Virus record (IMG/VR): IMGVR_UViG_2030936005_000025
Location: 160,001-224,000 of that record
Direction: 5' to 3' (one strand)
Source: a virus
Lineage: Duplodnaviria; Caudoviricetes
DNA: 64,000 bases
Shown here: in pieces, positions 1 to 64,000 of the stretch
Layout: each line of letters opens with the position of its first letter
How positions within the stretch are numbered: position 1 is the stretch's first letter
Made by a program: the position numbers and the translations under genes
The notes under the pieces: generated by a model
Database searches by the model: none
What the model saw: only the letters and a program-made list of their open reading frames with translations
What the model was told of the DNA's origin: nothing

Positions 1-1199
1 GAGATGAAGCGACCGTCTTCAGCCAGACGACGTACACGGATCATGCCATTCTGCTGCTGGAACTTATATTCATAAATCCCGTTGCCCTGAGAATATTCAC
101 AACCAATGTAAGTCTCGCCTGCCAACGTTGCTGGGATCGGTGGCGCACCACTAGTAGACTGGTTATTCTGCTGTTGGTGCTGTTGTTGCTGTGGCTGAGA
201 GCTGCCAGTGTTGAACATACCCAGCGCCGGGTTGAAGCTGCTGATACGATTGGTATTGATCGAGCTTGCTGTTTCTGGTGCAGAGGTCAGATTATAGTTG
301 TTATAATCCAACGCCGGAATCAGAGATTTCAGTTCGCCGATCTCATCCAGATCAGAGATCCAATCCAGGTCGATACCATAGATACCGATAGAATCGAACT
401 CTTTACGGAACTTACCGATCAGAGCATTCAGATCAGAAGCGACCAGACCATAGGAGTGCAGATATGCAATCAGACGTGCTGCATCCGGAGACGTAGAAGA
501 ATACTTCTTACGGCTTGGATCGATACACGCCGGCAGCGCCATTTCGAACAATGCGATCACGGTGTTCAGTGCTTGCATAGAAACATTCAGGCCGTTGAAG
601 CTGATACGGTCAGATGGTTTCAGATGTTCGTTCTGGCTCACTACACGATACAGTTCACCATAGAACGGGAAACTTGGCGTCGCAGTATAATACGCCGTTT
701 CGTCGTTGTCGGTTTTACCGCCTTTGATCAGCGAGAAGTTAATCAGACGAGAATCGATACCCTGATCTTCAACATCGATCGAGATGGTTTTGATCACATC
801 ATACACTTCCTGCTTGGCTGCTTTGGTGATGGTTTTGAATGGCTCCATCTGCTCCAGCATTTTACCGCTCAGTGTCTTGCCACTTTTCTTGGATGCCACA
901 GTGACCAGCACATCGAAGATTGGTTGGAAGACAGAATACAGTTTAGCCGCAGTCAGCTTACGAACCACTTTGAAGACTTCGGTCTCTTTGGACATGATAG
1001 ATTCACATGCCGGATGGAAGAAGACTTTACCGATGGTCACGCCGTTCAGGTTTTCGGAAGTTGGCAGATAGGTTTGTTTACCGTCTACCTTTACTGGAAC
1101 ATCGACGCCAGACATGTTCAGCACGATGGCGTGGTCATCGTTGAACTTACAACCCCAGGACTTCAGCATGGCTTCATACAGTTTGTTCAATTTGTTCAT
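1..1199 (-). CDS. phiKZ gp70-like conserved protein (partial, runs off the left edge; absent from the ORF track)
   Basis: ATG at 1199 overlaps the TGA of the upstream gene (ATGA). It reads MNKLNKLYEAMLKSWGCKF... open to the edge, with a Q/N-rich patch near 160-200. It follows the gp68/gp69-like genes. Confidence 0.75.
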   Translation of the reverse strand, partial: MNKLNKLYEAMLKSWGCKFNDDHAIVLNMSGVDVPVKVDGKQTYLPTSENLNGVTIGKVFFHPACESIMSKETEVFKVVRKLTAAKLYSVFQPIFDVLVTVASKKSGKTLSGKMLEQMEPFKTITKAAKQEVYDVIKTISIDVEDQGIDSRLINFSLIKGGKTDNDETAYYTATPSFPFYGELYRVVSQNEHLKPSDRISFNGLNVSMQALNTVIALFEMALPACIDPSRKKYSSTSPDAARLIAYLHSYGLVASDLNALIGKFRKEFDSIGIYGIDLDWISDLDEIGELKSLIPALDYNNYNLTSAPETASSINTNRISSFNPALGMFNTGSSQPQQQQHQQQNNQSTSGAPPIPATLAGETYIGCEYSQGNGIYEYKFQQQNGMIRVRRLAEDGRFI

Positions 1200-2737
1200 T
1201 GGAAATAGCTCTCGATGTTAGAGAAGAAGTTAGAACCAGCAACTTGTGCCGCTTCACTGGTGCCCAGAATCGGACTGGTCGAGTTAATGGCAAAAGTCGG
1301 GAATGCACGAGTGATACCAACTTGTGCGCCGGTATCTTGCAGATCGAAACCTTGACTCAGGTTGCTGTCATTCACAAGCTGCAGATCGATAGTGGTGGTA
1401 CCGAACAGCTCGCCGCTGACGTTGAAACGGATCGGTGTCATCTGGTTGATGTTTAAACCATTCAGACGCGTAAAGATCTGAGTACGCAGTGCTTGGACAA
1501 ATGCTTCACAACGTTGACCCAACTGGAAGTCATCTTCCTGAATTGGAGATGGTGCATACGGCAGAATAACGATGTTATCCAGACCGCCGTCGCCACCGAA
1601 GTGATCACAGTTAGAGCCTTTGAAGTTAATGCCATTCAATCCATACTTCAGCATTAAATCAAGCATGTTTGCTTCAAGCTCAGATGCAATAACTTCCGCA
1701 TAGTTAGATGTGCCAAAAACTTCGGTGTTCTGAGTCAGATCGTCTACTTGGAAATCAGCAGCGTTCATGAAAGTCAGATCCAGGACATCGTCCAGATTGT
1801 TGAAAGCCATCATCAGGTCAGCAACAGAATAACCAGTGAAACCGCGAGACTGATGGATACCCAGCTGGTTCATCATTTCACGGAAGAACGGATCACGCAG
1901 TAACTGAGGTTCAGCTTGTTGAGCCTGATAACTGAGCACGTTCAGTTCACCGAACAGTCCATCAAACTGGGTACCCATTTCACCCATATCCATCTGGCTG
2001 TTTGCCATCAGTTTATTGGATTGGAAGTCGGTACCGGCTTTCAGGATATCAGACGCATAGTTAACCGGGTTAGTGTTTGCACGTTTAGATGCAATAACAC
2101 CTGCACGATCAATAGATGCGTTCGCTGGATTGACAACAGGTGACATACCGTCGAGCCCTTCATCTTCCATGCGTTCCAGAACACTGTCACGGCTCGCGCT
2201 TTCCAGACCATACTCGATAACGTCAGCCGGTCGGAGCGTCACAAGACGGTTGTTGTTCGAACCATCGTTAAACATGTAGTCAGTACGACCACCGATTTGA
2301 CGCTGAATGCTGGTTGGGTTTTCGATATCACCGAAGTTACTGGTAATCGTTTCCTGAGTCTTCCAGGACATGACCGGATGGAAGATCGCATCTGAACTTA
2401 ATCCGTCCAGCGTTTGGTTGTTGGAGATATACCCCAGCACGTTCATGTACTCAACCAGTACAGGACTGTCCTGAACAATGAGCTTGAGTAACATCAAGCC
2501 TTTGGATTCATTCCAGCCACCCTGGATAGAGGCATAGTCGGTTGCCTGAGCATTAAGGCCGCCAGACATGACGGCGGTATGCAGCAGTGTAGAACCTTTA
2601 ACACCACCATTATGATTCTCATACGTCAATTGATCGATCAGCTGACTGTTGATATCCATCGCTGGGTTACGAACAACCTGGTTATGATAATAGTTGGTGA
2701 GACCTGCTTTTGCACTGACTAACTGAATACCGCTCAT
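1196..2737 (-). CDS. picA: phiKZ gp69-like protein (putative PicA/Imp1 nuclear-import factor)
   Basis: 513 aa, directly after the gp68-like gene in the chimallivirus core block. Call rests mainly on synteny and size. Confidence 0.6.
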   Translation of the reverse strand: MSGIQLVSAKAGLTNYYHNQVVRNPAMDINSQLIDQLTYENHNGGVKGSTLLHTAVMSGGLNAQATDYASIQGGWNESKGLMLLKLIVQDSPVLVEYMNVLGYISNNQTLDGLSSDAIFHPVMSWKTQETITSNFGDIENPTSIQRQIGGRTDYMFNDGSNNNRLVTLRPADVIEYGLESASRDSVLERMEDEGLDGMSPVVNPANASIDRAGVIASKRANTNPVNYASDILKAGTDFQSNKLMANSQMDMGEMGTQFDGLFGELNVLSYQAQQAEPQLLRDPFFREMMNQLGIHQSRGFTGYSVADLMMAFNNLDDVLDLTFMNAADFQVDDLTQNTEVFGTSNYAEVIASELEANMLDLMLKYGLNGINFKGSNCDHFGGDGGLDNIVILPYAPSPIQEDDFQLGQRCEAFVQALRTQIFTRLNGLNINQMTPIRFNVSGELFGTTTIDLQLVNDSNLSQGFDLQDTGAQVGITRAFPTFAINSTSPILGTSEAAQVAGSNFFSNIESYFQ

Positions 2738-2739
2738 AA

Positions 2740-4371
2740 TTATTCAACCTCTAAAGTATTTGCAATTTTAATAAGTTCGATAAGTTCACGCTTGATGGCA
2801 GGAAGCAGATCAACCTGATACATTTGACCAGTTGACATCAACGCCACGAATTGTTCATCACCGAGGAGACCAGGTTCAATAGTAGAATCCCAGCCAGATG
2901 CACTTAACTCATCGAGAAGGTCTGTAACCGCCTTCACCAGAATGTTATCAGTGCTGGATGTAGATTGTCCGACATAAATGTCACACAGTTCTACGAGTGC
3001 GTCACGATCTTTGGTATTGAGCTTAAAGTCATCATCCAGATAAACCGGTGGATAACTTGGGTTGCGCACAATCGAACACAACTGTGCTAAATGCTCGAAT
3101 CCCATTTCAAACAGTTTTACCTGAGCCAGACAGATGGCCGCCATTAACTGATCATACTTCAATGCCGGATACAATGAATAATTGATATCCTCAGCAAAGG
3201 TCAGTTCCAGCAGTTTCAGGTGAACGCCGGTTAAACGGAAGCTCCAGATACGTGGCAGAGTGTTGAATAGTTTCTCAGCCAACTTCTGGTTCTTGATACC
3301 AAACCCCAGACATTGATAATAGAAGAAGTCTTTGCTTTTCTTCACCCACTGTGTTTCTGGGTTACCGAAGGCGTCACGACCCATCTCTTCATTATACATG
3401 TCGAAGGTGAAATACTCAGCCTGAGCAATTTCATCAGTACCGTTTACCGCCTGAGTAATACGATAGCTTTCCGGGATCGACTGATCATCAGAACCTGGTT
3501 TTGGATCGCTGTACGTTTTGAACTTCACGTCAGCTCCGCCACGAATCTCACCTTCAACCAGCGAGTTCAGTTCTTTCGATAAGTTCTTACCGTTGATCTT
3601 ACTTGGCAAGAATGTCAGACACAGTTTGTTGAACAGACCTTTATAAATGATGTTGTTGATATACTTCACATCACTTACAACGGCGATACTGTTGCGACGT
3701 GCTTCCTGACGCATACAAGATGCGCGGACATACGTTTCCAGAATCTGCCAACCCGGCATTTCAGTCAGCGGTTTGATCTTAGAGATCAGAAACTCACCGG
3801 CCACTGCGTCTTTGTTATCTTTACCCGCCATGATCGAAACATGATCGACAAGCTGGTTGATAATTGGGAAACACAGTTGTGTTGCAAATGCCTGCTTAAC
3901 CAGTTCAACATACTTGCGTTCATCGATTGTTGTTTCTTCTGGATAGTCGCCCAGTTGAGACATCGCCATCAGATCTTTCGGTGGATTGGTTCGTCCGGTT
4001 ACGACTGCACCATAAACGATTTCCGACGGTGGAAAGACGCGATAGATTTCGTTAACAACATCTTCGAGTTTTTCGGTCAGGAACTTATAGTCCTGATTAT
4101 ATTTGCGAAGTTCACTGAGTTCTTCAGTTTCTGCTTCATCAAAGTAACCCGGAGCCAGAATACGTTTACCCGCTTTGAGCAGCTGCCAGAGTTTATCGAG
4201 TTTCTCCTGAGAACAGCTCTGAAAGAATTCATTCAGATATTCAAACAGTTCTTGGTTGGCGTCGCCACCATTTACTTTCTGCCCACCGGTAAAGATCATC
4301 GTCTCACCGTTGTGCAATACCTCAATACCGTCAATATTCTTTTTACCCGACATACGAGTAAGATATTGCAT
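2740..4371 (-). CDS. non-virion RNA polymerase promoter-specificity subunit (phiKZ gp68-like)
   Basis: 543 aa, between the SSB-like and PicA-like genes, with an upstream early-type promoter motif. Synteny and size. Confidence 0.7.
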   Translation of the reverse strand: MQYLTRMSGKKNIDGIEVLHNGETMIFTGGQKVNGGDANQELFEYLNEFFQSCSQEKLDKLWQLLKAGKRILAPGYFDEAETEELSELRKYNQDYKFLTEKLEDVVNEIYRVFPPSEIVYGAVVTGRTNPPKDLMAMSQLGDYPEETTIDERKYVELVKQAFATQLCFPIINQLVDHVSIMAGKDNKDAVAGEFLISKIKPLTEMPGWQILETYVRASCMRQEARRNSIAVVSDVKYINNIIYKGLFNKLCLTFLPSKINGKNLSKELNSLVEGEIRGGADVKFKTYSDPKPGSDDQSIPESYRITQAVNGTDEIAQAEYFTFDMYNEEMGRDAFGNPETQWVKKSKDFFYYQCLGFGIKNQKLAEKLFNTLPRIWSFRLTGVHLKLLELTFAEDINYSLYPALKYDQLMAAICLAQVKLFEMGFEHLAQLCSIVRNPSYPPVYLDDDFKLNTKDRDALVELCDIYVGQSTSSTDNILVKAVTDLLDELSASGWDSTIEPGLLGDEQFVALMSTGQMYQVDLLPAIKRELIELIKIANTLEVE

Positions 4372-4409
4372 AGTTCTTCTCCAATAACTATTATAGGTTA
4401 TACACGCTA

Positions 4410-4426
4410 ATAATATCTGTTCAAGA
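4410..4426 (-). promoter_or_regulatory. early-type promoter motif
   Basis: Minus strand TCTTGAACAGATATTAT, matching the recurring motif. Confidence 0.5.
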
Positions 4427-4503
4427 TTATTTAGAACGGTATAAAAGAGACGTTAGCTTAGCTATTAATTGTGGCTGTTGTTTTTATTAATATTGCATAT
4501 ATA

Positions 4504-4533
4504 GACCTCCTAACCCGTGAAGGTTAGGAGGTC
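4504..4533 (-). terminator. intrinsic terminator-like hairpin
   Basis: gacctcctaacc-cgtgaa-ggttaggaggtc just after the SSB-like gene. Confidence 0.7.
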
Positions 4534-4552
4534 ATTTAGTTTATGTTACTGC

Positions 4553-5332
4553 TTAGAAATCGATGTCATCATCGAAGTCAGGGGTCTGCGCTTGGCGAGT
4601 CTGTCCGCCACCGCTGTTACCACCACCATTTCCGTTCCAGTTTGAACCGCCGCCCTGGTTGCCGCCTGAGTTGTTGTTGCCACCCCAGTTGTTTCCCCCG
4701 CGGTTGTTATTACCACCGTTGTCGCCACCTTTCTTCTCACGAGGTTTGAAGTTGTTGAACTCGTAATCTTCCAGGAAGCGTTTGGAGAAGTCGATAAACG
4801 CTTTGGCGTAGACACGTGACATCAGGCCACGGTTCTCAACCGGTTCGCCACCGTCAGCACTTGCCATCAGGATTACTGAGTCAAATGGAGAGGTGAACGG
4901 GAACATAACTTTGTAAGTACCCTTGGTGTAACCGACCAGGATACGACCTTCGTTATCACGGATAATGGTAAAGGTAGCCAGCGTTGATGGATGATCGTTC
5001 ATACGACCGCCCTGACCGAATACCGTTTTCTTAACCAGGTACTGAGACTTGGTGAAGTTAGGGTTACGGATCGCTTCTTCCATCAGACCGAAGATAGCGC
5101 CGCGGTCGAATACAGAGAGCTCGACTTCTTTGCTCTTAGCATTCTTGTCTTGCTGCCCCCAGACACCGTCGTTGACTTTGAAATAGATGTTACCGTTCAG
5201 GCCACACTCCCAGGTCCAGCGGGCTGGATACTTGGCACCTTCAACCGGCTTGTCTGAAGTTGGCATCGGATAACGGAAATCGTTGAACATGGTCTGTGGG
5301 CGACGTTGTACTTGTTCTTGTGGGAAAGACAT
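4553..5332 (-). CDS. putative single-stranded DNA-binding protein (phiKZ gp67-like)
   Basis: G/N-rich disordered linker and acidic C-terminus DFDDDIDF; synteny. Confidence 0.7.
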   Translation of the reverse strand: MSFPQEQVQRRPQTMFNDFRYPMPTSDKPVEGAKYPARWTWECGLNGNIYFKVNDGVWGQQDKNAKSKEVELSVFDRGAIFGLMEEAIRNPNFTKSQYLVKKTVFGQGGRMNDHPSTLATFTIIRDNEGRILVGYTKGTYKVMFPFTSPFDSVILMASADGGEPVENRGLMSRVYAKAFIDFSKRFLEDYEFNNFKPREKKGGDNGGNNNRGGNNWGGNNNSGGNQGGGSNWNGNGGGNSGGGQTRQAQTPDFDDDIDF

Positions 5333-5347
5333 GGTGTATTCCTTTTA

Positions 5348-6145
5348 TTAAATCATTTTCAATAGGATTTCTTTCTCTGGACTGTTGTTCAGAGACCGGA
5401 TAGATCGTGCAACCATTTGCGGAGTAGAAGCCGTGCTCCAATGTGCTACATCTGCAAGTTGCTTGACTTCATTCTTTACAGCAATAGACTGAGAATAGAA
5501 GTTAATCGAGTTGTCCCCAAAGATTTGAATAGTTAATGTATTCATGGGGATGTTTGTCAATTTATCTGAACCCGTGAGCTTAGTATAGAACTGTGTGTAA
5601 TTCTTTATTGCTCCAGTGTGGGACTCAAGCAAGTTAAGTCGGCCGTAGGCTTTTGTCGTGACCAGGTCAACAGGATGACTGGTTAAGATTAAAGCTTGTC
5701 CAGCAAACTCAGGGATTACACTATCAACGTGGTTGATGTTCTTACCAAACTCAGGCAGAAGTTTATCAATAACGCTCTTGTCGAGCTGAGCAATTTCCTT
5801 CTGCTTGTCAGTTCCGTCCTTCTCTACATTCTTAAGCTTGGCCAATGGAAACAGCGCCGGAAGTCTCCGGTACGATGGATAGTAAAACTTGATATCCAGA
5901 TCTGTTTTCAATTTCAAAGCAACGATCGCTTCAGCCAACCCAATGATATCCTCTTTACATGCTTGATACAGTTCAGAGGGTGTTGGGACATATTGATCAT
6001 AAGCTTGTCGAGCATTACGAACAATGGTTCTTAGATTGATGAGAAAGGAATGGTATTTATACATCGGGACATTGGGTAATGCCTCCAATGCTAAAGCAGT
6101 ACCCACACTTATGGGTACCGTACCTTTAGTCCTTTCAACTGCCAT
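5348..6145 (-). CDS. conserved protein, phiKZ gp66-like (possible nuclease fold)
   Basis: 265 aa between the SbcD-like and SSB-like genes; SVGTALALE N-terminal motif; synteny. Confidence 0.55.
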   Translation of the reverse strand: MAVERTKGTVPISVGTALALEALPNVPMYKYHSFLINLRTIVRNARQAYDQYVPTPSELYQACKEDIIGLAEAIVALKLKTDLDIKFYYPSYRRLPALFPLAKLKNVEKDGTDKQKEIAQLDKSVIDKLLPEFGKNINHVDSVIPEFAGQALILTSHPVDLVTTKAYGRLNLLESHTGAIKNYTQFYTKLTGSDKLTNIPMNTLTIQIFGDNSINFYSQSIAVKNEVKQLADVAHWSTASTPQMVARSIRSLNNSPEKEILLKMI

Positions 6146-7271
6146 TCATGACCTCGTCGAGTAAGTCCGCTAACATGTCACGATCAATGTCGTCATTCTG
6201 TTGAAGCGTGGATTCCATAAAGTTAAACAAACTATCCTTAAGGTTTCCATGGGTCAATGCCACACCGTTATACATTTCGGGAATGTACAGTGTATCATCG
6301 ATCTCGATGTTGTCCTCTTTAACATTCTCTAAGTCAAACGCGTATTGCGGATATTGCTCTTTGAAGTCATTAATCAGAGGTGTGGTAACAGATGACAATC
6401 CACCCACTAAACGAATGTGAGTGTTCTTCGGTGGTAACTTCGCTAAGTAATTGTTCAGTTCCTTTGCGACCTGCTTTGTATCCATCTCTTTATTGATCAG
6501 GATCTTATCATAGATCAGTGCGTTCTTGTTTTCCCAGAACTCAGCTTTGAAATCCTTGTCGTTAAACTCAAAACGATAAGCACCTTTTGGATGCATCTCA
6601 CCATGTGCGGTACGGTCAAATGAACCGGCACAATAAATGTTGAATCGTGTTGAGGGTTTGTGAATATGTCCGCTGAAGATGGCGTGCTTAGCTAACGCAC
6701 TCCACTTAACAGAATCATACAACGCACCTTTCTTGTTTGCCATTGGTGGAAGTTGATAATCAAACCCACCGTGCAAGAAGATGAAGTCTACCTGAGTCAG
6801 GTTCCACTCAGCCAATAACTTCAGGGCATTGTCGTAAATGATATCTGTAGATGTGTGACCGAAGTTATCCGGTACATACATACAGTGAATCTTCAACTCA
6901 GGAATGTACTCAATACTCAAGGTATTAATGTACTTGATATAAGGACTGTCCTTTGGCTTCAAGATATCAAAGCACTCAGGTTGCCCCCAATCGTGGGAAG
7001 AGGTTCCTTCCAGGACTCTGACATGAACTTTATTATCATGGCAGATTTGCAAGTGTTTCTTAATCCAACGATGACAGAGCATCATGTTTGGATCATTGGC
7101 CGGTGCTAAGTCGTGGAAGAAATCCCCATTCAGCACATTCAGATCAATCTCTGCCAGATTCGTTTCTTTATAGTAGAACGTATCCAGGTTGTTAAGAATA
7201 TGCCGCGTGGGAGTATTCGGGTGTATGGTGTGGTGATCGGTTGTTAAAACCGCTTTAAACATCTTTTTCAT
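6135..7271 (-). CDS. SbcD/Mre11-like metallophosphoesterase nuclease
   Basis: Motifs TDHH, GDFFH, GTSSHD, FLHGG, GHIH. Confidence 0.88.
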   Translation of the reverse strand: MKKMFKAVLTTDHHTIHPNTPTRHILNNLDTFYYKETNLAEIDLNVLNGDFFHDLAPANDPNMMLCHRWIKKHLQICHDNKVHVRVLEGTSSHDWGQPECFDILKPKDSPYIKYINTLSIEYIPELKIHCMYVPDNFGHTSTDIIYDNALKLLAEWNLTQVDFIFLHGGFDYQLPPMANKKGALYDSVKWSALAKHAIFSGHIHKPSTRFNIYCAGSFDRTAHGEMHPKGAYRFEFNDKDFKAEFWENKNALIYDKILINKEMDTKQVAKELNNYLAKLPPKNTHIRLVGGLSSVTTPLINDFKEQYPQYAFDLENVKEDNIEIDDTLYIPEMYNGVALTHGNLKDSLFNFMESTLQQNDDIDRDMLADLLDEVMNGS

Positions 7272-7296
7272 TTTGTTCCTTACACCCGAAATACTG

Positions 7297-8097
7297 TTAG
7301 TCAGCTAACGGGTCGAATTCTTTATCAGGTTCGGAAGAAGTTTTGGTTTCTACTGTATTGCTTCCGTCGTTGAATTTAAATTCATGACCTGTTGATGCTG
7401 TAACTTCGGAGATCAGTTTCTTTTCATTGAAAGACAAAGTCTGACCGGTTGCATTACGATTGATGATACTTTCCAGTTGATCCAACAGTTGATCGTTACC
7501 ATTGATAGGTAATCCCTGATACGTTGCAGTATCACGCAGGTAGATGAACTGCTTAAGAGCTGCTGGGTTAACACCGTGACGCTGATAGTATTCATGCGGA
7601 ATCATCATGGTCAGGGTATCGTACTCAGGGTTCTGTTCGGTCAGCTTCTCAACGATATTGGTCAGCTCATTCAGAGTTGCATCCACTTCTGCTTTGTTCG
7701 GGTTGAACTTGGCATTAGCACCCATGGTACGAACATAATACTCCAGATAGCTCTGGTTGTTTACGCTCATGTCCATGTCGATGAACTTACGGATAACCAG
7801 AACCGGTTCTTTATCCTCGTTCAGGATAATGGCACCTTTGGTATAACCATCAGTCATACGGAACCAGGCATCTTGGTTGAAGTAGTTCTTATCGTTAATA
7901 AAACCGATAGCGAACTGAGTCAGCCAGTTCTGAACGAAATACTCTTCTTCCATCAAGATATATTCAGCGAACTCACCATCCGGTAACTGGATGATCTTCT
8001 TGCCGCTAATTTCCATTGCGCGAACAGAGCGCAGAAACTCTAAAAGCTTTCCGTGTTTCTGTTGGTCGATATTCTCAAAATCAGTTTCATTTGCCAT
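7297..8097 (-). CDS. hypothetical protein
   Basis: 266-aa ORF in the operon. Confidence 0.7.
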   Translation of the reverse strand: MANETDFENIDQQKHGKLLEFLRSVRAMEISGKKIIQLPDGEFAEYILMEEEYFVQNWLTQFAIGFINDKNYFNQDAWFRMTDGYTKGAIILNEDKEPVLVIRKFIDMDMSVNNQSYLEYYVRTMGANAKFNPNKAEVDATLNELTNIVEKLTEQNPEYDTLTMMIPHEYYQRHGVNPAALKQFIYLRDTATYQGLPINGNDQLLDQLESIINRNATGQTLSFNEKKLISEVTASTGHEFKFNDGSNTVETKTSSEPDKEFDPLAD

Positions 8098-8506
8098 TGT
8101 TTAACTCTCGTGCCGTATCAATAAGTTTATAACTTCCGCCTTCGACATAAACAGAACGGGCCAGATCGTATTCTTTACCATCTTGGCCAACGACACCTGA
8201 CAAGACCAATGTAAACATTTTGTCTTCTGGATTATCGCGTTGTGCATACGCATCAATAGAGGCGGTATCAAAAATTTGCAACATATACTCGTTGAGGTTT
8301 TGTTTTATTTCAGCGAGGAATGGTGCTTCACTGTTCTTATCATCCTGGTGCTTTGCAACAACGTACTGATAGGAATGGATATCACGTAAGATGATACATT
8401 GGTCAATACGGTTAGCGAACCAGTAGGCAATAGCACGGTCAATTTTAACAGCCGGTTCTTGAATCCAACCGACAGTATCCATTGTTCCTACAACACCTTT
8501 AGGCAT
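8087..8506 (-). CDS. conserved hypothetical protein (phiKZ gp62-like)
   Basis: Start revised to MPKGVVG at 8506 (GGAGA RBS, downstream of a terminator); synteny. Confidence 0.65.
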   Translation of the reverse strand: MPKGVVGTMDTVGWIQEPAVKIDRAIAYWFANRIDQCIILRDIHSYQYVVAKHQDDKNSEAPFLAEIKQNLNEYMLQIFDTASIDAYAQRDNPEDKMFTLVLSGVVGQDGKEYDLARSVYVEGGSYKLIDTARELNNGK

Positions 8507-8569
8507 TTCTTTTCTCCAATTAATAAGCTGATCAAAAGATAAAAACAAAAAAAATAAATGCATAAAGAT

Positions 8570-8597
8570 CAGGATCTCCCAATTAAGGGAGATCCTG
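8570..8597 (-). terminator. intrinsic terminator
   Basis: caggatctccc-aattaa-gggagatcctg with a minus-strand T run further downstream. Confidence 0.65.
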
Positions 8598-8602
8598 TAG
8601 TC

Positions 8603-8773
8603 TTAGGCTTTGTTACGTTTGGCCATAACTGGAGCTGGAGTAAAGATAACTTTGAAAGCATCTTTGATCTGAGTGATTCCAACATAACCAATAACAACTG
8701 CGCCGATACCACCGAAGAAAGCTGCAGCGATTGCGACGTCATCAGGAGTAGTTGAGCTGAAGAAATTAAACAT
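8603..8773 (-). CDS. small single-pass membrane protein (56 aa, absent from the ORF track)
   Basis: MFNFFSSTTPDDVAIAAAFFGGIGAVVIGYVGITQIKDAFKVIFTPAPVMAKRNKA, directly downstream of the promoter at 8827. Confidence 0.7.
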   Translation of the reverse strand: MFNFFSSTTPDDVAIAAAFFGGIGAVVIGYVGITQIKDAFKVIFTPAPVMAKRNKA

Positions 8774-8826
8774 ATGCGCCTCTCTCTATATTAAATGAGT
8801 TAAAACTGTTTAGGTTTATCACTTAA

Positions 8827-8843
8827 GTAATATAGGTCTGAAA
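8827..8843 (-). promoter_or_regulatory. early promoter (TATATTAC type)
   Basis: Minus strand TTTCAGACCTATATTAC contains the phiKZ early-promoter core TATATTAC. Confidence 0.7.
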
Positions 8844-8864
8844 CCAAATGCAGGTGAAATTGGG

Positions 8865-9587
8865 TCAGTCTTTTATTTGATCCCAAGTCTCAGAGCATAA
8901 GGTGATTGACTCTGGTAATTTCTTTTCGTCAAAGAGTTGCTTAATGATCGGGAAAGCAATCTCTGAGTCAGTACCGTATACCAGGGAAACGTGGAGCAAG
9001 AGGTCGTCGTAAGAATGTTTAAATCCTTCTTTGACCAGTTCTTTGTGTCGCTCAAGCACACCGCTGGATTCCAAGATCAGCGCACAAGAACGCCACTTAG
9101 AACCCGGCTTACCTAACATTTGCACACCGACTATCTGGCCTTTGTAGACCTTGTTAGATAATGATGGGACAATGTCTGGATTTCTTTCATCGTACATGAT
9201 CGTTGCATGAAGCTTGTTAACCGGGATTAAGTCAAGCTCCTCACAAACAGGCACGATTTCTTTATACAGTTTTGTACCGCTGGCTAAATCGACGTGTAAC
9301 TCAGCATAACCGTGATTCGACATAAGCTTTGGAACCTTTTTAATTTTTCCCGCACTCACAGCATAGAGGGCGGAGTCCAAACAATCTACAATATGACTTC
9401 CTATCAAATCTGTCTTATTCTTAAAGCGGTCTTTAAGAATTAAAAGAAGATGTTCCTCAGTCAAACCATTGGTAGAGAATTCGAACCTTGCCACACGGTT
9501 ATCGTCTTTATCGTAGACCTTGTATTGGTCCGGATGAGCAGACACCGTTCTGATACGACTATTTTCGTCCTGATGAATCGTCGCCAT
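8865..9587 (-). CDS. acb1: Acb1-like 2H phosphodiesterase with an N-terminal Tad1-like domain
   Basis: Two 2H motifs, LHATIMY and LHVSLVY, plus GFKHSYDD, resembling T4 Acb1 (IHSTICY...GATHDFDD...PHITLSY). The extra ~85-aa N-terminus carries NGLTEEHLLLILKDRF. Confidence 0.75.
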   Translation of the reverse strand: MATIHQDENSRIRTVSAHPDQYKVYDKDDNRVARFEFSTNGLTEEHLLLILKDRFKNKTDLIGSHIVDCLDSALYAVSAGKIKKVPKLMSNHGYAELHVDLASGTKLYKEIVPVCEELDLIPVNKLHATIMYDERNPDIVPSLSNKVYKGQIVGVQMLGKPGSKWRSCALILESSGVLERHKELVKEGFKHSYDDLLLHVSLVYGTDSEIAFPIIKQLFDEKKLPESITLCSETWDQIKD

Positions 9588-9750
9588 CTTTCTTTCCTGA
9601 ATGTTTGAGGATATAGGCGCGTTTCTCTTCGCGACTTAAACCCGGTGGAACTTCGATGTTTTCTTCGGCCAGCGCTTTATCCATACGCTTCTGATCAATT
9701 ACAACAATAGTACCTGCAACTTGAGATCGGCCTCGAATCATTCCTTTCAT
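9559..9750 (-). CDS. hypothetical protein
   Basis: 63-aa ORF with a GGAGA RBS. Confidence 0.6.
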   Translation of the reverse strand: MKGMIRGRSQVAGTIVVIDQKRMDKALAEENIEVPPGLSREEKRAYILKHSGKKDGDDSSGRK

Positions 9751-9785
9751 TATTTTTCTCCAACAAAAAAAAATAAAGAATAAAG

Positions 9786-9810
9786 GTAACCAGGGAGAAC
9801 CCCTGGTTAC
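9786..9810 (-). terminator. intrinsic terminator
   Basis: gtaaccaggg-agaac-ccctggttac with minus-strand T runs. Confidence 0.7.
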
Positions 9811-9817
9811 ACTTCTG

Positions 9818-10471
9818 TTATTCAGACTCTTCTTTACGACGTTCTTCTACTTCTTCCAGTGACAGAATCTTATCGTTGATCGTTGACGATGGATCGAAGA
9901 GATTCTTAGCCAGATGTAAGTTAGTAGCCTGCCAGGTACGATGGATGTTCACACGTTCCGAGAAGGTGAGGTGAGTCAGATCATCTCGAGAACTGGTAAA
10001 CATCGTTCGGTTCAGAGTTTGTTCCTCTTTATCGAACATGACTTTACCATCGATAGAACGGTTATAGAAATAGTTATCACGACCTATCCCGTTACATGCT
10101 GCATGGAAATCGCCATCATAGCCAGAGATACGCTCTTGCTGATAGAGTTCCATCATCATCGGGTTAGCCATGATATAATCTCGCATAAAGCCAGTTGCAG
10201 ATTGCTGATACTGAACTTCAGAGAGATAACCGATTTCAAACCGTCCTACATACTGGCCGTCTTTTCCGTTAATGCGATTACTGAATTCCCACATACGACT
10301 GTCCATAAAACTTTTGTGGGCTTCTTTTACGGAGTTGAGAGTGTCTCCAAGCCATCCAGTTAAGTTGTCATACTTCTGAAACATCGAGGCCATATAGTTA
10401 TCAAATACGGCGGCGCTGTTATCAGTCATCGATCCGCTGGATGCTCTCATAAAGGCAGCTGTTACGTTCAA
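9818..10471 (-). CDS. conserved hypothetical protein (phiKZ gp59-like)
   Basis: 217 aa, TTG start with a GAGGA RBS, follows the RNAP beta-prime gene; synteny. Confidence 0.65.
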   Translation of the reverse strand: MNVTAAFMRASSGSMTDNSAAVFDNYMASMFQKYDNLTGWLGDTLNSVKEAHKSFMDSRMWEFSNRINGKDGQYVGRFEIGYLSEVQYQQSATGFMRDYIMANPMMMELYQQERISGYDGDFHAACNGIGRDNYFYNRSIDGKVMFDKEEQTLNRTMFTSSRDDLTHLTFSERVNIHRTWQATNLHLAKNLFDPSSTINDKILSLEEVEERRKEESE

Positions 10472-10473
10472 GG

Positions 10474-12066
10474 TTAATCCTCAGCGATTGGTTCGCTCAA
10501 CAATAACGAGTTAATGTTTAACAGGTTAGTTTTGGTGTGCGTACCGAAACGACTTACTTTAAAAGGTTTGTTCGGGTCTAACATCTGATGGTGACCCCAG
10601 CTACTATATGCTTCAACCTTGGACATCATATCCGGGATGAAGATCACATACATTGCATCGCCATCAAAGTCCGCACCATATTCCTTAACAGTGGTGATTG
10701 GAATACGGATGGATTTGTCATCAAGGTCTCGAGAGAACTCGACGAAGAATGCACGCGCTGATAAATATTGAATCGATGGATTTCGGCCAGCCGTTGCCAT
10801 TGCAAACTTGTTGGTTTCAATCCAGGTATAGAACTCTTCAATCAGCGGATGGCGATAGTTATTCGCTGTCTTGATGATGTCCTTCACCTTCAGAGGTGTA
10901 TACCCTTTACGATACAACCAGTTGGTCAGATGTTTATCTAGACAGGTCAAACCATACAGCCACGGTAACACAATTGTGTCAGAACGACATACGCCAGATT
11001 CACCGGTAATAATAGAACGCCCGGTCATCGGTAATTTACCCGCACCTGCATGATATCGAATCATGCCCTTCTTACCAAACAGAATGTTCTTCTGTACTTC
11101 CATGAGCGCGTCAACCAAAGGCTTCATGTTTTTACCCATGAGGTCTTCGTTTTCTGCTGCACGCACATCATCAACACCATACGTATCGGCCAGTGTGAAA
11201 TAGATCTTATCCAGATCTGTTTGTTCCTTATTCACATAGCGGTCACGTTGGTCCGATTCAACAACAGTGGTGATTTTGTTCGGCAGTGGTAAATAGTTGA
11301 AGACAGCCTTTGTCTTAAACTCCTGCCAGAACAGCGCAAAGTCAGTACGATCTTTTTCGGTGAGGTCAAGTACCTTACTGATATCTTGCTCAATTGCTGA
11401 CATCACGATCAAATCCAGATTATCAATAAAGCTGTTATAGCCAAAGTTGATATTCAGGGTTGCTCGGAAACTTTCGATCTTAGCCGCAATCTTGAATGCA
11501 TTGTTGGTTGGATCACGGAAACGTTTCTCATCGCGAATGTTCGGGTTGATCCAATATTCAACCAGGTTAACTTTCGGAGATTTGGTATTCAGCTTACTGA
11601 AGAAGATCGACCACATCGCTGGATTAATAAACCCAGAGACATACGCCGGTGTTCTCAGCCAGACTTTTGTTTCAATACGCTGAGCCAGTGGTTTAACAAC
11701 TTCACTACCACAGTTGTCACACGTAAAGCCAGAGCCGATATAAATGTTACTGCGATACTTACGACAGTTACAGCTTGCAACCGTATCGAAGTTATTGCCT
11801 TCATACTCAGTACGAAGTAACTCGATGATTGCTGCACGGTGTTCTTCGATATTGAAGTCAAAGTCATTCAGATATATCGGGGCCGTTATCGATAGATCAT
11901 GTTTAACATTGAAGTCTTCAAAATCAGGATACAGTGGGGTATAGAACTCAGGATCATCTTCACGTGGTGTGATACCACTTGCTTTAATAATCCCCTTAAA
12001 CAGTTCGCTTGGAATCATGTTCTGATCCGCGTACTTATTTAAGATGTCCGCCATCGTGTTTGACAT
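10474..12066 (-). CDS. non-virion RNA polymerase beta-prime subunit, N-terminal part (phiKZ gp55/56.1-like)
   Basis: Zn ribbon CNC...CDNC, RNPS motif and catalytic ADFDGD. Start revised to MSNTM at 12066 because the upstream extension spans a terminator. Confidence 0.93.
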   Translation of the reverse strand: MSNTMADILNKYADQNMIPSELFKGIIKASGITPREDDPEFYTPLYPDFEDFNVKHDLSITAPIYLNDFDFNIEEHRAAIIELLRTEYEGNNFDTVASCNCRKYRSNIYIGSGFTCDNCGSEVVKPLAQRIETKVWLRTPAYVSGFINPAMWSIFFSKLNTKSPKVNLVEYWINPNIRDEKRFRDPTNNAFKIAAKIESFRATLNINFGYNSFIDNLDLIVMSAIEQDISKVLDLTEKDRTDFALFWQEFKTKAVFNYLPLPNKITTVVESDQRDRYVNKEQTDLDKIYFTLADTYGVDDVRAAENEDLMGKNMKPLVDALMEVQKNILFGKKGMIRYHAGAGKLPMTGRSIITGESGVCRSDTIVLPWLYGLTCLDKHLTNWLYRKGYTPLKVKDIIKTANNYRHPLIEEFYTWIETNKFAMATAGRNPSIQYLSARAFFVEFSRDLDDKSIRIPITTVKEYGADFDGDAMYVIFIPDMMSKVEAYSSWGHHQMLDPNKPFKVSRFGTHTKTNLLNINSLLLSEPIAED

Positions 12067-12090
12067 AAAAAATAAACCCCTAAGTAAAAA

Positions 12091-12123
12091 CAAGAATAGC
12101 GGGAACGAGCCCGCTATTCTTGT
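12091..12123 (-). terminator. terminator after chimallin
   Basis: caagaatagcggg-aacgag-cccgctattcttg followed by a T run on the minus strand. Confidence 0.8.
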
Positions 12124-12159
12124 CATTTATCGTTTAACTACCTGGACCGTTAGTACTAA

Positions 12160-14088
12160 TTAGTACTGAGAGTACATGCCGTTAAAGCCACCGAAACCAG
12201 CAGCCTGTACAGACTGAGTGATCTGAGCAGTAATTGCATGGTTCAGGTAATCGTTACCGGTGTTCATGCTCCACATGGTCGCGGTGGTGGTACCAGACAG
12301 GGACAGAGTACCTGCAGTTGCCATTGCCTGCGCGAAGGTTGCGAAGAATGAGTTTTCCCACAGGAAGCGACGGTTCCAGCCATCCAGAATCACGTTTGCA
12401 CCGAACAGCTGGTTCAGACGGTTGTAGATGCTGTACTGACGGATCTTAACGTTGTCGCCACCCATAGAACCGTTGATCAGAGCTTGATACTCATTGATCG
12501 CAGATTCGTTCTGGCCGTAGTATGCATCCTGACGCAGGAACATACCATCAACTTCAGCCAGGTCAAACCACTTACCATCTTTACCTTGAGCGATACCGCT
12601 TGGCAGGATGATGTTGGTTTGTTTCAGGATGTCGTCACCGAAGGTCCACTCAGTGCGTGGGTTACGGTTCTGACCTTTGTTACCGTTCGCCTGCGCCAGC
12701 TCGCTGAACTTGCCGTTAGACAGCGCGTCGAGCATAGTGATCAGTGCACGGTGATAGGTAGAGCCAGCCGGTTTACCAACCAGAGACCACCAGAAGTCAG
12801 AGTTCGCAACGTCGCGAGTGAAGGTTGCCAGATCCAGAACGTAGACAGCCTGCGGAGCGATGTAAGTACCCAGCCAGTTGTTGACGATCTGTGCATTGGT
12901 GATGTTTTTCTCAGTGATGTACTGAGCGGTAGTGAATTGACCACCGACAGCCTGAACGATCTGAGACAGGTAGTGGTTGAAGTTACCGATGTTACCACGG
13001 TGACCCACTTCCTTACCACGGAATGCTTCTGACAGGTAACTGATGTGGTTCGCACCGATAGACGCGTACAGACCCAGCAGAGCAGTCAGCATAGAGCTGT
13101 TGTTGTTCAGGGTTTCACCAGGAACGGTCAGACCGGTAGAAACAACTGGTACCAGAGGACCAACGTTCATGCCAGGCTGACGAGCACGCGCCTGCTGGAA
13201 CTGGCTCTGAGACATCGCTTCCAGAGAAACGGTCATGTGAGCAGTTGCCACTGAACGGCTCTGAGAGCTGTTTGCAGACTGAGTACCGCCTTTGTTGGTG
13301 GTAGAGATTTTCGCCGCCAGGTTATACGGAGTTGGTACGCCATCGATGATCAGTTTGTTAACTGCTTCGATACGTGCAACCGCGGTGTCATCTTTACCGA
13401 ACAGTTTGCCATCTTTGAACGGGTTCGGGAATTCCACGCCGGCAACAGTCGCTTCCAGAGCCGCGATGTTGTACAGAGAGGTAGACCACTCTTTCAGGAT
13501 GCTGTTGCTGACATCGATAACCATGTTGTCCGCAGAGATCTGGTTTTTGATGTACGGTTCCAGGTTGCGAACGATCGGCGCCAGGATGATAACTTTGCTG
13601 GCGTTTTTGCCGTCAACGTAGGTGTACTGAGTTTTGATTTTCTCCAGCAGCTGTGGATCCATGAAGCCGGCAGCCGGTTTGGCGATTGCGCGAGCAGCTG
13701 GTTCGTTAGCCAGGTGGATAGATTCGGTCACTTCAGTAATACCGACTTTGTAGAACAGCACTGGCTGTACATAGACCGCGGTGCCGATGACAGTGTGCAG
13801 AGTCAGACCCGGCAGGTTTGGAGAAATGTCAGAAGTGATGGTGCGCACTTCTTTCGGCAGAGTCAGTTTCTGGATATCGCTGGCGGTGTTTTTGTTCAGC
13901 GTTTTGATGGTCTCTTCCAGAGACTTCATCACTTCGTTGACTTCCGCGATGTTGTTGGTAGAAGAGATCAGGTTCTGCTGACCCAGCAGAGCGAGTAACG
14001 GGTTGTTTGACATGTTGGTATTTTTACCTGCGTTGTTTGAAGAGTTGTTGCCAGAGTTGTCAGAAGAGTTGCGCTGATCAAGAGACAT
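12160..14088 (-). CDS. chmA: chimallin (phage nucleus shell protein)
   Basis: 642 aa immediately upstream of the nvRNAP beta-prime gene and near DNA polymerase, as in phiKZ gp50-54-55. GC-richer codon usage typical of a highly expressed gene; N/S-rich N-tail. Confidence 0.85.
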   Translation of the reverse strand: MSLDQRNSSDNSGNNSSNNAGKNTNMSNNPLLALLGQQNLISSTNNIAEVNEVMKSLEETIKTLNKNTASDIQKLTLPKEVRTITSDISPNLPGLTLHTVIGTAVYVQPVLFYKVGITEVTESIHLANEPAARAIAKPAAGFMDPQLLEKIKTQYTYVDGKNASKVIILAPIVRNLEPYIKNQISADNMVIDVSNSILKEWSTSLYNIAALEATVAGVEFPNPFKDGKLFGKDDTAVARIEAVNKLIIDGVPTPYNLAAKISTTNKGGTQSANSSQSRSVATAHMTVSLEAMSQSQFQQARARQPGMNVGPLVPVVSTGLTVPGETLNNNSSMLTALLGLYASIGANHISYLSEAFRGKEVGHRGNIGNFNHYLSQIVQAVGGQFTTAQYITEKNITNAQIVNNWLGTYIAPQAVYVLDLATFTRDVANSDFWWSLVGKPAGSTYHRALITMLDALSNGKFSELAQANGNKGQNRNPRTEWTFGDDILKQTNIILPSGIAQGKDGKWFDLAEVDGMFLRQDAYYGQNESAINEYQALINGSMGGDNVKIRQYSIYNRLNQLFGANVILDGWNRRFLWENSFFATFAQAMATAGTLSLSGTTTATMWSMNTGNDYLNHAITAQITQSVQAAGFGGFNGMYSQY

Positions 14089-14185
14089 GTATTCGATTCC
14101 TTTTAAACTTCGTGATATATAGATTAACGTTAATTTACATGGTGGGAGATAAGATGATTAAACATCTTGTCTACTATGCACTATA

Positions 14186-14202
14186 ATAATATAGACTTCA
14201 AA
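14186..14202 (-). promoter_or_regulatory. early-type promoter of chmA
   Basis: Minus strand TTTGAAGTCTATATTAT. Confidence 0.6.
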
Positions 14203-14359
14203 AATTATAGGAACACGTTTTTTCACAATAAATCGTATGTATACTTAAAAAATAAACGTACGACTCCCGTGTATCCTTAAGGATGACCCTTAAGAATTAG
14301 TTTACATAATATAGAAATGTTACGTAATTTTTTACGGAGCATCTCATGAGGTTTAACCA

Positions 14360-15457
14360 ATGTCCTATTTGGAACTTAATCCTGTAAGGTTCAATTATGC
14401 TGTTAAAGCATATCCCGGACTGGTGAACCTAGAACGTATAATGTCGAGGAACGATGATCGCTTCTTTAACTATATCAATCTAGGGAATCGCACCATTCCT
14501 AATCAGAACCCGTTGGTACAATTCTTACAGTCTTTCTCAGTAAACCCTGAATGGACCAACAACGAACTTATCGATCAGATCAGTACGCGGTCTCAGCAGA
14601 TTGCAAGCCTGACCGATTTAACCTCCTTATATAGTAAAGGAGAGAATCACATCGGGGCTATTTATCCTGAGTCGAATCACAACACGCTACTGGTTGTTCC
14701 ATTCGGCAGTCCCAGTCGCTCACAAATAGATGTATACTTCAGTATTCCTTTAGATGAGCTGGTTCCTTTATATCCGATCTATACCACTGATACGATTCAG
14801 CGGTGGGATATCATGGACCTTATCAATACGCAGAACTACAGAGCGGATGAAAGCTTATTCACGATTGTTAATGTAGATGTGTACGCATTGATTATCGGCT
14901 TCTGGCGTTGGTTACAACGCGGGGGTGAATGGGGTAACTCTCCACACGGTTACCTGGCTAACTTCCCATTGATGAACTGCTACACTTATCACAACGAGTT
15001 GGTTAACTTTAACTACCTCAACGGGAATGCTTCAGCGATTGATATTTCTAAAGGTAGCTTTAACCTTGAGAACTATTATACTGACCTGACAGAATACACC
15101 GAGTATAAGAATCGGTATATGCTGACAGAGAAGATGCAATCGTTCACTGAGTTTGTTCAAATCAACAAAAGAACCAACCCTAATGTCAATTTGACAAAGA
15201 TGGTCTTTCCTGACCCTTATAAGAGTTTGTTCTTTGTTCAGATGAGCTGGGTGTGGTCATTAGCAGCACTGGGGATGGTATCGAAGTACATTCGATACAA
15301 CAACATCCTGGGTACGGTGGATGGTCAGATGAGAGCACAATTGAACATGTACTTTACAAAGGTTCAGTTACAAAGTCAGCTTAACCAAATCCCGATGGCG
15401 GTGTGGAAGAAACATTTCACTGATATCTGGACTGATGTAAAAGACATAAAACCCTAA
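14360..15457 (+). CDS. conserved hypothetical protein (phiKZ gp52-like)
   Basis: 365 aa with a GAGG RBS, divergent from chmA; synteny. Confidence 0.65.
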   Translation: MSYLELNPVRFNYAVKAYPGLVNLERIMSRNDDRFFNYINLGNRTIPNQNPLVQFLQSFSVNPEWTNNELIDQISTRSQQIASLTDLTSLYSKGENHIGAIYPESNHNTLLVVPFGSPSRSQIDVYFSIPLDELVPLYPIYTTDTIQRWDIMDLINTQNYRADESLFTIVNVDVYALIIGFWRWLQRGGEWGNSPHGYLANFPLMNCYTYHNELVNFNYLNGNASAIDISKGSFNLENYYTDLTEYTEYKNRYMLTEKMQSFTEFVQINKRTNPNVNLTKMVFPDPYKSLFFVQMSWVWSLAALGMVSKYIRYNNILGTVDGQMRAQLNMYFTKVQLQSQLNQIPMAVWKKHFTDIWTDVKDIKP

Positions 15458-15465
15458 CACAACGT

Positions 15466-15495
15466 GAACTCTACCCGGATATCCGGGTAGAGTTC
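15466..15495. terminator. bidirectional terminator
   Basis: Perfect 30-nt palindrome gaactctacccggatatccgggtagagttc between convergent genes. Confidence 0.8.
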
Positions 15496-15518
15496 TAAAT
15501 TGTTTTACATAAAATTGA

Positions 15519-17597
15519 TTAGTGTTCGTCACTCACCAAGCGAGTAATAGAGTCGTTCATGAAATACAGACCTGTTGAGTTTAAGACTTCATAAACACAT
15601 TTCAGGTTTTGTTTAATCACGGTACGATAATCCACTGCTTGCTGGATCTCTTTTGGAATACCCTGGATATACTGGAGGCGTTCCATAGGGATAACGATGT
15701 TACCTAACTTGTCACGGTTAGTATCTTCGAAGTGCTTAGCGAGCTTAGCTTTAATATCTGGATCTTCAACAGAATCAATCCATTCTTTCAGCTTACTCTT
15801 AGATCCCAGGTCAACTGACATCTTCACGCCAACATAAGGAAGCTCAGGAGCTGGACCATATTTATCAGCGAACACGTTTTCCCACATCAGGTGATAGAAG
15901 AACACCGATGCTTCTGGTTTGCTGTATGATGCACGACCTTTAATTCCCTGACGAGATAACCACTTCCAGTCACCACTGTTAATGTCGGTAACGATGGTGC
16001 GTTCCAGATCACCAATCTCTTTCAAGATAACCGGTGCATCCAGTTTGGTGTTGTTCTTAATTGACTCCAGGGTATCTGTCATCAGTTTCTGTGCAAAGTC
16101 TTTAATGCTCTTTGCAATCTTCGATGATTTCAGGTGAACACCTTTTACTTCCATTTCAGGATGTTCGTATACCACACCTTCACACATCAACTTGTGAGCG
16201 TAATAGTGTTTGGACATCAATGTCGTAACGTAAGCACCAAAGTAGAATTCGTTCTTCATACCCAGCATGCGCAGGTTGCGTTTACTAACGTTCAGGTTAG
16301 CTGACAACTGTTGATGTTGATCAACAGAGATCATGCGAATGAAGTAAGTCAGAACGGCGTTCAGTTTCACCCCTTTATCACGGTCATCAGTGTAAGCTTC
16401 GATCATCTCATCAACGGTGTAGATTGAGGAGTCGGTATCCGAAGTCAACACGCAGTCACGAATAGAGGAGGTTACATCAAACAGACCAGATGGCGGAATA
16501 GCGGACTTAAAGAACATGTTCATCAAGTCTGCGTATTTCTTCTCAACATAATCGTGATGAGTGTTCAGTGCAGCGATCTCAATGAACGGTGCGTTACGTG
16601 GAAGCTTAGAAGCAGCCAACACATATTTGTCATCGTTATCTGGGGTGATGTAATCCTTAAGTTCTTTACCTTCTTCTGGTGCTTTAACCAGAGAGAACTC
16701 ATCAAAGAAAGTAGAGATCGTTTCTTTGTTGTGCTTGAACAGAGATACCAGGTCAAGGGTATAAAGGATAGATGCCAGATATAAACTATCAAGTTCACTT
16801 AAGAAGTCACGAATGATCTTCATGTACTTCGCTGAATCCCAATAACGGGATGAACAATAGATCACGCGATCCATAACGTCATCCAGCGTTGGATAGTGAA
16901 GCTTATACTTATCCATCACTGTTTGGAGTTTCTTGAGATCGGTTACCTGCATTCGCGCCATTAACGATTGTAGCGTATTCTCAGGCGTGTTGTAGAAACG
17001 GTTGCCCGCTACGAACTGTTCGTTGATTAAGTTCGCGGTAGACGTCAGACAACGACAAGTCGAGGTCAAAGAAGTATGACCAGTCTTGTTATTGATCGGT
17101 GTACCTTCGGATGACATTGCACCAGACTGTGCGTTGTTAAAGATCTTAAAGGCGTTCTGTAATTCATCGTACTTACTGTAGAGATCATCGTCTCCAGCTT
17201 TATCCGCTTTCTTACGCAGTCCTTTATAGAAAGAACGGTTATCGATGAACAGACGAGTACCGATGGAGTTTACGCACTCTTCTTCTTCTGAGTTGGTATA
17301 CGCCACCATAGAAGGAGAGAAGTGATAGTTCTTTTGCTGTACGTGCTTCAGTACCGAAGAGAAAGGAATAACGTGCATCTCACGGTCGCCCACTTTGTTC
17401 TTTATAATAACTTTGGCACGACGTGATTCGAACTTGGCCTTGTTCTCTTTGAAGTATTTGATTAAGTTTGCTCGGATCTCAGATTCATCTTCACCGCGAG
17501 TCTTTGCCAGAAACGATGCATGTTGGTTGATTGCATGTTTCAGTATATTGCGGTCGCTGCTGTATTCCTCTGAGAGAAATGGACCCACTCCAGACAT
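15519..17597 (-). CDS. family B DNA polymerase, catalytic part (phiKZ gp50-like)
   Basis: Motif C SDTDS, KxxxNxxxG-type motif B (KIFNNAQSG), KNEF and KGVHLKSS. Confidence 0.9.
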   Translation of the reverse strand: MSGVGPFLSEEYSSDRNILKHAINQHASFLAKTRGEDESEIRANLIKYFKENKAKFESRRAKVIIKNKVGDREMHVIPFSSVLKHVQQKNYHFSPSMVAYTNSEEEECVNSIGTRLFIDNRSFYKGLRKKADKAGDDDLYSKYDELQNAFKIFNNAQSGAMSSEGTPINNKTGHTSLTSTCRCLTSTANLINEQFVAGNRFYNTPENTLQSLMARMQVTDLKKLQTVMDKYKLHYPTLDDVMDRVIYCSSRYWDSAKYMKIIRDFLSELDSLYLASILYTLDLVSLFKHNKETISTFFDEFSLVKAPEEGKELKDYITPDNDDKYVLAASKLPRNAPFIEIAALNTHHDYVEKKYADLMNMFFKSAIPPSGLFDVTSSIRDCVLTSDTDSSIYTVDEMIEAYTDDRDKGVKLNAVLTYFIRMISVDQHQQLSANLNVSKRNLRMLGMKNEFYFGAYVTTLMSKHYYAHKLMCEGVVYEHPEMEVKGVHLKSSKIAKSIKDFAQKLMTDTLESIKNNTKLDAPVILKEIGDLERTIVTDINSGDWKWLSRQGIKGRASYSKPEASVFFYHLMWENVFADKYGPAPELPYVGVKMSVDLGSKSKLKEWIDSVEDPDIKAKLAKHFEDTNRDKLGNIVIPMERLQYIQGIPKEIQQAVDYRTVIKQNLKCVYEVLNSTGLYFMNDSITRLVSDEH

Positions 17598-17687
17598 CTC
17601 GATTCCCTCATTAAGAGAAAAAAAAATAATTAGGTAAACATATTACCAGACCTACCAAATGGTAGGCCCAGTAATAGGATAATATTT

Positions 17688-18110
17688 TTATTGGTCATCG
17701 ATTTTGAGTGTGTAATTCACATTCAAACTGTTCAGACAATCAATCAATGGCGCACGCTGCCATTCTTGGAAGTTCTGAATAATGACAGTGGCATTACGCG
17801 TGGTAATGGTTGTCAGTGAGTCAGTGTTGATCCAAGGGAAACCAATCGCGATGAGATCGGATTTGGTCTTATCCAACTGAAGGATGAAGTAGTTATAGAT
17901 ATCGGGACTATTGACATTATCCACCTTATCCTTGAAGAACGGATAGAAGTTAGCGTGTTTAACGTCAATAGAGGGATCGACAAGTTTGGCAAGGTTATAC
18001 GGCACAACGCCGGAAACCAATGCTGCTTTGTACTGATCCCCAAAGATTCCCGGTGTGATCATATCAAAATTGATGATGTCATCTTTCTTGATAAGGTTGA
18101 TATCGGTCAT
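17688..18110 (-). CDS. conserved hypothetical protein (phiKZ gp49-like)
   Basis: 140 aa upstream of DNA polymerase; synteny. Confidence 0.6.
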   Translation of the reverse strand: MTDINLIKKDDIINFDMITPGIFGDQYKAALVSGVVPYNLAKLVDPSIDVKHANFYPFFKDKVDNVNSPDIYNYFILQLDKTKSDLIAIGFPWINTDSLTTITTRNATVIIQNFQEWQRAPLIDCLNSLNVNYTLKIDDQ

Positions 18111-18781
18111 CGGTCATAAACCTCAAGCAAAATAAGTGGGAAGGTTATCAAAGTATCCCCGTGCTTTGCTTTTGATCCTGGGATGTCCATGATGGTAATA
18201 TCTTTCATGTATTCCCGAGGCAAGACGTTCTCGTTGATCTCATTGAACAAGAAATTATTGATTCCATCGAGATCACTTGACAGATGACTTTCTATCCAGC
18301 TACGCAAGAAGTTAGCAAACTGTTCTGCGTCAAGTTCAGCGCCATTGATGAGTCGATATTTACAATCGCTAGTGAATGTGACTTCCTGCATATCACCGGT
18401 AACGATACGATCAATGAATGACTCTGTATACTCAACCAATTCGTCGTCATTTGTTCCTGTGAGACAATCTACAAGCGTATCCAGGAGTTTAGCTAAGATC
18501 TCCGCATAGCTCATTTCCTGTCTTGGTTCTTCGTCGTCATTAAACCAAGAACTGGCATAATACATGACGGTAGTTTGAACCGAAGCCAAGAACTGAACAA
18601 CAATGCGCTCTTGCCAATCTTCTAACTTTTGATTGGTACGAAGTTCTTTATAACTAGACTCAAACCCTTTAAATACATCTGACACCATTTGATCATCAAG
18701 CGGTGTGTCTTGAAGACCAAGGTGTTCTACGATACCTCCTAACAGCTTATCGTAGTCGAAGTGGTTTGCCTTTATGTACAT
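18107..18781 (-). CDS. hypothetical protein
   Basis: Acidic 224-aa ORF coupled to the next gene by ATGA overlap. Confidence 0.7.
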   Translation of the reverse strand: MYIKANHFDYDKLLGGIVEHLGLQDTPLDDQMVSDVFKGFESSYKELRTNQKLEDWQERIVVQFLASVQTTVMYYASSWFNDDEEPRQEMSYAEILAKLLDTLVDCLTGTNDDELVEYTESFIDRIVTGDMQEVTFTSDCKYRLINGAELDAEQFANFLRSWIESHLSSDLDGINNFLFNEINENVLPREYMKDITIMDIPGSKAKHGDTLITFPLILLEVYDR

Positions 18782-18784
18782 AGG

Positions 18785-19096
18785 TTACCTGCATTCAAAT
18801 TTCATATATAAACCGATGCCCGTGCCCTGTACAGTTGCTTGAATGTTTCCGTACTCACGATTGAGTCCGTCCAGGAACATCTTCAGACTCATCCAGTCAG
18901 CAGCGATACGTTCATCAATACTTGCATTGCCTGTTTCAAACCCACCTTCACACGTTGGGTCAAACAGGGCGTCATGATAAACGTTATAAGTGTTAAGTAA
19001 CATTACCACACTATTTAACAGAGATGAAAACGGTAACGCAGGGCAGGAAATATTCCAGCTATAGACAACTGGTTGTGGTTCGTCATTCATAATCAT
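18785..19096 (-). CDS. hypothetical protein
   Basis: ORF in the operon; start may be 19090. Confidence 0.65.
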   Translation of the reverse strand: MIMNDEPQPVVYSWNISCPALPFSSLLNSVVMLLNTYNVYHDALFDPTCEGGFETGNASIDERIAADWMSLKMFLDGLNREYGNIQATVQGTGIGLYMKFECR

Positions 19097-19376
19097 TAAC
19101 CTGATCCTTAATATAGAAGCGGTTGTTCTTAATATAGTAACCGTCCAAATTATCCGTATAGTTTAATTCACTAATCAGCTCATATAAAATAGGTTTGAGT
19201 TCTCTTTTAATGTCACCGTCAAATGGACTAAACCATCTGGACAACTGAGCATTAAGGATTTCCTCCCGACGATGCGAGAGGAAATCCAGAATTATTGTAA
19301 AGAGTTTCTCAGAATCCAGCTGATATCGTGTAGCCACACGAAGAATCGGAACAATGTTGCAACTGTGCAACTTCAT
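19083..19376 (-). CDS. hypothetical protein
   Basis: ORF in the operon. Confidence 0.65.
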   Translation of the reverse strand: MKLHSCNIVPILRVATRYQLDSEKLFTIILDFLSHRREEILNAQLSRWFSPFDGDIKRELKPILYELISELNYTDNLDGYYIKNNRFYIKDQVNDYE

Positions 19377-19378
19377 TC

Positions 19379-20023
19379 TTACTCCTCAGTTTTAACTACC
19401 TTCATTGCTTCCCATGCCAAACCATTCCCATTCCAGAACAGCTGACTGAAAAGCTCCTCGACATCTAACTGATGTCCGTACTTCTCTTGTAAAACCTTTT
19501 CAAACTTCACAAATTCTTTTTCTAACTCTGGCCAGAGTTCACTGTAAAACTTATCTTGCAAGGTTTGTCCGAGACCAGTGAGTTCTTCGGATTCACCCGG
19601 TTTGATTTCGTGTAGGATAAAGTTCATGTTATCCATGTATCGAACCAACTTATATTTGCAATCAGAGTCAATACCCTTTTGATAGCAAACGTAGTCACGG
19701 AACAATAACAGGAGATCATCAAACTCTTCTACTAATGCCTCACGGTCATACCAGTAAGAAAGATCTGGACTACGAACGTAACCGATGACATCGAAATAAC
19801 CTGCTTGACGAATCAGCCATTCGCGCAGACCCCAGATTAATGTGGGTTTGTCAGATTGGTTAATTAGTCGGTGAGACAGATGGAGCTTTTGTTCGAGATG
19901 TTCTTCGATGATGGAATCAAAGCTATGAAATTCGATTCTACCATTTATCGAACATGGCGTCGAGTTGTTCAATGCTTGGGTTGTCGATAACGGAGTCGCT
20001 GACATCTTCTTCTTCCGAGTCAT
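19379..20023 (-). CDS. hypothetical protein (start uncertain)
   Basis: ORF in the operon; as called it overlaps the upstream gene by ~85 nt. Confidence 0.6.
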   Translation of the reverse strand: MTRKKKMSATPLSTTQALNNSTPCSINGRIEFHSFDSIIEEHLEQKLHLSHRLINQSDKPTLIWGLREWLIRQAGYFDVIGYVRSPDLSYWYDREALVEEFDDLLLLFRDYVCYQKGIDSDCKYKLVRYMDNMNFILHEIKPGESEELTGLGQTLQDKFYSELWPELEKEFVKFEKVLQEKYGHQLDVEELFSQLFWNGNGLAWEAMKVVKTEE

Positions 20024-20420
20024 TAAGTAGTTGGTCTGACAGGTGTGCGAATGTCCCCTCCAGGTCCATAATGATTGAATGCAACTTAATATTAGTACGA
20101 GGCAACGTCCGATGAGTCAACTTATAACGCATGCGGCGATCGAAACCGGCCATGAAGAACTGCTTTTTGATATCGCGAGTTTCCACATACAGAAGTTCAT
20201 AGAACAACTGCAATGACGGTTTGTCGCTATACTTTTTCAGTTCATCAATAATAGCCTCTTCAGTCGTAGTGTTACGATTGTTGAGAATATTAACTATCAT
20301 GTCCAAAACCAGTGGGAAATAAAATGCGATTTCCTCATCAAGCTTTTTAGGATCGTCGACCGAAGAACTTAACAGAAACCCAATGTCTGTCTTTAAGGCT
20401 CGACTTTCTATATTATACAT
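19938..20420 (-). CDS. hypothetical protein
   Basis: ORF in the operon. Confidence 0.7.
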   Translation of the reverse strand: MYNIESRALKTDIGFLLSSSVDDPKKLDEEIAFYFPLVLDMIVNILNNRNTTTEEAIIDELKKYSDKPSLQLFYELLYVETRDIKKQFFMAGFDRRMRYKLTHRTLPRTNIKLHSIIMDLEGTFAHLSDQLLNDSEEEDVSDSVIDNPSIEQLDAMFDKW

Positions 20421-20429
20421 TGCTGTGCT

Positions 20430-20708
20430 CTAGTGAAGTGTGAGTTGGAATTTAAGATTACCGAGATCAGACAAAACAGCAAAGTCGGTAACGGGCACGC
20501 CGAGCAATAATGGCTCGACATAACTTTTGACGCTTTCGTAAATATACGCGTGTTCAAAAGACAGGTTTGGATCATAGAAACCTTGTGTCACCGGAAAGCC
20601 ATTTTCTTGACAGATATTTGCCAAGATAGAATGTGCTAGCCCAATGTCATTTTCGGAGACTACGTTGAGAGCAGTTCTTTCAGCTACCAGATTAAACAAA
20701 ATTTTCAT
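20430..20708 (-). CDS. hypothetical protein
   Basis: ORF following the post-PhuZ hairpin. Confidence 0.65.
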   Translation of the reverse strand: MKILFNLVAERTALNVVSENDIGLAHSILANICQENGFPVTQGFYDPNLSFEHAYIYESVKSYVEPLLLGVPVTDFAVLSDLGNLKFQLTLH

Positions 20709-20746
20709 GGGGGCAAAAGCCCTGGATAAACCAGGGCCTCCTTTTA

Positions 20747-21697
20747 TTACAACATGCCGTCGTCAGAGACGTTAGCGCCGAATGGGTTTTCGCCACGGTT
20801 GGTGAACTGACCCGCCAGCTCATCGGTCTTAACCTGTTTCTCGTTGATCATCTTCTTCAACGATTCCAGGGTATCGCCATGATCCAGCACTGCGTGCATG
20901 CCGGTATTGCGACCGTGGAAGGATGGACCGAACACGCCAGCTTTACGGTACAACATGTTCTGGAATGGCACGCGAACATCGTCCGGCGATGAGAACAGGC
21001 TGATCGCTGCAACCGGTTTGGACTTGTACTTACCGAGATCGTCATCAGTCAGGAACGTCAACTGAGTCATGATCGGATCTGCTTTGACCACGTCGGTATA
21101 GTAGAAGAAGTTTTTCACGTCCTGTTCGTCGATGCTGTCGTTTTCCAGACTGAACATTGTGATCGCGTTATCGATACGGCCGCAAGCAGCTGCATTGATT
21201 TCGCCGTGCGTGGTATCCTGCGTGTTCTCCAGATAAGAGAAGATCACCGGATGACCCAGTTTGACCTGACCGTACAGTGAACCCAGTGTTTCCACGGTGT
21301 TGCTCTGCTCGTTAAAGCTTGAGATATCACCAATTACCAGAGCCAATACTGGGATCTTGCGTTCCAGCAGACGGCGAACAATCCATGGACCCAGAGACGC
21401 ACCGGTACCGCCACCTGTTGAGAAGATGACGATGTTGACTTTGTTTGGCTCATACTTGGCCAGCATGGCGCGAGAGAAGTCAGACCATTTATCTTTGTGG
21501 GTATGGCGGAAACCGCCGGAGCCGGATGCACCTTCCAGACGCTCTAACGGATACAGTCCGTCAGTAACGTTGTCGGCATCAGAGCTGTCAAAGCCAACCA
21601 ATGTGTCCACATGTTTACCGTTCTTACCGTCTTTCAGATAACGGTTCAGAACTTTGATTGCTGCACCACCAACTGCATAGATGTTAAAGTCTTTCAT
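20747..21697 (-). CDS. phuZ: phage tubulin PhuZ
   Basis: AVGGAA, GSGG and the tubulin signature GGGTGAS; C-terminus DDGML resembles the PhuZ tail. Confidence 0.95.
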   Translation of the reverse strand: MKDFNIYAVGGAAIKVLNRYLKDGKNGKHVDTLVGFDSSDADNVTDGLYPLERLEGASGSGGFRHTHKDKWSDFSRAMLAKYEPNKVNIVIFSTGGGTGASLGPWIVRRLLERKIPVLALVIGDISSFNEQSNTVETLGSLYGQVKLGHPVIFSYLENTQDTTHGEINAAACGRIDNAITMFSLENDSIDEQDVKNFFYYTDVVKADPIMTQLTFLTDDDLGKYKSKPVAAISLFSSPDDVRVPFQNMLYRKAGVFGPSFHGRNTGMHAVLDHGDTLESLKKMINEKQVKTDELAGQFTNRGENPFGANVSDDGML

Positions 21698-21829
21698 TTC
21701 TTTTCCTTTAAGGTAAAGTTACTTCATCAGTTGCGTAAAGCTCCAAATCCTTCTTTACGCCATTTAATCGTCTATATGATAGAACGATCAGTATTACTTA
21801 AATAAATCGCTTAGGATCGATTACAGAGC

Positions 21830-22225
21830 TTATTCAAGTATCTGACACAGGATGTTTTCTGTCTCATCATGAAGCCACTCTAAAACACCGTCCATCAGTT
21901 CCTGTTCAGTTTCTGCGAACAGAGGTTGATCGAGTTGGATCCCAATACCCAGCGGAGCAGGCATGAATTCAAACCCGTCTTTGATGATCGGCTTACTGGT
22001 AAAGGTCGCTTGAGTGCGTACCAGGAAATTACCTGGACCGGCTTCATCAACCGGATAGACAACCACAGAAACAGTCAGGTTCAGTTCCGCTTCAGTCAGG
22101 CGGATAGCAAAACCCTGCATGTCTTCGATGTTAAACCAGTTTGGAATTGGTTTACCCTGGCTGGCTTTACAAATAGACCGAATCTTATTTTCGGCGTACT
22201 GCATCACGGCGCTAGTTACTGACAT
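21830..22225 (-). CDS. hypothetical protein
   Basis: 131-aa ORF with RBS. Confidence 0.7.
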   Translation of the reverse strand: MSVTSAVMQYAENKIRSICKASQGKPIPNWFNIEDMQGFAIRLTEAELNLTVSVVVYPVDEAGPGNFLVRTQATFTSKPIIKDGFEFMPAPLGIGIQLDQPLFAETEQELMDGVLEWLHDETENILCQILE

Positions 22226-22607
22226 ACATGTCCTCTACTTTCTGAAGTTTCTCAACAAAGGTCGGAATGACTTTTGTTTTCAGGATTTCAACGATATCTT
22301 TATAAGCAATGAACTCATGCTTTTTAAAGAAGGTAATGGATTCACGTTCTCGGGGTTTCAGGAAGCTGATACCGTAAGACACGTTCTTATCCGTTCGGGT
22401 TAAGTCAATCTCAACAAAGCAAACAAAGACTTCGTTTTTGGTAGACTTATATCGGAAACTGGTAAACAGTCCTTTACGATCACCCGGATTCAAAACCTTA
22501 ATGAAATACACATTACGATATGGCTTCGGCACATTGCGAAAAGCAGCATCGAGCAGGATTTCATTTACGAGGTCTTTTAATTGCATACTTGCCTCCTGAC
22601 TTCTCAA
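22212..22607 (-). CDS. hypothetical protein
   Basis: ORF; start possibly at MQLKDL. Confidence 0.65.
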   Translation of the reverse strand: MRSQEASMQLKDLVNEILLDAAFRNVPKPYRNVYFIKVLNPGDRKGLFTSFRYKSTKNEVFVCFVEIDLTRTDKNVSYGISFLKPRERESITFFKKHEFIAYKDIVEILKTKVIPTFVEKLQKVEDMYVSN

Positions 22608-23022
22608 TCAGGTTGATCAAATCAACATTCGCATCCACAATGACATTGATCAGTGCATTGATCCCGTTTGTATCAAGAACAGCGATATCAGGATTAATAA
22701 CAACAGGGACTTCACCACCACTGAACTTTAGGTTGAGTCCTCCTGTCCTCTTATCATTCGTTTCTCGATAAATGATTTCCAGGATATCGATAGGATAACG
22801 ATCAGGATTTCCGATTGCCGAAATCTGGAAGTTATGAGAATTCCCATCAATGTGTCGGAGCTTATCATATTCATCAGTGATGATGAAAATATGTTTCATG
22901 TCCTTTCGCTGGAAATTCCTTCTTAACTGAACGGGATGATGGCCATCTGTTTGTAGCCACTGGAATATATCCGAGATCACTGCATAAATAGTTACCTTTA
23001 CAAGTTCACGCCGATTGTCCAT
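22561..23022 (-). CDS. hypothetical protein
   Basis: Start revised to MDNRR, downstream of the promoter at 23058. Confidence 0.65.
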   Translation of the reverse strand: MDNRRELVKVTIYAVISDIFQWLQTDGHHPVQLRRNFQRKDMKHIFIITDEYDKLRHIDGNSHNFQISAIGNPDRYPIDILEIIYRETNDKRTGGLNLKFSGGEVPVVINPDIAVLDTNGINALINVIVDANVDLINLIEKSGGKYAIKRPRK

Positions 23023-23057
23023 GTTATAAAAAACCTTCTGTATAAGTGTACATGATG

Positions 23058-23074
23058 ATAATATTTGTTTGAAA
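23058..23074 (-). promoter_or_regulatory. early-type promoter motif
   Basis: Minus strand TTTCAAACAAATATTAT. Confidence 0.5.
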
Positions 23075-23129
23075 TTATTTAAGCTCGCCATAATTGAGAG
23101 CAGGGTTTCCCCCACTCTCAAATGCATCT

Positions 23130-24902
23130 TTATTTCGCTTCAGTCTTTAATTGCAGATAACGTGTTTGGATATTTGGTTTTGTATCCGTTCCCATATTAA
23201 CTTTGATTGCAAGGTGACCATTCTCAACCTTACCTTTCAAAATCAAGTTACCGTCATTGGTAACACCTACACCTGCATTATGACCCATTGACCATTGCTC
23301 AAGAATATCAACCGATCCTGTTACTGTAGTGATGTCAGCAATCTGTTTGATATCTGGAGTGAAGTAATAAGACACACCGGCTTCGTAACGAGTTTTGGAA
23401 GTCGCAGTGATCATTGGAATAACGTTTCTGGTGTATGGTTTCAACTGCACATAGACCATTACCTTTCCAGCCGCTACTTTCACATACTTGGCTGCTAAGA
23501 CAGGGCTTGATCCAACAGGTTGAAGTGTCGCACCTACTCCGCCGTTCTGAAGAAGATGAATACGAATCAAGGTATTACCGCCACCTTGTCTTACACCATC
23601 AACGTCATCAAGAGCAGTGCCTGTAGAAAGAATGTTTCCACAGCCAACCATGTTGATATCGAGACTGTCTCCTTCCTCAGACATGTAGAACATACCGAGT
23701 TGGAACCAAGCCAGACCATTGGTCATGTTGGTCATCTTGTAACGCGACATCAATGTACCCGGTTCCAATGAACGTTCGACATAAACCCCATATGGGTTGA
23801 TATCAACACGACCACGTTCCCATTCACTTAACCACTGATCTGAATCATCGCGAGTATAGTCAATGCCTGACAGGTTACCCTGGATGTTCTTATTGATCTC
23901 AGTTAACTGAGCACAAGACACTTTCAACTGTGAGTTACAGTCTTCCATGCTGAGGTTTTCAATTGTCCAGTGACCACCGCTCAACGTACCTGGGTTATCA
24001 CTGTGTTCAATCCAACCGTTGCGAATAAGTGCTTGAGTACAACGCTGAAGATCAAAGACTTTCCCAACACGATGGTTCTGGATGTTAAAGTTAGTCAGCT
24101 CTAACGCAGTAGAGTGATTCCAGCTTCCTTTGGCTTGATCAGACCATCCACCGACAATTACATCACCCGTACACTGACTGGTATAGAACTGATCGATCTT
24201 ACTGTCCAGGGTATCTAATAGACTGATGCACTTTCCACCGATCTTGTTGAACTTAATACAACGTCCATTGAAATACTGACCGCCGGCAACATTGTTACGG
24301 AAGATACCTTTCTTGTTGGGTTTATCAACAGTACTTACACCTTCAAATATAATGTTGCTGATTTCTACCCAACGATGTTTGACATCGATCAGGAATTCTT
24401 CAACAGGCTGACCTTTGTCATCAACCGGACCTGTATCAGTTACAATAAAGGTACTGGCAAAATAACCAAAGTTGACAGGAGGGCCTGAGATACGGAAATA
24501 ACTGGACTCTGTTAGCATGCTGAGTTTAGACAAGAATAATTTACCTGAAGGGAGTTGAATACCAAGCCCTGGGTAATTACTAAATGTCCACTTATGCATA
24601 GCCAATGCAGCATCGGCGATATCTGTCTTGCCGTCAGCAATTGCACCAAACTCAAGAACAGTAAGTTTGGATGGATCACTAACAACACGTTCCCAATAGT
24701 AATCTTTACCGTGAGCGATGATACCACCGTCACTGTACTTCTGTACTACGTTTCTGTTTACCAAGTAACCGATGAAATATCCACCACCGACATTCGTTCC
24801 TTCGTTCCAGCCAGTCAACAGAACCCTCTGTCCTTGTTCCGTGGGTTTGGTTGCTTTGAGTGCTGCATACGACGATATCAGAGTTACCTCAGTACTTGAC
24901 AT
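23130..24902 (-). CDS. amsF: AmsF-like beta-helix protein (exopolysaccharide-related, possibly virion depolymerase)
   Basis: Collinear motifs recalled from Erwinia AmsF: FGAIADGKTD, FRISG..VNFGYF, RWVEISN, SLLDTLD.KIDQ, HSTA.EL.NFN, GWIEH. Confidence 0.8.
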   Translation of the reverse strand: MSSTEVTLISSYAALKATKPTEQGQRVLLTGWNEGTNVGGGYFIGYLVNRNVVQKYSDGGIIAHGKDYYWERVVSDPSKLTVLEFGAIADGKTDIADAALAMHKWTFSNYPGLGIQLPSGKLFLSKLSMLTESSYFRISGPPVNFGYFASTFIVTDTGPVDDKGQPVEEFLIDVKHRWVEISNIIFEGVSTVDKPNKKGIFRNNVAGGQYFNGRCIKFNKIGGKCISLLDTLDSKIDQFYTSQCTGDVIVGGWSDQAKGSWNHSTALELTNFNIQNHRVGKVFDLQRCTQALIRNGWIEHSDNPGTLSGGHWTIENLSMEDCNSQLKVSCAQLTEINKNIQGNLSGIDYTRDDSDQWLSEWERGRVDINPYGVYVERSLEPGTLMSRYKMTNMTNGLAWFQLGMFYMSEEGDSLDINMVGCGNILSTGTALDDVDGVRQGGGNTLIRIHLLQNGGVGATLQPVGSSPVLAAKYVKVAAGKVMVYVQLKPYTRNVIPMITATSKTRYEAGVSYYFTPDIKQIADITTVTGSVDILEQWSMGHNAGVGVTNDGNLILKGKVENGHLAIKVNMGTDTKPNIQTRYLQLKTEAK

Positions 24903-24984
24903 GCTAAACTCCTATTTCTAATTGCAGGTGATGTGTAACTTATGCTACACATATTATAAATGACAAAAATAAATAGAAGAATAA

Positions 24985-25014
24985 ACTCCTACTACCCGAT
25001 TGGGTAGTAGGAGT
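24985..25014 (-). terminator. intrinsic terminator
   Basis: actcctactaccc-gatt-gggtagtaggagt. Confidence 0.75.
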
Positions 25015-25021
25015 AGATGGA

Positions 25022-26581
25022 TTAACGACCGTGCAGTGGATTCCGTTTCGACTGATGAGGATTCTCAAGAGCAACGCGACGCATTGACTGGAATTTGCGG
25101 AATGCTTCATCCTGCGTCATCTGACCACCTGCTTCAGCGATCTGACGGAATGCACGAGGTTGTTTACCATCTGGCTTAGTGTGACTGTACATGAAACGAG
25201 TATGGGTAGGTGTCCAGACCATTTTGTATTCACAGAAGAAATTACCATTCACATCGTTGATAATAAACTTCTGATTAATAACAACATTGGAAGTTGTTTC
25301 AATCTCCGTTGCAGTTGGCTTTGGTTCAAAATGATTAGTGAGGAACTTGATCATCCCAGAGAAGTCAAATGGACGTTGCTGACGCTGCTTACCCAGATTA
25401 GGGTCGACATTCAGGAATGAGATTCGACCTTCCAGCGCTGGGTCAATACCAATGATTAAATCAACGACACGCTGTTGATGTTCATGGAGTCCTTCACCAT
25501 GTACCGGGCAAGCTGGATCTTCGCATTTAGCTTCGGACAGGAATGGGAAGTCAAATCCGCGAACGATATTCTCAGATGAGAAATTTTCCTGTTCTGGTTT
25601 ACGAGATTCCTTTTTAACCATACTCTCCAGCAGTGCTGGGTTAATACCGAACATTTTAACCATGGCTACTTTCATGATTTCTTTGTTGATAATATCTTCG
25701 TTCAGTACTTCGCCTTTGGCTTGGCGATGAACCAGGTCAGCCCACAGATCTGGATGAACTTCTTTAATAATGTCCAGATATTTACCCATGCCTTTGTCTT
25801 CCTTAACTTCTTCTTTTGGTTGAGTGGAAACTTGAGGTGCCGGTTGAGCAATAGCCTCATCAAGCAGATCGTCGATAATCATACCGCGTTTACGGGGATC
25901 TGCCTTTTCAAACTTATCCCAGTCATGTGGCATGATCAGTATGTTACGGCAGATTTTCTCTTGGTCTAAAGAGCGATGAATGATTGATTTGATGGTGGCT
26001 TTGGTATTTACTGGATCACCGCTTTCACCTTTAACCAGGCTGACCATTGAGTTCCAGATCATGGAACACTCTTGAGAAAAGCGGGTTGATTCAGAATCGA
26101 ACTGAATCACAGACTGGGTCAGATGTTCAGTACCCATGAAGTGGACAAAACGTTCTTGACCTTCATAGATGGTTTGTTGACCCCATACCTGAAACCCTTC
26201 TTTCTTTTCTTCTGACACTTTTTGTTCCTTGTTTTCAGTTAACTTAGTAATGGTTTTCTCAATGACACGTGCCAGACTTTTGACTTCGTGTGCCTTGAAT
26301 TTCTTACATGCTTCTTTCCAGATATCGATCACGCGATATCCGCGGACTTCAGGAAGACCCTGAATGAATTCAACAGAAATGAGATCGGTTGCGATAGTGA
26401 TATTTTTGTCATCGCCTTGCAGGAAACCTGTTTCAACGACATCGAAGTTTGCCATGATGTCTTTGATCAAAGCTTCACGTTTAATATCGGTACCGCTCAG
26501 ACCATATTCAGAGAAGTCGATGATCAGTGGACAGTTAACAACAACTTCGACTACATGGCGTTTAGTATCTTCGAGTTTCAT
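25022..26581 (-). CDS. hypothetical protein
   Basis: 519-aa ORF with a GGAGA RBS; contains CEDPACPVH. Confidence 0.8.
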   Translation of the reverse strand: MKLEDTKRHVVEVVVNCPLIIDFSEYGLSGTDIKREALIKDIMANFDVVETGFLQGDDKNITIATDLISVEFIQGLPEVRGYRVIDIWKEACKKFKAHEVKSLARVIEKTITKLTENKEQKVSEEKKEGFQVWGQQTIYEGQERFVHFMGTEHLTQSVIQFDSESTRFSQECSMIWNSMVSLVKGESGDPVNTKATIKSIIHRSLDQEKICRNILIMPHDWDKFEKADPRKRGMIIDDLLDEAIAQPAPQVSTQPKEEVKEDKGMGKYLDIIKEVHPDLWADLVHRQAKGEVLNEDIINKEIMKVAMVKMFGINPALLESMVKKESRKPEQENFSSENIVRGFDFPFLSEAKCEDPACPVHGEGLHEHQQRVVDLIIGIDPALEGRISFLNVDPNLGKQRQQRPFDFSGMIKFLTNHFEPKPTATEIETTSNVVINQKFIINDVNGNFFCEYKMVWTPTHTRFMYSHTKPDGKQPRAFRQIAEAGGQMTQDEAFRKFQSMRRVALENPHQSKRNPLHGR

Positions 26582-26636
26582 TTCTTTTCTCCAACATAAA
26601 TAAGAAAGGGAACCGTTTGGTTCCCCTGGAATAGGT

Positions 26637-27146
26637 TTACTGACCGACGTGCTTGTTCATTAAGAACTGAAGCGGAAGACGAGTGACTGTTTCCAGTCCG
26701 AACTTGTCATCGACATAGCAGCAGGTCATGTGAATAGGTTCCAGTGTTTCAAGGAACAGCTGATCAACCTTGGAACTGTGAATGGTGACATTCAGGCTAT
26801 TTGCCAGATTCACATCAAACAGTTCGGAGTTATTCAGATACGGGCAATTCAGCTTGACATTGCGCAGCGTTAAACCACCTTCAAGTATAGGTGCATCATC
26901 ATCCTTAAACGTGATGAGGTTATCATTTCCGATCAAGGTCAAGGACAATTTACCTTTGTCCAGTTTGTCGGTCAGTTCATTCGCCAGCTCAACGAGGGGA
27001 TCCATCGTATCATCAGTAATAGACTCGGCCCAAGCTTGTGTAACAGAATGACGGATCAACAGGGAGCCATCAGTATTGGTGTCCAGAACTTTGATTGTGC
27101 CTGCGGTGTAACCTTTACCTAAAATGACAACGTGTTTGTTTGGCAT
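26637..27146 (-). CDS. hypothetical protein
   Basis: 169-aa ORF with RBS. Confidence 0.7.
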   Translation of the reverse strand: MPNKHVVILGKGYTAGTIKVLDTNTDGSLLIRHSVTQAWAESITDDTMDPLVELANELTDKLDKGKLSLTLIGNDNLITFKDDDAPILEGGLTLRNVKLNCPYLNNSELFDVNLANSLNVTIHSSKVDQLFLETLEPIHMTCCYVDDKFGLETVTRLPLQFLMNKHVGQ

Positions 27147-27219
27147 AATGATTCTCTCTAAACTAATAAAAGAAGTAACCCTCCAGTGACGGAGGGTTAC
27201 GTTTAAGGGTGTGTATCAG

Positions 27220-27678
27220 TTAGCCTGCGATAACAGGTGCGGCAAAGCGATGCAGTTCAGCCAGCATACGTTCTACACGTTTGTAGATGCGTTGTTCCTG
27301 GACCGATTCGACAGTGCAGTCAACAACGTGATGTTCAACTACATAGCTTGACTGTGGATCAGTAATCCACAGACCCATGCGCAGACTGTACATGTCGTCG
27401 CCAATTGGGATCAGTGTCAGACGAACAACAATTGGACGATTGATCTGAAGCAGATCAACAGTTTGGCTGATTTTCAGCTCTTTATGAAGAGAGCTTAATT
27501 TGAGCTCACCTTCTTCCAACCCTTCCATACCCAGAGCAGAGCTTTCACCGATACAGGTGCGCAGTTGGGCACTGACTGCATTACGCACAGTACCAAAAGG
27601 ACTGCTTGCCAGTTCGGTGATATCAGCAGCATTGAGTTCAGGGAGCAGGAGGGTAAGACGTTGTTGCAAGTTAAGCAT
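27220..27678 (-). CDS. hypothetical protein
   Basis: 152-aa ORF with a GAGG RBS. Confidence 0.7.
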   Translation of the reverse strand: MLNLQQRLTLLLPELNAADITELASSPFGTVRNAVSAQLRTCIGESSALGMEGLEEGELKLSSLHKELKISQTVDLLQINRPIVVRLTLIPIGDDMYSLRMGLWITDPQSSYVVEHHVVDCTVESVQEQRIYKRVERMLAELHRFAAPVIAG

Positions 27679-27686
27679 GACTACCT

Positions 27687-28133
27687 CTATACAGGTTGGT
27701 TACGAAAATAAGACATATGGTTATGTGAAACCCGCTTTGGTAATGCATCGTAATTACATTCATCGAACGATACCATACCAAACTGTGTGACACCCATAAA
27801 TGCCAGGGTGGAATTACGAATCTTACATCTCGGTTTCAGAGAAATGAAATGCAGATTACCATTTTCGATCTGAGGGTCATAAAGATGGCATGAACTTAAA
27901 CACACATCACCCTTCAGTGAAAATCCCTTTTGTTCAAGTATAGTGTTATACCCGAACAGTCGCAAATTGAGTTCACCGGAATTAAGAGCAGTCTCTAAAT
28001 CATTCCAAGCTTCATAAGCCGGGCTAATCTCCGGCTTACCCAAAGGCTTAAAGGAAATATGCAGAGACCCACTGTTCTCCAGATCATCAATTACTAATGT
28101 ACCCTTACTAACAGCAAATTGCAATCTCTGCAT
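27687..28133 (-). CDS. hypothetical protein
   Basis: 148-aa ORF with a GAGG RBS. Confidence 0.7.
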   Translation of the reverse strand: MQRLQFAVSKGTLVIDDLENSGSLHISFKPLGKPEISPAYEAWNDLETALNSGELNLRLFGYNTILEQKGFSLKGDVCLSSCHLYDPQIENGNLHFISLKPRCKIRNSTLAFMGVTQFGMVSFDECNYDALPKRVSHNHMSYFRNQPV

Positions 28134-28144
28134 AATAACCTCAC

Positions 28145-28402
28145 TTACTCTTGGTCAGCATAACGTTGCTTATTACGAATATCAGAAAAGAGTTCACCGT
28201 GATTTTTACGCGGTTTATTACAACACCAACCATCACAACTCTTAGGTGTCACAGCAACCCTACCGATAACTCTCTTATCAGTTTGAGTTCCCACTTCACG
28301 ACCAATGAGTGTATAGCCAGCCGCATAATAGCGGGTGCAGTTCTTTTTCTTCAATGCGAGTTTGTCACGACGATAAGCACGAGTACGAGCCATAATAAAC
28401 AT
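28145..28402 (-). CDS. small basic Cys-containing protein
   Basis: RTRAYRR...TPKSCDGWCCNKPRK, a pattern common in small phage proteins. Confidence 0.65.
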   Translation of the reverse strand: MFIMARTRAYRRDKLALKKKNCTRYYAAGYTLIGREVGTQTDKRVIGRVAVTPKSCDGWCCNKPRKNHGELFSDIRNKQRYADQE

Positions 28403-28477
28403 TCCGAGTTACGGGACCGACAACATGCCGGCCCCTTCTTAGTTTTTCGGAATGGCGTGCTGATCTCAGCTTTTTGA

Positions 28478-28801
28478 TCATGCGGTTAATGTTACCTTAC
28501 GTTTGTAATCGGCGATAAAACGAGGATGAGTGACGATGCGATAACCGCCAGCCGGCGTCAGTCCCAGTACAACTTTGTTGAGAGAGACACCGTTGATGAT
28601 GACTTCGAGAATCATCTTGGTCAGATTACGATTGAACCCCCACACTTTAGTGCTCAGGATTTCATCGTGACTGTGCAGTACACGTTCAGTGGTGTGACCC
28701 AGTGAAGAGGTGCCGTTGTTAACACTTGCTACCGCAGCTTGTTCAACCAACTGAATAAGCTTTGAGTCGGTAATGCTGGAATGCAGATATTTCTTTGGCA
28801 T
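28478..28801 (-). CDS. hypothetical protein
   Basis: ORF coupled to the upstream gene (TAATG). Confidence 0.7.
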   Translation of the reverse strand: MPKKYLHSSITDSKLIQLVEQAAVASVNNGTSSLGHTTERVLHSHDEILSTKVWGFNRNLTKMILEVIINGVSLNKVVLGLTPAGGYRIVTHPRFIADYKRKVTLTA

Positions 28802-29541
28802 TAGTTCAATGTCCAGGAGAAGCCTTTCTCGGTCAGGCCGAGGGCGATTAACGTGATGATACCCAGATCAAGGTAACGCTGACAGATCTTGACTTCAGGG
28901 TTGTTAGGATCTTTGTGACGAGGTAATGCATTGTAACTGACGTCACGTTTAATCAACACCAAATTACCCGGTTCTTTGGCTTCAGGATGTGGAGCCAGGA
29001 CATCAACAGAGTAACCGAATTCATCCCACTGCGCTTCGATCATCCCATCGAAGTGATCACGGATTGCATCGAACTGGCTTTCACTGTTCCACAAAGCAAT
29101 GCGATCATGCAGCCCATGGAAGTACCAATGCGTCGCCATACCGCCAACGATATGTTCCAGTAGTTGCTGAGCAACCATTTCCACTGAAGGATCTTTCAAA
29201 GCATCTTCCGGTGACTTATCCAGATCTTCCTGCTGGAAAGTAATGGCCCATGGCTTCCCATTAAGGAAAGTTGTTGCAGTACCAACTGGACGATTACGCC
29301 AGGCTTTACGGTCAGTGATCTTCTTCCCATCAGTTAACGCATCGAGTGGGTTACGAGCTACGTTGAACTCAAAGAGTTCGAACTCACCGGTATTTTGATC
29401 TGTGATCAACTTGTACGTTTTCTTGAAACCGTTCGTTTCTTTGAAAGTACTGACGACATCATAAATGACATCTTTGACCATTGCAGTAAGTGCAGGCTGA
29501 AGTCGCATAGCCTGTTGGAGGGTGTAATGTACCTTACTCAT
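28801..29541 (-). CDS. hypothetical protein
   Basis: 246-aa ORF. Confidence 0.75.
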   Translation of the reverse strand: MSKVHYTLQQAMRLQPALTAMVKDVIYDVVSTFKETNGFKKTYKLITDQNTGEFELFEFNVARNPLDALTDGKKITDRKAWRNRPVGTATTFLNGKPWAITFQQEDLDKSPEDALKDPSVEMVAQQLLEHIVGGMATHWYFHGLHDRIALWNSESQFDAIRDHFDGMIEAQWDEFGYSVDVLAPHPEAKEPGNLVLIKRDVSYNALPRHKDPNNPEVKICQRYLDLGIITLIALGLTEKGFSWTLN

Positions 29542-29858
29542 TTAATTTCCTTTATGCGGAGTTTCATGAAAGCTTCTGTAAGATCCTTGATCAATTTACT
29601 TTCTACTTTCTTTTTGAGAAGGGAATCGTTACTGAGTATGAATGGATCAATGCGTTTGTCATTAATCGCTCCAGCTATCTCAATACGATCATCGTTATAA
29701 AGAGGGAGAAGTCCGGTACTGTATAACGCGATAGAATAATTGTCATCAAGCTTTCCCTTCTTAAAGAAAGCCCGATCTAATTCTTCCGTTACTACTTTCG
29801 TTAATACAATCTCAACGAACTTCTCTATCCGGGGTTGATGCTTCTTGGGTACCGGCAT
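29538..29858 (-). CDS. hypothetical protein
   Basis: ORF in the operon. Confidence 0.7.
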   Translation of the reverse strand: MPVPKKHQPRIEKFVEIVLTKVVTEELDRAFFKKGKLDDNYSIALYSTGLLPLYNDDRIEIAGAINDKRIDPFILSNDSLLKKKVESKLIKDLTEAFMKLRIKEIK

Positions 29859-29870
29859 TAAAAGGTTAAC

Positions 29871-30419
29871 TTAAAGAGCGATGTCGTGGGTGATTAAATC
29901 AGCCAGGAGATAGTCACCGAACAATTTCAGAGTGCGACGCATCAGTTCGTGTGATGAGGTCATTAACTCTGGATCGATTGACAATTCTGTATTGGCTGCT
30001 TCTTCCAGTGCATAAAGCACGTTGTTGGGATTGGCAGTTTGTGCAATCATCAGTCGACGTGAATCAACATCACAATGGAACTTCACTGTCAGGCCAATCA
30101 CTGAATCGTGACTGACATTGGTGGTGATTCCGTTGAACATGTCTTCGATGTTTCCTGCTTCATCTGCTTTATCAACAGCCAGTTTGATTAGCAGTTCAGC
30201 GACTGCATGATGGATTTGAGTATTCGGGATTGAATAAATATCCTTATCGAAATAGAAATCATTGATTACCCAATGTGCATCCAAGGTATTACGAACAAAC
30301 TTGATCGTCAGTTCTTCACCAACGCCCGCATCGATAATGTAAGAACCATTTTCGATATTAGTCAGTGAAGCAAGTAGCGCCCCACTGATCTTTTCTACTA
30401 AAGCAGCATTAAGCAGCAT
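29871..30419 (-). CDS. hypothetical protein
   Basis: ORF with RBS. Confidence 0.7.
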   Translation of the reverse strand: MLLNAALVEKISGALLASLTNIENGSYIIDAGVGEELTIKFVRNTLDAHWVINDFYFDKDIYSIPNTQIHHAVAELLIKLAVDKADEAGNIEDMFNGITTNVSHDSVIGLTVKFHCDVDSRRLMIAQTANPNNVLYALEEAANTELSIDPELMTSSHELMRRTLKLFGDYLLADLITHDIAL

Positions 30420-30431
30420 GTCAACTTGTCC

Positions 30432-30992
30432 TTAAATAACGAAAGGTTTGAAATCATTGAAGCTCATATGAGCCGCAATAGTTTTAGGAATGCACAGAGC
30501 AGGGGACAGCGGGAACTCACCATTAGAGAACTCACGCAGTTCGACAGGTTTGCCATTCTGATCTTTGATCAAGATACCATTGGTATCTAAGCTAACTGAA
30601 TACCCGCCTGGCAGCTCTAGTGTGGTTGGTTTGACACGACGGTTGCTTACCGCGCTGATCAGTTTCATCAGAGAGAAATCGGCGAGTAATGCATTGTCAT
30701 ACAGTGCATCGATACTGCGTTGTAACAGTGTGTTATACAACGCTTCAGAGTTCTGCTTGATGTCAAACAGTTGGTCAGCAGTAACTTTGTCACGATAGAC
30801 AATGCAGTTTGCTACTTTACCGATAATGATGATCTTGTCTTCCAAGCCGGGTTTGAGTTCAACTTCCACGTCGACACCGCCGGTCAACAGAATTGGATGG
30901 TTACCCTTTTTAGTTTCCGGGGTAACGTTCATCAGAAAGGAAGTGATAGAGCGAGCAGCTTGTTCAATGATCAGTTTAGAGATAACGGCCAT
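30432..30992 (-). CDS. hypothetical protein
   Basis: First ORF after the promoter at 31035. Confidence 0.7.
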   Translation of the reverse strand: MAVISKLIIEQAARSITSFLMNVTPETKKGNHPILLTGGVDVEVELKPGLEDKIIIIGKVANCIVYRDKVTADQLFDIKQNSEALYNTLLQRSIDALYDNALLADFSLMKLISAVSNRRVKPTTLELPGGYSVSLDTNGILIKDQNGKPVELREFSNGEFPLSPALCIPKTIAAHMSFNDFKPFVI

Positions 30993-31034
30993 GATTAATG
31001 TTCCTTGGGTTAAAAAGGTTAGAGTTTATACATA

Positions 31035-31051
31035 GTAATAATGTCTAGCTA
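31035..31051 (-). promoter_or_regulatory. early-type promoter motif (degenerate)
   Basis: Minus strand TAGCTAGACATTATTAC. Confidence 0.4.
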
Positions 31052-31089
31052 AAAAATAATGTAGATGAAAAAAGAAAATAGATAATAGA

Positions 31090-31117
31090 CCTCTACTACC
31101 TAATCAGGTAGTAGAGG
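31090..31117 (-). terminator. intrinsic terminator
   Basis: cctctactacct-aatc-aggtagtagagg. Confidence 0.75.
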
Positions 31118-31123
31118 AATAAA

Positions 31124-31561
31124 TTACAAAGCTGAACGGAAAGGAATACCCCACGTAGGGAGACGTTGAAGACCTAGCTTTTTATACTGAATCGCTATGC
31201 ACTCAATCTCTCTGAACTTCATGGGACCTTTTGGTTTACCAACGATTAAGGGAACACCACCTGGATACTGAGTGATATAACAACAACCACCGGTCCATTT
31301 GACTTTGAACATTGCGCTGCGCAGTAATCCATCGGACCCCATATAACGGAGTCGCATGAATTTGATATTCCAGTAACGAAGTTCTTGAATGTCACTTAAA
31401 AGAAACTTTCTCTTTAAGTCATCAATCTTCTTTTCGTTATACTTACGCCACCCAATCTTGATATCCCACCAACGACGCTGGAACCAATTTGACTTGATGT
31501 CCTTAGCACCACTAACTTCATAGAGAAACTCAGTGATGTTACTGCTGTTGATCTCTCTCAT
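31124..31561 (-). CDS. hypothetical basic protein
   Basis: 145-aa ORF. Confidence 0.7.
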   Translation of the reverse strand: MREINSSNITEFLYEVSGAKDIKSNWFQRRWWDIKIGWRKYNEKKIDDLKRKFLLSDIQELRYWNIKFMRLRYMGSDGLLRSAMFKVKWTGGCCYITQYPGGVPLIVGKPKGPMKFREIECIAIQYKKLGLQRLPTWGIPFRSAL

Positions 31562-31563
31562 GG

Positions 31564-32463
31564 CTACCAGTCACTTGCCAGAGAGTTTAACTCAGTCAAC
31601 ATCATGTCATACCAGTTAACAGCATCAGTACGATCAATCGAGAAGAAGAAATGAACCATCCCAACTTTGATCCGAACATATTTACCTAACTTCACTTGCG
31701 TCATGGTAACTTCGGCACTGGGGAACCAAGGATAGGTTACGATGATACCAGGTCCGAAATTCCCGTTAGCATATCGGTCACGGATATCATTAATGACGTG
31801 ATGCATTTCGACCTTATGATCCTGAACAAATGCCAACATATTCGCTGCCATCAATTTCTTATCGGCAACGTGCTCAGGGAAGTCAATCCACCAATCACCC
31901 AGTAAACTTTTGGTAATACTGTCATGAGAGAACAACACGTCAACCGGTTTATCTGAAACAGTGGTAGTGTCTACCTGGGACAGAACAGTTTTCATTTTGT
32001 TAGCAAAAACTACTTTGTCACCTGTTGTTTCAGATTCAGCCACTTTAGTGGAATCACCACCGATATCACGGTTATCAGAAATAGAAACACGATATGCGCC
32101 ACTACCCGCTTCTTCTACCTGGAAGAAGATATCATGATGGACACTGTTGAGAGAACCCAGGTCATCCCAATACAGGGCGATATATACACGGTTATAACGA
32201 ATACCGTCTAAACGATCGCGTTGTACTCGACCACCGATTGCTTTGACATCTTTGTCAACACCAGAGGCAAAGATAGTGGTCAACGGAGGTGGGATAATAA
32301 CAACCTGAATATCGCTGTTGTGGAAGAATTCGTTCACAACTGTATTGATGGTATCAATAGAAACCATACTCGGTAACTGAATACCGATGATGCCCTGCTG
32401 AAGTGGATTGGATTCCAGTTTGTGCTGGATCATCTTAACAAAGTTTACGCCGGTAACATTCAT
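31564..32463 (-). CDS. hypothetical protein
   Basis: 299-aa ORF. Confidence 0.75.
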   Translation of the reverse strand: MNVTGVNFVKMIQHKLESNPLQQGIIGIQLPSMVSIDTINTVVNEFFHNSDIQVVIIPPPLTTIFASGVDKDVKAIGGRVQRDRLDGIRYNRVYIALYWDDLGSLNSVHHDIFFQVEEAGSGAYRVSISDNRDIGGDSTKVAESETTGDKVVFANKMKTVLSQVDTTTVSDKPVDVLFSHDSITKSLLGDWWIDFPEHVADKKLMAANMLAFVQDHKVEMHHVINDIRDRYANGNFGPGIIVTYPWFPSAEVTMTQVKLGKYVRIKVGMVHFFFSIDRTDAVNWYDMMLTELNSLASDW

Positions 32464-32639
32464 TAGTGTGTTCCTAAAGTAGAAAGATAATCGATAAAGA
32501 TCACGGCCGGGACTTCACGACCCACCGGTTTGGTCGAAGACGTTGCTCTTAATGCACAAGGAGTGATAACAGTAAAGTTTTTGTCTTTACTAAATTCCTT
32601 GGTGCGAACAAACAGTTCCTTCAGTTCTTCTTGAGACAT
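32463..32639 (-). CDS. small hypothetical protein (58 aa, absent from the ORF track)
   Basis: MSQEELKELFVRTKEFSKDKNFTVITPCALRATSSTKPVGREVPAVIFIDYLSTLGTH. Its TAA overlaps the next ATG and it fills the gap exactly. Confidence 0.6.
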   Translation of the reverse strand: MSQEELKELFVRTKEFSKDKNFTVITPCALRATSSTKPVGREVPAVIFIDYLSTLGTH

Positions 32640-32944
32640 TCTTCAACATCCTTGATATTAAGCGTGGCGATAACTTGTAGGGTATTCCACGGTCGACCTA
32701 ACGGGGCGTATGGATGACCCATGCCATGTTCGGGTTGAGGTGTCTGAAGTTTAAGGAGATCCTCGACTGGGATTCCGGTGAACTCAGAGATATCATCGAG
32801 GTGACATTTTAACAACTCAGGGAATTCGTCGTTTAACATCGCCTCGATAAACTTACCGCTGTAATTATATTTACACTTGAAAGAAATCAGGGTTTTAATA
32901 TCGGTAAACCCGTGTTTCTCTTTTAACAGTTTACCGATTTCCAT
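32621..32944 (-). CDS. hypothetical protein
   Basis: ORF coupled by TAATG. Confidence 0.7.
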   Translation of the reverse strand: MEIGKLLKEKHGFTDIKTLISFKCKYNYSGKFIEAMLNDEFPELLKCHLDDISEFTGIPVEDLLKLQTPQPEHGMGHPYAPLGRPWNTLQVIATLNIKDVEECLKKN

Positions 32945-33438
32945 TATTCTTTCTCCGGGAGTCTCATTATTGAACTGAGATCAGGGATCTCGATATCTAC
33001 AGATATCATTCGCTTACCTTCATGAAACCAGGTCAACACGAGTTTAGGGACAATGGAGTTGATAGCATGTGCAAGATCGTTGGTTATCAACTCATCTGTT
33101 TTCTTCTTAAAAACAAATTCATTTTCAGGCCAACCTAATACACGCCAGTAAACAAGGGGTTCACTTTTAAATAAACCAGGACCAACATGAATTCTTCCCA
33201 GTCTTTTATCTTTCTTATGAATGTCAAGATAGATACTGTCACCCAACCATGACCCATCAATCTCATAGCCACCTAAAAGTAGATCGATATAGGGATCGGA
33301 ATCTTCGCGTCTGAAAAACATATCAGACAGTTTGAGAAAGAGCTGCTCAAACTCTAATTCAATCTGAGCTTGCTTTCTTAAACAAAGTTCGTTGCGGTAC
33401 TTCTTAGAGAACAGCTTTTTGAATAAATGAATTAACAT
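32944..33438 (-). CDS. hypothetical protein
   Basis: ORF in the operon. Confidence 0.7.
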   Translation of the reverse strand: MLIHLFKKLFSKKYRNELCLRKQAQIELEFEQLFLKLSDMFFRREDSDPYIDLLLGGYEIDGSWLGDSIYLDIHKKDKRLGRIHVGPGLFKSEPLVYWRVLGWPENEFVFKKKTDELITNDLAHAINSIVPKLVLTWFHEGKRMISVDIEIPDLSSIMRLPEKE

Positions 33439-33445
33439 ATCAACC

Positions 33446-33784
33446 TCAGTGAAGAGTTGTCAGGGATTTGTAAACACGACCGATGAGTTGAGTGTTGCCG
33501 TCAGCGAATTTATCGACAATCCACTTTGAACCCATGGCTGTTGTGTTAGCTAATTGTTGAGGCTCTATTTTAAATGCGATGGTTTCACCGTACCAATCGA
33601 TAACATAAACAACCAGGTGACCGTTTTCACTGGCGAAGTGTGCTTCGATGTTGTTATTACGATGCTGATATTTTAACACATCGGTGGCTTTGCCTTCAGT
33701 AACCAATTTACAGATGTGTTCCATTACTGGGGTGATGAATTCTTTTAATTCATTACGGAGTTTTTTACGTGTTACTTTATCCAT
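33446..33784 (-). CDS. hypothetical protein
   Basis: ORF in the operon. Confidence 0.7.
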   Translation of the reverse strand: MDKVTRKKLRNELKEFITPVMEHICKLVTEGKATDVLKYQHRNNNIEAHFASENGHLVVYVIDWYGETIAFKIEPQQLANTTAMGSKWIVDKFADGNTQLIGRVYKSLTTLH

Positions 33785-34064
33785 TGTTCTTTCTCTCTGA
33801 GATATTGCGATAGACTTGTTCGTTATGGCCTGGAGTTTGACGCAGCATCAGGTCCAATTCACGGTACGTAACAAAACCCAACCAGTCATGCTGACCGTGA
33901 AGAATCTTGTTAGCTAATTCAACAGACAGGTTATGGATACGGGCAAAGTCATATACATCCAAACCAAGGCGTTTCATGTGACGACGGATGACTTCGGAAA
34001 ATGCTTTATTAATTTCCGTTTGTGTCATAGCTTTCTTTTCGACGACTGAAAGTAAATTACGCAT
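33777..34064 (-). CDS. putative helix-turn-helix (XRE-like) protein
   Basis: LDVYDFARIHNLSVELANKILHG resembles a Cro/XRE HTH. Confidence 0.5.
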   Translation of the reverse strand: MRNLLSVVEKKAMTQTEINKAFSEVIRRHMKRLGLDVYDFARIHNLSVELANKILHGQHDWLGFVTYRELDLMLRQTPGHNEQVYRNISERKNNG

Positions 34065-34133
34065 GCGTTCTTCTCTCTAAGGTTAATTAAGATGACCCAG
34101 CCGAAGCCAGATCATCTTAGTGGTAGTTTGATA

Positions 34134-34493
34134 TTAATCGGCCCAACTCAGTAACAAGGAATCGTCACCTTCGAAAGCAAACGTGTCACGCTGCTCTTTC
34201 AGTGCATCAATCAGCTTGTTACCTTTAAACTGAATAGGGTCACTCCATTCCCCAATGCGTTCTTCCAACCCAGCGACAATACGATCGATGAGTTCAGGAG
34301 ACAATACGTGGAAATCCATATCCTCGTCATACGTTACGTCGAGAATCTCCATCAGCGCATCCGCAATATCCCCGATGCGAGGCTGGCGAAAAATCTCACG
34401 AGTATAGTCGGCATGATCATTATATCCCAAAATTGGCTTCATCTCTTCAATGTAATCATCGTCGATCAAAGACAGTTCTACGTAATGCGCCAT
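34134..34493 (-). CDS. hypothetical acidic protein
   Basis: ORF with RBS. Confidence 0.7.
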   Translation of the reverse strand: MAHYVELSLIDDDYIEEMKPILGYNDHADYTREIFRQPRIGDIADALMEILDVTYDEDMDFHVLSPELIDRIVAGLEERIGEWSDPIQFKGNKLIDALKEQRDTFAFEGDDSLLLSWAD

Positions 34494-34502
34494 GATAAAT
34501 CC

Positions 34503-35024
34503 TTATTCGCTAATGTATGACCGGGTATTAAGCTTCGTGATAAAATGACCTAATACACCCATCGTAATTTCATCGTTAATAAAATGATCCTGGGGAACGT
34601 ATCGGACTTCTCCAATATTAGTCCGAACGACAATCATATCAGCAAGGATGATGATCTTACCCAATGGAGTTTTACTGTGATCCTTTTCCACGTTAATGGA
34701 CAAGGGGAATTCGTTAAGAGGGGTAAAGAGGTACTCGTTCACTGATAGAGGAGTAAAGTCTTTCAACGTTCTCGTCATCAGCTGATTAAGCAATTCAGAA
34801 AACTTCATCGTAAATTGGATCAAAGACTGAGTGTCACATTGATCGGCTTCAACATGGAGTCTTGAGATAACTTCTTCTAGCAGCAGCTTTTGTATTTCAG
34901 GTTTAGAATGATCGAACTCTGCATCTAAGGTGACTGCCATCTCAAGCATTTCCTCATCCACCTTTTTCTTCAGGTGATTTGCATACCGATCAACAACTCT
35001 CAATAACTCCTTCTGACATTTCAT
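34503..35024 (-). CDS. hypothetical protein
   Basis: ORF with RBS. Confidence 0.7.
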   Translation of the reverse strand: MKCQKELLRVVDRYANHLKKKVDEEMLEMAVTLDAEFDHSKPEIQKLLLEEVISRLHVEADQCDTQSLIQFTMKFSELLNQLMTRTLKDFTPLSVNEYLFTPLNEFPLSINVEKDHSKTPLGKIIILADMIVVRTNIGEVRYVPQDHFINDEITMGVLGHFITKLNTRSYISE

Positions 35025-35337
35025 TCTTATTCCTAAAAATTATAAGGCGCATTTACCCTGGCTACCGATTAAGGTAACCAAGGTTCTTTTTCTATCAATT
35101 TTCAGGATTTTTGTTTTTCCCTATATCCTTTTTATTCCCTTTATATATTCTCTTAATACTCTTATATGGTTTACTTAAATTATATAAGTAGTGGGATCCT
35201 CCCAAGGGCAACGTCAAGGGAGATCCCCCCATTATCCCCCCTTAACATCCACTTTTTACAAGAGATGTTGAGAAGAGATAATAGGGAAAAAAGAGAATTA
35301 TAATGCATAGTATAAAAAGGGTATTTGAAAAAGTACG

Positions 35338-35721
35338 TTAAGCCGTTTCGTTTAACCGAGGAATACCGTACTCAACAATGGTTGCCAAGAAGGTATACTT
35401 CATCTTGATGCCATCAGACTCAACGCAGATATGAAGCCGGTTACTATCGAATTCGCGTTTTATCTCGATATCGACACCCGGAACCATATCTCCTACTCGT
35501 TTGATGATACCTAAGAGATCAGAGTAATGCAGTGCGTTATGCACCAGCAGTTTCTTGTTGATCTCGATTTCAATATTACCAAAAGCTTTCTGGGTGTCTT
35601 TGACCGCCTGTTTGATTACTTGCGCTTCGCTAATAAGCACACAAGTTAACCAAATTGCGGTCCCCGCAATTGCGATCAATATGACAATCATAATAATCCC
35701 TAAAAGTGTGTATCCGGTCAT
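35338..35721 (-). CDS. N-terminally membrane-anchored protein
   Basis: Hydrophobic N-terminal segment. Confidence 0.7.
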   Translation of the reverse strand: MTGYTLLGIIMIVILIAIAGTAIWLTCVLISEAQVIKQAVKDTQKAFGNIEIEINKKLLVHNALHYSDLLGIIKRVGDMVPGVDIEIKREFDSNRLHICVESDGIKMKYTFLATIVEYGIPRLNETA

Positions 35722-35792
35722 GATTTTTTATTCTCTTCTGTGTGCAGCATAAAAGTAAATAGACAGGGAGCGAACTCCCTATCTACGTAAGT

Positions 35793-36476
35793 TTACTTCA
35801 AGTTTACATCGACATGCTCAAGCAGTGCTTCACGCAGCCACTTGTTTACTGGGTCGTTAGAAGCATTGGCATAGTAGCTACGCATGATGCCGGCATGTAC
35901 CGGAATGTAATTGGTCAGCTCACCCTTGATACCGCCTGTGTGAATATCCACGAACACCTGAAGCTTGTTCGTAATACCACGTTGTACAGTTACGCGGGTT
36001 GAAAGTAGTTGATCAAGATGGAACGCACCATACTTGATCTCTTTGACGTTCTGACCAAAGGTTAAACGTTTCAGCCAACCGATCTCGGTAATGAATGGCT
36101 TGATGTTAACCTTCTTGATACTTTCCGTAATAACGGTGATTGAATCAGTATAGATCGCCCGGTACTCTTTGTGGAACCAGACTTCCAATTGATTTAACAC
36201 CGCCTTGCTAATCGTTGCCGTTTTACCCAGTTTAAACGATTTGGATGTTCCGTCCTTAGAAGCCATCAGCACTAGATGATAAGCCCCATCGAGTAGGACG
36301 ATCGTTGCAGATACACCATTGGCCGCAAACAGAACCATTGACGGTTCGATTACACTACCTGGACGATGCACAAGTGCCAGGTCGTTGAGGCGTTTGTTTA
36401 CTTCAGCCAGATTCCCTGCCAGAATAGTCAGGAACATGCGAAGATAAATTACTGCTACGTTTTGATAGTCAAACAT
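35793..36476 (-). CDS. hypothetical protein
   Basis: 227-aa ORF with a GAGG RBS. Confidence 0.75.
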   Translation of the reverse strand: MFDYQNVAVIYLRMFLTILAGNLAEVNKRLNDLALVHRPGSVIEPSMVLFAANGVSATIVLLDGAYHLVLMASKDGTSKSFKLGKTATISKAVLNQLEVWFHKEYRAIYTDSITVITESIKKVNIKPFITEIGWLKRLTFGQNVKEIKYGAFHLDQLLSTRVTVQRGITNKLQVFVDIHTGGIKGELTNYIPVHAGIMRSYYANASNDPVNKWLREALLEHVDVNLK

Positions 36477-36579
36477 TTAACTACATCCTCAGATTTTGAG
36501 TATTGAGTGAAGGTGTGTAATATCCATATTTGTTATTTTCTCCTTTACTGCGTAAACAGTAAGGGATCACAATATAGCG

Positions 36580-37032
36580 TTATTGTGGGAGCACTACCAC
36601 AGGAACGAATACCGGACTCCAATTAATCTGTTGATCTTTGGTTAGAGAACGAATGTCCCAGAGAGAACACAAGACGAATTCTTGCCCGTCAATATTCACG
36701 TTGATGGTGAACGTATCCTTATTACCAATCCAGTCGACAGTCACCTTTTCGAATGGACGGTTTTCACCGATGCCCTGAATGTATGAGTTAAATTCACCCA
36801 TGATCTCTTTTGAGATAGTGCCGTTGACCCTATACATCGAATAGAGTCTGGCCTCTATCTTGCTTAAGAACTCCCCGATGTCCTTACGGTACTTAATCGA
36901 CTTGTCGATCTTGTACTTCTCACGTTCTTTCTGAGCTGCGGAATAACGCCAGTAGGCTGGCATTATTACATCCCTGAAGAGATACCCCAGTGCGAAACCG
37001 ATGACAACACAAAGGAAGAGATTAGTTAACAT
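36580..37032 (-). CDS. N-terminally membrane-anchored protein
   Basis: TM segment LFLCVVIGFALGYLF. Confidence 0.7.
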   Translation of the reverse strand: MLTNLFLCVVIGFALGYLFRDVIMPAYWRYSAAQKEREKYKIDKSIKYRKDIGEFLSKIEARLYSMYRVNGTISKEIMGEFNSYIQGIGENRPFEKVTVDWIGNKDTFTINVNIDGQEFVLCSLWDIRSLTKDQQINWSPVFVPVVVLPQ

Positions 37033-37046
37033 ATTTGCCTCTAAAG

Positions 37047-37379
37047 TTAAATGGGTTTAACAAAGTAGGAGAGAATATCAAGCGAGATCTCTGGACTAAC
37101 CTTGGCGTGACGAAGGTGATAGTGGATAACTTTACCCTCGATCCCAGTTGCATTGACTGTGATGTCATTTTGACCAACCAGGATAACGTTCTTATCCGGG
37201 ATGTTGTCCACATCGATCAATGCATGACCAACACCTGTATAAATCGTAAAAGTACGATTATCCACATGAGCGGTGTATTCACCGCGAGCCAGTTCCAGAT
37301 TAACGATCTTATTCAGCAGAGTGTGAAACTCCTGCTGTTGTTTGATAACACGCATGATACGATCTTCTTGCTCTTTCAT
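37047..37379 (-). CDS. hypothetical protein
   Basis: ORF in the operon. Confidence 0.65.
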   Translation of the reverse strand: MKEQEDRIMRVIKQQQEFHTLLNKIVNLELARGEYTAHVDNRTFTIYTGVGHALIDVDNIPDKNVILVGQNDITVNATGIEGKVIHYHLRHAKVSPEISLDILSYFVKPI

Positions 37380-37382
37380 TTG

Positions 37383-37841
37383 TCACTCCAACCACGGGAA
37401 GATGGTGATTAACATTTTCTGAAATGCGAGATCAGACAGATAACATCCAGACTTGGTTTGATCGCTAAAATCAACCAAAGGGTAGATGTGACTAACTAAT
37501 TCGCCTGATTGATCACTAAGCCAACGTAATGACTTATCAGTAGGAAGTTGAGATACATTAGGTTCATCAAAGAAAATCGGTTTCCCTTCAAGGTTCAGCA
37601 AAGGTGTGGTATTGTGATTAACCCAGAAGGTTTGAATAAATGGATTACTTGCATCACTTACCAGAATTCTGACCTGAGAATTAAATGGCTTCCATGATAT
37701 TTCAAAACGCTTGAGTCCAACAACGTGGACCTCGGGATACTGATTTTCTTCAGGTGCCCGGTCAATGCCATCCCGCAACATGTAGAGCTCAGCGCTCCAG
37801 CCCGTGAGGAAATGGTATAATCTAAACTGACTATCTTTCAT
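37383..37841 (-). CDS. hypothetical protein
   Basis: ORF in the operon. Confidence 0.7.
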   Translation of the reverse strand: MKDSQFRLYHFLTGWSAELYMLRDGIDRAPEENQYPEVHVVGLKRFEISWKPFNSQVRILVSDASNPFIQTFWVNHNTTPLLNLEGKPIFFDEPNVSQLPTDKSLRWLSDQSGELVSHIYPLVDFSDQTKSGCYLSDLAFQKMLITIFPWLE

Positions 37842-37843
37842 GG

Positions 37844-38218
37844 TTACCCCTGTTTTGCTGGACCCACCAATTTGTCCATCACCTCTTTGATGATGATTTC
37901 AATTTCGATCGGATCCGGCACTTCGGTTAATTTATCTTTAGCAAGCTTGCGCTGCAGATTCACCATCACGGCATTGAAGATGGTGTCGAGGTCAATGTCC
38001 ATGACCTCCTCGTACTTGAGTACCTCGTGATACACACGCAGGTAATCCAGGTGGATGATTTCTTTCGCACGAGTTTTACTGCCAGCAAACTTAGCTTTAC
38101 GGGACATAGATCTTTCCTTCTTAGGAGGTAAATTGGCACGATGCCAAGAATAACGAGCGAGACCGGCTATTAGACCGCCGACCAAGAATAAAAATAGGAT
38201 CCAGTATACAACGGACAT
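37844..38218 (-). CDS. N-terminally membrane-anchored protein
   Basis: TM segment VVYWILFLFLVGGLIAGLA. Confidence 0.7.
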   Translation of the reverse strand: MSVVYWILFLFLVGGLIAGLARYSWHRANLPPKKERSMSRKAKFAGSKTRAKEIIHLDYLRVYHEVLKYEEVMDIDLDTIFNAVMVNLQRKLAKDKLTEVPDPIEIEIIIKEVMDKLVGPAKQG

Positions 38219-38815
38219 TTAGACCTCAAAGAGTTTATCCATCTTTACTTCATTACCATTTTCGTCAGTGACTTTGTGAATCAAGCCATTCAAGATTGAG
38301 CCACGATAAGGGTGTTGAATGCCACCTTTGGAGATCAATACTTCAAAGTCAGCATCATAGGTCTTAGTGTCACGATAGTTGTACAGCACTTTGTAGCCGT
38401 AGCAGTAATCCAAATTGTTACCACTTTCACTACAATAAAATGACAAGGTAGATTTGATAAGCTCTGCAGCCTCAAATCCCAGTGCTGTATCAATGACGCG
38501 CGCAATCAGATTATGGTGACTACTGATACGGTCATTGAGCTTGAAGTAAAAGTCGTGAGGACGTAACTCAGCAATGATATAATCAGCAATCCCTTCTTTA
38601 GGACGGGTAAACACAAACTGACCATCCTGCTCAATACCAAAGATATGAAGACGGATGGTACGATTAATAATAAATTCAATAGCAATAATGTCCAGACCTC
38701 TGGCTCCTTGATTACGAAGCTTGGCTGGATTAACGATATAACTCTTTACCGATTGAACACTAAAGTGATCGTTCAGTAAATCTGTGAAATAAGTACGTAC
38801 GGTTTCAATATTCAT
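38219..38815 (-). CDS. hypothetical protein
   Basis: First ORF after the promoter at 38861. Confidence 0.75.
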   Translation of the reverse strand: MNIETVRTYFTDLLNDHFSVQSVKSYIVNPAKLRNQGARGLDIIAIEFIINRTIRLHIFGIEQDGQFVFTRPKEGIADYIIAELRPHDFYFKLNDRISSHHNLIARVIDTALGFEAAELIKSTLSFYCSESGNNLDYCYGYKVLYNYRDTKTYDADFEVLISKGGIQHPYRGSILNGLIHKVTDENGNEVKMDKLFEV

Positions 38816-38860
38816 CTTTTCAATCCTAAGGTTAAAAACTAAGTGTGGTTCTTCACTCTA

Positions 38861-38877
38861 ATAATATCTATTTAATT
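38861..38877 (-). promoter_or_regulatory. early-type promoter motif
   Basis: Minus strand AATTAAATAGATATTAT. Confidence 0.45.
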
Positions 38878-38934
38878 AATTATGAGAGATCTTTATTTTA
38901 TGTAAGAAACGATGTCATTTTATTTTCATTTCGC

Positions 38935-39421
38935 TATGGGTATTTCTGAATGCCCATAATGAAGTGTGACCGCCATCGTGCTTCTTGGTAGTTTTGCCAT
39001 TCTTTATTGCTATCTACAAAGTGGGGAGGCGGCCTTCCTCCCCCTTTCCTTAAGTACATTTGATTGGGTGTATTTAAGGAAAGCATGGGGGCATGCTTTT
39101 ATTCTGTTGTAAGTCGTGGTTGTTAAAGGACCCAGAGGGTTGGTTTGACTTTTCCTCTTCCCTTTGGGTTCTTTATTTAACATTTCTCTATGTTTGTTTA
39201 TTGAGCTGACATAGAGAAGTGCGCGCCGGTACTTCTTATCCATGTTCTTGCTTCGCCAGATGGTTTGGCAGAGGGGCTTTAGGTAGCCCCTTCTTTCTAT
39301 GTGTATTTACGAGTATACATAGAAAGCGTACCTAGCTGGTATCGCCCATCCCGCTAGTTTTTCTATCGCCTTCTTTTCTAGCCGGGATTACTTAGCCCTG
39401 TGGGGAGATTTTCTACAGGGC
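38935..39421 (+). ncRNA. candidate structured RNA: tandem array of about 10 hairpins
   Basis: Consecutive 7-16 bp stems whose imperfect pairs are G-U on the plus strand, e.g. 39124-39139/39161-39176 and 39181-39193/39209-39221. Confidence 0.6.
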
Positions 39422-39440
39422 GCTTTTCAATGGAGAACCC

Positions 39441-39740
39441 ATGTCACAAGTTGATTTGAACACCCCTGCTTTCGTTAGCTATTCAAAGGCTAACGAGTCT
39501 ATGCTTTCCTCATTGAAAAGCAAGAAATCTGTTAAGTTCGCCCGTAAAGGCTGGAACGGTAAACAACTCCACGTCCAGGTACACGGATCCATTCCAACCA
39601 GTCAGGTTGATTTGGAGAATGGCGAGAACGCCTACATCGAACCTTTCTTTGTTATCGTTAACAAAGCAAACAGCCGCGTGAACATCTGGGTACCATCGGT
39701 CTCAGATCTGCAAGCTGAAGACTGGTACGAAGTTCAGTAA
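39441..39740 (+). CDS. tad2: Tad2-like (DUF2829) anti-Thoeris sponge
   Basis: Signatures RKGWNGK and WVPSVSDLQAEDW; 99 aa; GGAGA RBS. Confidence 0.85.
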   Translation: MSQVDLNTPAFVSYSKANESMLSSLKSKKSVKFARKGWNGKQLHVQVHGSIPTSQVDLENGENAYIEPFFVIVNKANSRVNIWVPSVSDLQAEDWYEVQ

Positions 39741-39783
39741 TTTATTAACGCAGAGTTTATACTCTGTTAAAGAATTCCAGCCG

Positions 39784-39860
39784 GAGAGTGTAGCACATTA
39801 GCTAAGTGCATCCGGTATCTCTCCCGAGCATACATGTTCCAGTCGGCGGGAAGAGATCCA
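39784..39860 (+). pseudogene. possible decayed tRNA
   Basis: TA-GCAC-9nt-GTGC-A D arm and a 5-bp/7-nt anticodon-like arm, but broken T and acceptor stems. Confidence 0.3.
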
Positions 39861-39978
39861 GAATTGACAGGACCACAATTTGGTTGATCAATCAATAGAT
39901 AAGTTTTATGTCAAGATAAGAACAGTCCTTTCACAGATTCTGAAAGTACACCAACTGTATCTAATCGAGATTAAATAG

Positions 39979-40203
39979 ATGAAACTTTATCTTATTGAGC
40001 GCACAGACAAAGTCTGCATATACGACAATTATTTTGCTACAGTGGTAGCAGCGCCCACAGAGGAAAGGTCACGTGAGTTAGCGTTGGCTTTATTCGCTCG
40101 AGGAGATGACTCGTCTTCGGATGAGTTCCTTGACGTAAGCACGATCGCTATAAACGCCCTTGTCCCTGAGGGTATAATCTTATCGGACTATAATGCCGGA
40201 TAA
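39979..40203 (+). CDS. small hypothetical protein
   Basis: MKLYLIER...VVAAPTEERSRELA, a pattern common in small phage proteins. Confidence 0.7.
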   Translation: MKLYLIERTDKVCIYDNYFATVVAAPTEERSRELALALFARGDDSSSDEFLDVSTIAINALVPEGIILSDYNAG

Positions 40204-40220
40204 GAGTAATGACCGCCTGG

Positions 40221-40313
40221 AATTCCCGGAACCTCAAATTAAATTTGAGATCGAAAGAACATTGACGCTGGTTGCGAGTTGATAACGAAACCAAAGTCAT
40301 GGCTCCGGGAATT
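40221..40313 (+). ncRNA. candidate small structured RNA
   Basis: 10-bp closing helix aattcccgga/tccgggaatt enclosing two inner stems. Confidence 0.4.
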
Positions 40314-40412
40314 ACTGATTTAAATATCGAAGGCGGTAATATTATTTAGAGTCTATCTTATTTATCTTTTGACTGAACTTTCTCAGTCACTAAAAATATA
40401 AAGGTAAGTAAA

Positions 40413-40895
40413 ATGGATTCTATTGGGATGTTACTGTTGGCATTAATTGCAGGTGTCGGTATTGGTTCTGCGATCACTATTTTGATTCAAAAGCGTCGCG
40501 ACGCTGGAACGGTTGGTACCAATCCAGAACTGCACGCGTATATCACTTCTGCCGAGGCTAAACTTCAGGCTCAAGTTGATGAGCTTAAAACAAAACTCCT
40601 ACCTGCCGATACACAAGAGAAACTCAAAGGTATTGGCGATGGGTTACTGTCAACGATCAAAGATAAACTGCTTGACGATCTCTCTGGTTTGAGACTCAAT
40701 GGCGAATCACATCTTCAGCAAATCGAAGATATCGTGAAACGCATTGAAGGTCTGACTGAAGCTGAACTCGTCAAACTGCATCTGGAAAAAGAAACACCGC
40801 CCGCTGATCCAGTGTTGGCTGTCTCTCCTTCCGATCCACAGACAGTAGTCTCTTCTGAACCAGCGATTCCTGCTGATCAGAATAAAGTCGTTTAA
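40413..40895 (+). CDS. membrane-anchored coiled-coil protein
   Basis: N-terminal TM, helical body, P-rich tail. Confidence 0.75.
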   Translation: MDSIGMLLLALIAGVGIGSAITILIQKRRDAGTVGTNPELHAYITSAEAKLQAQVDELKTKLLPADTQEKLKGIGDGLLSTIKDKLLDDLSGLRLNGESHLQQIEDIVKRIEGLTEAELVKLHLEKETPPADPVLAVSPSDPQTVVSSEPAIPADQNKVV

Positions 40896-40901
40896 GTATT
40901 T

Positions 40902-40977
40902 GCTTCCATAGTTCAGTCGGCAGAACGGTCGCCTGTTAAGCGATATGTCGCAGGTTCGAGTCCTGCTGGAAGCGCCA
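40902..40977 (+). tRNA. tRNA-Asn(GTT)
   Basis: Acceptor GCTTCCA/TGGAAGC, anticodon loop CTGTTAA, T-loop TTCGAGT, encoded CCA. Confidence 0.93.
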
Positions 40978-41003
40978 ATTTACATTCACATCTGCCAGTT
41001 ACT

Positions 41004-41107
41004 GCGGTCGTGTCTTCAGAGGCACCGTAAATGTATGATAGTGGATGATTAGTTTCTACCACTGGATATCTTTACAATAGTTAGGTTAAATCCCTAAGGC
41101 CGCGCCA
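41004..41107 (+). ncRNA. tRNA-like RNA 1 with extended anticodon arm
   Basis: GCGGTC/GGCCGC acceptor plus G-CCA; T arm TTAGG-TTAAATC-CCTAA; D-like stem GTGTC/GGCAC; ~49-nt central arm. Confidence 0.6.
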
Positions 41108-41116
41108 GATTTATAT

Positions 41117-41250
41117 GAGGGTCGTGTCGTGGGACACAAGTTCAGTTATGCTCTAGCGATCTAAGATCGTGAACCCGTTAGCGGTGAAGATAGACAACTC
41201 TACTTCAACTGTACTGAATGATAAGCCGAGTTCGACTCTCGGGATCCTCT
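41117..41250 (+). ncRNA. tRNA-like RNA 2 with branched insertion in place of the anticodon loop
   Basis: GAGGGTC/GATCCTC acceptor; T arm CCGAG-TTCGACT-CTCGG; D-like stem GTGTC/GACAC; GTTCAGT/ACTGAAT encloses 66 nt; no encoded CCA. Confidence 0.65.
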
Positions 41251-41323
41251 ATCAACTTCATAATGTCATGAAGATCCGTACCTACCGTTTTGGTTTTTGG
41301 TACCCAATCCATGAGGAAGTAAT

Positions 41324-41647
41324 ATGTCAAATTTAGAAAAAGAGTTAGAATCAAGATATTTCGCTCGCATTCCAGATGTTGGTGAGAGAACTAACAATGA
41401 TCCAGCTTATTTGATGTCAAGTAATGATGTCCTTAAACTGATCAAAGCTATGTACCAGGATGGTTGTGACGCATCTGGCGACAGTCTTGAACCTGAACGT
41501 TTTAAACACCCCATCATTCTGGATCGATCATCGGGTAAAGAAGTTATCACCAGTTATATGGTCCAGGGGATTATCAAAGAAGCCACCGTAAATCACGGAT
41601 GGTCTGATGTTAAGCTTTATGGTAAACAGCTTCTGTTTATTAAGTAA
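41324..41647 (+). CDS. hypothetical protein
   Basis: ORF with a GAGGA RBS, followed by a terminator-like hairpin. Confidence 0.75.
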   Translation: MSNLEKELESRYFARIPDVGERTNNDPAYLMSSNDVLKLIKAMYQDGCDASGDSLEPERFKHPIILDRSSGKEVITSYMVQGIIKEATVNHGWSDVKLYGKQLLFIK

Positions 41648-41709
41648 AATTAAATGAAGAGAGAAGGGGTCGGTTGATCCTTTCTCTTTTTGTTTGTCTG
41701 GAGATATTT

Positions 41710-41820
41710 ATGAGTATCTTAAAGAAGCTCCATAATTGGTTTTATAAAGACATGGTTTATTCTGTTTCTGCCGATGCTTGGTTTTACCAAGAAGGCGCAA
41801 CAGGTGAATGGGTGGATTAA
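41710..41820 (+). CDS. small hypothetical protein (36 aa, absent from the ORF track)
   Basis: MSILKKLHNWFYKDMVYSVSADAWFYQEGATGEWVD, GGAG RBS, abuts the next gene. Confidence 0.55.
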   Translation: MSILKKLHNWFYKDMVYSVSADAWFYQEGATGEWVD

Positions 41821-42060
41821 ATGAAAGATCAGATACCTGAAGGTTTTGTTCCAGATAACTTTAAGTTCATCAGTAACCAACCTCATTTAACAGTCAGTGG
41901 TTTTACTATGGTTAATCCCTTGGCCACCAAACTGTTAGTTGAAGTAGAGCGTCAATTAAAATCACCGCGCAATGCGATGCAAAAGAAAACAAGATCACCT
42001 TTAGATGTTCCTTCTTCTGGAATGTTCTATTGGTCACCTCTCAATTCAGTAGGAAAGTAA
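41821..42060 (+). CDS. hypothetical protein
   Basis: ORF abutting both neighbours. Confidence 0.65.
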   Translation: MKDQIPEGFVPDNFKFISNQPHLTVSGFTMVNPLATKLLVEVERQLKSPRNAMQKKTRSPLDVPSSGMFYWSPLNSVGK

Positions 42061-42315
42061 ATGAAAGTTGTGATTTACGGAAAACCTGCGTGCGTGTTCT
42101 GTACTCGTGCGAAGGACTTAGTTAAGGCCAAAGGAATCGATCATGAGTATGTCGATATCATCGAAACCGGCATGGGTCGTGAAGGCCTGGAAGAAATTGT
42201 GGGAGGTCCTGTTACGACCGTTCCTCAAATCTTTGTCGATAATGTTCATATTGGTGGTTATACTGATCTGGTATCTCACCTTGTCAAGTCTGACGAATCC
42301 GAAGTAAAGGTGTAA
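42061..42315 (+). CDS. glutaredoxin
   Basis: CVFC active site, TVPQIF, IGGY. Confidence 0.92.
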   Translation: MKVVIYGKPACVFCTRAKDLVKAKGIDHEYVDIIETGMGREGLEEIVGGPVTTVPQIFVDNVHIGGYTDLVSHLVKSDESEVKV

Positions 42316-42317
42316 TT

Positions 42318-42455
42318 ATGGATTTTGATTTGGATGATCTGAACCTTGAAGGTTTGGATGAAGCTGAAGCTCGTAACAATGAGCGCCAGGAAGCGGCTGA
42401 TAAAGCTGCGGCAGCGGTTGGCGATGAAGCTGACTGCGAAGGTTGTAAAATCTAA
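42318..42455 (+). CDS. 45-aa acidic peptide ending DCEGCKI (NrdA C-tail-like; absent from the ORF track)
   Basis: MDFDLDDLNLEGLDEAEARNNERQEAADKAAAAVGDEADCEGCKI, starting 2 nt after the glutaredoxin stop. Confidence 0.75.
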   Translation: MDFDLDDLNLEGLDEAEARNNERQEAADKAAAAVGDEADCEGCKI

Positions 42456-42481
42456 TTTTGATAAGGCGATAAGTTTTGACC

Positions 42482-42619
42482 ATGAAAAAGAAAAAGACTT
42501 CTTTGAAAGAAAAGATCCGTCGCCAGAATCAGAATGCTGAGAAGACCTTATACCTCGATGGCGCTGGTGATACTTTCACGATGACCAAAACCAAAGACGG
42601 CTATAAGTTAAACGTGTAG
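42482..42619 (+). CDS. small basic protein (45 aa, absent from the ORF track)
   Basis: MKKKKTSLKEKIRRQNQNAEKTLYLDGAGDTFTMTKTKDGYKLNV. Confidence 0.55.
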   Translation: MKKKKTSLKEKIRRQNQNAEKTLYLDGAGDTFTMTKTKDGYKLNV

Positions 42620-42681
42620 GGTAGCAATACCCTACTCCTATATTTCATCTCCAACCACTACTATGACCGAGAGAGAAGAAT

Positions 42682-43290
42682 ATGAAACTTAAGTTGATTA
42701 CTGTTGATAAACGTACCTACGCAATTAAGACTCGATATATCGAGCTGAATAGTGATGCCAGTGTGCATTACCGCTCCCCTATCACTGGAAAATTCCCAAC
42801 AGGGGATGACGATACAATTACTGATGTGCTCAGGTCAGCTCCACCTACTGCCGTTGCTGTTGTGTATTCTTGTAACAGAGAACCAATCTATATTGAAAAG
42901 CATGACGGTGCGTATGTTATCTCTGAAGCTAAGACCATTGAGATTGTCAATCAGCCAGTGGACTTCGATGATGTTGATTTCTGGGTTAACACCAAAGGCG
43001 AGGAAGAGTGGAAAAAGGTTGGACTAGGATATTACATTGAGTATTCTAGAGTACACCTGAATGACAGTTACCAGGTCGCTCAAAAGGATTTCAATTTAAA
43101 TGAAAAAATGCAAGGGATAGTCCACCTGCCAAACGGTCAACTTGGTAAAGCAGTAAGATGGTATCTCAATGGATCGAGGACTTGGCTTAGAGTCACTGAG
43201 GGGATGAGTGAGGATATTCTTTCTAAACTGACCGTGATCACTATCCTTGATGGAAAAAATCCTAATGACCCAGGGTATAAACTTCCATAA
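42682..43290 (+). CDS. hypothetical protein
   Basis: 202-aa ORF. Confidence 0.75.
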   Translation: MKLKLITVDKRTYAIKTRYIELNSDASVHYRSPITGKFPTGDDDTITDVLRSAPPTAVAVVYSCNREPIYIEKHDGAYVISEAKTIEIVNQPVDFDDVDFWVNTKGEEEWKKVGLGYYIEYSRVHLNDSYQVAQKDFNLNEKMQGIVHLPNGQLGKAVRWYLNGSRTWLRVTEGMSEDILSKLTVITILDGKNPNDPGYKLP

Positions 43291-43299
43291 GTATATTAT
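43283..43299 (+). promoter_or_regulatory. putative promoter of the large ncRNA
   Basis: TCCATAAGTATATTAT has the same spacing as TTCAGACCTATATTAC. Confidence 0.45.
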
Positions 43300-43309
43300 G
43301 TAATTCAAT

Positions 43310-44157
43310 CGAGTGTAACTGATCGCTGTTCTGCGGAATAGTATGGTTTCATCACCCCGTTATATTCGACTGTAAGACCCTCGTTATCCAGGTGTGGGTA
43401 CATAACGAGGGCAGTGTCCGGTGGGTTGCACTACCGGACTAAATCCAAGAGTGAACGGCGGCTTAAGCCCGCTACTGTAAGTAGCTCTTGGTTGGGTGAT
43501 ATTATGTACTTTCACTGCATAATGTCCTCTGGCGGTGGTTGGACTTTTGGCGTTCTTCGCCATTGTCTGACAGATCACCGCACCCCTTTGTACCAGTGGC
43601 TGATATCCAAGTAGAGCTTTAATTATACCTGACGGATAGCGCTCACAGTGTTTCAACCATTGGTACATCCTCTTGAGGATCTTGAACGAAAACCGTAGGG
43701 TAACCGCCGAGCACATTGCGTTGCATTCAAGGCGGCTTAAGCAGGGGACTAGGTAGTCTTCCTGGGTGATATCAAGATCCTCAAACCTACTACTCTCCGT
43801 GATATGGAGTAGACACCCCGTGGTGGGGGCATCGTAACCATCTGATGAGTCCGCGATGAGAAATAAAGAGACGAAACGGGTTCTGTCGTTCGGAGACTCC
43901 AACTCCTGACAGATCCGTCATGAATCGCTCTGCCTTAACTGTGAGGAGCAGCCTCAATCTACGATTCTAGAGGAACAGCAGCGTTACTGAAAGATCCACG
44001 GCAAATGGATCGAAGCAGATAACAAACAGTCCGCTCCCTTTGCCAGGGGAGAAGTTGTTAAAACCAAGAGGTGTAGACAGCCTTTAGATCACCGTGGTAG
44101 TAAAATGGGGTTGCTCCCAGAGTAGCTATCAGAAAGTGGTCTTTAGAGTGGCTATAC
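43310..44157 (+). ncRNA. large (~850 nt) structured RNA containing a hammerhead ribozyme
   Basis: No credible ORF; many nested helices (43378-87/43402-11, 43590-99/43657-66, 43674-85/43772-83, 43325-31/43973-79); G-U pairs favour the plus strand. Confidence 0.72.
43827..43935 (+). ncRNA. type I hammerhead ribozyme
   Basis: CTGATGA 43842-48, stem II GTC/GAC, GAAA 43873-76, long stem III, GTC triplet 43917-19, stem I CAT/ATG extended by GGCA/TGCC. Confidence 0.8.
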
Positions 44158-44180
44158 AAAAAAAAATAACAGATCGAGAT

Positions 44181-44208
44181 CCTCTACTCTCCTAACGGAG
44201 AGTAGAGG
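44181..44208. terminator. bidirectional terminator
   Basis: cctctactctcc-taac-ggagagtagagg between convergent units. Confidence 0.8.
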
Positions 44209-44214
44209 TAATCT

Positions 44215-44640
44215 TTATGCTGTCAAATAAAGTTCAGCCCAGATTTTAAATAAACGTTTCATGTCATTTGCGATCAATCCTAATGCCCGTGTATTTTTCA
44301 AGTTACCGGCATACAACCAAAGTTCACACTCAGGTTCACCTACGATCACAATGTCATTGAAATACATGACCAGAGATTTGGATGAGGTAGCAATGAGATC
44401 TTTGCGATTAACTGCAAAGCAGAATTCATTGGATTCAAGAATCACATTGTAGAAATAAGTGAACAGAGCTGCATCAAAACTGTCTGGTTCTAATTCATAA
44501 GTCTCAGCTAACTTAATGCTCTCCTCTTCATTAATAGCTAATTTAGTCAGAGAGTCGTTACCGGTGATAGCAGACAGGTTGCGTTTGAAGATGGTTTCCA
44601 TGATAGCTTTCCTTAATAAGTTAAGAACATTATTGTTCAT
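44215..44640 (-). CDS. hypothetical protein
   Basis: ORF directly after the promoter at 44650. Confidence 0.7.
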   Translation of the reverse strand: MNNNVLNLLRKAIMETIFKRNLSAITGNDSLTKLAINEEESIKLAETYELEPDSFDAALFTYFYNVILESNEFCFAVNRKDLIATSSKSLVMYFNDIVIVGEPECELWLYAGNLKNTRALGLIANDMKRLFKIWAELYLTA

Positions 44641-44649
44641 ATTACTTAA

Positions 44650-44666
44650 ATGATATAGGGCTGAAA
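44650..44666 (-). promoter_or_regulatory. early-type promoter
   Basis: Minus strand TTTCAGCCCTATATCAT. Confidence 0.6.
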
Positions 44667-44789
44667 TCGAATGCAGCTAACACCTGACCTGTTTGATCAT
44701 ATGAGCTCGTTCCATATATGTCCTAGGATGGATAGTATATGAAACATCTTATTAGTTATAATAAGACTATTTCGAAATAGAGGTAACAT

Positions 44790-45644
44790 ATGAGTTTAAG
44801 CAACCCGGTCGATTTTGCTATCGACTATGTGATAAACGGTCCGACCGATATCACGGAATATTTGTTAAAGCTTGCATTCTATAATCCGAACAACGGGTAC
44901 AATGCAATCTGGGGTCCGATGAATGACTCGTTTAGTATCGAGCAAGGTATCCGTGAGAAAGTTGTGAATAAGATGGTCGCTCCTCTACTTAAAGTAGCTG
45001 GCGGTCAAACTGAGATCATTGATCTTTCTGGTGCTCAAATTGAGAACCTGGCGGGTGGTGTTATCTGGGTCAGTGTTCCTGACTTCTTAACCGGTGGCCG
45101 TCGTATTCTGGAAGTCATAGAAGTGTATCCAGGAAACATTAACCGAGCGATTGCTAATGGTTATAACTTTGGTAACTACGCTAACTGTGGTGCCAGTATG
45201 ATGAACAACTCACTGAACCGTTTAATCAGTGGTCTGGATGACGGTAACGTCACCCGTTCATTCAACAGCTTCACCATGGTGGGTCCAAACTCCTTTATCA
45301 TTCGTGATGCAGGTTCAGCCATGTTTAATATGATCGCCAAAGTAATCTTGTCTTATGACGAGAACTTTAGCGGTGTTCCTGTTAAGATGTTTGATAAGTT
45401 TGCTGAACTCGTTGAGTTAGGCACTAAAGCCTACATCTATAAAACGTGTCGCCGTGGTATGCAGGAAGCTGTATCACGTTTCGGTGTAACAGTCGATGAC
45501 GTTCAGGATGATATTCAAGGTTATGCCGATGCTGCTCAGCAATTCAAAGACTTCTATAATGACCGAATGAAGAAGTATATGGCCTACGCTGATGCTAAAG
45601 GTAAGACTGACACTCTTAAAATGATTGTTCCAAGGAAACGATAA
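44790..45644 (+). CDS. conserved hypothetical protein, possibly virion-associated
   Basis: 284 aa with a GAGG RBS. Confidence 0.6.
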   Translation: MSLSNPVDFAIDYVINGPTDITEYLLKLAFYNPNNGYNAIWGPMNDSFSIEQGIREKVVNKMVAPLLKVAGGQTEIIDLSGAQIENLAGGVIWVSVPDFLTGGRRILEVIEVYPGNINRAIANGYNFGNYANCGASMMNNSLNRLISGLDDGNVTRSFNSFTMVGPNSFIIRDAGSAMFNMIAKVILSYDENFSGVPVKMFDKFAELVELGTKAYIYKTCRRGMQEAVSRFGVTVDDVQDDIQGYADAAQQFKDFYNDRMKKYMAYADAKGKTDTLKMIVPRKR

Positions 45645-47116
45645 TGTCTGCATTTCCAAAAGAACCCTCGTTGCTGTCGAGCAACATATATACTGGTCTC
45701 CATCTCGCTGATCAAGAAGAACACGCCCTTTCTGATCAAGAGCTTCGTGAGCTTATTAATGGATTCGAATCCCGCTCTGAACCCCACACGTTATTTGGTC
45801 CGGTATTAAAAGCCAACCTTTATGGCGGCTTGGAATCCTACCTGAATAATAACGAATACGTTGCCGGGATGGAAGCCCTATCCCCTAACTTTAACTACAA
45901 TCGTGATGACGCAGTTAAAGATGTATTCGATGGGTTAGTGGACGATCTCGTTATTAACCAACGTTGGGTATCTACCTTACGTCGTTATGTCTATGGTTTT
46001 GCGACCAAGGACAATGATCACACTGAGTTCTTTGGTTCTCCTTATTTAGGGACACACCGTGTCCTGTTTAAGACCTCAGACCGTGTAACCTTCTTCCGTG
46101 ATATCATTGATGTGGATGAAGTGCGTTTGCGTGATGAGTTGATCAAAACCAAATGGATCAACAAAGACTTCAAAGTGTCATCAGAAGCTTTCAACTTGTC
46201 GATCATTTATTTGATGTACCGCACCTACAATTCCGATCTGCCAAAGAACGTGAAAGAAGATGCACTGATCAACCTGGTGATGTTGTTCCACTACCGTATC
46301 ATGACCTCGATCATGAACCACTATTTTGGTTATCTGGTTAAACCGAGCGTGGCTATTACGGCGTATAACAAGCTCTCCTTGAAGTTCGATATCAAGAAGT
46401 ACGGTTCATGGACTGATCTGTTTAAAGCCCGTGGTGAGTTTATCATTGATCCTCGTACCGGTATTCACTTTGATGCTTTCACAAAGATGGATAATGACAA
46501 GAAGATCGTTTACATGGTGAACGACATGGAGTCTCGTCTTAAAGGTGTGGTGAATGATTACACCAAAGTCCTGTATGAGATCAAAGACTCAGCAGACTTA
46601 GTTGAGACAGATTCTGGCTTGGCAGTCATGGAAGGTGAACTGAATATCAAAGATGTTCAGAAGCGAGAAACCAAATATAAGAATTATATCGCCAACGTCT
46701 TAATGGACTCGAATAGTTTTTATAAACAGGAACTCGCAACTTATGCTGCTAAAGCAATTCCCCGTACTGACGAAGATAAACTGGAAATGATTCTCCGGGA
46801 CTTCCCAAGTCAGTATGCCCACGCTAAAGGTGAGAAGTATCGGGAGTTTGTTGACGACTGCACAACCCACTTGTTCGAATATATCGCAACCAATGCGATT
46901 CGACATCAAGACCTGAAGAACGTGTTCTTTAAGTTACGTGGTGCTTACACCTCAAACAAATCTTCCAATGCGCTACTCCTGAAGCTCAGAACCAACGGTG
47001 ACGAGCTTGTTAAAGCCATGACCGGTATTAAGACGGAAATCAAAATAACGTCTCTACGTACCAGCCTGATGCTTTACATCGTTCTCCGTACTCTTGTTAT
47101 GGAGTCAATGACCTAA
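45644..47116 (+). CDS. conserved hypothetical protein
   Basis: 490 aa, coupled by TAATG. Confidence 0.7.
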   Translation: MSAFPKEPSLLSSNIYTGLHLADQEEHALSDQELRELINGFESRSEPHTLFGPVLKANLYGGLESYLNNNEYVAGMEALSPNFNYNRDDAVKDVFDGLVDDLVINQRWVSTLRRYVYGFATKDNDHTEFFGSPYLGTHRVLFKTSDRVTFFRDIIDVDEVRLRDELIKTKWINKDFKVSSEAFNLSIIYLMYRTYNSDLPKNVKEDALINLVMLFHYRIMTSIMNHYFGYLVKPSVAITAYNKLSLKFDIKKYGSWTDLFKARGEFIIDPRTGIHFDAFTKMDNDKKIVYMVNDMESRLKGVVNDYTKVLYEIKDSADLVETDSGLAVMEGELNIKDVQKRETKYKNYIANVLMDSNSFYKQELATYAAKAIPRTDEDKLEMILRDFPSQYAHAKGEKYREFVDDCTTHLFEYIATNAIRHQDLKNVFFKLRGAYTSNKSSNALLLKLRTNGDELVKAMTGIKTEIKITSLRTSLMLYIVLRTLVMESMT

Positions 47117-47117
47117 C

Positions 47118-47741
47118 ATGCCATACATTGTGTTTGAAGGACCAGACTTTGCCGGTAAATCAACGTTAACCAAAAAGGTTGCTGACCGTCTGGGCTATCG
47201 CTTGGTTGCTGAACCCTTTACTGAATCGGATAACGCCAAAGAAGTAAAGAAAGCAATCATCAACAATACTTTCAATAAAGAAACAGAAATCTTCTTATTG
47301 GCAGCTAATCGCCTGGAAGCTTTCCGTGATGTCATCACACCTGCTCGTCACGCTACAGGTGTTATCGGTGATCGTTCAGTTGTCAGTACGATGGTGTATC
47401 AGTCTGAAAGAAACGGAACCTGGCGTCAGTTACCCATTCTTGATTTCATGCAGAAAACCCTGCAACAAGAGTGGCACGATATCTACCCTGAACATCTGTT
47501 CTTCCTGGATATCGATCATGACACGTATCTGGAGCGCTTAGCCAATTCGGGTCGTGTGGCTGATGAGAAAGAAAAGGCATTGATGGATCCAGAAAACTGG
47601 ATGCGTCTTAAGGAAGATTATCTTTCTGCTCTTGAGTGGATCTCTTTCCGTAAACCGGAAATCAAGATTCATTTCATCACACCAGAGACCACGGTTGAAG
47701 AGATTGTTTCATTGATCGATCCAACGGTTGCTGTGATCTAA
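47118..47741 (+). CDS. tmk: thymidylate (dTMP) kinase
   Basis: P-loop FEGPDFAGKST, DR motif, STMVYQ. Confidence 0.9.
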   Translation: MPYIVFEGPDFAGKSTLTKKVADRLGYRLVAEPFTESDNAKEVKKAIINNTFNKETEIFLLAANRLEAFRDVITPARHATGVIGDRSVVSTMVYQSERNGTWRQLPILDFMQKTLQQEWHDIYPEHLFFLDIDHDTYLERLANSGRVADEKEKALMDPENWMRLKEDYLSALEWISFRKPEIKIHFITPETTVEEIVSLIDPTVAVI

Positions 47742-47762
47742 AAAAAAATAAATGATTAAGAC

Positions 47763-47790
47763 CCTCTACTCTCCGTTAGGAGAGTAGAGG
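47763..47790. terminator. bidirectional terminator
   Basis: cctctactctcc-gtta-ggagagtagagg. Confidence 0.8.
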
Positions 47791-47796
47791 CGATCT

Positions 47797-48141
47797 TTAT
47801 TTGCTCATGCGTGTTGCAATCATGCCGTTTTCAAACAGCGTCCCAACAAACAGCTCACCTTTTTCAAAAAAGTTATAAAGGTTATCTTTGGTGATGGGAA
47901 GTTTGGTATTAACCAAGTTAATAGTTGTGTAGAACCCACAACTGTTTTCAAAGTAGTTAAAGCGGACTTTGATCAACTGATCAAAAGCCATACCTGAGAT
48001 CCAAGCAGAACCGTTCAAATAACCCACGGTAAGGATCAGGTCTTTATCGGTAATTTTACGGCTTGCGATATAGTTATCAGTATCCAGCCGTGATTCAGGT
48101 TTGACAATAAATTCAAGAAACTTTTTCAGTTCAGCATTCAT
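47797..48141 (-). CDS. hypothetical protein
   Basis: 114-aa ORF. Confidence 0.7.
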   Translation of the reverse strand: MNAELKKFLEFIVKPESRLDTDNYIASRKITDKDLILTVGYLNGSAWISGMAFDQLIKVRFNYFENSCGFYTTINLVNTKLPITKDNLYNFFEKGELFVGTLFENGMIATRMSK

Positions 48142-48177
48142 AAATATTTTCTCTAAGGTTAAAATGGTTTAAATGGA

Positions 48178-48603
48178 TTAGTGAATACGCATTGCTTCTG
48201 GTTTGGTGAGGTACTGAATGATATCTTCAAACTCTGGAGAGAAGATAACCGCATTAGCCAGTAAACCAGTATGGTTCAAACGACGACGGATTAAACCAGA
48301 CATTGACTCGTCACCATCGTGACGGTATGCATGAACAAATGCTTCAGCGATCAAAGGAAGATCGGTTTCGCGAGTATTACGTTTGACAATGAAGTCAGCT
48401 TTGTCATACACAGCAATTGCAACGAAGGCAACTGCCATTTCAAAAGTACCGGCTTCGAAAGTAATACCTTTAACAACCTTCTGGAAATTCTCAACGTCTT
48501 TGTCAGACAGTTCCAGAGCGTTATGACCGGTTAATGTACGCAGTGAACTTTGGAGATGTGCTTTCATTATTTCTTTTACCTTAATTAGCAGAGTTTTTCT
48601 CAA
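48178..48603 (-). CDS. hypothetical protein (start probably MKAHLQ)
   Basis: ORF. Confidence 0.65.
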   Translation of the reverse strand: MRKTLLIKVKEIMKAHLQSSLRTLTGHNALELSDKDVENFQKVVKGITFEAGTFEMAVAFVAIAVYDKADFIVKRNTRETDLPLIAEAFVHAYRHDGDESMSGLIRRRLNHTGLLANAVIFSPEFEDIIQYLTKPEAMRIH

Positions 48604-49264
48604 CGCAGATATTATAAGCTACCGCTTCGGCTGCATCGATAATGGACTGATCAACCGGTATTTGTTGATAGAGTCTTTGAACATCCAATACGATAACTTT
48701 CAGATTACCGTCATGCCAGCCCCAGGATTTTACACCATGGGTCTTCTCGAGTACTGCTGAAACTTCAACAGAGCAACGATCGTTACTAACTTTAGTTTGA
48801 ACAACCCATTTGGGTTTATCCGCGACCACTTTGTTATGACACGGATTATATTTAGAATCAATAATACGGCCACTTGCATTTTTGATAATCAGTGAGAAAT
48901 GATCTGTTTTCTCAGTAAGGATATCGAACACTTCTTTTCTGTAGACCTTATCCTGTAAGTAAACCTTGATCATATCCGAATAGGTCAACTCAACATTGTT
49001 TAAATTGCCTGACTTAATAACCGCATCGCTAATACCCGTCAGCGCTTTAGCTGTGGTTATAATTTGATCTTTAGGGAAATAACCATACCTTATGCTAAAC
49101 AGTTCATCTAACTCTTGGAACCAACAGAGAAAGATAGCACCCATGATATCATCGCTTTGATATTCATTATCAGCAATGAATGCCTCTAATCGGGAAACTT
49201 GTTCAGCATCTGCATGATAACGACCATCAGTAATAATAGCCATGTGTTTTAAAAGATTTGACAT
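48581..49264 (-). CDS. hypothetical protein
   Basis: First ORF after the promoter at 49306. Confidence 0.75.
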   Translation of the reverse strand: MSNLLKHMAIITDGRYHADAEQVSRLEAFIADNEYQSDDIMGAIFLCWFQELDELFSIRYGYFPKDQIITTAKALTGISDAVIKSGNLNNVELTYSDMIKVYLQDKVYRKEVFDILTEKTDHFSLIIKNASGRIIDSKYNPCHNKVVADKPKWVVQTKVSNDRCSVEVSAVLEKTHGVKSWGWHDGNLKVIVLDVQRLYQQIPVDQSIIDAAEAVAYNICVEKNSAN

Positions 49265-49305
49265 GATGAACCTCTTGATTAAATTAGTTTAAGTTATACA
49301 TGTAG

Positions 49306-49322
49306 ATGATATAGGTCTGATT
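49306..49322 (-). promoter_or_regulatory. early-type promoter
   Basis: Minus strand AATCAGACCTATATCAT. Confidence 0.6.
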
Positions 49323-49403
49323 TACAATGCAACTAAACTATCCTTTGTAACGCGCTGTAATGCGCTCTAAGCATATGTTTGCACCAACGAAGGTGATTGC
49401 CCT

Positions 49404-51725
49404 ATGAGTCAGTTAGAAAGAGCCAAACAGGTTCTGGAGCATCTTGGGTTGAAGTACTCAAGCCTTCCTGAATACTTGATGGATGACAAGAATAAACGTA
49501 CCAAGTTAGAAGACGAAGACGATCGTGTTCTGGCTCACTTTCAAGAAGACACACTCTGGACATTAAAAACTGTCCGGTTCTTGAAAGACTTCCAACGTTA
49601 TAATGCCGGTGTTCATATTAACACCTCGAACAAATCGTTCAAACGTACGGCTGAGTTATTTAAGTCAATGGGGGTGAAGAACTACTTCTTCATGCTTCAA
49701 CTTAATAACCCCATGCTTCAAGACATTGATCCCTGGGATCCAAACCTGGATGACGTCACTAAAGCAATGATCCATGCTGAGTGTAATGAAAACATTTGGT
49801 ACATCATCCGTGAAGTGGTGATGATCGGTGGTCGCCGCTTCAGAGGGAACCGTGCGGTTGTCTCCTTTATCTGGGCATGCTTGTGTCATATCCCGACAAC
49901 GATACTGATGCCTCGTCAGTCAGGTAAAACAGTTGGGATGCAGGTACTGGCCTTTATCATGCAGTACTTCGTGGGACGTGGTTACCGTACCGGGTTAATT
50001 ACCCTGGCTGCTTCTAACCGAATGCAGTTCATTGAAGCCATTAAGAAGATACGAGCCGGTCTGCCCGATTACCTTATTAATGTCACTTATAAAGATAAGG
50101 ATGCTGGTAACGTACTTTCTTATGAAGCGTTCGGCGTAGAGTATAAGAACACCTTTGAGGTTCGTGTTCCTTCCGGTGGTCGTGACGGCGCAGAGAACGT
50201 CTCTCGTGGTGCTACACTTGAAGCACTCTTGTATGACGAACCGGCATGGACCAAGTTCATTGAAGAGATCATTAACGGTTCGGGTCCTGCGACCCTGACT
50301 GCTCAGAAAGAAGCACGTGAGAAAGGCATCCCTTACTTCACGGCCAAAGCAACTACACCAAACTCGATTCTGAAAGAAGAAGGTGCTTACATGCACAAAG
50401 ACTTCATGGAATCAACCGAGTGGCGTGAAGCGTTCTTTGACAGCTTCTCTGAATCTCATCTGGTACACCGTTTAATTAAAGCAGCACCGGTTAATACCAC
50501 TTCTCCAAAAATCGGCATGATGTTTACACACCTGCAGTTAGGTCTGGGACATGGTTGGGTTAAAGAGACAATGGATAAACTGGGTCTGTCTTGGTCTAAG
50601 GCTAAGATTGACTTGCTGATGATGTGGACGGAAGAAGGTGAGAGTAAACTCTTTGATGACTTCACTCGTGAAAAGCTTGCAGAAAGTAAGCAAGATCCAG
50701 AGTGGAATGAAGAAGTGCTTGATACCGGACTGTTTATTGACTGGTTCGTAAGCAAAGAAGGACTGGATGCGTACAGTGAAGATCCTGATGAATTCATTCT
50801 GTTCGGTATGGATACCTCAGATGCAAACAACCGAGATGCGATGACACTGGTTGCACGTCGAATGAAATCAGGTGAGAACCTGGGAGTTGGTCGCTACCCA
50901 TTGGCGTTTGCCGATGACGTAACAGAGGTCTTAAAAGAACTCTTAATTCGTATTCCCAATAGTCTCCTGATCATTGAACGTAACCGTGCAGCTCACATGA
51001 TCGAGCGTCTGCTTCTGACTTTACCTGCCTACGGGATTGATCCATTCAAACGTATCTTTAACGATATTATTCAGGATCCAATCAAGTACAAAAGTGAATA
51101 CCGTGATGTGATGGAGATTCACTTTAAACATCGCAGTAAAGAGTTCTATCTGAAATACAAACGTCACTTTGGTTTCTATACCGGACCACAAACTCGTCGT
51201 GAGATGTACGGCTTTATTCATGAGGCTGTTTCATTAACAGGAGCAGGTATTCGTTACAAACTCCTGGTTGATGAGTTGATTGGTTTGGAAGTAAACTCTG
51301 ACGGTCGTATTGACCACGGTAACAAGACTCACGATGACTTGGTGGTTGCGTGGCTGTTGACTTACTGGTTTATCAAACTTGGTTATAATAAGTCGTTCTA
51401 CGGCATTCCTCAGGGAATGACCATGACACAGATCATAACCTTGAAAGATAATGGTGACACACCACAGTACACCCGCCAACAGTTGGAGTTCTTCATTAAG
51501 GTCAAGGCACGTATCAACGACCTGACCAAAGAACTCATGACGGCTACTAATAACATGATCGCTGAACGTATTGAGATGGAAGTCCGTAAGCTCTCGGAAT
51601 TGATTCCTAAAGAGATGAAGAAAACTATTACAATCGACAGCATCATTGAGGAAGCGAAGACAGAGCGTTCTAAACGTATCGTGGCTAAGCGTTCTCGATT
51701 TAGTAGCACTATGCGTCGTTACTAA
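49404..51725 (+). CDS. terL: terminase large subunit (phiKZ gp25-like)
   Basis: Walker A PRQSGKT, Walker B LLYDE, nuclease motifs GMDTS and HDDLVVA. Confidence 0.92.
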   Translation: MSQLERAKQVLEHLGLKYSSLPEYLMDDKNKRTKLEDEDDRVLAHFQEDTLWTLKTVRFLKDFQRYNAGVHINTSNKSFKRTAELFKSMGVKNYFFMLQLNNPMLQDIDPWDPNLDDVTKAMIHAECNENIWYIIREVVMIGGRRFRGNRAVVSFIWACLCHIPTTILMPRQSGKTVGMQVLAFIMQYFVGRGYRTGLITLAASNRMQFIEAIKKIRAGLPDYLINVTYKDKDAGNVLSYEAFGVEYKNTFEVRVPSGGRDGAENVSRGATLEALLYDEPAWTKFIEEIINGSGPATLTAQKEAREKGIPYFTAKATTPNSILKEEGAYMHKDFMESTEWREAFFDSFSESHLVHRLIKAAPVNTTSPKIGMMFTHLQLGLGHGWVKETMDKLGLSWSKAKIDLLMMWTEEGESKLFDDFTREKLAESKQDPEWNEEVLDTGLFIDWFVSKEGLDAYSEDPDEFILFGMDTSDANNRDAMTLVARRMKSGENLGVGRYPLAFADDVTEVLKELLIRIPNSLLIIERNRAAHMIERLLLTLPAYGIDPFKRIFNDIIQDPIKYKSEYRDVMEIHFKHRSKEFYLKYKRHFGFYTGPQTRREMYGFIHEAVSLTGAGIRYKLLVDELIGLEVNSDGRIDHGNKTHDDLVVAWLLTYWFIKLGYNKSFYGIPQGMTMTQIITLKDNGDTPQYTRQQLEFFIKVKARINDLTKELMTATNNMIAERIEMEVRKLSELIPKEMKKTITIDSIIEEAKTERSKRIVAKRSRFSSTMRRY

Positions 51726-51744
51726 AAAAAAATAATGAAGATAA

Positions 51745-51774
51745 TGAACCCCTACTCGTGAGAGTAGGGGTTCA
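51745..51774. terminator. bidirectional terminator
   Basis: gaaccc..ctactc/gagtag..gggttc inverted repeat between convergent genes. Confidence 0.75.
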
Positions 51775-51777
51775 GTC

Positions 51778-52329
51778 TTATGGAATGGTGATCGACATGC
51801 CATTGGTTAGATAGGTGTCTTTTAACACTTTCAAGAGAACCTCAGTCAGCGCATCTTCGTATCCAGAAGAATGCGGCGCAGAGTAAGCCAGTTTATTGTT
51901 TTGATAAATATCAATAAACTTCATGCTGCCGTTCTTAGTTTCTACCGTGGTGACAGTACCATATAAACCACCGGTGAATAACGAAGTAGTGAATCGATGA
52001 TCACGAATAGTATCAAGAATAGAACCCACTTCACTTCTGATAGAGCTTTCGATATATTTACGAGCGCCCTTGATGAGTTTTTCAGTAATGACGTGGATCG
52101 GTTCATGTAAGACTTGATCATGTCCCAGTAACAGTTCTACCCTGCAAATTTCTTCACCCTCAATGGTGATGGAATAAGAGGTGTCCCCCGTAGCTGATAA
52201 ACGAATTGCTTCAACGTTATTCTCTTTCCAGAGATCGATGTAATAAGGAATGTTATCCTTACTAACTGACTTCATGGCTTCTGAAAACTTGGTAGCGATG
52301 GTGTTGAAATTTTGTTTGGTAGCGAGCAT
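51778..52329 (-). CDS. hypothetical protein
   Basis: ORF after the promoter at 52370. Confidence 0.75.
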   Translation of the reverse strand: MLATKQNFNTIATKFSEAMKSVSKDNIPYYIDLWKENNVEAIRLSATGDTSYSITIEGEEICRVELLLGHDQVLHEPIHVITEKLIKGARKYIESSIRSEVGSILDTIRDHRFTTSLFTGGLYGTVTTVETKNGSMKFIDIYQNNKLAYSAPHSSGYEDALTEVLLKVLKDTYLTNGMSITIP

Positions 52330-52369
52330 AACTAAGGTCCTATTAAATTAAGCGTTGGTTAACACTTAG

Positions 52370-52386
52370 ATAATATAGACTTGAAT
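52370..52386 (-). promoter_or_regulatory. early-type promoter
   Basis: Minus strand ATTCAAGTCTATATTAT. Confidence 0.6.
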
Positions 52387-52402
52387 AAAAATAGAAACAT
52401 AA

Positions 52403-52430
52403 CTCTACTCTCCCTTTCGGAAGAGTAGAG
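52403..52430 (-). terminator. intrinsic terminator
   Basis: ctctactct...agagtagag. Confidence 0.7.
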
Positions 52431-52439
52431 ACTATGAAG

Positions 52440-54194
52440 TTATGCAGAAGGTGGAGCACTGATTTGTGTACAGATCGCAGCAGAAACACCCAGCTGCAAT
52501 TCATTACCATCAGCTTCACGCAATACCCAACGAATGTACAGCGTGGTTCCTACACTCAATGCAATACTGGAGATTGGAAGTTGGTTAAATGCAGCAACCG
52601 GAATAGCGCTGCTGTATGTACCGTCTTCACGAACCAGATCGAAGTGAGTAGGTGTCGGTGCAGTGACTTCTGTACGAGGGTCGTACATCGGATCAAATGC
52701 CCAGTAACCTGCTTTAAGGAACTCATCAACGGTTGTAACGTTGGCGAAGCGTGCCGGATTACCGCCACCGGTTTGTGTCCAGAATTCAACCACCATATTC
52801 GGGAAGCCCGGTGAGTTGTAATCATGACGCACATTCCATTTACGTCCTACCGCGGTCGGTGGATTGAACAGTGTGATCGTACTGTACTGAATGAATGCCC
52901 ACGGTTCATAGATAGCAGAGACGTCACGCATGTTCAGGTTGAAGATCATCGGCTGTTCTTGACCGTACAACTGACCCTGGAACACCGGAGACGAATCATT
53001 CAGTGTAACTTTGTCAGTAACGTCACGGCAATACTTACGATCCAAGTCAGTTAACCAGTGTTTCAGTTTCCAACCTGTCTGTGCATCCCAATAAGGATAC
53101 GTGTAAATACGCGGACTGTACGCACCCTGAGCCGGCGTTGCCACAATCTCATAGAGATTAGACATGTGACGCGGCGCACCCGGTTGAGCGATACTGGCTT
53201 GTTCACCTTCACTGAAGAAGTACGTCAACACAACTGCATCAGAGATCTGACCTGGTGTAGTTGGTTTGTACTGGTTAATACCATCAAGACGGAATCCATT
53301 ATCTCCATTGAAGGAGTTAACCGGCATCTCAACAGAACTACCGTCGCTGTAGTGAACCAACGCACGGAACTCAACAGCACTCAGTGGCAAGTTCACCGGA
53401 ATAAACATGGTGTTTGGCTTGGTGCTGTTTGTGAACCACGGAGACAACAGTTCGATAGATTCGATATAACGAACGTCCAACTGATGATCACGCAGATACG
53501 CACAATGTTGAACCACCAACGGATATGTCGGAGGAATTGGACGACCAGCCTGATCGTAGTACACCAGAGTACAGCGAGTACCATTTGGCAGCGCAGCTTC
53601 GTTCTGAGTGACACTGAAGCTGTTACATCCCATCACCACGTTGTTCTGTAAGTTGTCATAGACAACCGGTGAAACACCGATCTGGTTATTCACCAAGTCC
53701 TGACCAGAATACGTCGCTGAGATGATTTCGCCTTTCTCAGAAATGATCGCACCTTTATAGATCATGGCATACGCAGCGTTAGGTGCCACCGCATTCGCAT
53801 CCACACGCGCTACAGCAGGACGAGTAGAGAAGTCGATAGCCAGAGCTAACTCTCCCTGCAAGAAGCCGTATTCGTGTTGTGGGAACAAATCGTAATCAGA
53901 GACATCTTTCTCTGGCAACCAGAAGTAGTTCTCAAACGTACTTTTCCATGTGTTATATTTATCCACATGGGTGACAATCAACATCCGGTTATCAGGAACA
54001 TCTACAACCAACTCACCCTCAAGAGGAATGATGTATTTGGCCATGTCTGATACTGGATGAATGTCGGGATCATAAATCTGGCTGAGATACCAGATTCGTT
54101 TTAAATCACCTTCGTTACGTTCTTGGGGATTGTTCCCAGGAACCACGCCGGTGGTATCGGCGGTTGTAAGCGCCTTCCCATCAAACATACTCAT
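52440..54194 (-). CDS. virion structural protein (phiKZ gp26-like)
   Basis: 584 aa between the terminase and sheath genes; synteny. Confidence 0.7.
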   Translation of the reverse strand: MSMFDGKALTTADTTGVVPGNNPQERNEGDLKRIWYLSQIYDPDIHPVSDMAKYIIPLEGELVVDVPDNRMLIVTHVDKYNTWKSTFENYFWLPEKDVSDYDLFPQHEYGFLQGELALAIDFSTRPAVARVDANAVAPNAAYAMIYKGAIISEKGEIISATYSGQDLVNNQIGVSPVVYDNLQNNVVMGCNSFSVTQNEAALPNGTRCTLVYYDQAGRPIPPTYPLVVQHCAYLRDHQLDVRYIESIELLSPWFTNSTKPNTMFIPVNLPLSAVEFRALVHYSDGSSVEMPVNSFNGDNGFRLDGINQYKPTTPGQISDAVVLTYFFSEGEQASIAQPGAPRHMSNLYEIVATPAQGAYSPRIYTYPYWDAQTGWKLKHWLTDLDRKYCRDVTDKVTLNDSSPVFQGQLYGQEQPMIFNLNMRDVSAIYEPWAFIQYSTITLFNPPTAVGRKWNVRHDYNSPGFPNMVVEFWTQTGGGNPARFANVTTVDEFLKAGYWAFDPMYDPRTEVTAPTPTHFDLVREDGTYSSAIPVAAFNQLPISSIALSVGTTLYIRWVLREADGNELQLGVSAAICTQISAPPSA

Positions 54195-57007
54195 TGTTTC
54201 ACCTCAAAGTGTCCTTCAATTGCGACCTTACCTTTAAGGTAAAGTTCATTAACCATCTTGATAAACGTAAGCTGGTTAGGGGTAACAGTTTGAACAGAGA
54301 GATTGCTGTATGGATGAACTGTAAAGAACTGAAGATCAAACCCAAGGATAATTGGGTCGTACTTCAACATCCATTCATAATCTTTGATGACCTGGTCCAC
54401 TGTCTGTGGTGAATAAGGAACGGTTAATCCGGACGGTGTAGGTTCGGTCAAGAATCCTAAAATCAGGTCGTTCACGATTTTACTCAAGAACGGACTGAAC
54501 AAGGTATACTTGTCTTCTGCCAGATAAATCGGTGAAGTCGGCTTATACGGTTTGTACTTCACATTCTGAGTGAGGTAGTCACCAATTTGTCCATCCAGCT
54601 CAATCGCTTTATCGTAACCCCAATAGTCATCATAAAGATCGACGTACTTGTTAGCAGAGTAAATGTGCTTAACCTCGTAAGGCATGCCATTCAATGCTTT
54701 CATGTTATCGCCGTGATGAATATCCTCAGCCCAATCAACAGAGTCAGTTAAATACAGACGACCGTTGATAATGGTTTTTGTTGGACGATCAATACGCAGG
54801 TTGTAGCGACCGTTATATCCAATCACGCCATCTGCAACAAAGCCCAACTCACTGGTATTCACCAAACCACGTGGAGATAAACCGGTACCGCGATACTGAA
54901 TAAACTGAGAGCCTTCCTTCAACCACATCTTGTTAATAATGTAGACATTGGGGAAATCCATAATGTAATCCACATTCTCAATCAGAGGATGTTGGTTCAT
55001 CCAGATATCAATCTGACCTGGTTCGATAGGAAGCTGAATTCCCCCGATGCTCCACTTGAAGGTAATACCAAAACTCAGTGAGTTATCAAGGTGAGTCAGA
55101 TAGAACTCGTTATAAAGATGAATGTCATTAAAGACAACCATCCCCACCCAGTTAACTGTATCGAACAGCCAATGAATATATCCATTCACTACTTCGTACT
55201 GCGTTGGATCTTCAGTGATGTCAATCCAATCACCAACAGGATATCCGCCCGGTGGTAAATCATTACCACCTTCATCTGTGGTTTCATCAGCACGATAGAC
55301 TTTTAATTCACGCCCTTTTTCACCGTACGGATTTGTTCCATCGGTGGACACTTTGATTTCATTTGCAGTGATGTCACTTGGGTCATAATCAGGGTCGATT
55401 GCCCACTGTGCTTTATATACACGGAAGCCAAAGCCTTTACGCAAACGCACGTCGGTTTTGCTAATAACGTAACTCAACCAAGTTGAAGCCTGACCTAATG
55501 CCCACTCGACATAGAAGCCATCTTTCTCTGGCATGTACCATTGCTGGTTTACTACTGAGACTTTACGAATCAGGAGCCCATTCTTATCGTATTCATAAGC
55601 TGTAGAGCTTTCGACAAAAGTAGGAGGGATTTGGTAACCCAGTCCTGAGGTAAAAGGTGCAGTCTTATGGAAGTTATCAAAGCCTGGATCTTCAGGTGTG
55701 ATGTACGGCATGTACAGTGGAGAGTTAGACAGCGCAATACTGCAACCATGATAACCCAATGCATCGCGTACGGTCTCAGTGGTGAGTTTCTGAACGATGT
55801 CATTCAATACCAGGTTGGTTGGCGCATTCTCTAATGTCGCTGCTTGCCATTCTTTTACGTTGGCAGCCGAACCTGTCATTGCACCCAGAATCTGAGAAGG
55901 GTCTTCTAACAGATACAGGTCATTGATACGACTGGATGTCGGACCGAGCAGGAACTTCCAACGAGTACTGTGATACGCCACAGTAACCTGAATGTCAGAC
56001 ATCTTGGTTTTCTTGGTAGTGTCTTCATCAATGAGACGACCGCCCAGATACTCAATGTAGTCTGCAGCCATGCCGTAATCTTGATGTGTCAACTGACGAA
56101 CAGCATCTTCAGAGTTACGGTTAAAGTAATACGATTCGTTATTTAAGGTGTTGGTCACATAGAAGCGACAGTCCCCAAAGTAACGATATTCACGTGGTAA
56201 GTCATTGAACCCAGGGAAGAGAATAACCTTGCGTTTACTGTCTAATGTCGACAGGTAATCCGGCATCGTCTTATAGTTATAAGACAAGATCATTTCAATT
56301 GAAGGGTCATAAGTAACCTCAACCAAATCGCCAGCACGTAACACCGCTGTTTCAATTGGTTTGATCTTACCGTTGTGGTAGAAAGAGACCATCCCCATGT
56401 CATAAGCTTTCCACGCATTGTAGTTTGTCTTAATGCGTGTCCACTCATCCGCTGTTCCATAAACAGTCCCGATGTAACCGAAGCTGTACTTCAGTGCATT
56501 TTCAGGTGTCATGTTAAGAACATTGATATCCGTTGAATAACAGTGGATATAAAGATTCTTATCAAGCGGCATAGGGTAATTTTTGTTAACAGGAATAGCA
56601 ACCAGCGTCACCCCGTCGAAGGCCGGCATAATCAATGTCCCTTCACGAGGGAACATCGAACCGTCTCCTTTATATACGTCAATTGCGACGGCACGGTTTT
56701 TAGCAAACGCTGCAGCAGTAACCCAGGTATCTACCGGATACCAACTCTTGCCACGATTTCCGAAGTTCCAGAATCCTGTATCAAGTCCACCCATGGTGAA
56801 GACATGATAGAACTGGTAGGTCGTCGGCAGATACCGACGTTTACCCATATAAACGAAATCGTTAACGTAGCCCTGTAAGCCAGACACACGTGCCAGTTTT
56901 ATCTGGTACTGTGAGGGTAATTCAGGATTCCCCCACATATTGTGAACAGCATAGTCTACAAGCGGGTTATTTTCCTGGGTGTAAGTTTCTTGATAAGCAG
57001 TAGACAT
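54191..57007 (-). CDS. virion structural protein (phiKZ gp27-like)
   Basis: 938 aa; synteny. Confidence 0.7.
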   Translation of the reverse strand: MSTAYQETYTQENNPLVDYAVHNMWGNPELPSQYQIKLARVSGLQGYVNDFVYMGKRRYLPTTYQFYHVFTMGGLDTGFWNFGNRGKSWYPVDTWVTAAAFAKNRAVAIDVYKGDGSMFPREGTLIMPAFDGVTLVAIPVNKNYPMPLDKNLYIHCYSTDINVLNMTPENALKYSFGYIGTVYGTADEWTRIKTNYNAWKAYDMGMVSFYHNGKIKPIETAVLRAGDLVEVTYDPSIEMILSYNYKTMPDYLSTLDSKRKVILFPGFNDLPREYRYFGDCRFYVTNTLNNESYYFNRNSEDAVRQLTHQDYGMAADYIEYLGGRLIDEDTTKKTKMSDIQVTVAYHSTRWKFLLGPTSSRINDLYLLEDPSQILGAMTGSAANVKEWQAATLENAPTNLVLNDIVQKLTTETVRDALGYHGCSIALSNSPLYMPYITPEDPGFDNFHKTAPFTSGLGYQIPPTFVESSTAYEYDKNGLLIRKVSVVNQQWYMPEKDGFYVEWALGQASTWLSYVISKTDVRLRKGFGFRVYKAQWAIDPDYDPSDITANEIKVSTDGTNPYGEKGRELKVYRADETTDEGGNDLPPGGYPVGDWIDITEDPTQYEVVNGYIHWLFDTVNWVGMVVFNDIHLYNEFYLTHLDNSLSFGITFKWSIGGIQLPIEPGQIDIWMNQHPLIENVDYIMDFPNVYIINKMWLKEGSQFIQYRGTGLSPRGLVNTSELGFVADGVIGYNGRYNLRIDRPTKTIINGRLYLTDSVDWAEDIHHGDNMKALNGMPYEVKHIYSANKYVDLYDDYWGYDKAIELDGQIGDYLTQNVKYKPYKPTSPIYLAEDKYTLFSPFLSKIVNDLILGFLTEPTPSGLTVPYSPQTVDQVIKDYEWMLKYDPIILGFDLQFFTVHPYSNLSVQTVTPNQLTFIKMVNELYLKGKVAIEGHFEVKQ

Positions 57008-57032
57008 TTGTTACCCCAAGATAAAATAAAGT

Positions 57033-57908
57033 TTATCGACCGGTGTAATAGAAGCCAACCGTTTGAATAAAGTTCGATACTGAACTGTCATTCTTCGGGT
57101 TCAGCTCTTGACCGACCGCGGTGTTCTGATAGATCTTCTCGGTCGCCGCACCATAGCAAATTGCTGTGAACAGAGTTGGCATTTCCAACGCAGCACCCAT
57201 TAACATGCGGAAGCCTGACGTTGCAAAGAAGATAGAAGAACCGGCCGCCACTAAACCACCCAGGTCTAAGCGAGAGAGGCTAAATAATGAAGGCTCGTTT
57301 TTGATTGCGTTCAGCAGATCTGTCAGATTACCCAGGTATCCTAAATCAGCGATGATATTTGAAACATCAGACTGAGGGACACGCAGTGATCGAGAGATGG
57401 CATTCTGACTCACAAAGGTGTAATCCACCGATGGATCTTCGAACAGGCAAACATAGTAGTGTGCCAGAATGATGCGCAGTGTCATCTTCTGGAGAACGTC
57501 CAACGTTACTGTGCGTGCGAGCGCATTACCAAAAGCGTTAGCAAAAGCTTTCAGTGTATAAGGGCGCACTGTCTTAACCAGTGTGAGATTGTTACGCTGT
57601 AAATCTTGCTGCAATATAGAAGCAAGCAACATCACGTTGTATTCCGGTACGTTGATATTGCGACCTGCTGAGTTAAAGTAGGTACGCTGATCAAGTACTG
57701 TCACTGGTTCACGTTTGTAGTTTAAAACTGAGATTGGATAGACAAACTTTGGAAGTCCGAAATCGTTTTTATGATCGACACCATAAACACCGCGATTGTC
57801 AATTTGATCCAGTCGCTGCGTGGTTTGGAGCAGCTTTATTGTTTCGGCTACTTTATCCTTGATTGCGAACTTGCTACCCACGGTAGTCTTGTAACCATCT
57901 AGAATCAT
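57033..57908 (-). CDS. virion structural protein (phiKZ gp28-like)
   Basis: 291 aa, divergent from the sheath gene; synteny. Confidence 0.65.
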   Translation of the reverse strand: MILDGYKTTVGSKFAIKDKVAETIKLLQTTQRLDQIDNRGVYGVDHKNDFGLPKFVYPISVLNYKREPVTVLDQRTYFNSAGRNINVPEYNVMLLASILQQDLQRNNLTLVKTVRPYTLKAFANAFGNALARTVTLDVLQKMTLRIILAHYYVCLFEDPSVDYTFVSQNAISRSLRVPQSDVSNIIADLGYLGNLTDLLNAIKNEPSLFSLSRLDLGGLVAAGSSIFFATSGFRMLMGAALEMPTLFTAICYGAATEKIYQNTAVGQELNPKNDSSVSNFIQTVGFYYTGR

Positions 57909-58015
57909 GTCTCTAGTCCTGAAATAATGTTATGCGTGTTAACGTTAACTGTAATGCCCGAATTTTGGGTCATACGATTGATTTTTTTGATCAAAAAAAT
58001 TAATGAGGTAGAACA

Positions 58016-60235
58016 ATGGATACATTTTCCAAAGTGATACCAGGTAAAGTAGTTAATAACGGTATTGTAAGCCGAGAGACTTTCTCTTCTGCTGTTCCCG
58101 TTATTTCTTCCCCTGCTCACTTTCCGGACTTTGCTGCCGTAACGCCTAAGGGCGCGACTAAGCACGGTACGGTGTCAATGGCGACCTTCAACGATAAGTT
58201 TGGGGACACCACTGACGCATTCGGGTTGTATTATAACCCGGTCACTCTCGCCATTCAAAAGTTAGGTGCTGCGGCACAAGCTTCTTTTGGTTTTAAGCGC
58301 CTGACTAACAACACAGTCAAAGCACGCGTGATCGCGGGTATTGCAATCTTCACCGGTGAAGTTCCAAACTATAAACGTGATACCATTACTGGTGATTACG
58401 AGTTTGATGACGCTGGTAACCCAATTGTCGATACTGACACCCCGACTGTTCAAGGTAAATGGGTTTGCCCAGGTGTCTTGAAAACGACCGGTGATGTTGG
58501 AACCGCCAAAGCATTTGAAGTTACTTCTGATGCATCTATCCCAGAAATTCCTGAAGGGACTGCCGGCAAGTTCTGGCCATTGAAAGAGTACGTCTCCGGT
58601 ATCGGTGACTACTACAACAACGGTTATGCTGCATTCGGTCATAACACACTGACTGATTGGAACGCCGTCACTGAGTTCATCGAAGCCAACGGTGCATTCC
58701 CGTTTGTTCTGAACATCGGTACTGTCACCGACGCTGGTCTGCGTGTACCTGCTGCTACCGTAAATGGTACGCCAGATACTACGTTCACCATGTTCGATGT
58801 GGTCTCTGCTGAGAACGTTCGTTACAGCCTGAAAGCGGCTGTGGATTCCTACACTGGTGCCAACGTTAACCGTCAGGTTGAAACCGTTGATGCACCGTTC
58901 GAAGACAGCTATGTTTACGCGAATAACGTAAACGCAGTTGCCAAAGAACTATATGATGCTGAATACGGTACTGGGTCTGCTGAAGTCCCGCCTGTTGTTC
59001 AGTCTAAGCGTTTCCCGAAATTCGCTATCATGAACATGTGGGATCTGGTTAACCATAATGGTGTTCCATACAAACATATCGTGTTTGGTGGCAACTTCAA
59101 TCTGGCGACTCAGGCGAACACTGTCACTGGTACCCGTATCAGTCTGAACCATTACCTGCAAGCTAACGGCGGTATCAACCCGTACGCTGACGCGGATGGT
59201 AAATACCTGGCAGCGCCAAGCAATTGGAACGCAGCTAAGTACGGTGACTGGGTTGTGGACAACAGTGATCCGGATGCTATCCTTTCTCATGCTCAGTGCT
59301 GGGAAATGAACCAGATGCTTCTGGAAGCTTGGCTGACCGAATATAAATCGTCTCTGGATATCAAAGACGTGATTCGTAACCGTATCTCTTTCCTTTGGGA
59401 TATGGGTTACAAACAGTCGATCAAAAACCTGATCATCAGCTTCATGTCTGTGCGTAAAGATTTCATCGCTGTTCCTTGTGCGACCGAATATCTGAAAGAC
59501 AAAACGCAGGATGAACTCTACTCTACCGCAACCATGTTGAATACTCGTATCAGCATGATTCCAGAGTCAGACGTTTATAAGTCTCACGCTTGCCGTGCGT
59601 CTATCAACCTGTGGAATGCACGCTACATCGACGAACCTACCTGGGGTCGTTTCACTCTGAACATCGATCTGATGTACTCCTTTGCTCTGGCAGGTGGTGG
59701 TTCTGATGGTCGTATCTTCGCAGCTCAGATGCCTGACCACGAAGGTAACCGTATCCTGCGTATTGCGCATGATCCGTTTGTTCAGTTCGAAGCTGACAAC
59801 CCAGCAGCAGCCAACCTGATTAACGGTAACATCACCGTTACTCCGATCACCGAGTCTCAGTTCTGCCGTCCGGCACTGCCTACTGTTTATGACAACATCA
59901 ACAGTGTGCTGAAAGATCTGACCAACGTGTGGAAGTGTGTGGTTGTTGAGAAGATTCTTCAAGATCAGTGGATCCAGGTTTCTGGCGATACTCAGATGAC
60001 CAAAGAAGGTTACCTGTCTACCGTTAAGGATAACTCTGAAGCTCTGATCCGCGATCGCTTCGGTTCAGTTATCGGTAACTGGGAAGTTGTGACTTCGTTC
60101 CTCGAAGATTCACCGACTTCTAAATCTGTGATGTATGCTGTTACTAAGCTGTGGCTGGGTAAAGGTGTGTACATGATGGATTCAGTGCTGGAAGCTTACA
60201 ACGAAGATAGCCTGGCAACCTCCACTGCAGCGTGA
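58016..60235 (+). CDS. tail sheath protein (phiKZ gp29-like)
   Basis: 739 aa, followed by a tube-sized gene; FLWDMGY and RASINLW segments; synteny. Confidence 0.85.
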   Translation: MDTFSKVIPGKVVNNGIVSRETFSSAVPVISSPAHFPDFAAVTPKGATKHGTVSMATFNDKFGDTTDAFGLYYNPVTLAIQKLGAAAQASFGFKRLTNNTVKARVIAGIAIFTGEVPNYKRDTITGDYEFDDAGNPIVDTDTPTVQGKWVCPGVLKTTGDVGTAKAFEVTSDASIPEIPEGTAGKFWPLKEYVSGIGDYYNNGYAAFGHNTLTDWNAVTEFIEANGAFPFVLNIGTVTDAGLRVPAATVNGTPDTTFTMFDVVSAENVRYSLKAAVDSYTGANVNRQVETVDAPFEDSYVYANNVNAVAKELYDAEYGTGSAEVPPVVQSKRFPKFAIMNMWDLVNHNGVPYKHIVFGGNFNLATQANTVTGTRISLNHYLQANGGINPYADADGKYLAAPSNWNAAKYGDWVVDNSDPDAILSHAQCWEMNQMLLEAWLTEYKSSLDIKDVIRNRISFLWDMGYKQSIKNLIISFMSVRKDFIAVPCATEYLKDKTQDELYSTATMLNTRISMIPESDVYKSHACRASINLWNARYIDEPTWGRFTLNIDLMYSFALAGGGSDGRIFAAQMPDHEGNRILRIAHDPFVQFEADNPAAANLINGNITVTPITESQFCRPALPTVYDNINSVLKDLTNVWKCVVVEKILQDQWIQVSGDTQMTKEGYLSTVKDNSEALIRDRFGSVIGNWEVVTSFLEDSPTSKSVMYAVTKLWLGKGVYMMDSVLEAYNEDSLATSTAA

Positions 60236-60248
60236 TAAGGAATAAGAA

Positions 60249-61151
60249 ATGAGCACTAACTTTCCGCATCGCGATAATCTGACCTTGATGCCGGGTAACT
60301 CTGAATTTAAACGCGCGTTTGATATTGGTGAAACACCAGTGATCAATGCCGCGGCCGGCGGTGAGTATGGTTTCGCACCAGACAACTTCCGCTATGTTTC
60401 AGAGCAGCCTTACGTATCGCAGCGTCCTTATTGCGTAAACCTGTCAACTCCGTCTGCATTCAGTTCGCTTCCAGCGGGTGCTGAGCTTCATGGTCTGCTT
60501 CGTGCATACATGGAAACTCGTAGCCGTAACTGGAGTGGTCTGACTGCTCGTACGACTGTTGATTATCATGACATCACTTGGGCAGGTGGTTCTACCCTGA
60601 GCTTCCCTGTTGGTTCAAGCCGTCAGTTCGGTTCCGTGACCCACATGGCACTGGACCCTGAAGGTGAGAGCTTCTCCAAGCTGTTTGATACCTGGATCGA
60701 CTATCTGTTGAACGACCCAGTGATTCGTCACCCGAAAATCATCACCCTGAACTACAGCGGTGATCTGCTTCTGGACGAAATCTCTATGAGTTCGGTTTAC
60801 TTTGAACCGACTCGTAACTGGAAAGACGTTCGTCACGCATTCATTTGCTTGGCACAGATGCCGAAAGAAGGTCCGAACTACGAGTTTGGCTTTGATGTCG
60901 ATAACGGCTCAGGCGCAGTTCGTGAAATCAGTACCGAGTTTACTGGTCTGATTGAGTTCGATACCTTGGCCGCTAAACAGATCGCACGTGCTGTAATGAA
61001 GCGTATGCCTCTTTACAACCCAGCCGGTCGCGCAGCGCCAGCAGGCTTCCTGGTACCAACTGCAACTCTGCAGGGTCTGCCGAATAACGGTCTGACTTCT
61101 CTGATGCAGCAAGATGCCCGCCGTATCTCTGATCCTAAGTATATGGCATAA
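60249..61151 (+). CDS. tail tube protein (phiKZ gp30-like)
   Basis: 300 aa directly after the sheath gene. Confidence 0.8.
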   Translation: MSTNFPHRDNLTLMPGNSEFKRAFDIGETPVINAAAGGEYGFAPDNFRYVSEQPYVSQRPYCVNLSTPSAFSSLPAGAELHGLLRAYMETRSRNWSGLTARTTVDYHDITWAGGSTLSFPVGSSRQFGSVTHMALDPEGESFSKLFDTWIDYLLNDPVIRHPKIITLNYSGDLLLDEISMSSVYFEPTRNWKDVRHAFICLAQMPKEGPNYEFGFDVDNGSGAVREISTEFTGLIEFDTLAAKQIARAVMKRMPLYNPAGRAAPAGFLVPTATLQGLPNNGLTSLMQQDARRISDPKYMA

Positions 61152-61170
61152 AAAAAATACATAAGTATTT

Positions 61171-61202
61171 ACTCCTACTCACCTGGAAGGGTGAGTAGGA
61201 GT
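61171..61202. terminator. bidirectional terminator
   Basis: actcctactcacc-tggaag-ggtgagtaggagt with T and A runs on either side. Confidence 0.8.
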
Positions 61203-61213
61203 TTTTGTTGTGC

Positions 61214-61624
61214 CTAACAATTTCTTATGTAACTTTTCAACTTTAACTGTATCTCGGATAACATCTTTCCATTAACAGGATCGAACGCCAATAAGTTAGC
61301 GGGATCCTTCATGTTACTAAAATCAAAAAGATATTTGGAAAGACGACTGGTCTTATACCGGGATATAAAATGTTCGACTTGCTCAACAGGATTTACACCA
61401 TCTATGATTGGAAAGGTAATGGTCTCCGTCTTCCCTTTCCAACGATAAGTGCACAGCCGGGTATTGGGCTTGCCGGTTACAATGATCCTTCTGTTATTGT
61501 GAATAATAACAAAGCTATCACTGGTTTCCGTATAGGTGACTTTGTCCTTCTTCACCCCATCCATGACATGCCCTATACCCATAGCCATCAAGAACAAGAG
61601 AAAGAAAAGGATAAATGTCATCAT
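61214..61624 (-). CDS. N-terminally membrane-anchored protein
   Basis: Hydrophobic N-terminus. Confidence 0.7.
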   Translation of the reverse strand: MMTFILFFLLFLMAMGIGHVMDGVKKDKVTYTETSDSFVIIHNNRRIIVTGKPNTRLCTYRWKGKTETITFPIIDGVNPVEQVEHFISRYKTSRLSKYLFDFSNMKDPANLLAFDPVNGKMLSEIQLKLKSYIRNC

Positions 61625-62082
61625 CGCTTCAATAACACCTTCAGTAGTAAATTCCTTTTGAACTCTCGATATAACGAGAGATCCTCTTTGGTCAGATATA
61701 GACCTTTGAGTTTGGTTTCTTCGATTACACCTTCAGCCAGAGAGATAAAGTTTTCATGCACGCCTTCTAAGTGTTTAATTAAATTCACGTAGTCACGGAA
61801 TGAAGAATTACTCGGTAGCTGAATGCTCATGTGCCTTACACCTTTTACTGTGTAAGTAGGTGAAACTATATTCTCATTGTAGAGTATGTCAAGCGTCCAA
61901 TATCGGGAACGTTCATCGATCAAAGATAAATGGAATCGATTAACGAGCACCTGGTGCCAACTTAGTTTATGTTTCGATGGAGGGATGTCTCGAATCCACC
62001 ACCAACCTCCACCACCAACAAGAGCTAATATTCCACATACTGTAAGCGCTAACATCAACCAGTCATTAGGGTTGCGTAACAC
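61621..62082 (-). CDS. membrane-anchored protein
   Basis: TM segment LMLALTVCGILALVGGGGWWWI. Confidence 0.7.
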   Translation of the reverse strand: MLRNPNDWLMLALTVCGILALVGGGGWWWIRDIPPSKHKLSWHQVLVNRFHLSLIDERSRYWTLDILYNENIVSPTYTVKGVRHMSIQLPSNSSFRDYVNLIKHLEGVHENFISLAEGVIEETKLKGLYLTKEDLSLYREFKRNLLLKVLLKR

Positions 62083-62788
62083 TACCTCCTCCTAGAGCGA
62101 TATAGGTTGCTCTGATTAATTCCAGAGCGCTCTTTTCATCGTACAGTTTCTCAGCAAAATCATCCCATTCAGGTTTAAAAAATTCCATACCGATATCTGG
62201 GTAACTCTTCCAGTGATAACCTTCGGCACCAAATTTCTCTATGAGATGATTGTAGACATCCTCCACGATGACTACCTCGTCCATGTTTCGCTTGAGACGG
62301 AATTGAACTGCCCGACGCACATATTTGGCAAAGTCTGGCGCACCACTATCTGCGACGCTAACGATGGAGCTAATCAGTGAGCTGGGTTTGTAATGGTTAG
62401 AACTACGGTGCTCAAGCACCGCCGTGGCGATAGTCATTACTTCATCATCATCAAACTCATCAAACCACAAAGTGTCGATAAGCTGATATGTTAATCCGTA
62501 TCCTATCAAATGATGCTGCGAACGTTCATACCGACAACCAATGTCATGGAGCAGACATGCGACGTAAACCAGCAGGGTATCAGTTTCGTTAAGTTCTACT
62601 TTCTTACAGATCTCTTTTGCCAGTTTACAGACATCGTAAACATGAGACAAATTGTGCGCCGGATCATTTAAGGAAATAGAATGAACACAATGGCGGAGGA
62701 ACTCTCTTCTGATACGATGATCAAAGAGCTCAGCCCATTCAATCTCCGTAGCAATGAGTTTCTCGTCCAATGTAATAACGTTTTCCAT
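62066..62788 (-). CDS. HD-domain phosphohydrolase
   Basis: H...H (AHNLSH), LLHDIG, EHRS, VADS. Confidence 0.85.
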   Translation of the reverse strand: MENVITLDEKLIATEIEWAELFDHRIRREFLRHCVHSISLNDPAHNLSHVYDVCKLAKEICKKVELNETDTLLVYVACLLHDIGCRYERSQHHLIGYGLTYQLIDTLWFDEFDDDEVMTIATAVLEHRSSNHYKPSSLISSIVSVADSGAPDFAKYVRRAVQFRLKRNMDEVVIVEDVYNHLIEKFGAEGYHWKSYPDIGMEFFKPEWDDFAEKLYDEKSALELIRATYIALGGGSVTQP

Positions 62789-62831
62789 TTAAGCTTCCTT
62801 CGTAAACTAACTATGTAAGGGTATCGACATA

Positions 62832-62848
62832 ATAATATCTGTCTATTT
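62832..62848 (-). promoter_or_regulatory. early-type promoter motif
   Basis: Minus strand AAATAGACAGATATTAT. Confidence 0.5.
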
Positions 62849-62878
62849 ATTATTTTAATAAAAAAAGTAAAGGAACGA

Positions 62879-62906
62879 AGCTAGAGTGCGAATTCGCACT
62901 CTAGCT
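62879..62906 (-). terminator. intrinsic terminator
   Basis: Palindrome agctagagtgcgaattcgcactctagct with a minus-strand T run. Confidence 0.75.
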
Positions 62907-62918
62907 ACAAAGGATTAA

Positions 62919-63584
62919 TTAAGGTTCTTCTGCAGCAGCAATATATGTGTTGTCAAGATCCAGTTTCAGACCTTCACATGTATCACGTACTTTGGACATC
63001 GCCTTATCCAATTGCTTGGCGGTAAACAGCGGACTCCAGGCAATCCCTTCGACCATGTTATCTTCAGTACCCTTATCAATCACGAATGCTAAGATAGTAT
63101 CGCCAGGTAGTGAAGCGGCTTTATGTAAACCTGCCAGATAGTCATTATCACCGTTGGCTGTTGAGAATACTGGGTCTCGGTTCTCATCTGCCTCACGAAT
63201 ATCGGTTACATCTTTACCGTATTCCATGATGGAGATATCCACCTTACCTTTGGGAACGTAACCCTCATCATTGACAATCGAGTAACTGATGGCAGCTCCC
63301 TTCATACGTAAGTCACAAACAAATACAACAGCCGCAGGCTTAGTGTCTTTGCCCTTCAGTCCCACGGTATAACCAAACAGGTTTTCCTGGAACTTAAAGT
63401 TCTTAACCGTTAACTGATCAGCCATTACACCTTTGTGGAGAACTTTACCGTAGAACTTATCGGCATCTAACTGAGATTGAACTTTGGCGTTCTTGCTCAG
63501 ATCAACCTGACCATCGTCAGATTTATCACAACCGACCAACAGAAATACCACAACCAACATAATGCAGCTAAAGAGCTTTTTCAT
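62919..63584 (-). CDS. putative lipoprotein
   Basis: MKK plus hydrophobic stretch plus lipobox LVGC. Confidence 0.75.
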   Translation of the reverse strand: MKKLFSCIMLVVVFLLVGCDKSDDGQVDLSKNAKVQSQLDADKFYGKVLHKGVMADQLTVKNFKFQENLFGYTVGLKGKDTKPAAVVFVCDLRMKGAAISYSIVNDEGYVPKGKVDISIMEYGKDVTDIREADENRDPVFSTANGDNDYLAGLHKAASLPGDTILAFVIDKGTEDNMVEGIAWSPLFTAKQLDKAMSKVRDTCEGLKLDLDNTYIAAAEEP

Positions 63585-63611
63585 CTACTTATTTCCTATG
63601 AATGGACATAA

Positions 63612-63641
63612 CAACTCTACCCCCAAACGGAGGTAGAGTTG
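63612..63641 (-). terminator. intrinsic terminator
   Basis: caactctacc...ggtagagttg. Confidence 0.7.
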
Positions 63642-63646
63642 AGAGG

Positions 63647-64000
63647 TTATTTGTTTTGGGTAGAACAAGGATGTTGGTTCAGGGTCAGGGCCGAAGTCAT
63701 GACAACTAAATCAACAGGAATGAATACTGCTTTTGAAGATGCTTGCACTTCTTCTAAGGAGTTGGCTACCCCGAAGACAAAGTACTTGAAACCTTCTTTA
63801 GCGAGATTGTCTTTCAATTGGAATGCAGTGATCATGAAGGCATCGCCCACAGGAACCTTATCACCCTTTGAAATAATCCCGCGCCATGCAGAAGCAACAA
63901 TGACATTTGATTTGGACTTAGCCATGTTGAAATAAATCTTATTGGCTGTTGGCGGGTTCTTGCCATCCAAACTGGTTACTTCCCAGGTGAAACCATCGTG
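63647..64000 (-). CDS. hypothetical protein (partial, starts beyond the window)
   Basis: The frame stays open to the right edge (HDGFTWEVTSLDGKNPP...). Confidence 0.65.
   Translation of the reverse strand, partial: HDGFTWEVTSLDGKNPPTANKIYFNMAKSKSNVIVASAWRGIISKGDKVPVGDAFMITAFQLKDNLAKEGFKYFVFGVANSLEEVQASSKAVFIPVDLVVMTSALTLNQHPCSTQNK

Follow-up and report, generated by a model that had tools for sequence, protein, structure and literature searches.

The window analysed here is a 64,000-nt stretch that covers positions 160001-224000 of a complete virus record of 264,203 bp. The closest cultured relative of the virus, a jumbo phage, is Erwinia phage AH04 (Meadowvirus), which shares 79.6% DNA identity with it at the locus described below. 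Within the window, a 79-aa ORF, a glutaredoxin (Grx) gene, a 45-aa acidic peptide gene and a strongly basic 45-aa ORF lie one after another and form a small operon (Table 1). The stop codon of the 79-aa ORF directly abuts the ATG of Grx. The Grx gene is terminated by TAA at 42313-42315; it is followed by two bases (TT) and then by the ATG of the peptide gene. The initial annotation had reported an acidic 45-aa ORF that starts 2 nt after the Grx stop and ends in ADCEGCKI, and the coordinates of the gene confirmed it. The Shine-Dalgarno sequence of the peptide gene overlaps the last Grx codons, so translational coupling of the peptide gene with Grx is likely. The peptide contains 15 Asp/Glu residues versus 4 Lys/Arg residues; it has two Cys and no His.

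Table 1. Coordinates of the peptide operon and of the PF13876 proteins that bear the same tail. Positions without a locus prefix are those of the window.
Feature	Position	Strand	Remark
79-aa ORF	41821-42060	+	First gene of the small operon
GrxA-family (Grx1-type) glutaredoxin, 84 aa	42061-42315	+	PF00462, E 1.5e-16
Shine-Dalgarno AAGGTG of the peptide gene	42307-42312	+	5 nt before the ATG, read from the sequence
45-aa acidic peptide gene, stop included	42318-42455	+	PHROG 10239 member
Peptide central part (about residues 13-33), predicted amphipathic helix	42354-42416	+	From the fusion model, via alignment
Peptide C-terminal tail (residues 36-45), DEADCEGCKI	42423-42452	+	NrdA-type dithiol motif
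Codon of peptide Cys40	42435-42437		
Codon of peptide Cys43	42444-42446		
45-aa strongly basic ORF	42482-42619	+	Last gene of the operon
Terminator-like hairpin	42616-42645	+	T-rich tail; closes the unit of 79-aa ORF, Grx, peptide and basic ORF
PF13876 tail carrier	L196:1913-2266	-	
PF13876 tail carrier	L178:2822-3178	-	
PF13876 tail carrier	L186:1753-2106	+	
PF13876 tail carrier	L220:1164-1517	+	

The two outer ORFs of the operon were also inspected. The 79-aa ORF has no match in Pfam or PHROG; one homologue (OBP_013, L142:1283-1516) precedes Grx in Pseudomonas phage OBP, and the order of tRNA-Asn, small ORF and Grx recurs among the OBP-like jumbo phages examined. Homologues of the basic ORF follow the peptide in AH04 (AH04_14) and follow Grx in contig G001 (L004:6884-7027); the ORF is missing from Pantoea phage Survivor. 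It is possible that the basic ORF acts together with the acidic peptide or with Grx.

Homologues of the peptide fall into 16 clusters at 90% identity. All of them are exactly 45 aa in length, and both Cys residues and the final Lys-Ile are invariant; Cys40 and Cys43 (of the 45 residues) are also invariant across 30 family members. When the peptide gene was compared with those of AH04 and of a 260-kb IMG/VR relative, the dN/dS values were 0.09-0.13 at dS values of 1.2-1.6, and all the alternative frames are interrupted by stops in one or both relatives. Judged from these sequence comparisons, the 45-aa ORF is a protein-coding gene under strong purifying selection, as indicated by its conserved length and by the dN/dS of about 0.1. 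In AH04, the gene is annotated as AH04_15, hypothetical. The only family assignment of the peptide is PHROG 10239 ("unknown function"), which matches residues 2-45 at profile positions 6-47 of 47 (E 8.5e-9); one 42-aa relative matches the same profile at 1e-13. The family is unnamed in Pfam, NCBIfam, the PDB, the ESM Atlas and the literature.

It is very improbable that the ORF is what remains of the 3′ end of a decayed nrdA, or that it is an untranslated chance ORF. Its small size, its low complexity and its place outside Pfam and NCBIfam would fit such an origin. However, its length is constant, its dN/dS is about 0.1, it has its own Shine-Dalgarno sequence and start codon, and its flanks carry no nrdA-like sequence. 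Moreover, at least five phage lineages contain homologues, as do 43 of the 151 genomes sampled from the host family, where the copies are single-copy units with their own terminator. An nrdA pseudogene remnant was ruled out by the purifying selection and by the wide family.

The gene upstream of the peptide encodes, by its profile score, a GrxA-type (Grx1) glutaredoxin: it scores 89.7 bits with NCBIfam NF008401 (GrxA), versus a cut-off of 84, and the active site reads CVFC. Grx1 is a physiological reductant of the C-terminal redox tail of NrdA, the large subunit of ribonucleotide reductase (RNR). The initial annotation had tied the peptide to the neighbouring glutaredoxin, and this tie is upheld by conserved adjacency and by natural Grx-peptide fusions. 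In AH04, the gap between the two genes is 2-4 nt. In G001 they are still adjacent, with the order inverted and a tRNA in between; Grx also adjoins the peptide in two further contigs of 267-271 kb. In Pantoea phage Survivor, Grx and the peptide are fused in frame at the orthologous locus, which contains tRNAs, Grx and then thymidylate kinase downstream. A second fusion, 80% identical to that of Survivor, comes from metagenomes. The fused form of the peptide ends in CAV instead of CKI.

In the AlphaFold2 model of one natural fusion (P0020), the Grx1-like core is predicted with pLDDT of ∼95; the closest PDB entries to the Grx domain are those of E. coli Grx1 (1GRX/1EGO), with 51-52% identity. The core is accompanied by one helix (residues 131-151, pLDDT about 90), which corresponds to the middle of the peptide when mapped by alignment. 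The pLDDT of the terminal Cys segment is 50-70, so the tail is probably flexible.

For two successive steps of an electron relay, fusion is what would be expected; for an inhibitor of that Grx, it would be self-defeating. This bears on an alternative that we consider unlikely, in which the tail mimic is a competitor or decoy at the site receiving the genuine NrdA tail, either on thioredoxin/Grx1 or in the active-site channel of NrdA. Such a decoy would, with equally low probability, throttle or re-route the regeneration of host RNR, or divert host reductants; it would be the equivalent, in bacteria and phages, of the small disordered regulators of RNR in yeast. The tail matches NrdA ends equally well for a decoy, and copies are present in phages without their own Grx, NrdA and NrdB and, in one case, in an early-gene region; the chromosomal copies come with a promoter-like box and a terminator of their own, which would suit a regulator. 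However, the decoy is hard to reconcile with a Grx-blocker being fused to the phage's own Grx. The NrdB, Grx, ThyA-type and Tmk genes that the phage carries also suggest a need for more dNTP synthesis, not less.

Grx is also found without the peptide, in the OBP-like phages that infect Pseudomonas, Aeromonas, Kosakonia and Serratia. The Grx of Kosakonia phage Kc263 (L144:1519-1887), annotated as 'thioredoxin glutathione reductase', has a C-terminal extension of ∼35 aa; this extension contains a single Cys, is without a C-terminal Cys pair and is unrelated to the peptide.

The initial annotation had noted that nrdA is missing from the window. HMM and tblastn searches confirmed it, and nrdA is also missing from the whole 264-kb genome. 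PF02867, PF00317 and NrdD gave zero HMM matches in the whole phage genome, and tblastn of the genome with two host NrdA, one host NrdE and two phage NrdA queries returned only noise. The genome thus encodes zero NrdA/NrdE, which refutes the earlier suggestion that the arm is supplied in trans to a tail-less phage NrdA; the check proposed along with it, whether the NrdA of this genome lacks the C-terminal cysteines, has no enzyme to be applied to. A tail-less phage NrdA was also rejected for the eight other peptide-bearing phage genomes, which are devoid of NrdA as well; this count of zero in nine is not statistically informative, the base rate of NrdA being ∼8% of phage records.

Outside the window, the phage encodes one orphan class Ia NrdB (genome positions 31068-32198, locus L003:9069-10199), which is 78% identical to the NrdB proteins of Pantoea, Erwinia and Escherichia. 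The C-terminal tail of NrdB is the part that binds NrdA. The C-terminal residues of the phage NrdB are nearly the same as what we take to be the E. coli NrdB end; by eye, the phage protein also contains what are presumably the iron-ligand and tyrosyl-radical motifs of E. coli NrdB. Like this genome, AH04 and G001 carry NrdB and Grx without NrdA. The NrdB match in G001 is in two pieces (5894-6511 and 6800-7090), as if split by an intron or inserted element. As a host-like NrdB is carried and NrdA is not, the phage appears to depend on host NrdA; as it is without NrdA, any reductase served by the peptide must be the host's.

The initial annotation had likened the end of the peptide to the E. coli-type NrdA end (DDGCESGACKI). 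We confirmed this type of end on 75 enterobacterial nrdA loci: the 75 NrdA proteins from Enterobacterales and Pasteurellales carry an acidic stretch followed by CESGACKI or a near variant, with CX4C spacing. The likeness is real and stronger than had been claimed, as some phage NrdA proteins share the identical terminal heptapeptide. The NrdA of Enterobacter phage Nando ends in EDCEGCKI, with CX2C spacing as in the peptide. The end Cys-x-x-Cys-Lys-Leu/Met is found in the NrdA proteins of T4-like phage RB32, Klebsiella phages LilPanda and Muenster and E. coli phage arall; Asp precedes it in all of them except arall. The host class Ib NrdE proteins (loci L262-L267) end in EGCVSC(A/S)L, also with CX2C spacing. 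The free peptide thus joins the spacing of NrdE and phage NrdA to the Lys-Ile end of the NrdA type.

This likeness is limited to the end of the proteins. The family HMM aligns to just the last 9-10 residues of NrdA tails, with scores of 8-21 bits; the CX4C tails of host NrdA score 3-9 bits, which places them at the top of 661 C-terminal 50-mers and barely above noise. When the last eight residues were kept constant, the segments of NrdA tails that precede them scored no better than their shuffled versions. Homology of the whole peptide to NrdA tails was rejected, as the N-terminal motif scored only 4 bits with two phage NrdA tails, not above shuffles. NrdA was not reported by whole-genome searches with the family HMM at E<=10, and no NrdA match was returned by a word search among longer proteins or by a phmmer search of the PDB from the peptide. 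Because the likeness is confined to the end, we file the peptide as NrdA-tail-like at the motif level and not as an NrdA homologue. In terms of the features of an RNR tail, the peptide has the Cys pair, spaced by 2-4 residues, among its last ∼10 residues, and it has an acidic flexible segment before the pair (an Asp/Glu-rich lead-in, followed by the tail of low pLDDT). It is a stand-alone 45-aa ORF without covalent attachment to the catalytic barrel of NrdA/NrdE, and it shows no detectable homology past the terminal motif.

To define the carriers of this end, IMG/VR was scanned for exact matches to Asp-Cys-Asp/Glu-Gly-Cys-Lys-Ile-stop; 111 stretches matched, and 80 of them were fetched and sorted. 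Full NrdA proteins, 755-781 aa long unless truncated by the end of the locus, accounted for 11 of the 80, free peptides or their N-extended relatives for about 25, PF13876 (N4 Gp49 / Sf6 gp66) proteins bearing the tail for 4 and other small ORFs for 3. The other class, with about 38 of the 80, consists of copies of one 133-aa ORF. This recurrent, non-acidic ORF ends in LDCEGCKI (L155:6839-7240, + strand, and ∼38 other IMG/VR loci) and is the antisense shadow of one 173-aa KilA-N-like gene (L155:6895-7416, - strand). It therefore counts once, as a chance event, and it inflates the raw motif counts. Full-length NrdA makes up about a quarter of the fetched coding instances. Taken together, the scan classes indicated that the terminal heptapeptide is a specific, portable C-terminal motif; among its carriers, NrdA alone has a known function. 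The PF13876 (Phage_gp49_66) proteins are 118-119 aa in length and have the same acidic linker and a DDCEGCKI-type end (Table 1). As the NrdA-type tail is also found on this other protein body, a wider docking role of the module is possible.

In a reading that we consider fairly unlikely, RNR would be just one carrier of the acidic Cys-pair end, a portable module aimed at a different partner, and the target of the peptide would be unrelated to RNR. Binding of a metal or an Fe-S cluster together with Grx, docking on a different host protein and redox switching are conceivable functions of such a module. Its presence on PF13876 proteins and on several unrelated small ORFs, the early-gene copy in one T7-like phage and the extra Cys-rich N-terminus of one variant are consistent with such a role. 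The same can be said of the host copies, which adjoin a DUF808 membrane protein gene and not nrd genes, and of the window Grx, which has CVFC, not CPYC; Pro-less dithiol glutaredoxins can hold Fe-S clusters. However, each peptide offers two Cys and zero His, the recurring neighbours are genes of deoxynucleotide metabolism, and in NrdA, the sole carrier with a known function, the Cys pair is a redox shuttle.

The peptide family was found in at least five phage lineages. Searching phages by tblastn with the 45-mer gave no match, possibly as the query is short and of low complexity; a 63-aa relative gave matches. In Wellington-type jumbo phages, which are without NrdA, NrdB and Grx, a 62-63-aa version is located between thymidylate synthase and a MazG-like gene. 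Erwinia phage Y3 encodes a 51-aa version between dCMP deaminase and thymidylate synthase, and the Chaseviridae-like Erwinia phages (Fifi44) encode a 101-aa version 1.4 kb from thymidylate synthase. The 94-aa version of T7-like Salmonella phage KKP 3828 (L140:2857-3141) is located among the early genes, just upstream of the T7-like RNA polymerase; this family member has an extra Cys-rich N-terminal segment.

Among 23 IMG/VR phage loci with a free peptide, 13 have a Grx, ThyA, dCMP deaminase or MazG-like gene within 0.1-3.5 kb, and this dNTP-gene neighbourhood spans four unrelated phage lineages. Compared to an expectation of ∼10% for one lineage, which is a rough estimate without a formal test, the recurrence is unlikely to be due to chance. 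Together with the Grx adjacency and the Grx fusions, the recurrent ThyA, dCMP deaminase and MazG neighbours support a putative role of the peptide in redox and dNTP metabolism.

Chromosomal homologues were identified by a profile search of 1.84 billion representatives, followed by genome searches; raw counts of DNA patterns in host genomes were left out, as they are mostly out-of-frame noise. The 43 positive genomes among the 151 sampled, all of GTDB-Enterobacteriaceae, have one copy each and include the host genera Erwinia and Pantoea. The family was found in none of 400 evenly drawn Gammaproteobacteria, and a blastn search of complete E. coli genomes for the gene of the 46-aa subfamily described below was negative. 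The chromosomal homologues are unlinked to nrd genes; in Erwinia and Pantoea they follow yedI, and elsewhere they form a solitary unit.

Two host subfamilies could be distinguished. Subfamily 1 is 46 aa in length, ends in CGDACKI and occupies varying chromosomal sites. Its copies are compact units of ∼260 bp, with a conserved -10-like box, a Shine-Dalgarno sequence and a terminator (loci L095-L108). The conserved box consists of TTGC, 1-2 bases and then TATACT, which we take to resemble a -10 element of the sigma-S type with C at -13; the 46-aa subfamily is possibly a stationary-phase or stress gene. Upstream of the bacterial copies, inspection by eye revealed no NrdR, Fur or other operator, and the -10-like box and the Shine-Dalgarno sequence alone are conserved. 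Subfamily 2 is 43 aa in length, and its end, DEADCEGCKI, is identical to that of the phage peptide; in each of the four Erwinia and Pantoea genomes examined, it immediately follows yedI.

Our preferred reading, which we hold tentatively and at somewhat less than even confidence, is that the peptide is a free-standing RNR-tail-like dithiol arm that is charged by Grx and acts on host NrdA. The acidic, partly helical segment would serve as spacer or docking element, and the flexible Asp-Cys-x-x-Cys-Lys-Ile-COOH end would provide the redox-active dithiol. The two cysteines would cycle between the dithiol and disulfide forms, and the disulfide would be reduced by the GrxA-type Grx encoded 2 nt upstream or, in phages without Grx, by host Grx1 or thioredoxin. 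The reduced arm would then hand electrons to its target, most likely the active-site cysteine pair of host class Ia NrdA. NrdB, Grx and the arm could in this way form one kit that drives the host catalytic subunit for the dNTP supply of the phage. The thiol-disulfide exchange with Grx and the delivery to host NrdA are steps that we infer.

Several observations argue against such a relay. Host NrdA already bears its own tethered tail, so that a diffusible arm would bring no obvious gain, and the similarity of the peptide to NrdA ends after the last 9-10 residues. The host homologues are unlinked to nrd, the fused form ends in CAV, and the Grx of OBP-like phages is found without the peptide. The tail on PF13876 proteins and its place in the early host-takeover region of a T7-like phage would fit a more general docking motif. 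In its widest form, the proposal is that a diffusible NrdA-type arm, charged by Grx or thioredoxin, is made by enterobacteria and many of their phages and sets the regeneration rate of host RNR, by feeding or by gating; we regard this form as doubtful.

RNR regeneration via the C-terminal cysteine pair is textbook knowledge, and the arm has always been viewed as part of the large subunit. Here, about a quarter of the enterobacterial genomes sampled, as well as jumbo, Chaseviridae-like and T7-like phages, encode what may be a copy of the arm as a separate gene. If the arm does act on RNR, it would represent a new layer of control over dNTP supply, a new way for reductase-less phages to exploit the host enzyme and, as a small-protein effector of bacterial RNR, the first of its kind; together with Grx and the orphan NrdB, it would serve phages to take over the host catalytic subunit. 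This idea is directly testable with the existing E. coli RNR assays and with tail-mutant NrdA proteins. Even without a link to RNR, the analysis defines a strongly conserved, uncharacterised family of small proteins whose C-terminal motif is portable.

The C-terminal redox tail of the class I RNR large subunit has a described mechanism (PMC6187632; PMC4078304). Glutaredoxins are among the RNR reductants (PMC6187632), and redoxins act at the C-terminal cysteines of RNR (PMC6187632; PMC4078304). Like this tail, the motif of the peptide is located at the extreme C-terminus, with an acidic flexible lead-in, a Cys pair and then Lys and one aliphatic last residue; its 7-mer, DCEGCKI, is identical to some phage NrdA ends. 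Different from the tail, the peptide is a separate 45-aa product with no reductase body attached, and its N-terminal two thirds are without significant similarity to NrdA. The tail cysteines of E. coli NrdA are Cys754 and Cys759. The NrdA proteins of the likely hosts have CX4C spacing, whereas the peptide has CX2C. The peptide also shares with the class I RNR tail a link to a GrxA-type reductant, in its case by genetic association.

PHROG 10239 matches the peptide end to end; it is without an assigned function or host members, and nothing in it points to RNR or Grx. We found no description of a separately encoded RNR tail that is present across hosts and phages and is sometimes fused to Grx alone. 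In yeast, Sml1, Spd1, Dif1 and Hug1 are small, intrinsically disordered regulators of RNR. Like them, the peptide is small and largely disordered, with no sequence relationship between them; the yeast proteins act as inhibitors and have no conserved Cys pair at their end, and at least Sml1 competes with the C-terminal region of R1. To our knowledge, no such small disordered RNR regulator is known in bacteria or phages.

Together with the redox-tail mechanism, fusions of Grx to RNR subunits are already known (PMC6187632). In the Grx-ATP-cone-NrdB protein of Facklamia ignava, the Grx domain is fused to an RNR component (PMC6187632), and in Delftia phage PhiW-14 a Grx-like stretch lies under the annotated alpha subunit. 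Like the Survivor type described here, these fusions physically join a Grx reductant to parts of the RNR electron path. In the known fusions Grx is attached to the catalytic or radical subunit, whereas in the Survivor type it is attached to the tail-like peptide only, in a genome without NrdA.

Follow-up and report, generated by a model that had tools for sequence, protein, structure and literature searches.

A large conserved non-coding RNA with an embedded hammerhead ribozyme in OBP-like jumbo phages

Described phage RNAs and the locus

Large structured RNAs of unknown function are, to our knowledge, rare, and new classes of large RNA have tended to reveal new biology, the recent cryo-EM examples being ROOL, GOLLD and OLE. 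At the smaller end of the range, HDV-like 'theta' ribozymes sit behind the tRNAs of gut phages, and the tRNA clusters of T4 and T5 contain long-known stable RNAs of unknown function. The RNA described here resembles these systems in belonging to a phage RNA cluster and, by prediction, to the non-coding RNAs matured by small ribozymes or host RNases; however, its ribozyme is of another class, those RNAs are only ~100-150 nt long, and the molecule that would be matured here is a 600-nt RNA and not a tRNA. The resemblance to GOLLD (RF01998) and ROOL (RF03087) is closer, including a length of hundreds of nucleotides, covarying helices, loop-loop tertiary contacts and a phage or prophage location by tRNA genes, and function is not known for any of the three. 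In contrast to them, our RNA has no match in Rfam 15 and comes from jumbo phages of Gammaproteobacteria. We know of no self-cleaving ribozyme in GOLLD or ROOL, nor of a split of either into two modules.

The embedded ribozyme has its own closest relatives among the pseudoknot-stabilised natural hammerheads (Rfam clan CL00010; Perreault et al. 2011, PMC3088659). Shared features are the core CUGANGA ... GAAA, the pairs G10.1-C11.1 and A15.1-U16.1, the GUC, three stems, a Watson-Crick pseudoknot between stem I and loop II and, as for many natural hammerheads, an intergenic setting in a phage. Compared to the Rfam hammerheads, its stem I is open and very short, its loop II has 20 nt and is rich in A, and its stem III is long with two tiers; unlike standalone hammerheads between genes, it is built into a much larger conserved RNA.

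The window, a stretch of 64,000 nt from an IMG/VR phage genome of 264,203 bp, contains a gene-free stretch of 924 bp between called ORFs (43291-44214). It lies between a 202-aa ORF ending at 43290, the last plus-strand ORF before the gap, and a minus-strand ORFan of 141 aa (44215-44640), the first called ORF past it; the next plus-strand ORF is a DUF7484 (PHIKZ042-like) gene that starts at 44790. G+C content is 0.49-0.50 over 43300-44050, 0.40-0.44 upstream and 0.34-0.40 downstream. Both the ORF calls and this profile agree with the first-pass annotation, which had described a gap of ~920 bp in dense coding sequence, GC-richer than its flanks. The terminator that it had placed at 44181 is an intrinsic one on the plus strand (44181-44208), composed of a 12-bp stem, a 4-nt loop and a T-rich tail, and an equivalent terminator ends the locus in every homologue. 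A copy resembling this terminator was seen at 47740-47802 of the window. The plus strand of the gap folds with a minimum free energy (MFE) of -337.7 kcal/mol (z = -6.65 against dinucleotide shuffles); the same comparison gave z = -4.98 for the minus strand.

Using blastn, protein-anchored searches and a pattern scan, we found homologues in 13 distinct OBP-like jumbo phages of at least four named genera, the window phage included. The named phages are Erwinia AH04, Kosakonia Kc263, Pantoea Survivor, Serratia Yubaba/Sureiya, Klebsiella N1M2, Shewanella SXP01, Edwardsiella pEt-SU and Pseudomonas OBP; the other members are the window phage, three IMG/VR genomes and one metagenome contig. The RNA occurs as a single copy per genome, and its strand and genomic position are fixed across genera, with a tRNA/glutaredoxin cluster upstream in each homologue and a DUF7484 gene, a 490-aa gene and thymidylate kinase downstream. 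In Yubaba, N1M2 and the metagenome contig it begins directly after the CCA of tRNA-Met. The RNA is absent from the Aeromonas sister clade, Klebsiella phage Miami and phiKZ, even though the flanking genes are common to them; the sole match there for our models of the hammerhead (R1), core block (R2) and 3' module (R3) was a hammerhead in Miami. At the syntenic position, Aeromonas phage pAEv1810 carries a gene for an HNH endonuclease. The window phage is phiKZ-like and, by kinship only, presumably nucleus-forming, since a PHIKZ042 homologue adjoins the RNA and the relative ZPAH34 is annotated with chimallin; an insensitive search of the source genome with phiKZ chimallin as the query gave no match.

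The gap also has an open frame of 177 codons on the minus strand, which from its first start codon gives a 172-aa ORF (43384-43902), and a CDS (N1M2_252) is annotated on the same strand at the equivalent place in N1M2. A protein-coding reading of the locus nevertheless has next to no probability, and in our judgement the comparative data have already refuted it. The frame is seen only in the window and N1M2 and is broken in all other relatives, the nearest included, where the longest open frames reach 64-110 codons at positions that do not match. Searches of the 172-aa ORF against Pfam and PHROG gave no match, and substitutions track base-pairing and not codons. Coding potential was rejected for either strand, no ORF being conserved across the homologues, which show heavy covariation instead.

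Known RNA families were searched for, as the first-pass annotation had proposed. At the gathering thresholds of Rfam 15 no RNA family was found at the gap, the window matches being tRNAs only. Permissive thresholds (E<=10) added a single candidate in the window gap, Hammerhead_3 at 16.3 bits (threshold 48.5; E = 4.2), and the gaps of seven homologous loci gave no match at E<=1. The RNA is therefore neither GOLLD nor ROOL by these searches, as had been suspected from the letters alone, with no match to either at the gathering threshold or at E<=10 in the window and at E<=1 in the homologues. The covariance models of RNase P RNA, tmRNA and 6S RNA were without a match in the window and the homologous loci. 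A GAACCCG-containing module, loosely reminiscent of RNase P, is missing from the window. No prior description of the RNA was found in a literature search of ~8.4 million papers and preprints. On the comparative evidence, the gap contains a genuine gene, conserved between phages, whose product is a large folded non-coding RNA. The first-pass proposal of a new large self-processing class of phage RNA stands, because the RNA is found in 13 syntenic phages, covaries, lacks a conserved ORF, has an invariant hammerhead core and belongs to no Rfam 15 family.

The hammerhead ribozyme

The ribozyme is a type I hammerhead on the plus strand (43830-43922), for which the core, stems and pseudoknot were placed by alignment of the 13 phages. 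Stem I pairs CAU (43839-41) with AUG (43920-22) and is open, as in type I. The catalytic core consists of CUGAUGA (43842-48) and GAAA (43873-76), stem II is formed by 43849-51/43870-72, and stem III (43876-87/43908-18) carries an inner hairpin on top with a conserved ACUCCAR loop. Loop II contains CGAUG (43854-58), which forms a 5-bp pseudoknot with CAUCG (43830-34), a strand immediately 5' of stem I. The predicted cut follows the GUC, between C43919 (C17) and A43920, and the surrounding CCGUC is invariant in 13/13 phages.

Both CUGANGA and GAAA are invariant in all 13 homologues, with variation restricted to position N7 (U, A or C); hammerhead position 7 is free to vary. Further invariant elements are the pairs at the base of stem III (A-U, C-G, G-C and G-C), the G-C pair at the base of stem II and the GUC, so that the closing pairs A15.1-U16.1 and G10.1-C11.1 and the N-U-H triplet expected of a hammerhead are all present. 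In contrast to this constant core, each of the three stems (I-III; 85-94% paired) has compensatory changes, and over the named structure as a whole (23 pairs) 89.3% of cells are paired and 12 pairs are double-changed, compared to 25-47% pairing in slid controls. Stem I measures only 3-4 bp, and the fourth stem II pair of the window is a C-A mismatch. Pairing of the pseudoknot reaches 98.5%, with double changes in three of its five pairs, and its variants are CAUCG/CGAUG, CGUCG/CGACG, UGUCG/CGACA, GUUCG/CGAAC and CCCG/CGGG. Pseudoknots between stem I and stem II occur in ~40% of natural hammerheads, where they are critical for activity and needed for fast cleavage (PMC3088659).

With model R1, all 13 phages score 82-119 bits, and one copy is found in the genome of the window. 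None of the Rfam hammerhead models reached its gathering threshold, the best score in the clan being that of Hammerhead_3 given above; we attribute this miss to the unusual stem and loop lengths and to a model of the wrong topology (type III), and not to a missing core. A type III reading with a stem III of CCCGU/ACGGG and a GUG triplet was considered and is contradicted by the alignment, because the CCCGU segment belongs to a hairpin of freely varying sequence (CUCUC, CUACU and others), in contrast to the invariant ACGGG, and because it is the type I stem III and GUC that show conservation and covariation. A hammerhead of the same subtype was detected by R1 in Klebsiella jumbo phage Miami (36.9 bits, E about 1e-8), with a CGUCG/CGACG pseudoknot, a 4-bp stem I, a GUCU/AGAC stem II and a GUC site. 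However, it lies on the opposite strand ~2 kb away in a gap of ~350 nt, and the Miami genome is without the core block (R2) and the 3' module (R3). The embedded hammerhead claimed by the first-pass annotation is thus present; judged by its invariant core and by the covariation of its stems and pseudoknot, it is genuine, of type I and complete.

Architecture of the core RNA and the 3' module

Four blocks of the RNA show compensatory changes that provide strong comparative evidence for its structure, and in three of these 89-92% of cells are paired. The plus-strand RNA opens with a 5' stem-loop domain (43298-43369), taken from the MFE fold, in which helix P1 (43309-19/43359-69) encloses an inner hairpin (43326-31/43336-41). 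P1 has one-sided changes only. The inner hairpin is paired in 5/5 close relatives with compensatory changes (UUC/GAA, GUC/GAC, CCC/GGG), and it is this local hairpin that covaries in place of the long-range stem proposed by the first-pass annotation (43325-31/43973-79). The 7-bp complementarity of the latter is present in the window but breaks in AH04 (5/7 bp) and IMG_10002 (3/7), and end-to-end helices akin to it are likewise lost in these two phages.

The most conserved part of the RNA is the core block (43370-43494, plus strand), marked by the motifs GUAAGACC ... UAAAUCC ... GUGAACGG ... UGGUKG. Its helices are 43378-86/43403-11, 43416-22/43433-39 and 43445-51/43485-91, with hairpins at 43457-73 and 43471-85. 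The alignment of 13 phages (A3) contains 25 pairs with 90.9% of cells paired and 16 pairs double-changed; none of 500 shuffles was as good on covariation score or cells paired, and slid partners were 32-51% paired. The first of these helices, predicted from the letters as a 10-bp stem (43378-87/43402-11), exists and covaries across the 13 phages. Model R2 of this block scores 92-130 bits in 12/13 phages and 37.9 bits in SXP01.

The alignments place a variable middle region next (43495-43669). A middle module of ~150-200 nt, highly conserved in most relatives, is missing here from the window and IMG_45943, and in a relative from run X16, 207 nt take the place of the 93 nt of the window. The region contains another 10-bp stem of the first-pass annotation (43590-99/43657-66), which does exist but is conserved in the closest relatives only and offers no informative covariation. 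It is followed by a block (43670-43787) built on a long closing stem with an invariant junction (GAACGAAA / GCGAUAUC) and inner hairpins. This stem, first read as 12 bp (43674-85/43772-83), is in fact a 13-bp helix (43673-85/43772-84) that covaries across 13 phages. In alignment A4 of the same phages, 92.3% of cells are paired over 13 pairs, 10 of them double-changed; of 500 shuffles, none was as good on covariation score or cells paired and one was as good on double-changed pairs.

Between this block and the ribozyme lie two hairpins (43790-43828). The first (43790-98/43806-12) is confined to Kc263 and the clade of the window, while the second (43816-19/43825-28), with a GUGGU loop in the window, is found in 13/13 phages with stems as different as CCCC/GGGG, CCCU/AGGG, CUCUC/GAGAG, CUACU/AGUAG and UCUCC/GGAGA. 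Other candidate contacts were rejected. Pairing of ACUGUUUGCU with AGCAAACAGU, assessed by eye only, amounts to 9-10 bp in IMG_31419 and IMG_10002 and ~4 bp in the window; the sole exact internal repeat, of 12 nt (GGCGGCTTAAGC), is not co-conserved in relatives as a duplicated module would be; and a palindromic CUUAAG loop, a potential dimerisation site, is not conserved outside four phages.

Downstream of the cut, the alignments of nine phages (A5, A6) define a 3' module of ~240 nt on the plus strand (43920-44157). It comprises a hairpin with a conserved GCCUUAACYGUGAG loop (43928-50), two hairpins, H3 (43993-44011) and H4 (44034-51), and a terminal domain (~44073-44156). The separate 3' domain noted in the first pass (about 44070-44157) falls within this covarying module. 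H3 and H4 are joined by a predicted kissing loop between GGCAAA (44000-05) and UUUGCC (44039-44), which has 6-7 Watson-Crick pairs in 9/9 phages, covarying flanking positions and the variants UGGCAU/AUGCCA, AGGCAU/AUGCCU, GGGCAA/UUGCCC and UUGGCA/UGCCAA. The module as a whole counts 44 predicted pairs with 20 double-changed, and a sub-block counts 36 pairs with 15 double-changed.

The content of the transcript past the hammerhead differs between phages. Model R3 of the 3' module has no match anywhere in the genomes of Survivor, pEt-SU and SXP01, where the terminator follows ~15 nt past the cut, after the GUC and the short strand of stem I. Where the module would be expected, a relative from run X15 carries 3128 nt of different sequence; in IMG_45943 the module has a ~60-nt insert inside it. 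What stays constant is the core, the hammerhead and the terminator, which suggests that the conserved role of the ribozyme is to form the 3' end of the core RNA; in the three phages without the 3' module, the cut would remove the terminator only, which suggests the same. Two modules with the ribozyme as the dividing point describe the transcript better than a single fold of 850 nt.

This hot spot of change just past the hammerhead (terminator only in three phages, the 240-nt module in nine, 3128 nt in X15), the insert of IMG_45943 and the HNH gene of pAEv1810 could also be read as traces of a mobile element, with the RNA as its remnant or cargo site, for instance an intron-like or homing-endonuclease-associated RNA. 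We regard this as very unlikely, because the RNA is single-copy and fixed in position across genera, and because no host gene or exon is interrupted: complete, separate genes or tRNAs flank it. No group I or group II intron was matched in Rfam at E<=10 in the window or at E<=1 in the homologues.

Expression, processing and possible roles

An early-promoter-like motif (43283-43306, plus strand) overlaps the stop codon of the 202-aa ORF. The promoter-like motif that the first-pass annotation had placed at 43283 does contain an ATATTAT core (43293-99), and a promoter role is plausible only: 17/24 positions match TTTCARRYAKATATTATYWAAGTG, the early-promoter consensus of N1M2 and OBP. This consensus, from relatives of the window phage, is published (PMC7058600), and it has three strong, much better matches elsewhere in the window, compared to 0.01 expected. 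The five closest phages conserve the motif. Its position in IMG_10002, right behind a terminator-like hairpin, speaks for a dedicated promoter in the clade of the window. Weak counter-evidence comes from a contig of run X17 that begins ~45 nt upstream of the motif. For the other clade, where the RNA lies directly against a tRNA or the glutaredoxin gene, co-transcription and 5' processing are the likelier route.

The distance from the end of the upstream gene or tRNA to the start of the RNA is <=~12 nt in most relatives, too short for a promoter of its own. This proximity would suit a cis-acting untranslated region, either a 3' UTR or processing signal of the glutaredoxin/tRNA transcript or a leader for the virion genes downstream, in which the hammerhead would only separate mRNA segments, on the model of polycistronic RNAs with hammerheads beside their genes, which have been described (PMC3088659). 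We consider such a role quite unlikely. The upstream neighbour varies (tRNA-Met, glutaredoxin, OBP_011 or the 202-aa ORF) while the RNA is constant; a strong terminator and, in the window, a minus-strand ORF separate it from the downstream genes; and a covarying multi-domain structure of 600-900 nt exceeds the needs of a processing signal.

The sequence is absent from all sequencing runs recorded as RNA. In one public study, four small runs (X17, X18, X23 and X24), with libraries guessed to be RNA and available as contigs only, contain a phage ~96-97% identical to L009 (IMG_45943), whose coordinates are used here. In X17, a 5' core contig (1420-2015) has a depth of 8.7 and a 3' piece (2069-2279) a depth of 20.6, with neighbours in short contigs at 2.5-3.9. 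X18 and X23 have no 5' core contig; their 3' pieces reach a depth of 387 (2072-2245; neighbours 28.7, and 13 further downstream) and 210 (2072-2278; neighbours 9-27), respectively. In X24, neither piece of the RNA has a contig, and neighbouring genes are at 26.7 (10.6 further downstream). In these contigs of one study, probably from RNA, the 3' module is thus ~10-fold deeper than the neighbouring genes. Genomic DNA would not be expected to give depths this uneven along a single phage genome. No contig spans L009 2016-2068, which includes the equivalent of the predicted cut (2052/2053), and no contig ends exactly at it: the 5' contig falls short by 37 nt, and the 3' contigs begin 17-20 nt beyond it. 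The pattern fits two RNA species of unequal abundance parted at the ribozyme, and is supportive of cleavage, not decisive.

Taken together, we consider it probable that the locus encodes a non-coding RNA precursor that is cut by its embedded hammerhead to give one or two stable, folded, trans-acting RNAs. Plus-strand transcription would begin at the early-type promoter around 43283-43306 or, in most relatives, by read-through from the upstream tRNA/glutaredoxin unit, and would stop at the terminator (44181-44208). The 5-bp pseudoknot of loop II with the strand 5' of stem I would stabilise the hammerhead, which would cut between C43919 and A43920 without protein. One product would be a multi-helix core RNA of ~620 nt, with the ribozyme body still attached and a 2',3'-cyclic phosphate at its 3' end; the other, of ~290 nt with a 5'-hydroxyl, would consist of the 240-nt kissing-loop module and the terminator hairpin. 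In the three phages without this module, the cut would simply take off the terminator hairpin, and release of a second stable RNA would be an add-on to 3'-end formation of the core. Both products would most likely act in trans during infection as stable folded RNAs, either alone or as scaffolds of ribonucleoproteins. Cleavage in vivo, the chemistry of the ends, stability and action in trans are what we infer from this anatomy. A search of the source genome found no RtcB and no clear RNA ligase to act on the ribozyme ends; one sub-threshold ligase-like match is in a 659-aa ORF.

The same anatomy would serve a more specific function in host takeover or anti-defence, in which the mature RNAs would act as mimics of a host RNA or protein, or sequester it (tRNA-end-binding proteins or immune sensors, for instance), and their unusual ends, made by the ribozyme, would matter. 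The locus lies in an accessory, RNA-rich island beside tRNAs, and the RNA is limited to one clade and modular, with modules gained and lost. In addition, UGGUG-type motifs, with putative complementarity to a tRNA 3' end such as CACCA, occur both in a hairpin loop and where the core block ends. However, the motifs are short and not shared by all (the loop of VFSW is GAAA), and neither an RtcB nor an RNA-repair enzyme of the phage could be linked to the ends, which makes a decoy unlikely.

Beyond the probable self-cut precursor, we tentatively entertain a broader possibility, which we hold as the less credible of the two: that this is a new class of catalytic-plus-structural RNA in OBP-like, presumably nucleus-forming phages, self-matured by its hammerhead into two ornate products that act as RNA-only assemblies or decoys in host takeover. 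Maturation of this kind would be independent of host RNases, which may not reach the compartment of phage transcription, and would leave two stable RNAs with 2',3'-cyclic phosphate and 5'-OH ends.

The RNA is directly testable in cultured phage-host pairs (AH04/Erwinia billingiae, Yubaba/Serratia marcescens, N1M2/Klebsiella aerogenes and OBP/Pseudomonas fluorescens), and the predicted ribozyme activity could be assayed within a day. Natural deletion variants, with the core only, the core and 3' module, and with or without the middle module, show which modules are dispensable. The locus also indicates that the Rfam hammerhead models miss a well-formed phage subtype. For the phages themselves, it raises the question of why phiKZ-like phages, which would transcribe apart from the host cytoplasm, carry RNAs that appear to process themselves.

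Hammerheads in other viral and metagenomic sequences

The hammerhead subtype embedded in the RNA also occurs on its own in Klebsiella phage Miami (L057:1265-1365, minus strand; NC_070950.1 222388-222488), where it has a CGUCG/CGACG pseudoknot and a GUC site. The gp267 gene lies ~235 nt upstream of this hammerhead and phuZ is nearby; the stretch preceding it also contains a tRNA-like T-arm (GGGGGTTCAATCCCC). Distant hammerheads occurred on two metagenome contigs, L026 (81-193, plus strand) and L039 (688-800, minus strand), which share the A-rich loop II (UAUAUAAAUAA) with the window's RNA and combine a CCGG/CCGG pseudoknot with an apparent GUA site; the core block model gave no match on either contig. 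Three matches to the hammerhead model (20-29 bits, all on one strand) were located on L018 (IMGVR_UViG_3300045136_000538), a G+C-rich viral contig of 17.5 kb, at 8878-8945, 11158-11253 and 12109-12217. They look like several hammerheads arranged polycistronically, with no relation to the window's RNA.

Variation 3' of the hammerhead

The position directly 3' of the hammerhead is variable between relatives. In a rhizosphere relative (a contig of sequencing run X15, aligned to window 43926/44158), 3128 nt replaces the 3' module, and in Aeromonas phage pAEv1810 the syntenic position is occupied by an HNH endonuclease gene (L054:2384-3436). On the strand opposite to the RNA, a 141-aa ORFan (window 44215-44640, minus strand) is flanked by the RNA's terminator and a DUF7484 gene; it had no match in Pfam or PHROG and is missing from the equivalent place in AH04.

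Promoter and terminator motifs

Three sites in the window, 8820-8843, 14179-14202 and 52363-52386, all on the minus strand, strongly match the early-promoter consensus of OBP and N1M2, each with 2-3 mismatches in 24 positions; by chance, 0.01 such sites would be expected. The promoter-core string ATATTATGTAATT has a second near-copy (12/13) within the RNA, at 43499-43511, where it forms one hairpin arm in the segment that stands in for the middle module in the window's phage. About 3.5 kb downstream of the RNA's terminator, a terminator hairpin with 81-89% identity to it is present at 47740-47802. This recurrence suggests that the phage uses a shared type of terminator.

Follow-up and report, generated by a model that had tools for sequence, protein, structure and literature searches.

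A predicted type I hammerhead ribozyme inside a large structured RNA of nucleus-forming jumbo phages

A gene-free interval occupied by a large structured RNA

The DNA analyzed here, a window of 64,000 nucleotides, comprises bases 160001-224000 of a 264,203-bp IMG/VR virus record. Among named phages, Erwinia phage AH04 is the closest to it, with 85% DNA identity over the region of interest and 92% protein identity in the gene that follows it; both AH04 (Meadowvirus) and the Petsuvirus relatives are members of the Chimalliviridae, the nucleus-forming jumbo phages. All relatives share one gene order, in which tRNA genes and a glutaredoxin gene are followed by a gene-free interval of 0.8–1.1 kb and then by a virion protein gene. 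In the window, tRNA-Asn at 40902-40974 (71 bits) is the first gene of an RNA-rich island upstream of the interval, which holds two to four tRNAs in relatives, and the genes downstream encode the 284-aa virion protein (phrog_3179), a 490-aa protein (phrog_2921) and thymidylate kinase.

We found that the interval carries a large structured noncoding RNA on the plus strand, whose probable primary transcript, as judged from the syntenic gene-free gap and the covarying helices within it, runs from 43291 to 44208. The 5′ boundary is approximate and marks the onset of conservation just past the stop codon of a 202-aa open reading frame (ORF); the 3′ boundary is the end of an intrinsic terminator (44181-44208, plus strand) with a 12-bp stem and a U-rich tail, to which a homologous hairpin corresponds in all relatives. 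Within the 5′ domain, 14 of the 26 pairs predicted over 43369-43497 are compensated across 11 genomes. Upstream of this stretch lies a local hairpin, GCUGUUC-UGCG-GAAUAGU (43325-43342, plus strand), which keeps 6–7 of its seven pairs by compensation in AH04 and in relative L010. The 3′ module (43920-44151, plus strand) is a separately folded unit of about 230 nt in which 19 of 37 predicted pairs are compensated across nine genomes, and its first hairpin (43927-30/43946-49) presents the conserved loop UGCCUUAACUGUGAG.

Comparison of the relatives showed that domains of this RNA come and go. A middle domain of roughly 150–200 nt, with sequence blocks that include GCAACGCG...GAUAGAAUG and GGUAGAACCCGAAC, is missing in the window (at 43497-43540) and in L017 and is present in the other relatives, among them L001, L002, L004 and L024, indicating that the large RNA is modular. 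Survivor, pEt-SU and SXP01 have no 3′ module, and in them the GUC triplet of the hammerhead described below and a short stem I strand are followed directly by the terminator. The hammerhead itself is present in every genome in which we detected the large RNA.

Several features border or overlap the RNA. In Yubaba/Sureiya (L004:1257-1333) and N1M2 (L034:1316-1391), a tRNA-Met directly abuts its 5′ end, so that tRNA 3′ processing could set the RNA 5′ end in these phages; the window carries the 202-aa ORF (42682-43290) in that place. At the other end, an A-run precedes the terminator, which can thus also stop the convergent minus-strand ORF. A 141-aa ORF (44215-44640, minus strand) lies between the terminator and the virion protein gene; it has no PHROG match and, by alignment, is found in the window, L010 and L017 only. 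Two annotated hypothetical proteins, N1M2_252 (L034:1371-1883, minus strand) and QYN80068.1 of Kc263 (L002:2013-2204), overlap the structured RNA, the latter covering the hammerhead as well; both are probably mis-annotations.

Searches for a known identity of the large RNA returned nothing: neither the window at 43000-44500, with Rfam hits accepted up to E = 10, nor the Yubaba copy, with hits up to E = 5, matched a large-RNA family (GOLLD, ROOL or others in the window search). A phiKZ-type early-promoter motif, GTATATTAT, stands at 43291 and occurs once in the window, which equals the chance expectation and is therefore uninformative about a promoter. Four sequencing runs gave Logan contigs of relatives at 85–95% identity; in one small run, contigs ended some 38 nt upstream and 16 nt downstream of the predicted cut site described below and not at the site, so that these ends do not count as evidence of cleavage.

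Anatomy and covariation of the hammerhead

Analysis of the sequence confirmed a complete type I hammerhead ribozyme, with predicted cleavage, at 43839-43922 on the plus strand, in the interior of the large RNA. The preliminary description had listed every conserved element of the core, and each lies where it was placed. The catalytic core C3-A9 reads CUGAUGA (43842-43848); G43849 and C43872 form the opening pair of stem II, G10.1-C11.1; GAAA (43873-43876) supplies G12, A13, A14 and A15.1; and A15.1 pairs with U16.1 (43876/43918) to open stem III. The triplet GUC (43917-43919) conforms to the N-U-H rule, in which H is any base but G, and because the hammerhead consensus places the cut at this point, the scissile bond is predicted to lie between C43919 and A43920. 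The proposed cut after C43919 thus falls at the consensus site and is supported by the way in which the core is conserved, and its helices covary, in 12 further phage genomes.

The three stems give the topology of a type I hammerhead, with stem I open and stems II and III closed by loops. Stem I consists of only 3 bp in the window phage, CAU (43839-43841) with AUG (43920-43922, the first bases of the predicted 3′ product), and of three to four pairs overall. Stem II and its loop (43849-43872) comprise three contiguous pairs (G43849-C43872, U43850-A43871 and C43851-G43870), a bulged A43869 and then C43852-G43868. Stem III (43876-43918) is a two-part hairpin, in which a proximal helix between 43876-43888 and 43907-43918, with 12 pairs and a single bulged U, is followed by a distal helix GGAG/CUCC (43892-95 with 43903-06) and an apical loop, ACUCCAA. 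Finally, five bases of loop II (CGAUG, 43854-43858) pair with the 5′ flank of the ribozyme (CAUCG, 43830-43834) to form a pseudoknot. Of the two peripheral helices proposed earlier, the stem III of about 11 bp therefore stands, with its 12 proximal pairs, and the bulged stem I does not: its distal extension, GGCA/UGCC, is paired in 62.5% of alignment cells, no better than in shuffled alignments, and we rejected it in favor of the pseudoknot.

A hairpin that we call P0 (43816-43829, plus strand) precedes the pseudoknot strand, with a CCCC/GGGG stem and a loop containing UGGUG; a hairpin with a different stem sequence occupies this position in all 10 aligned relatives. The P0 loop (GUGGUG, 43820-43825) and the stem III loop (43896-43902) are complementary over three to five bases. 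A kissing contact between the YUCCA of the stem III loop and the UGG of the P0 loop is possible; YUCCA is invariant, and UGG occurs in nearly all relatives.

A descriptor made up of the core, a G-C-closed 3-bp stem II, a 5-bp A-U-closed stem III, H at position 17 and a 3-bp stem I gave a single match over both strands of the 64-kb window, and 200 dinucleotide shuffles gave none. The nested minimum-energy fold contains stem III and the pseudoknot helix and lacks stems I and II, suggesting that the active fold depends on the pseudoknot.

Twelve further Chimalliviridae genomes have the same element at the syntenic position, so that, with the window, at least 13 phages carry it; carriers include AH04, Kc263, Survivor, Yubaba/Sureiya, N1M2, SXP01, OBP (L024), pEt-SU (L018) and three IMG/VR jumbo phages. 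Across these relatives the flanks diverge, and the catalytic bases, the G10.1-C11.1 pair, GAAAC and CCGUC are invariant. The sole core position that lacks a consensus base, N7, is U, C or A among the relatives. Strict invariance of the catalytic nucleotides together with freedom at N7 argues for selection for catalysis and not for shape.

To assess covariation, we used an alignment of 10 sequences, with controls in which pairing partners were slid by one to three columns and with 500 shuffles. The proposed structure is paired in 89% of cells, compared with 29–48% when partners are slid; changes on both sides occur at 17 of 31 pairs; and none of the 500 shuffles reached the observed values. Stems I, II and III all covary. 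Both G10.1-C11.1 and A15.1-U16.1 are paired in 10 of the 10 sequences. All three pairs of stem I are compensated (CAU/AUG, UAU/AUA and ACC/GGU, with CAG/CUG in SXP01), and in Yubaba, OBP and N1M2 the fourth pair of stem II is U-A in place of C-G. Stem III is a two-part hairpin in every genome, including all 10 aligned relatives, despite sequence divergence; five of 11 proximal pairs are compensated, and its apical loop has YUCCA in all relatives. The pseudoknot is paired in 98% of cells, with three of its five pairs compensated, and its variants range from CAUCG/CGAUG in the window to CGUCG/CGACG in Kc263 and L010, UGUCG/CGACA in Yubaba, CCCG/CGGG in OBP and UUCG/CGAA in SXP01. When the jumbo-phage copies were used to build a covariance model, it found exactly one copy in the 264-kb genome of the window phage, at 159.7 bits. 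The data thus establish the motif, together with its conserved and covarying character and the structured nature of the domains on either side of it.

Predicted cleavage and competing readings

Taken together, the sequence data make it very likely that a competent type I hammerhead lies within the large noncoding RNA (approximately 43291-44208, plus strand) of this Chimalliviridae jumbo phage, its most likely conserved role being to mature the 3′ end of the 5′ domain. On this model, the transcript would fold so that the pseudoknot acts as a tertiary clamp, holding stems I and II parallel, and the core would then cut its own chain after C43919. Hammerhead cleavage leaves a 2′,3′-cyclic phosphate on one product and a 5′-OH on the other, and we infer cleavage and these ends for the present RNA from its motif. 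The 5′ product would end in the cyclic phosphate and retain stems II and III, which would form its 3′ terminus; the 3′ product would begin at A43920 with the 5′-OH and carry the 3′ module and the terminator, some 230–290 nt in all. The sizes of about 620 and 240 nt suggested previously agree well with those computed here: the 5′ piece (43291-43919) measures about 630 nt, and the 3′ piece measures 232 nt to 44151, 238 nt to the A-run at 44157 and 289 nt to the terminator end at 44208.

After the cut, the two pieces would be joined by 3 bp only, and since we found neither a conserved helix bridging them nor an RtcB ligase in the phage genome, they should separate. From the anatomy of the locus alone, we infer a processing role. 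Survivor, pEt-SU and SXP01 retain the ribozyme with only a stem I strand and the terminator beyond the cut, which ties the ribozyme to the 5′ domain, and the conserved role is thus best read as 3′-end maturation of that domain, in which the terminator would be removed and a structured end left behind. In these three phages the cut would remove the terminator only; where the 3′ module exists, it would also free a second structured RNA from the same transcript. Weighing against the model are the 3-bp stem I, a stem II that in this phage has just three contiguous pairs and a bulge, a nested minimum-energy fold that lacks both stems and the failure of Rfam hammerhead models to reach threshold in the window or in relatives.

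A broader proposition, which we hold with about equal belief and doubt, is that the hammerhead is the processing module of a family of large multi-domain RNAs (0.8–1.1 kb) confined to one Chimalliviridae clade (OBP, pEt-SU, N1M2, AH04, Kc263, Yubaba, Survivor, SXP01 and their relatives) and that two separately folded RNAs with protected ends, a cyclic phosphate and a 5′-OH, act in infection. The released RNAs might, for example, act as decoys or as stable scaffolds within the phage nucleus or close to it.

A very unlikely alternative is that the hammerhead fold serves as an architectural part, or as a switch held inactive, with no appreciable cleavage in vivo. Stems I and II are short, as this would lead one to expect, and a pyrimidine strand at 43815-21 could compete for the invariant GGG of stem III, being paired with it in 73.5% of cells. 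That level of pairing, however, was reached by 196 of 500 shuffles, and the competing helix is broken at 15.2-16.2 in six of the 10 sequences; it is, moreover, exactly the catalytic nucleotides that are invariant, with variation confined in the core to N7, which a purely structural element would not explain.

Also very unlikely, in our estimate, is that the pieces stay paired or re-join after cleavage to give a nicked, re-ligated or circular RNA. The preliminary description had favored a nicked or re-ligatable RNA, held together by a helix between 43325 and 43973, and hammerheads can catalyze the reverse ligation that such a molecule would draw on. The helix has all seven pairs in the window, L016 and L017, but only five of seven in AH04 and three of seven in L010, losses that are uncompensated and led us to reject it as a conserved feature; 43325-42 instead forms the compensated local hairpin described above (43325-31/43336-42), leaving the 43325/43973 helix unsupported and, with it, the proposal of a nicked or re-ligatable RNA. 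Three relatives lack the entire 3′ module with which the 5′ domain would have to pair, the phage has no RtcB, and with one ribozyme per transcript there is no route to a circular RNA. Other candidates for a bridge fared no better. The 5′ domain has no conserved complement to the conserved 3′ hairpin loop; an end-to-end helix, ACUGUUUGCU/AGCAAACAGU, pairs perfectly in L016 alone and was likewise rejected as a conserved feature, since by eye the window, AH04 and L017 carry changes in it without compensation; and RNAduplex, applied to the whole fragments for pairing between them, returned giant, uninterpretable duplexes.

The Rfam hammerhead models, proposed earlier as a check, do not recover the motif. 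We considered RF00163, RF00008, RF02275-7 and RF03152. At gathering thresholds, Rfam reported no hammerhead in the window, its only hit being tRNA-Asn at 40902-74, and no hammerhead model exceeded threshold in the 12 relative loci. Under permissive settings, the window matched Hammerhead_3 (RF00008) only, at 16.3 bits against a cut-off of 48.5 (E = 4.2), in an alignment that covers 43829-43882 and imposes a type III closure on the core. This failure stems from the long stem III and the loop II of 13–20 nt and not from a defect in the core. Current Rfam hammerhead models consequently miss a whole subfamily, with a long stem III and a long pseudoknotted loop II, and hammerheads of jumbo phages are therefore under-annotated.

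The Hammerhead_3 alignment bears on a further reading, in which the ribozyme would be a type III hammerhead closed by 43815-21/43876-82, with GUG (43820-22) as its triplet. The strands can pair in the window, but the score lies far below the cut-off, a G at position 17 is uncleavable under the hammerhead consensus, and the helices, unlike those of the type I fold, lack covariation, so that we give this reading almost no credence. Equally negligible is the possibility that the region is coding on the minus strand, with the hammerhead match incidental: a 172-aa antisense ORF exists (43384-43902, minus strand) and the N1M2 copy carries an annotated antisense CDS, but the window ORF, which we judge spurious, has no PHROG match, is not conserved (its frame is interrupted in AH04, L017, L016 and others), resembles the N1M2 antisense ORF over only 15 aa within a conserved nucleotide block, and lies where substitutions preserve base pairs and not codons.

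Significance and comparison with known RNAs

The ribozyme is a distinct subfamily within the well-known hammerhead class, and its type of pseudoknot has already been described; what is new is that it occupies a fixed position within a large structured RNA, so far uncatalogued, of nucleus-forming phages and that current models do not see it. The hammerhead thus has a fixed partner, a large covarying noncoding RNA, at a fixed genomic place. A literature search on hammerheads or large RNAs in jumbo phages or chimalliviruses found nothing relevant. Cultivable carriers include Erwinia phage AH04, Pseudomonas phage OBP, Klebsiella phage N1M2, Serratia phage Yubaba, Edwardsiella phage pEt-SU and Kosakonia phage Kc263, and since natural variants occur with and without the 3′ module, the role of the cut is directly testable.

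About 40% of natural hammerheads, across all three types, have a pseudoknot between stems I and II, and in many of them, including phage examples, rapid cleavage at physiological Mg2+ was shown to require it (Perreault et al. 2011, PMC3088659). The present element shares with the pseudoknotted type I hammerheads of bacteria and phages in that survey the core, an open stem I, GUC, a pseudoknot clamp of 5–6 bp and an intergenic location in phages. It differs from them in its two-part stem III (43 nt) with a YUCCA apical loop, in a loop II of 13–20 nt with a conserved A-rich tail, and in that no Rfam hammerhead model detects it at threshold; it is also an internal module of a structured noncoding RNA of about 1 kb, whereas those hammerheads flank mRNA genes (PMC3088659).

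Compact type I hammerheads upstream of genes of other phages offer a second comparison. The model built from the jumbo-phage copies still finds them (for example L006, L014 and L025) at 18–28 bits, and they share the core, the GAGUC...GACGAAACGGG signature and the open stem I. They measure 50–65 nt, their stems II and III are short hairpins, and no more than about 30 nt separate them from a ribosome-binding site and start codon; the element described here measures about 85 nt between the outer ends of stem I, and what comes after it is a structured RNA or a terminator and not an ORF. We observed about 20 such compact type I hammerheads in unrelated phages (L006, L008, L014, L020, L025, L026, L029 and others), each with a ribosome-binding site and start within about 30 nt. 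Their position before ribosome-binding sites fits 5′-end trimming of mRNAs and is the usual phage setting of hammerheads as reported in 2011.

The syntenic site holds neither a hammerhead nor a large RNA in the Aeromonas chimalliviruses and phage EL, and whole-genome searches of five genomes that lack the element found one other hammerhead only, a compact copy in Klebsiella phage Miami (Miamivirus, also of the Chimalliviridae; L039:256-375, minus strand, corresponding to MT701590.1 222378-222497), which scores 31 bits with model R1. The Miami hammerhead has the CGUCG/CGACG pseudoknot, the loop II tail and GUC in common with the element reported here, and it differs in lying at another locus, where about 350 nt separate two convergent genes, with a short stem III and no large 5′ domain.

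The host RNA as a whole invites comparison with GOLLD and ROOL (RF01998, RF03087), large ornate RNAs of phages and prophages that are often found near tRNA genes. Like them, it is phage-borne, 0.6–1 kb in size, multi-domain and covarying, and it neighbors a tRNA cluster; it differs in having no match to Rfam families at E values up to 10. To our knowledge, neither GOLLD nor ROOL contains a self-cleaving ribozyme. The host RNA is a further candidate for the short list of large "ornate" RNAs.
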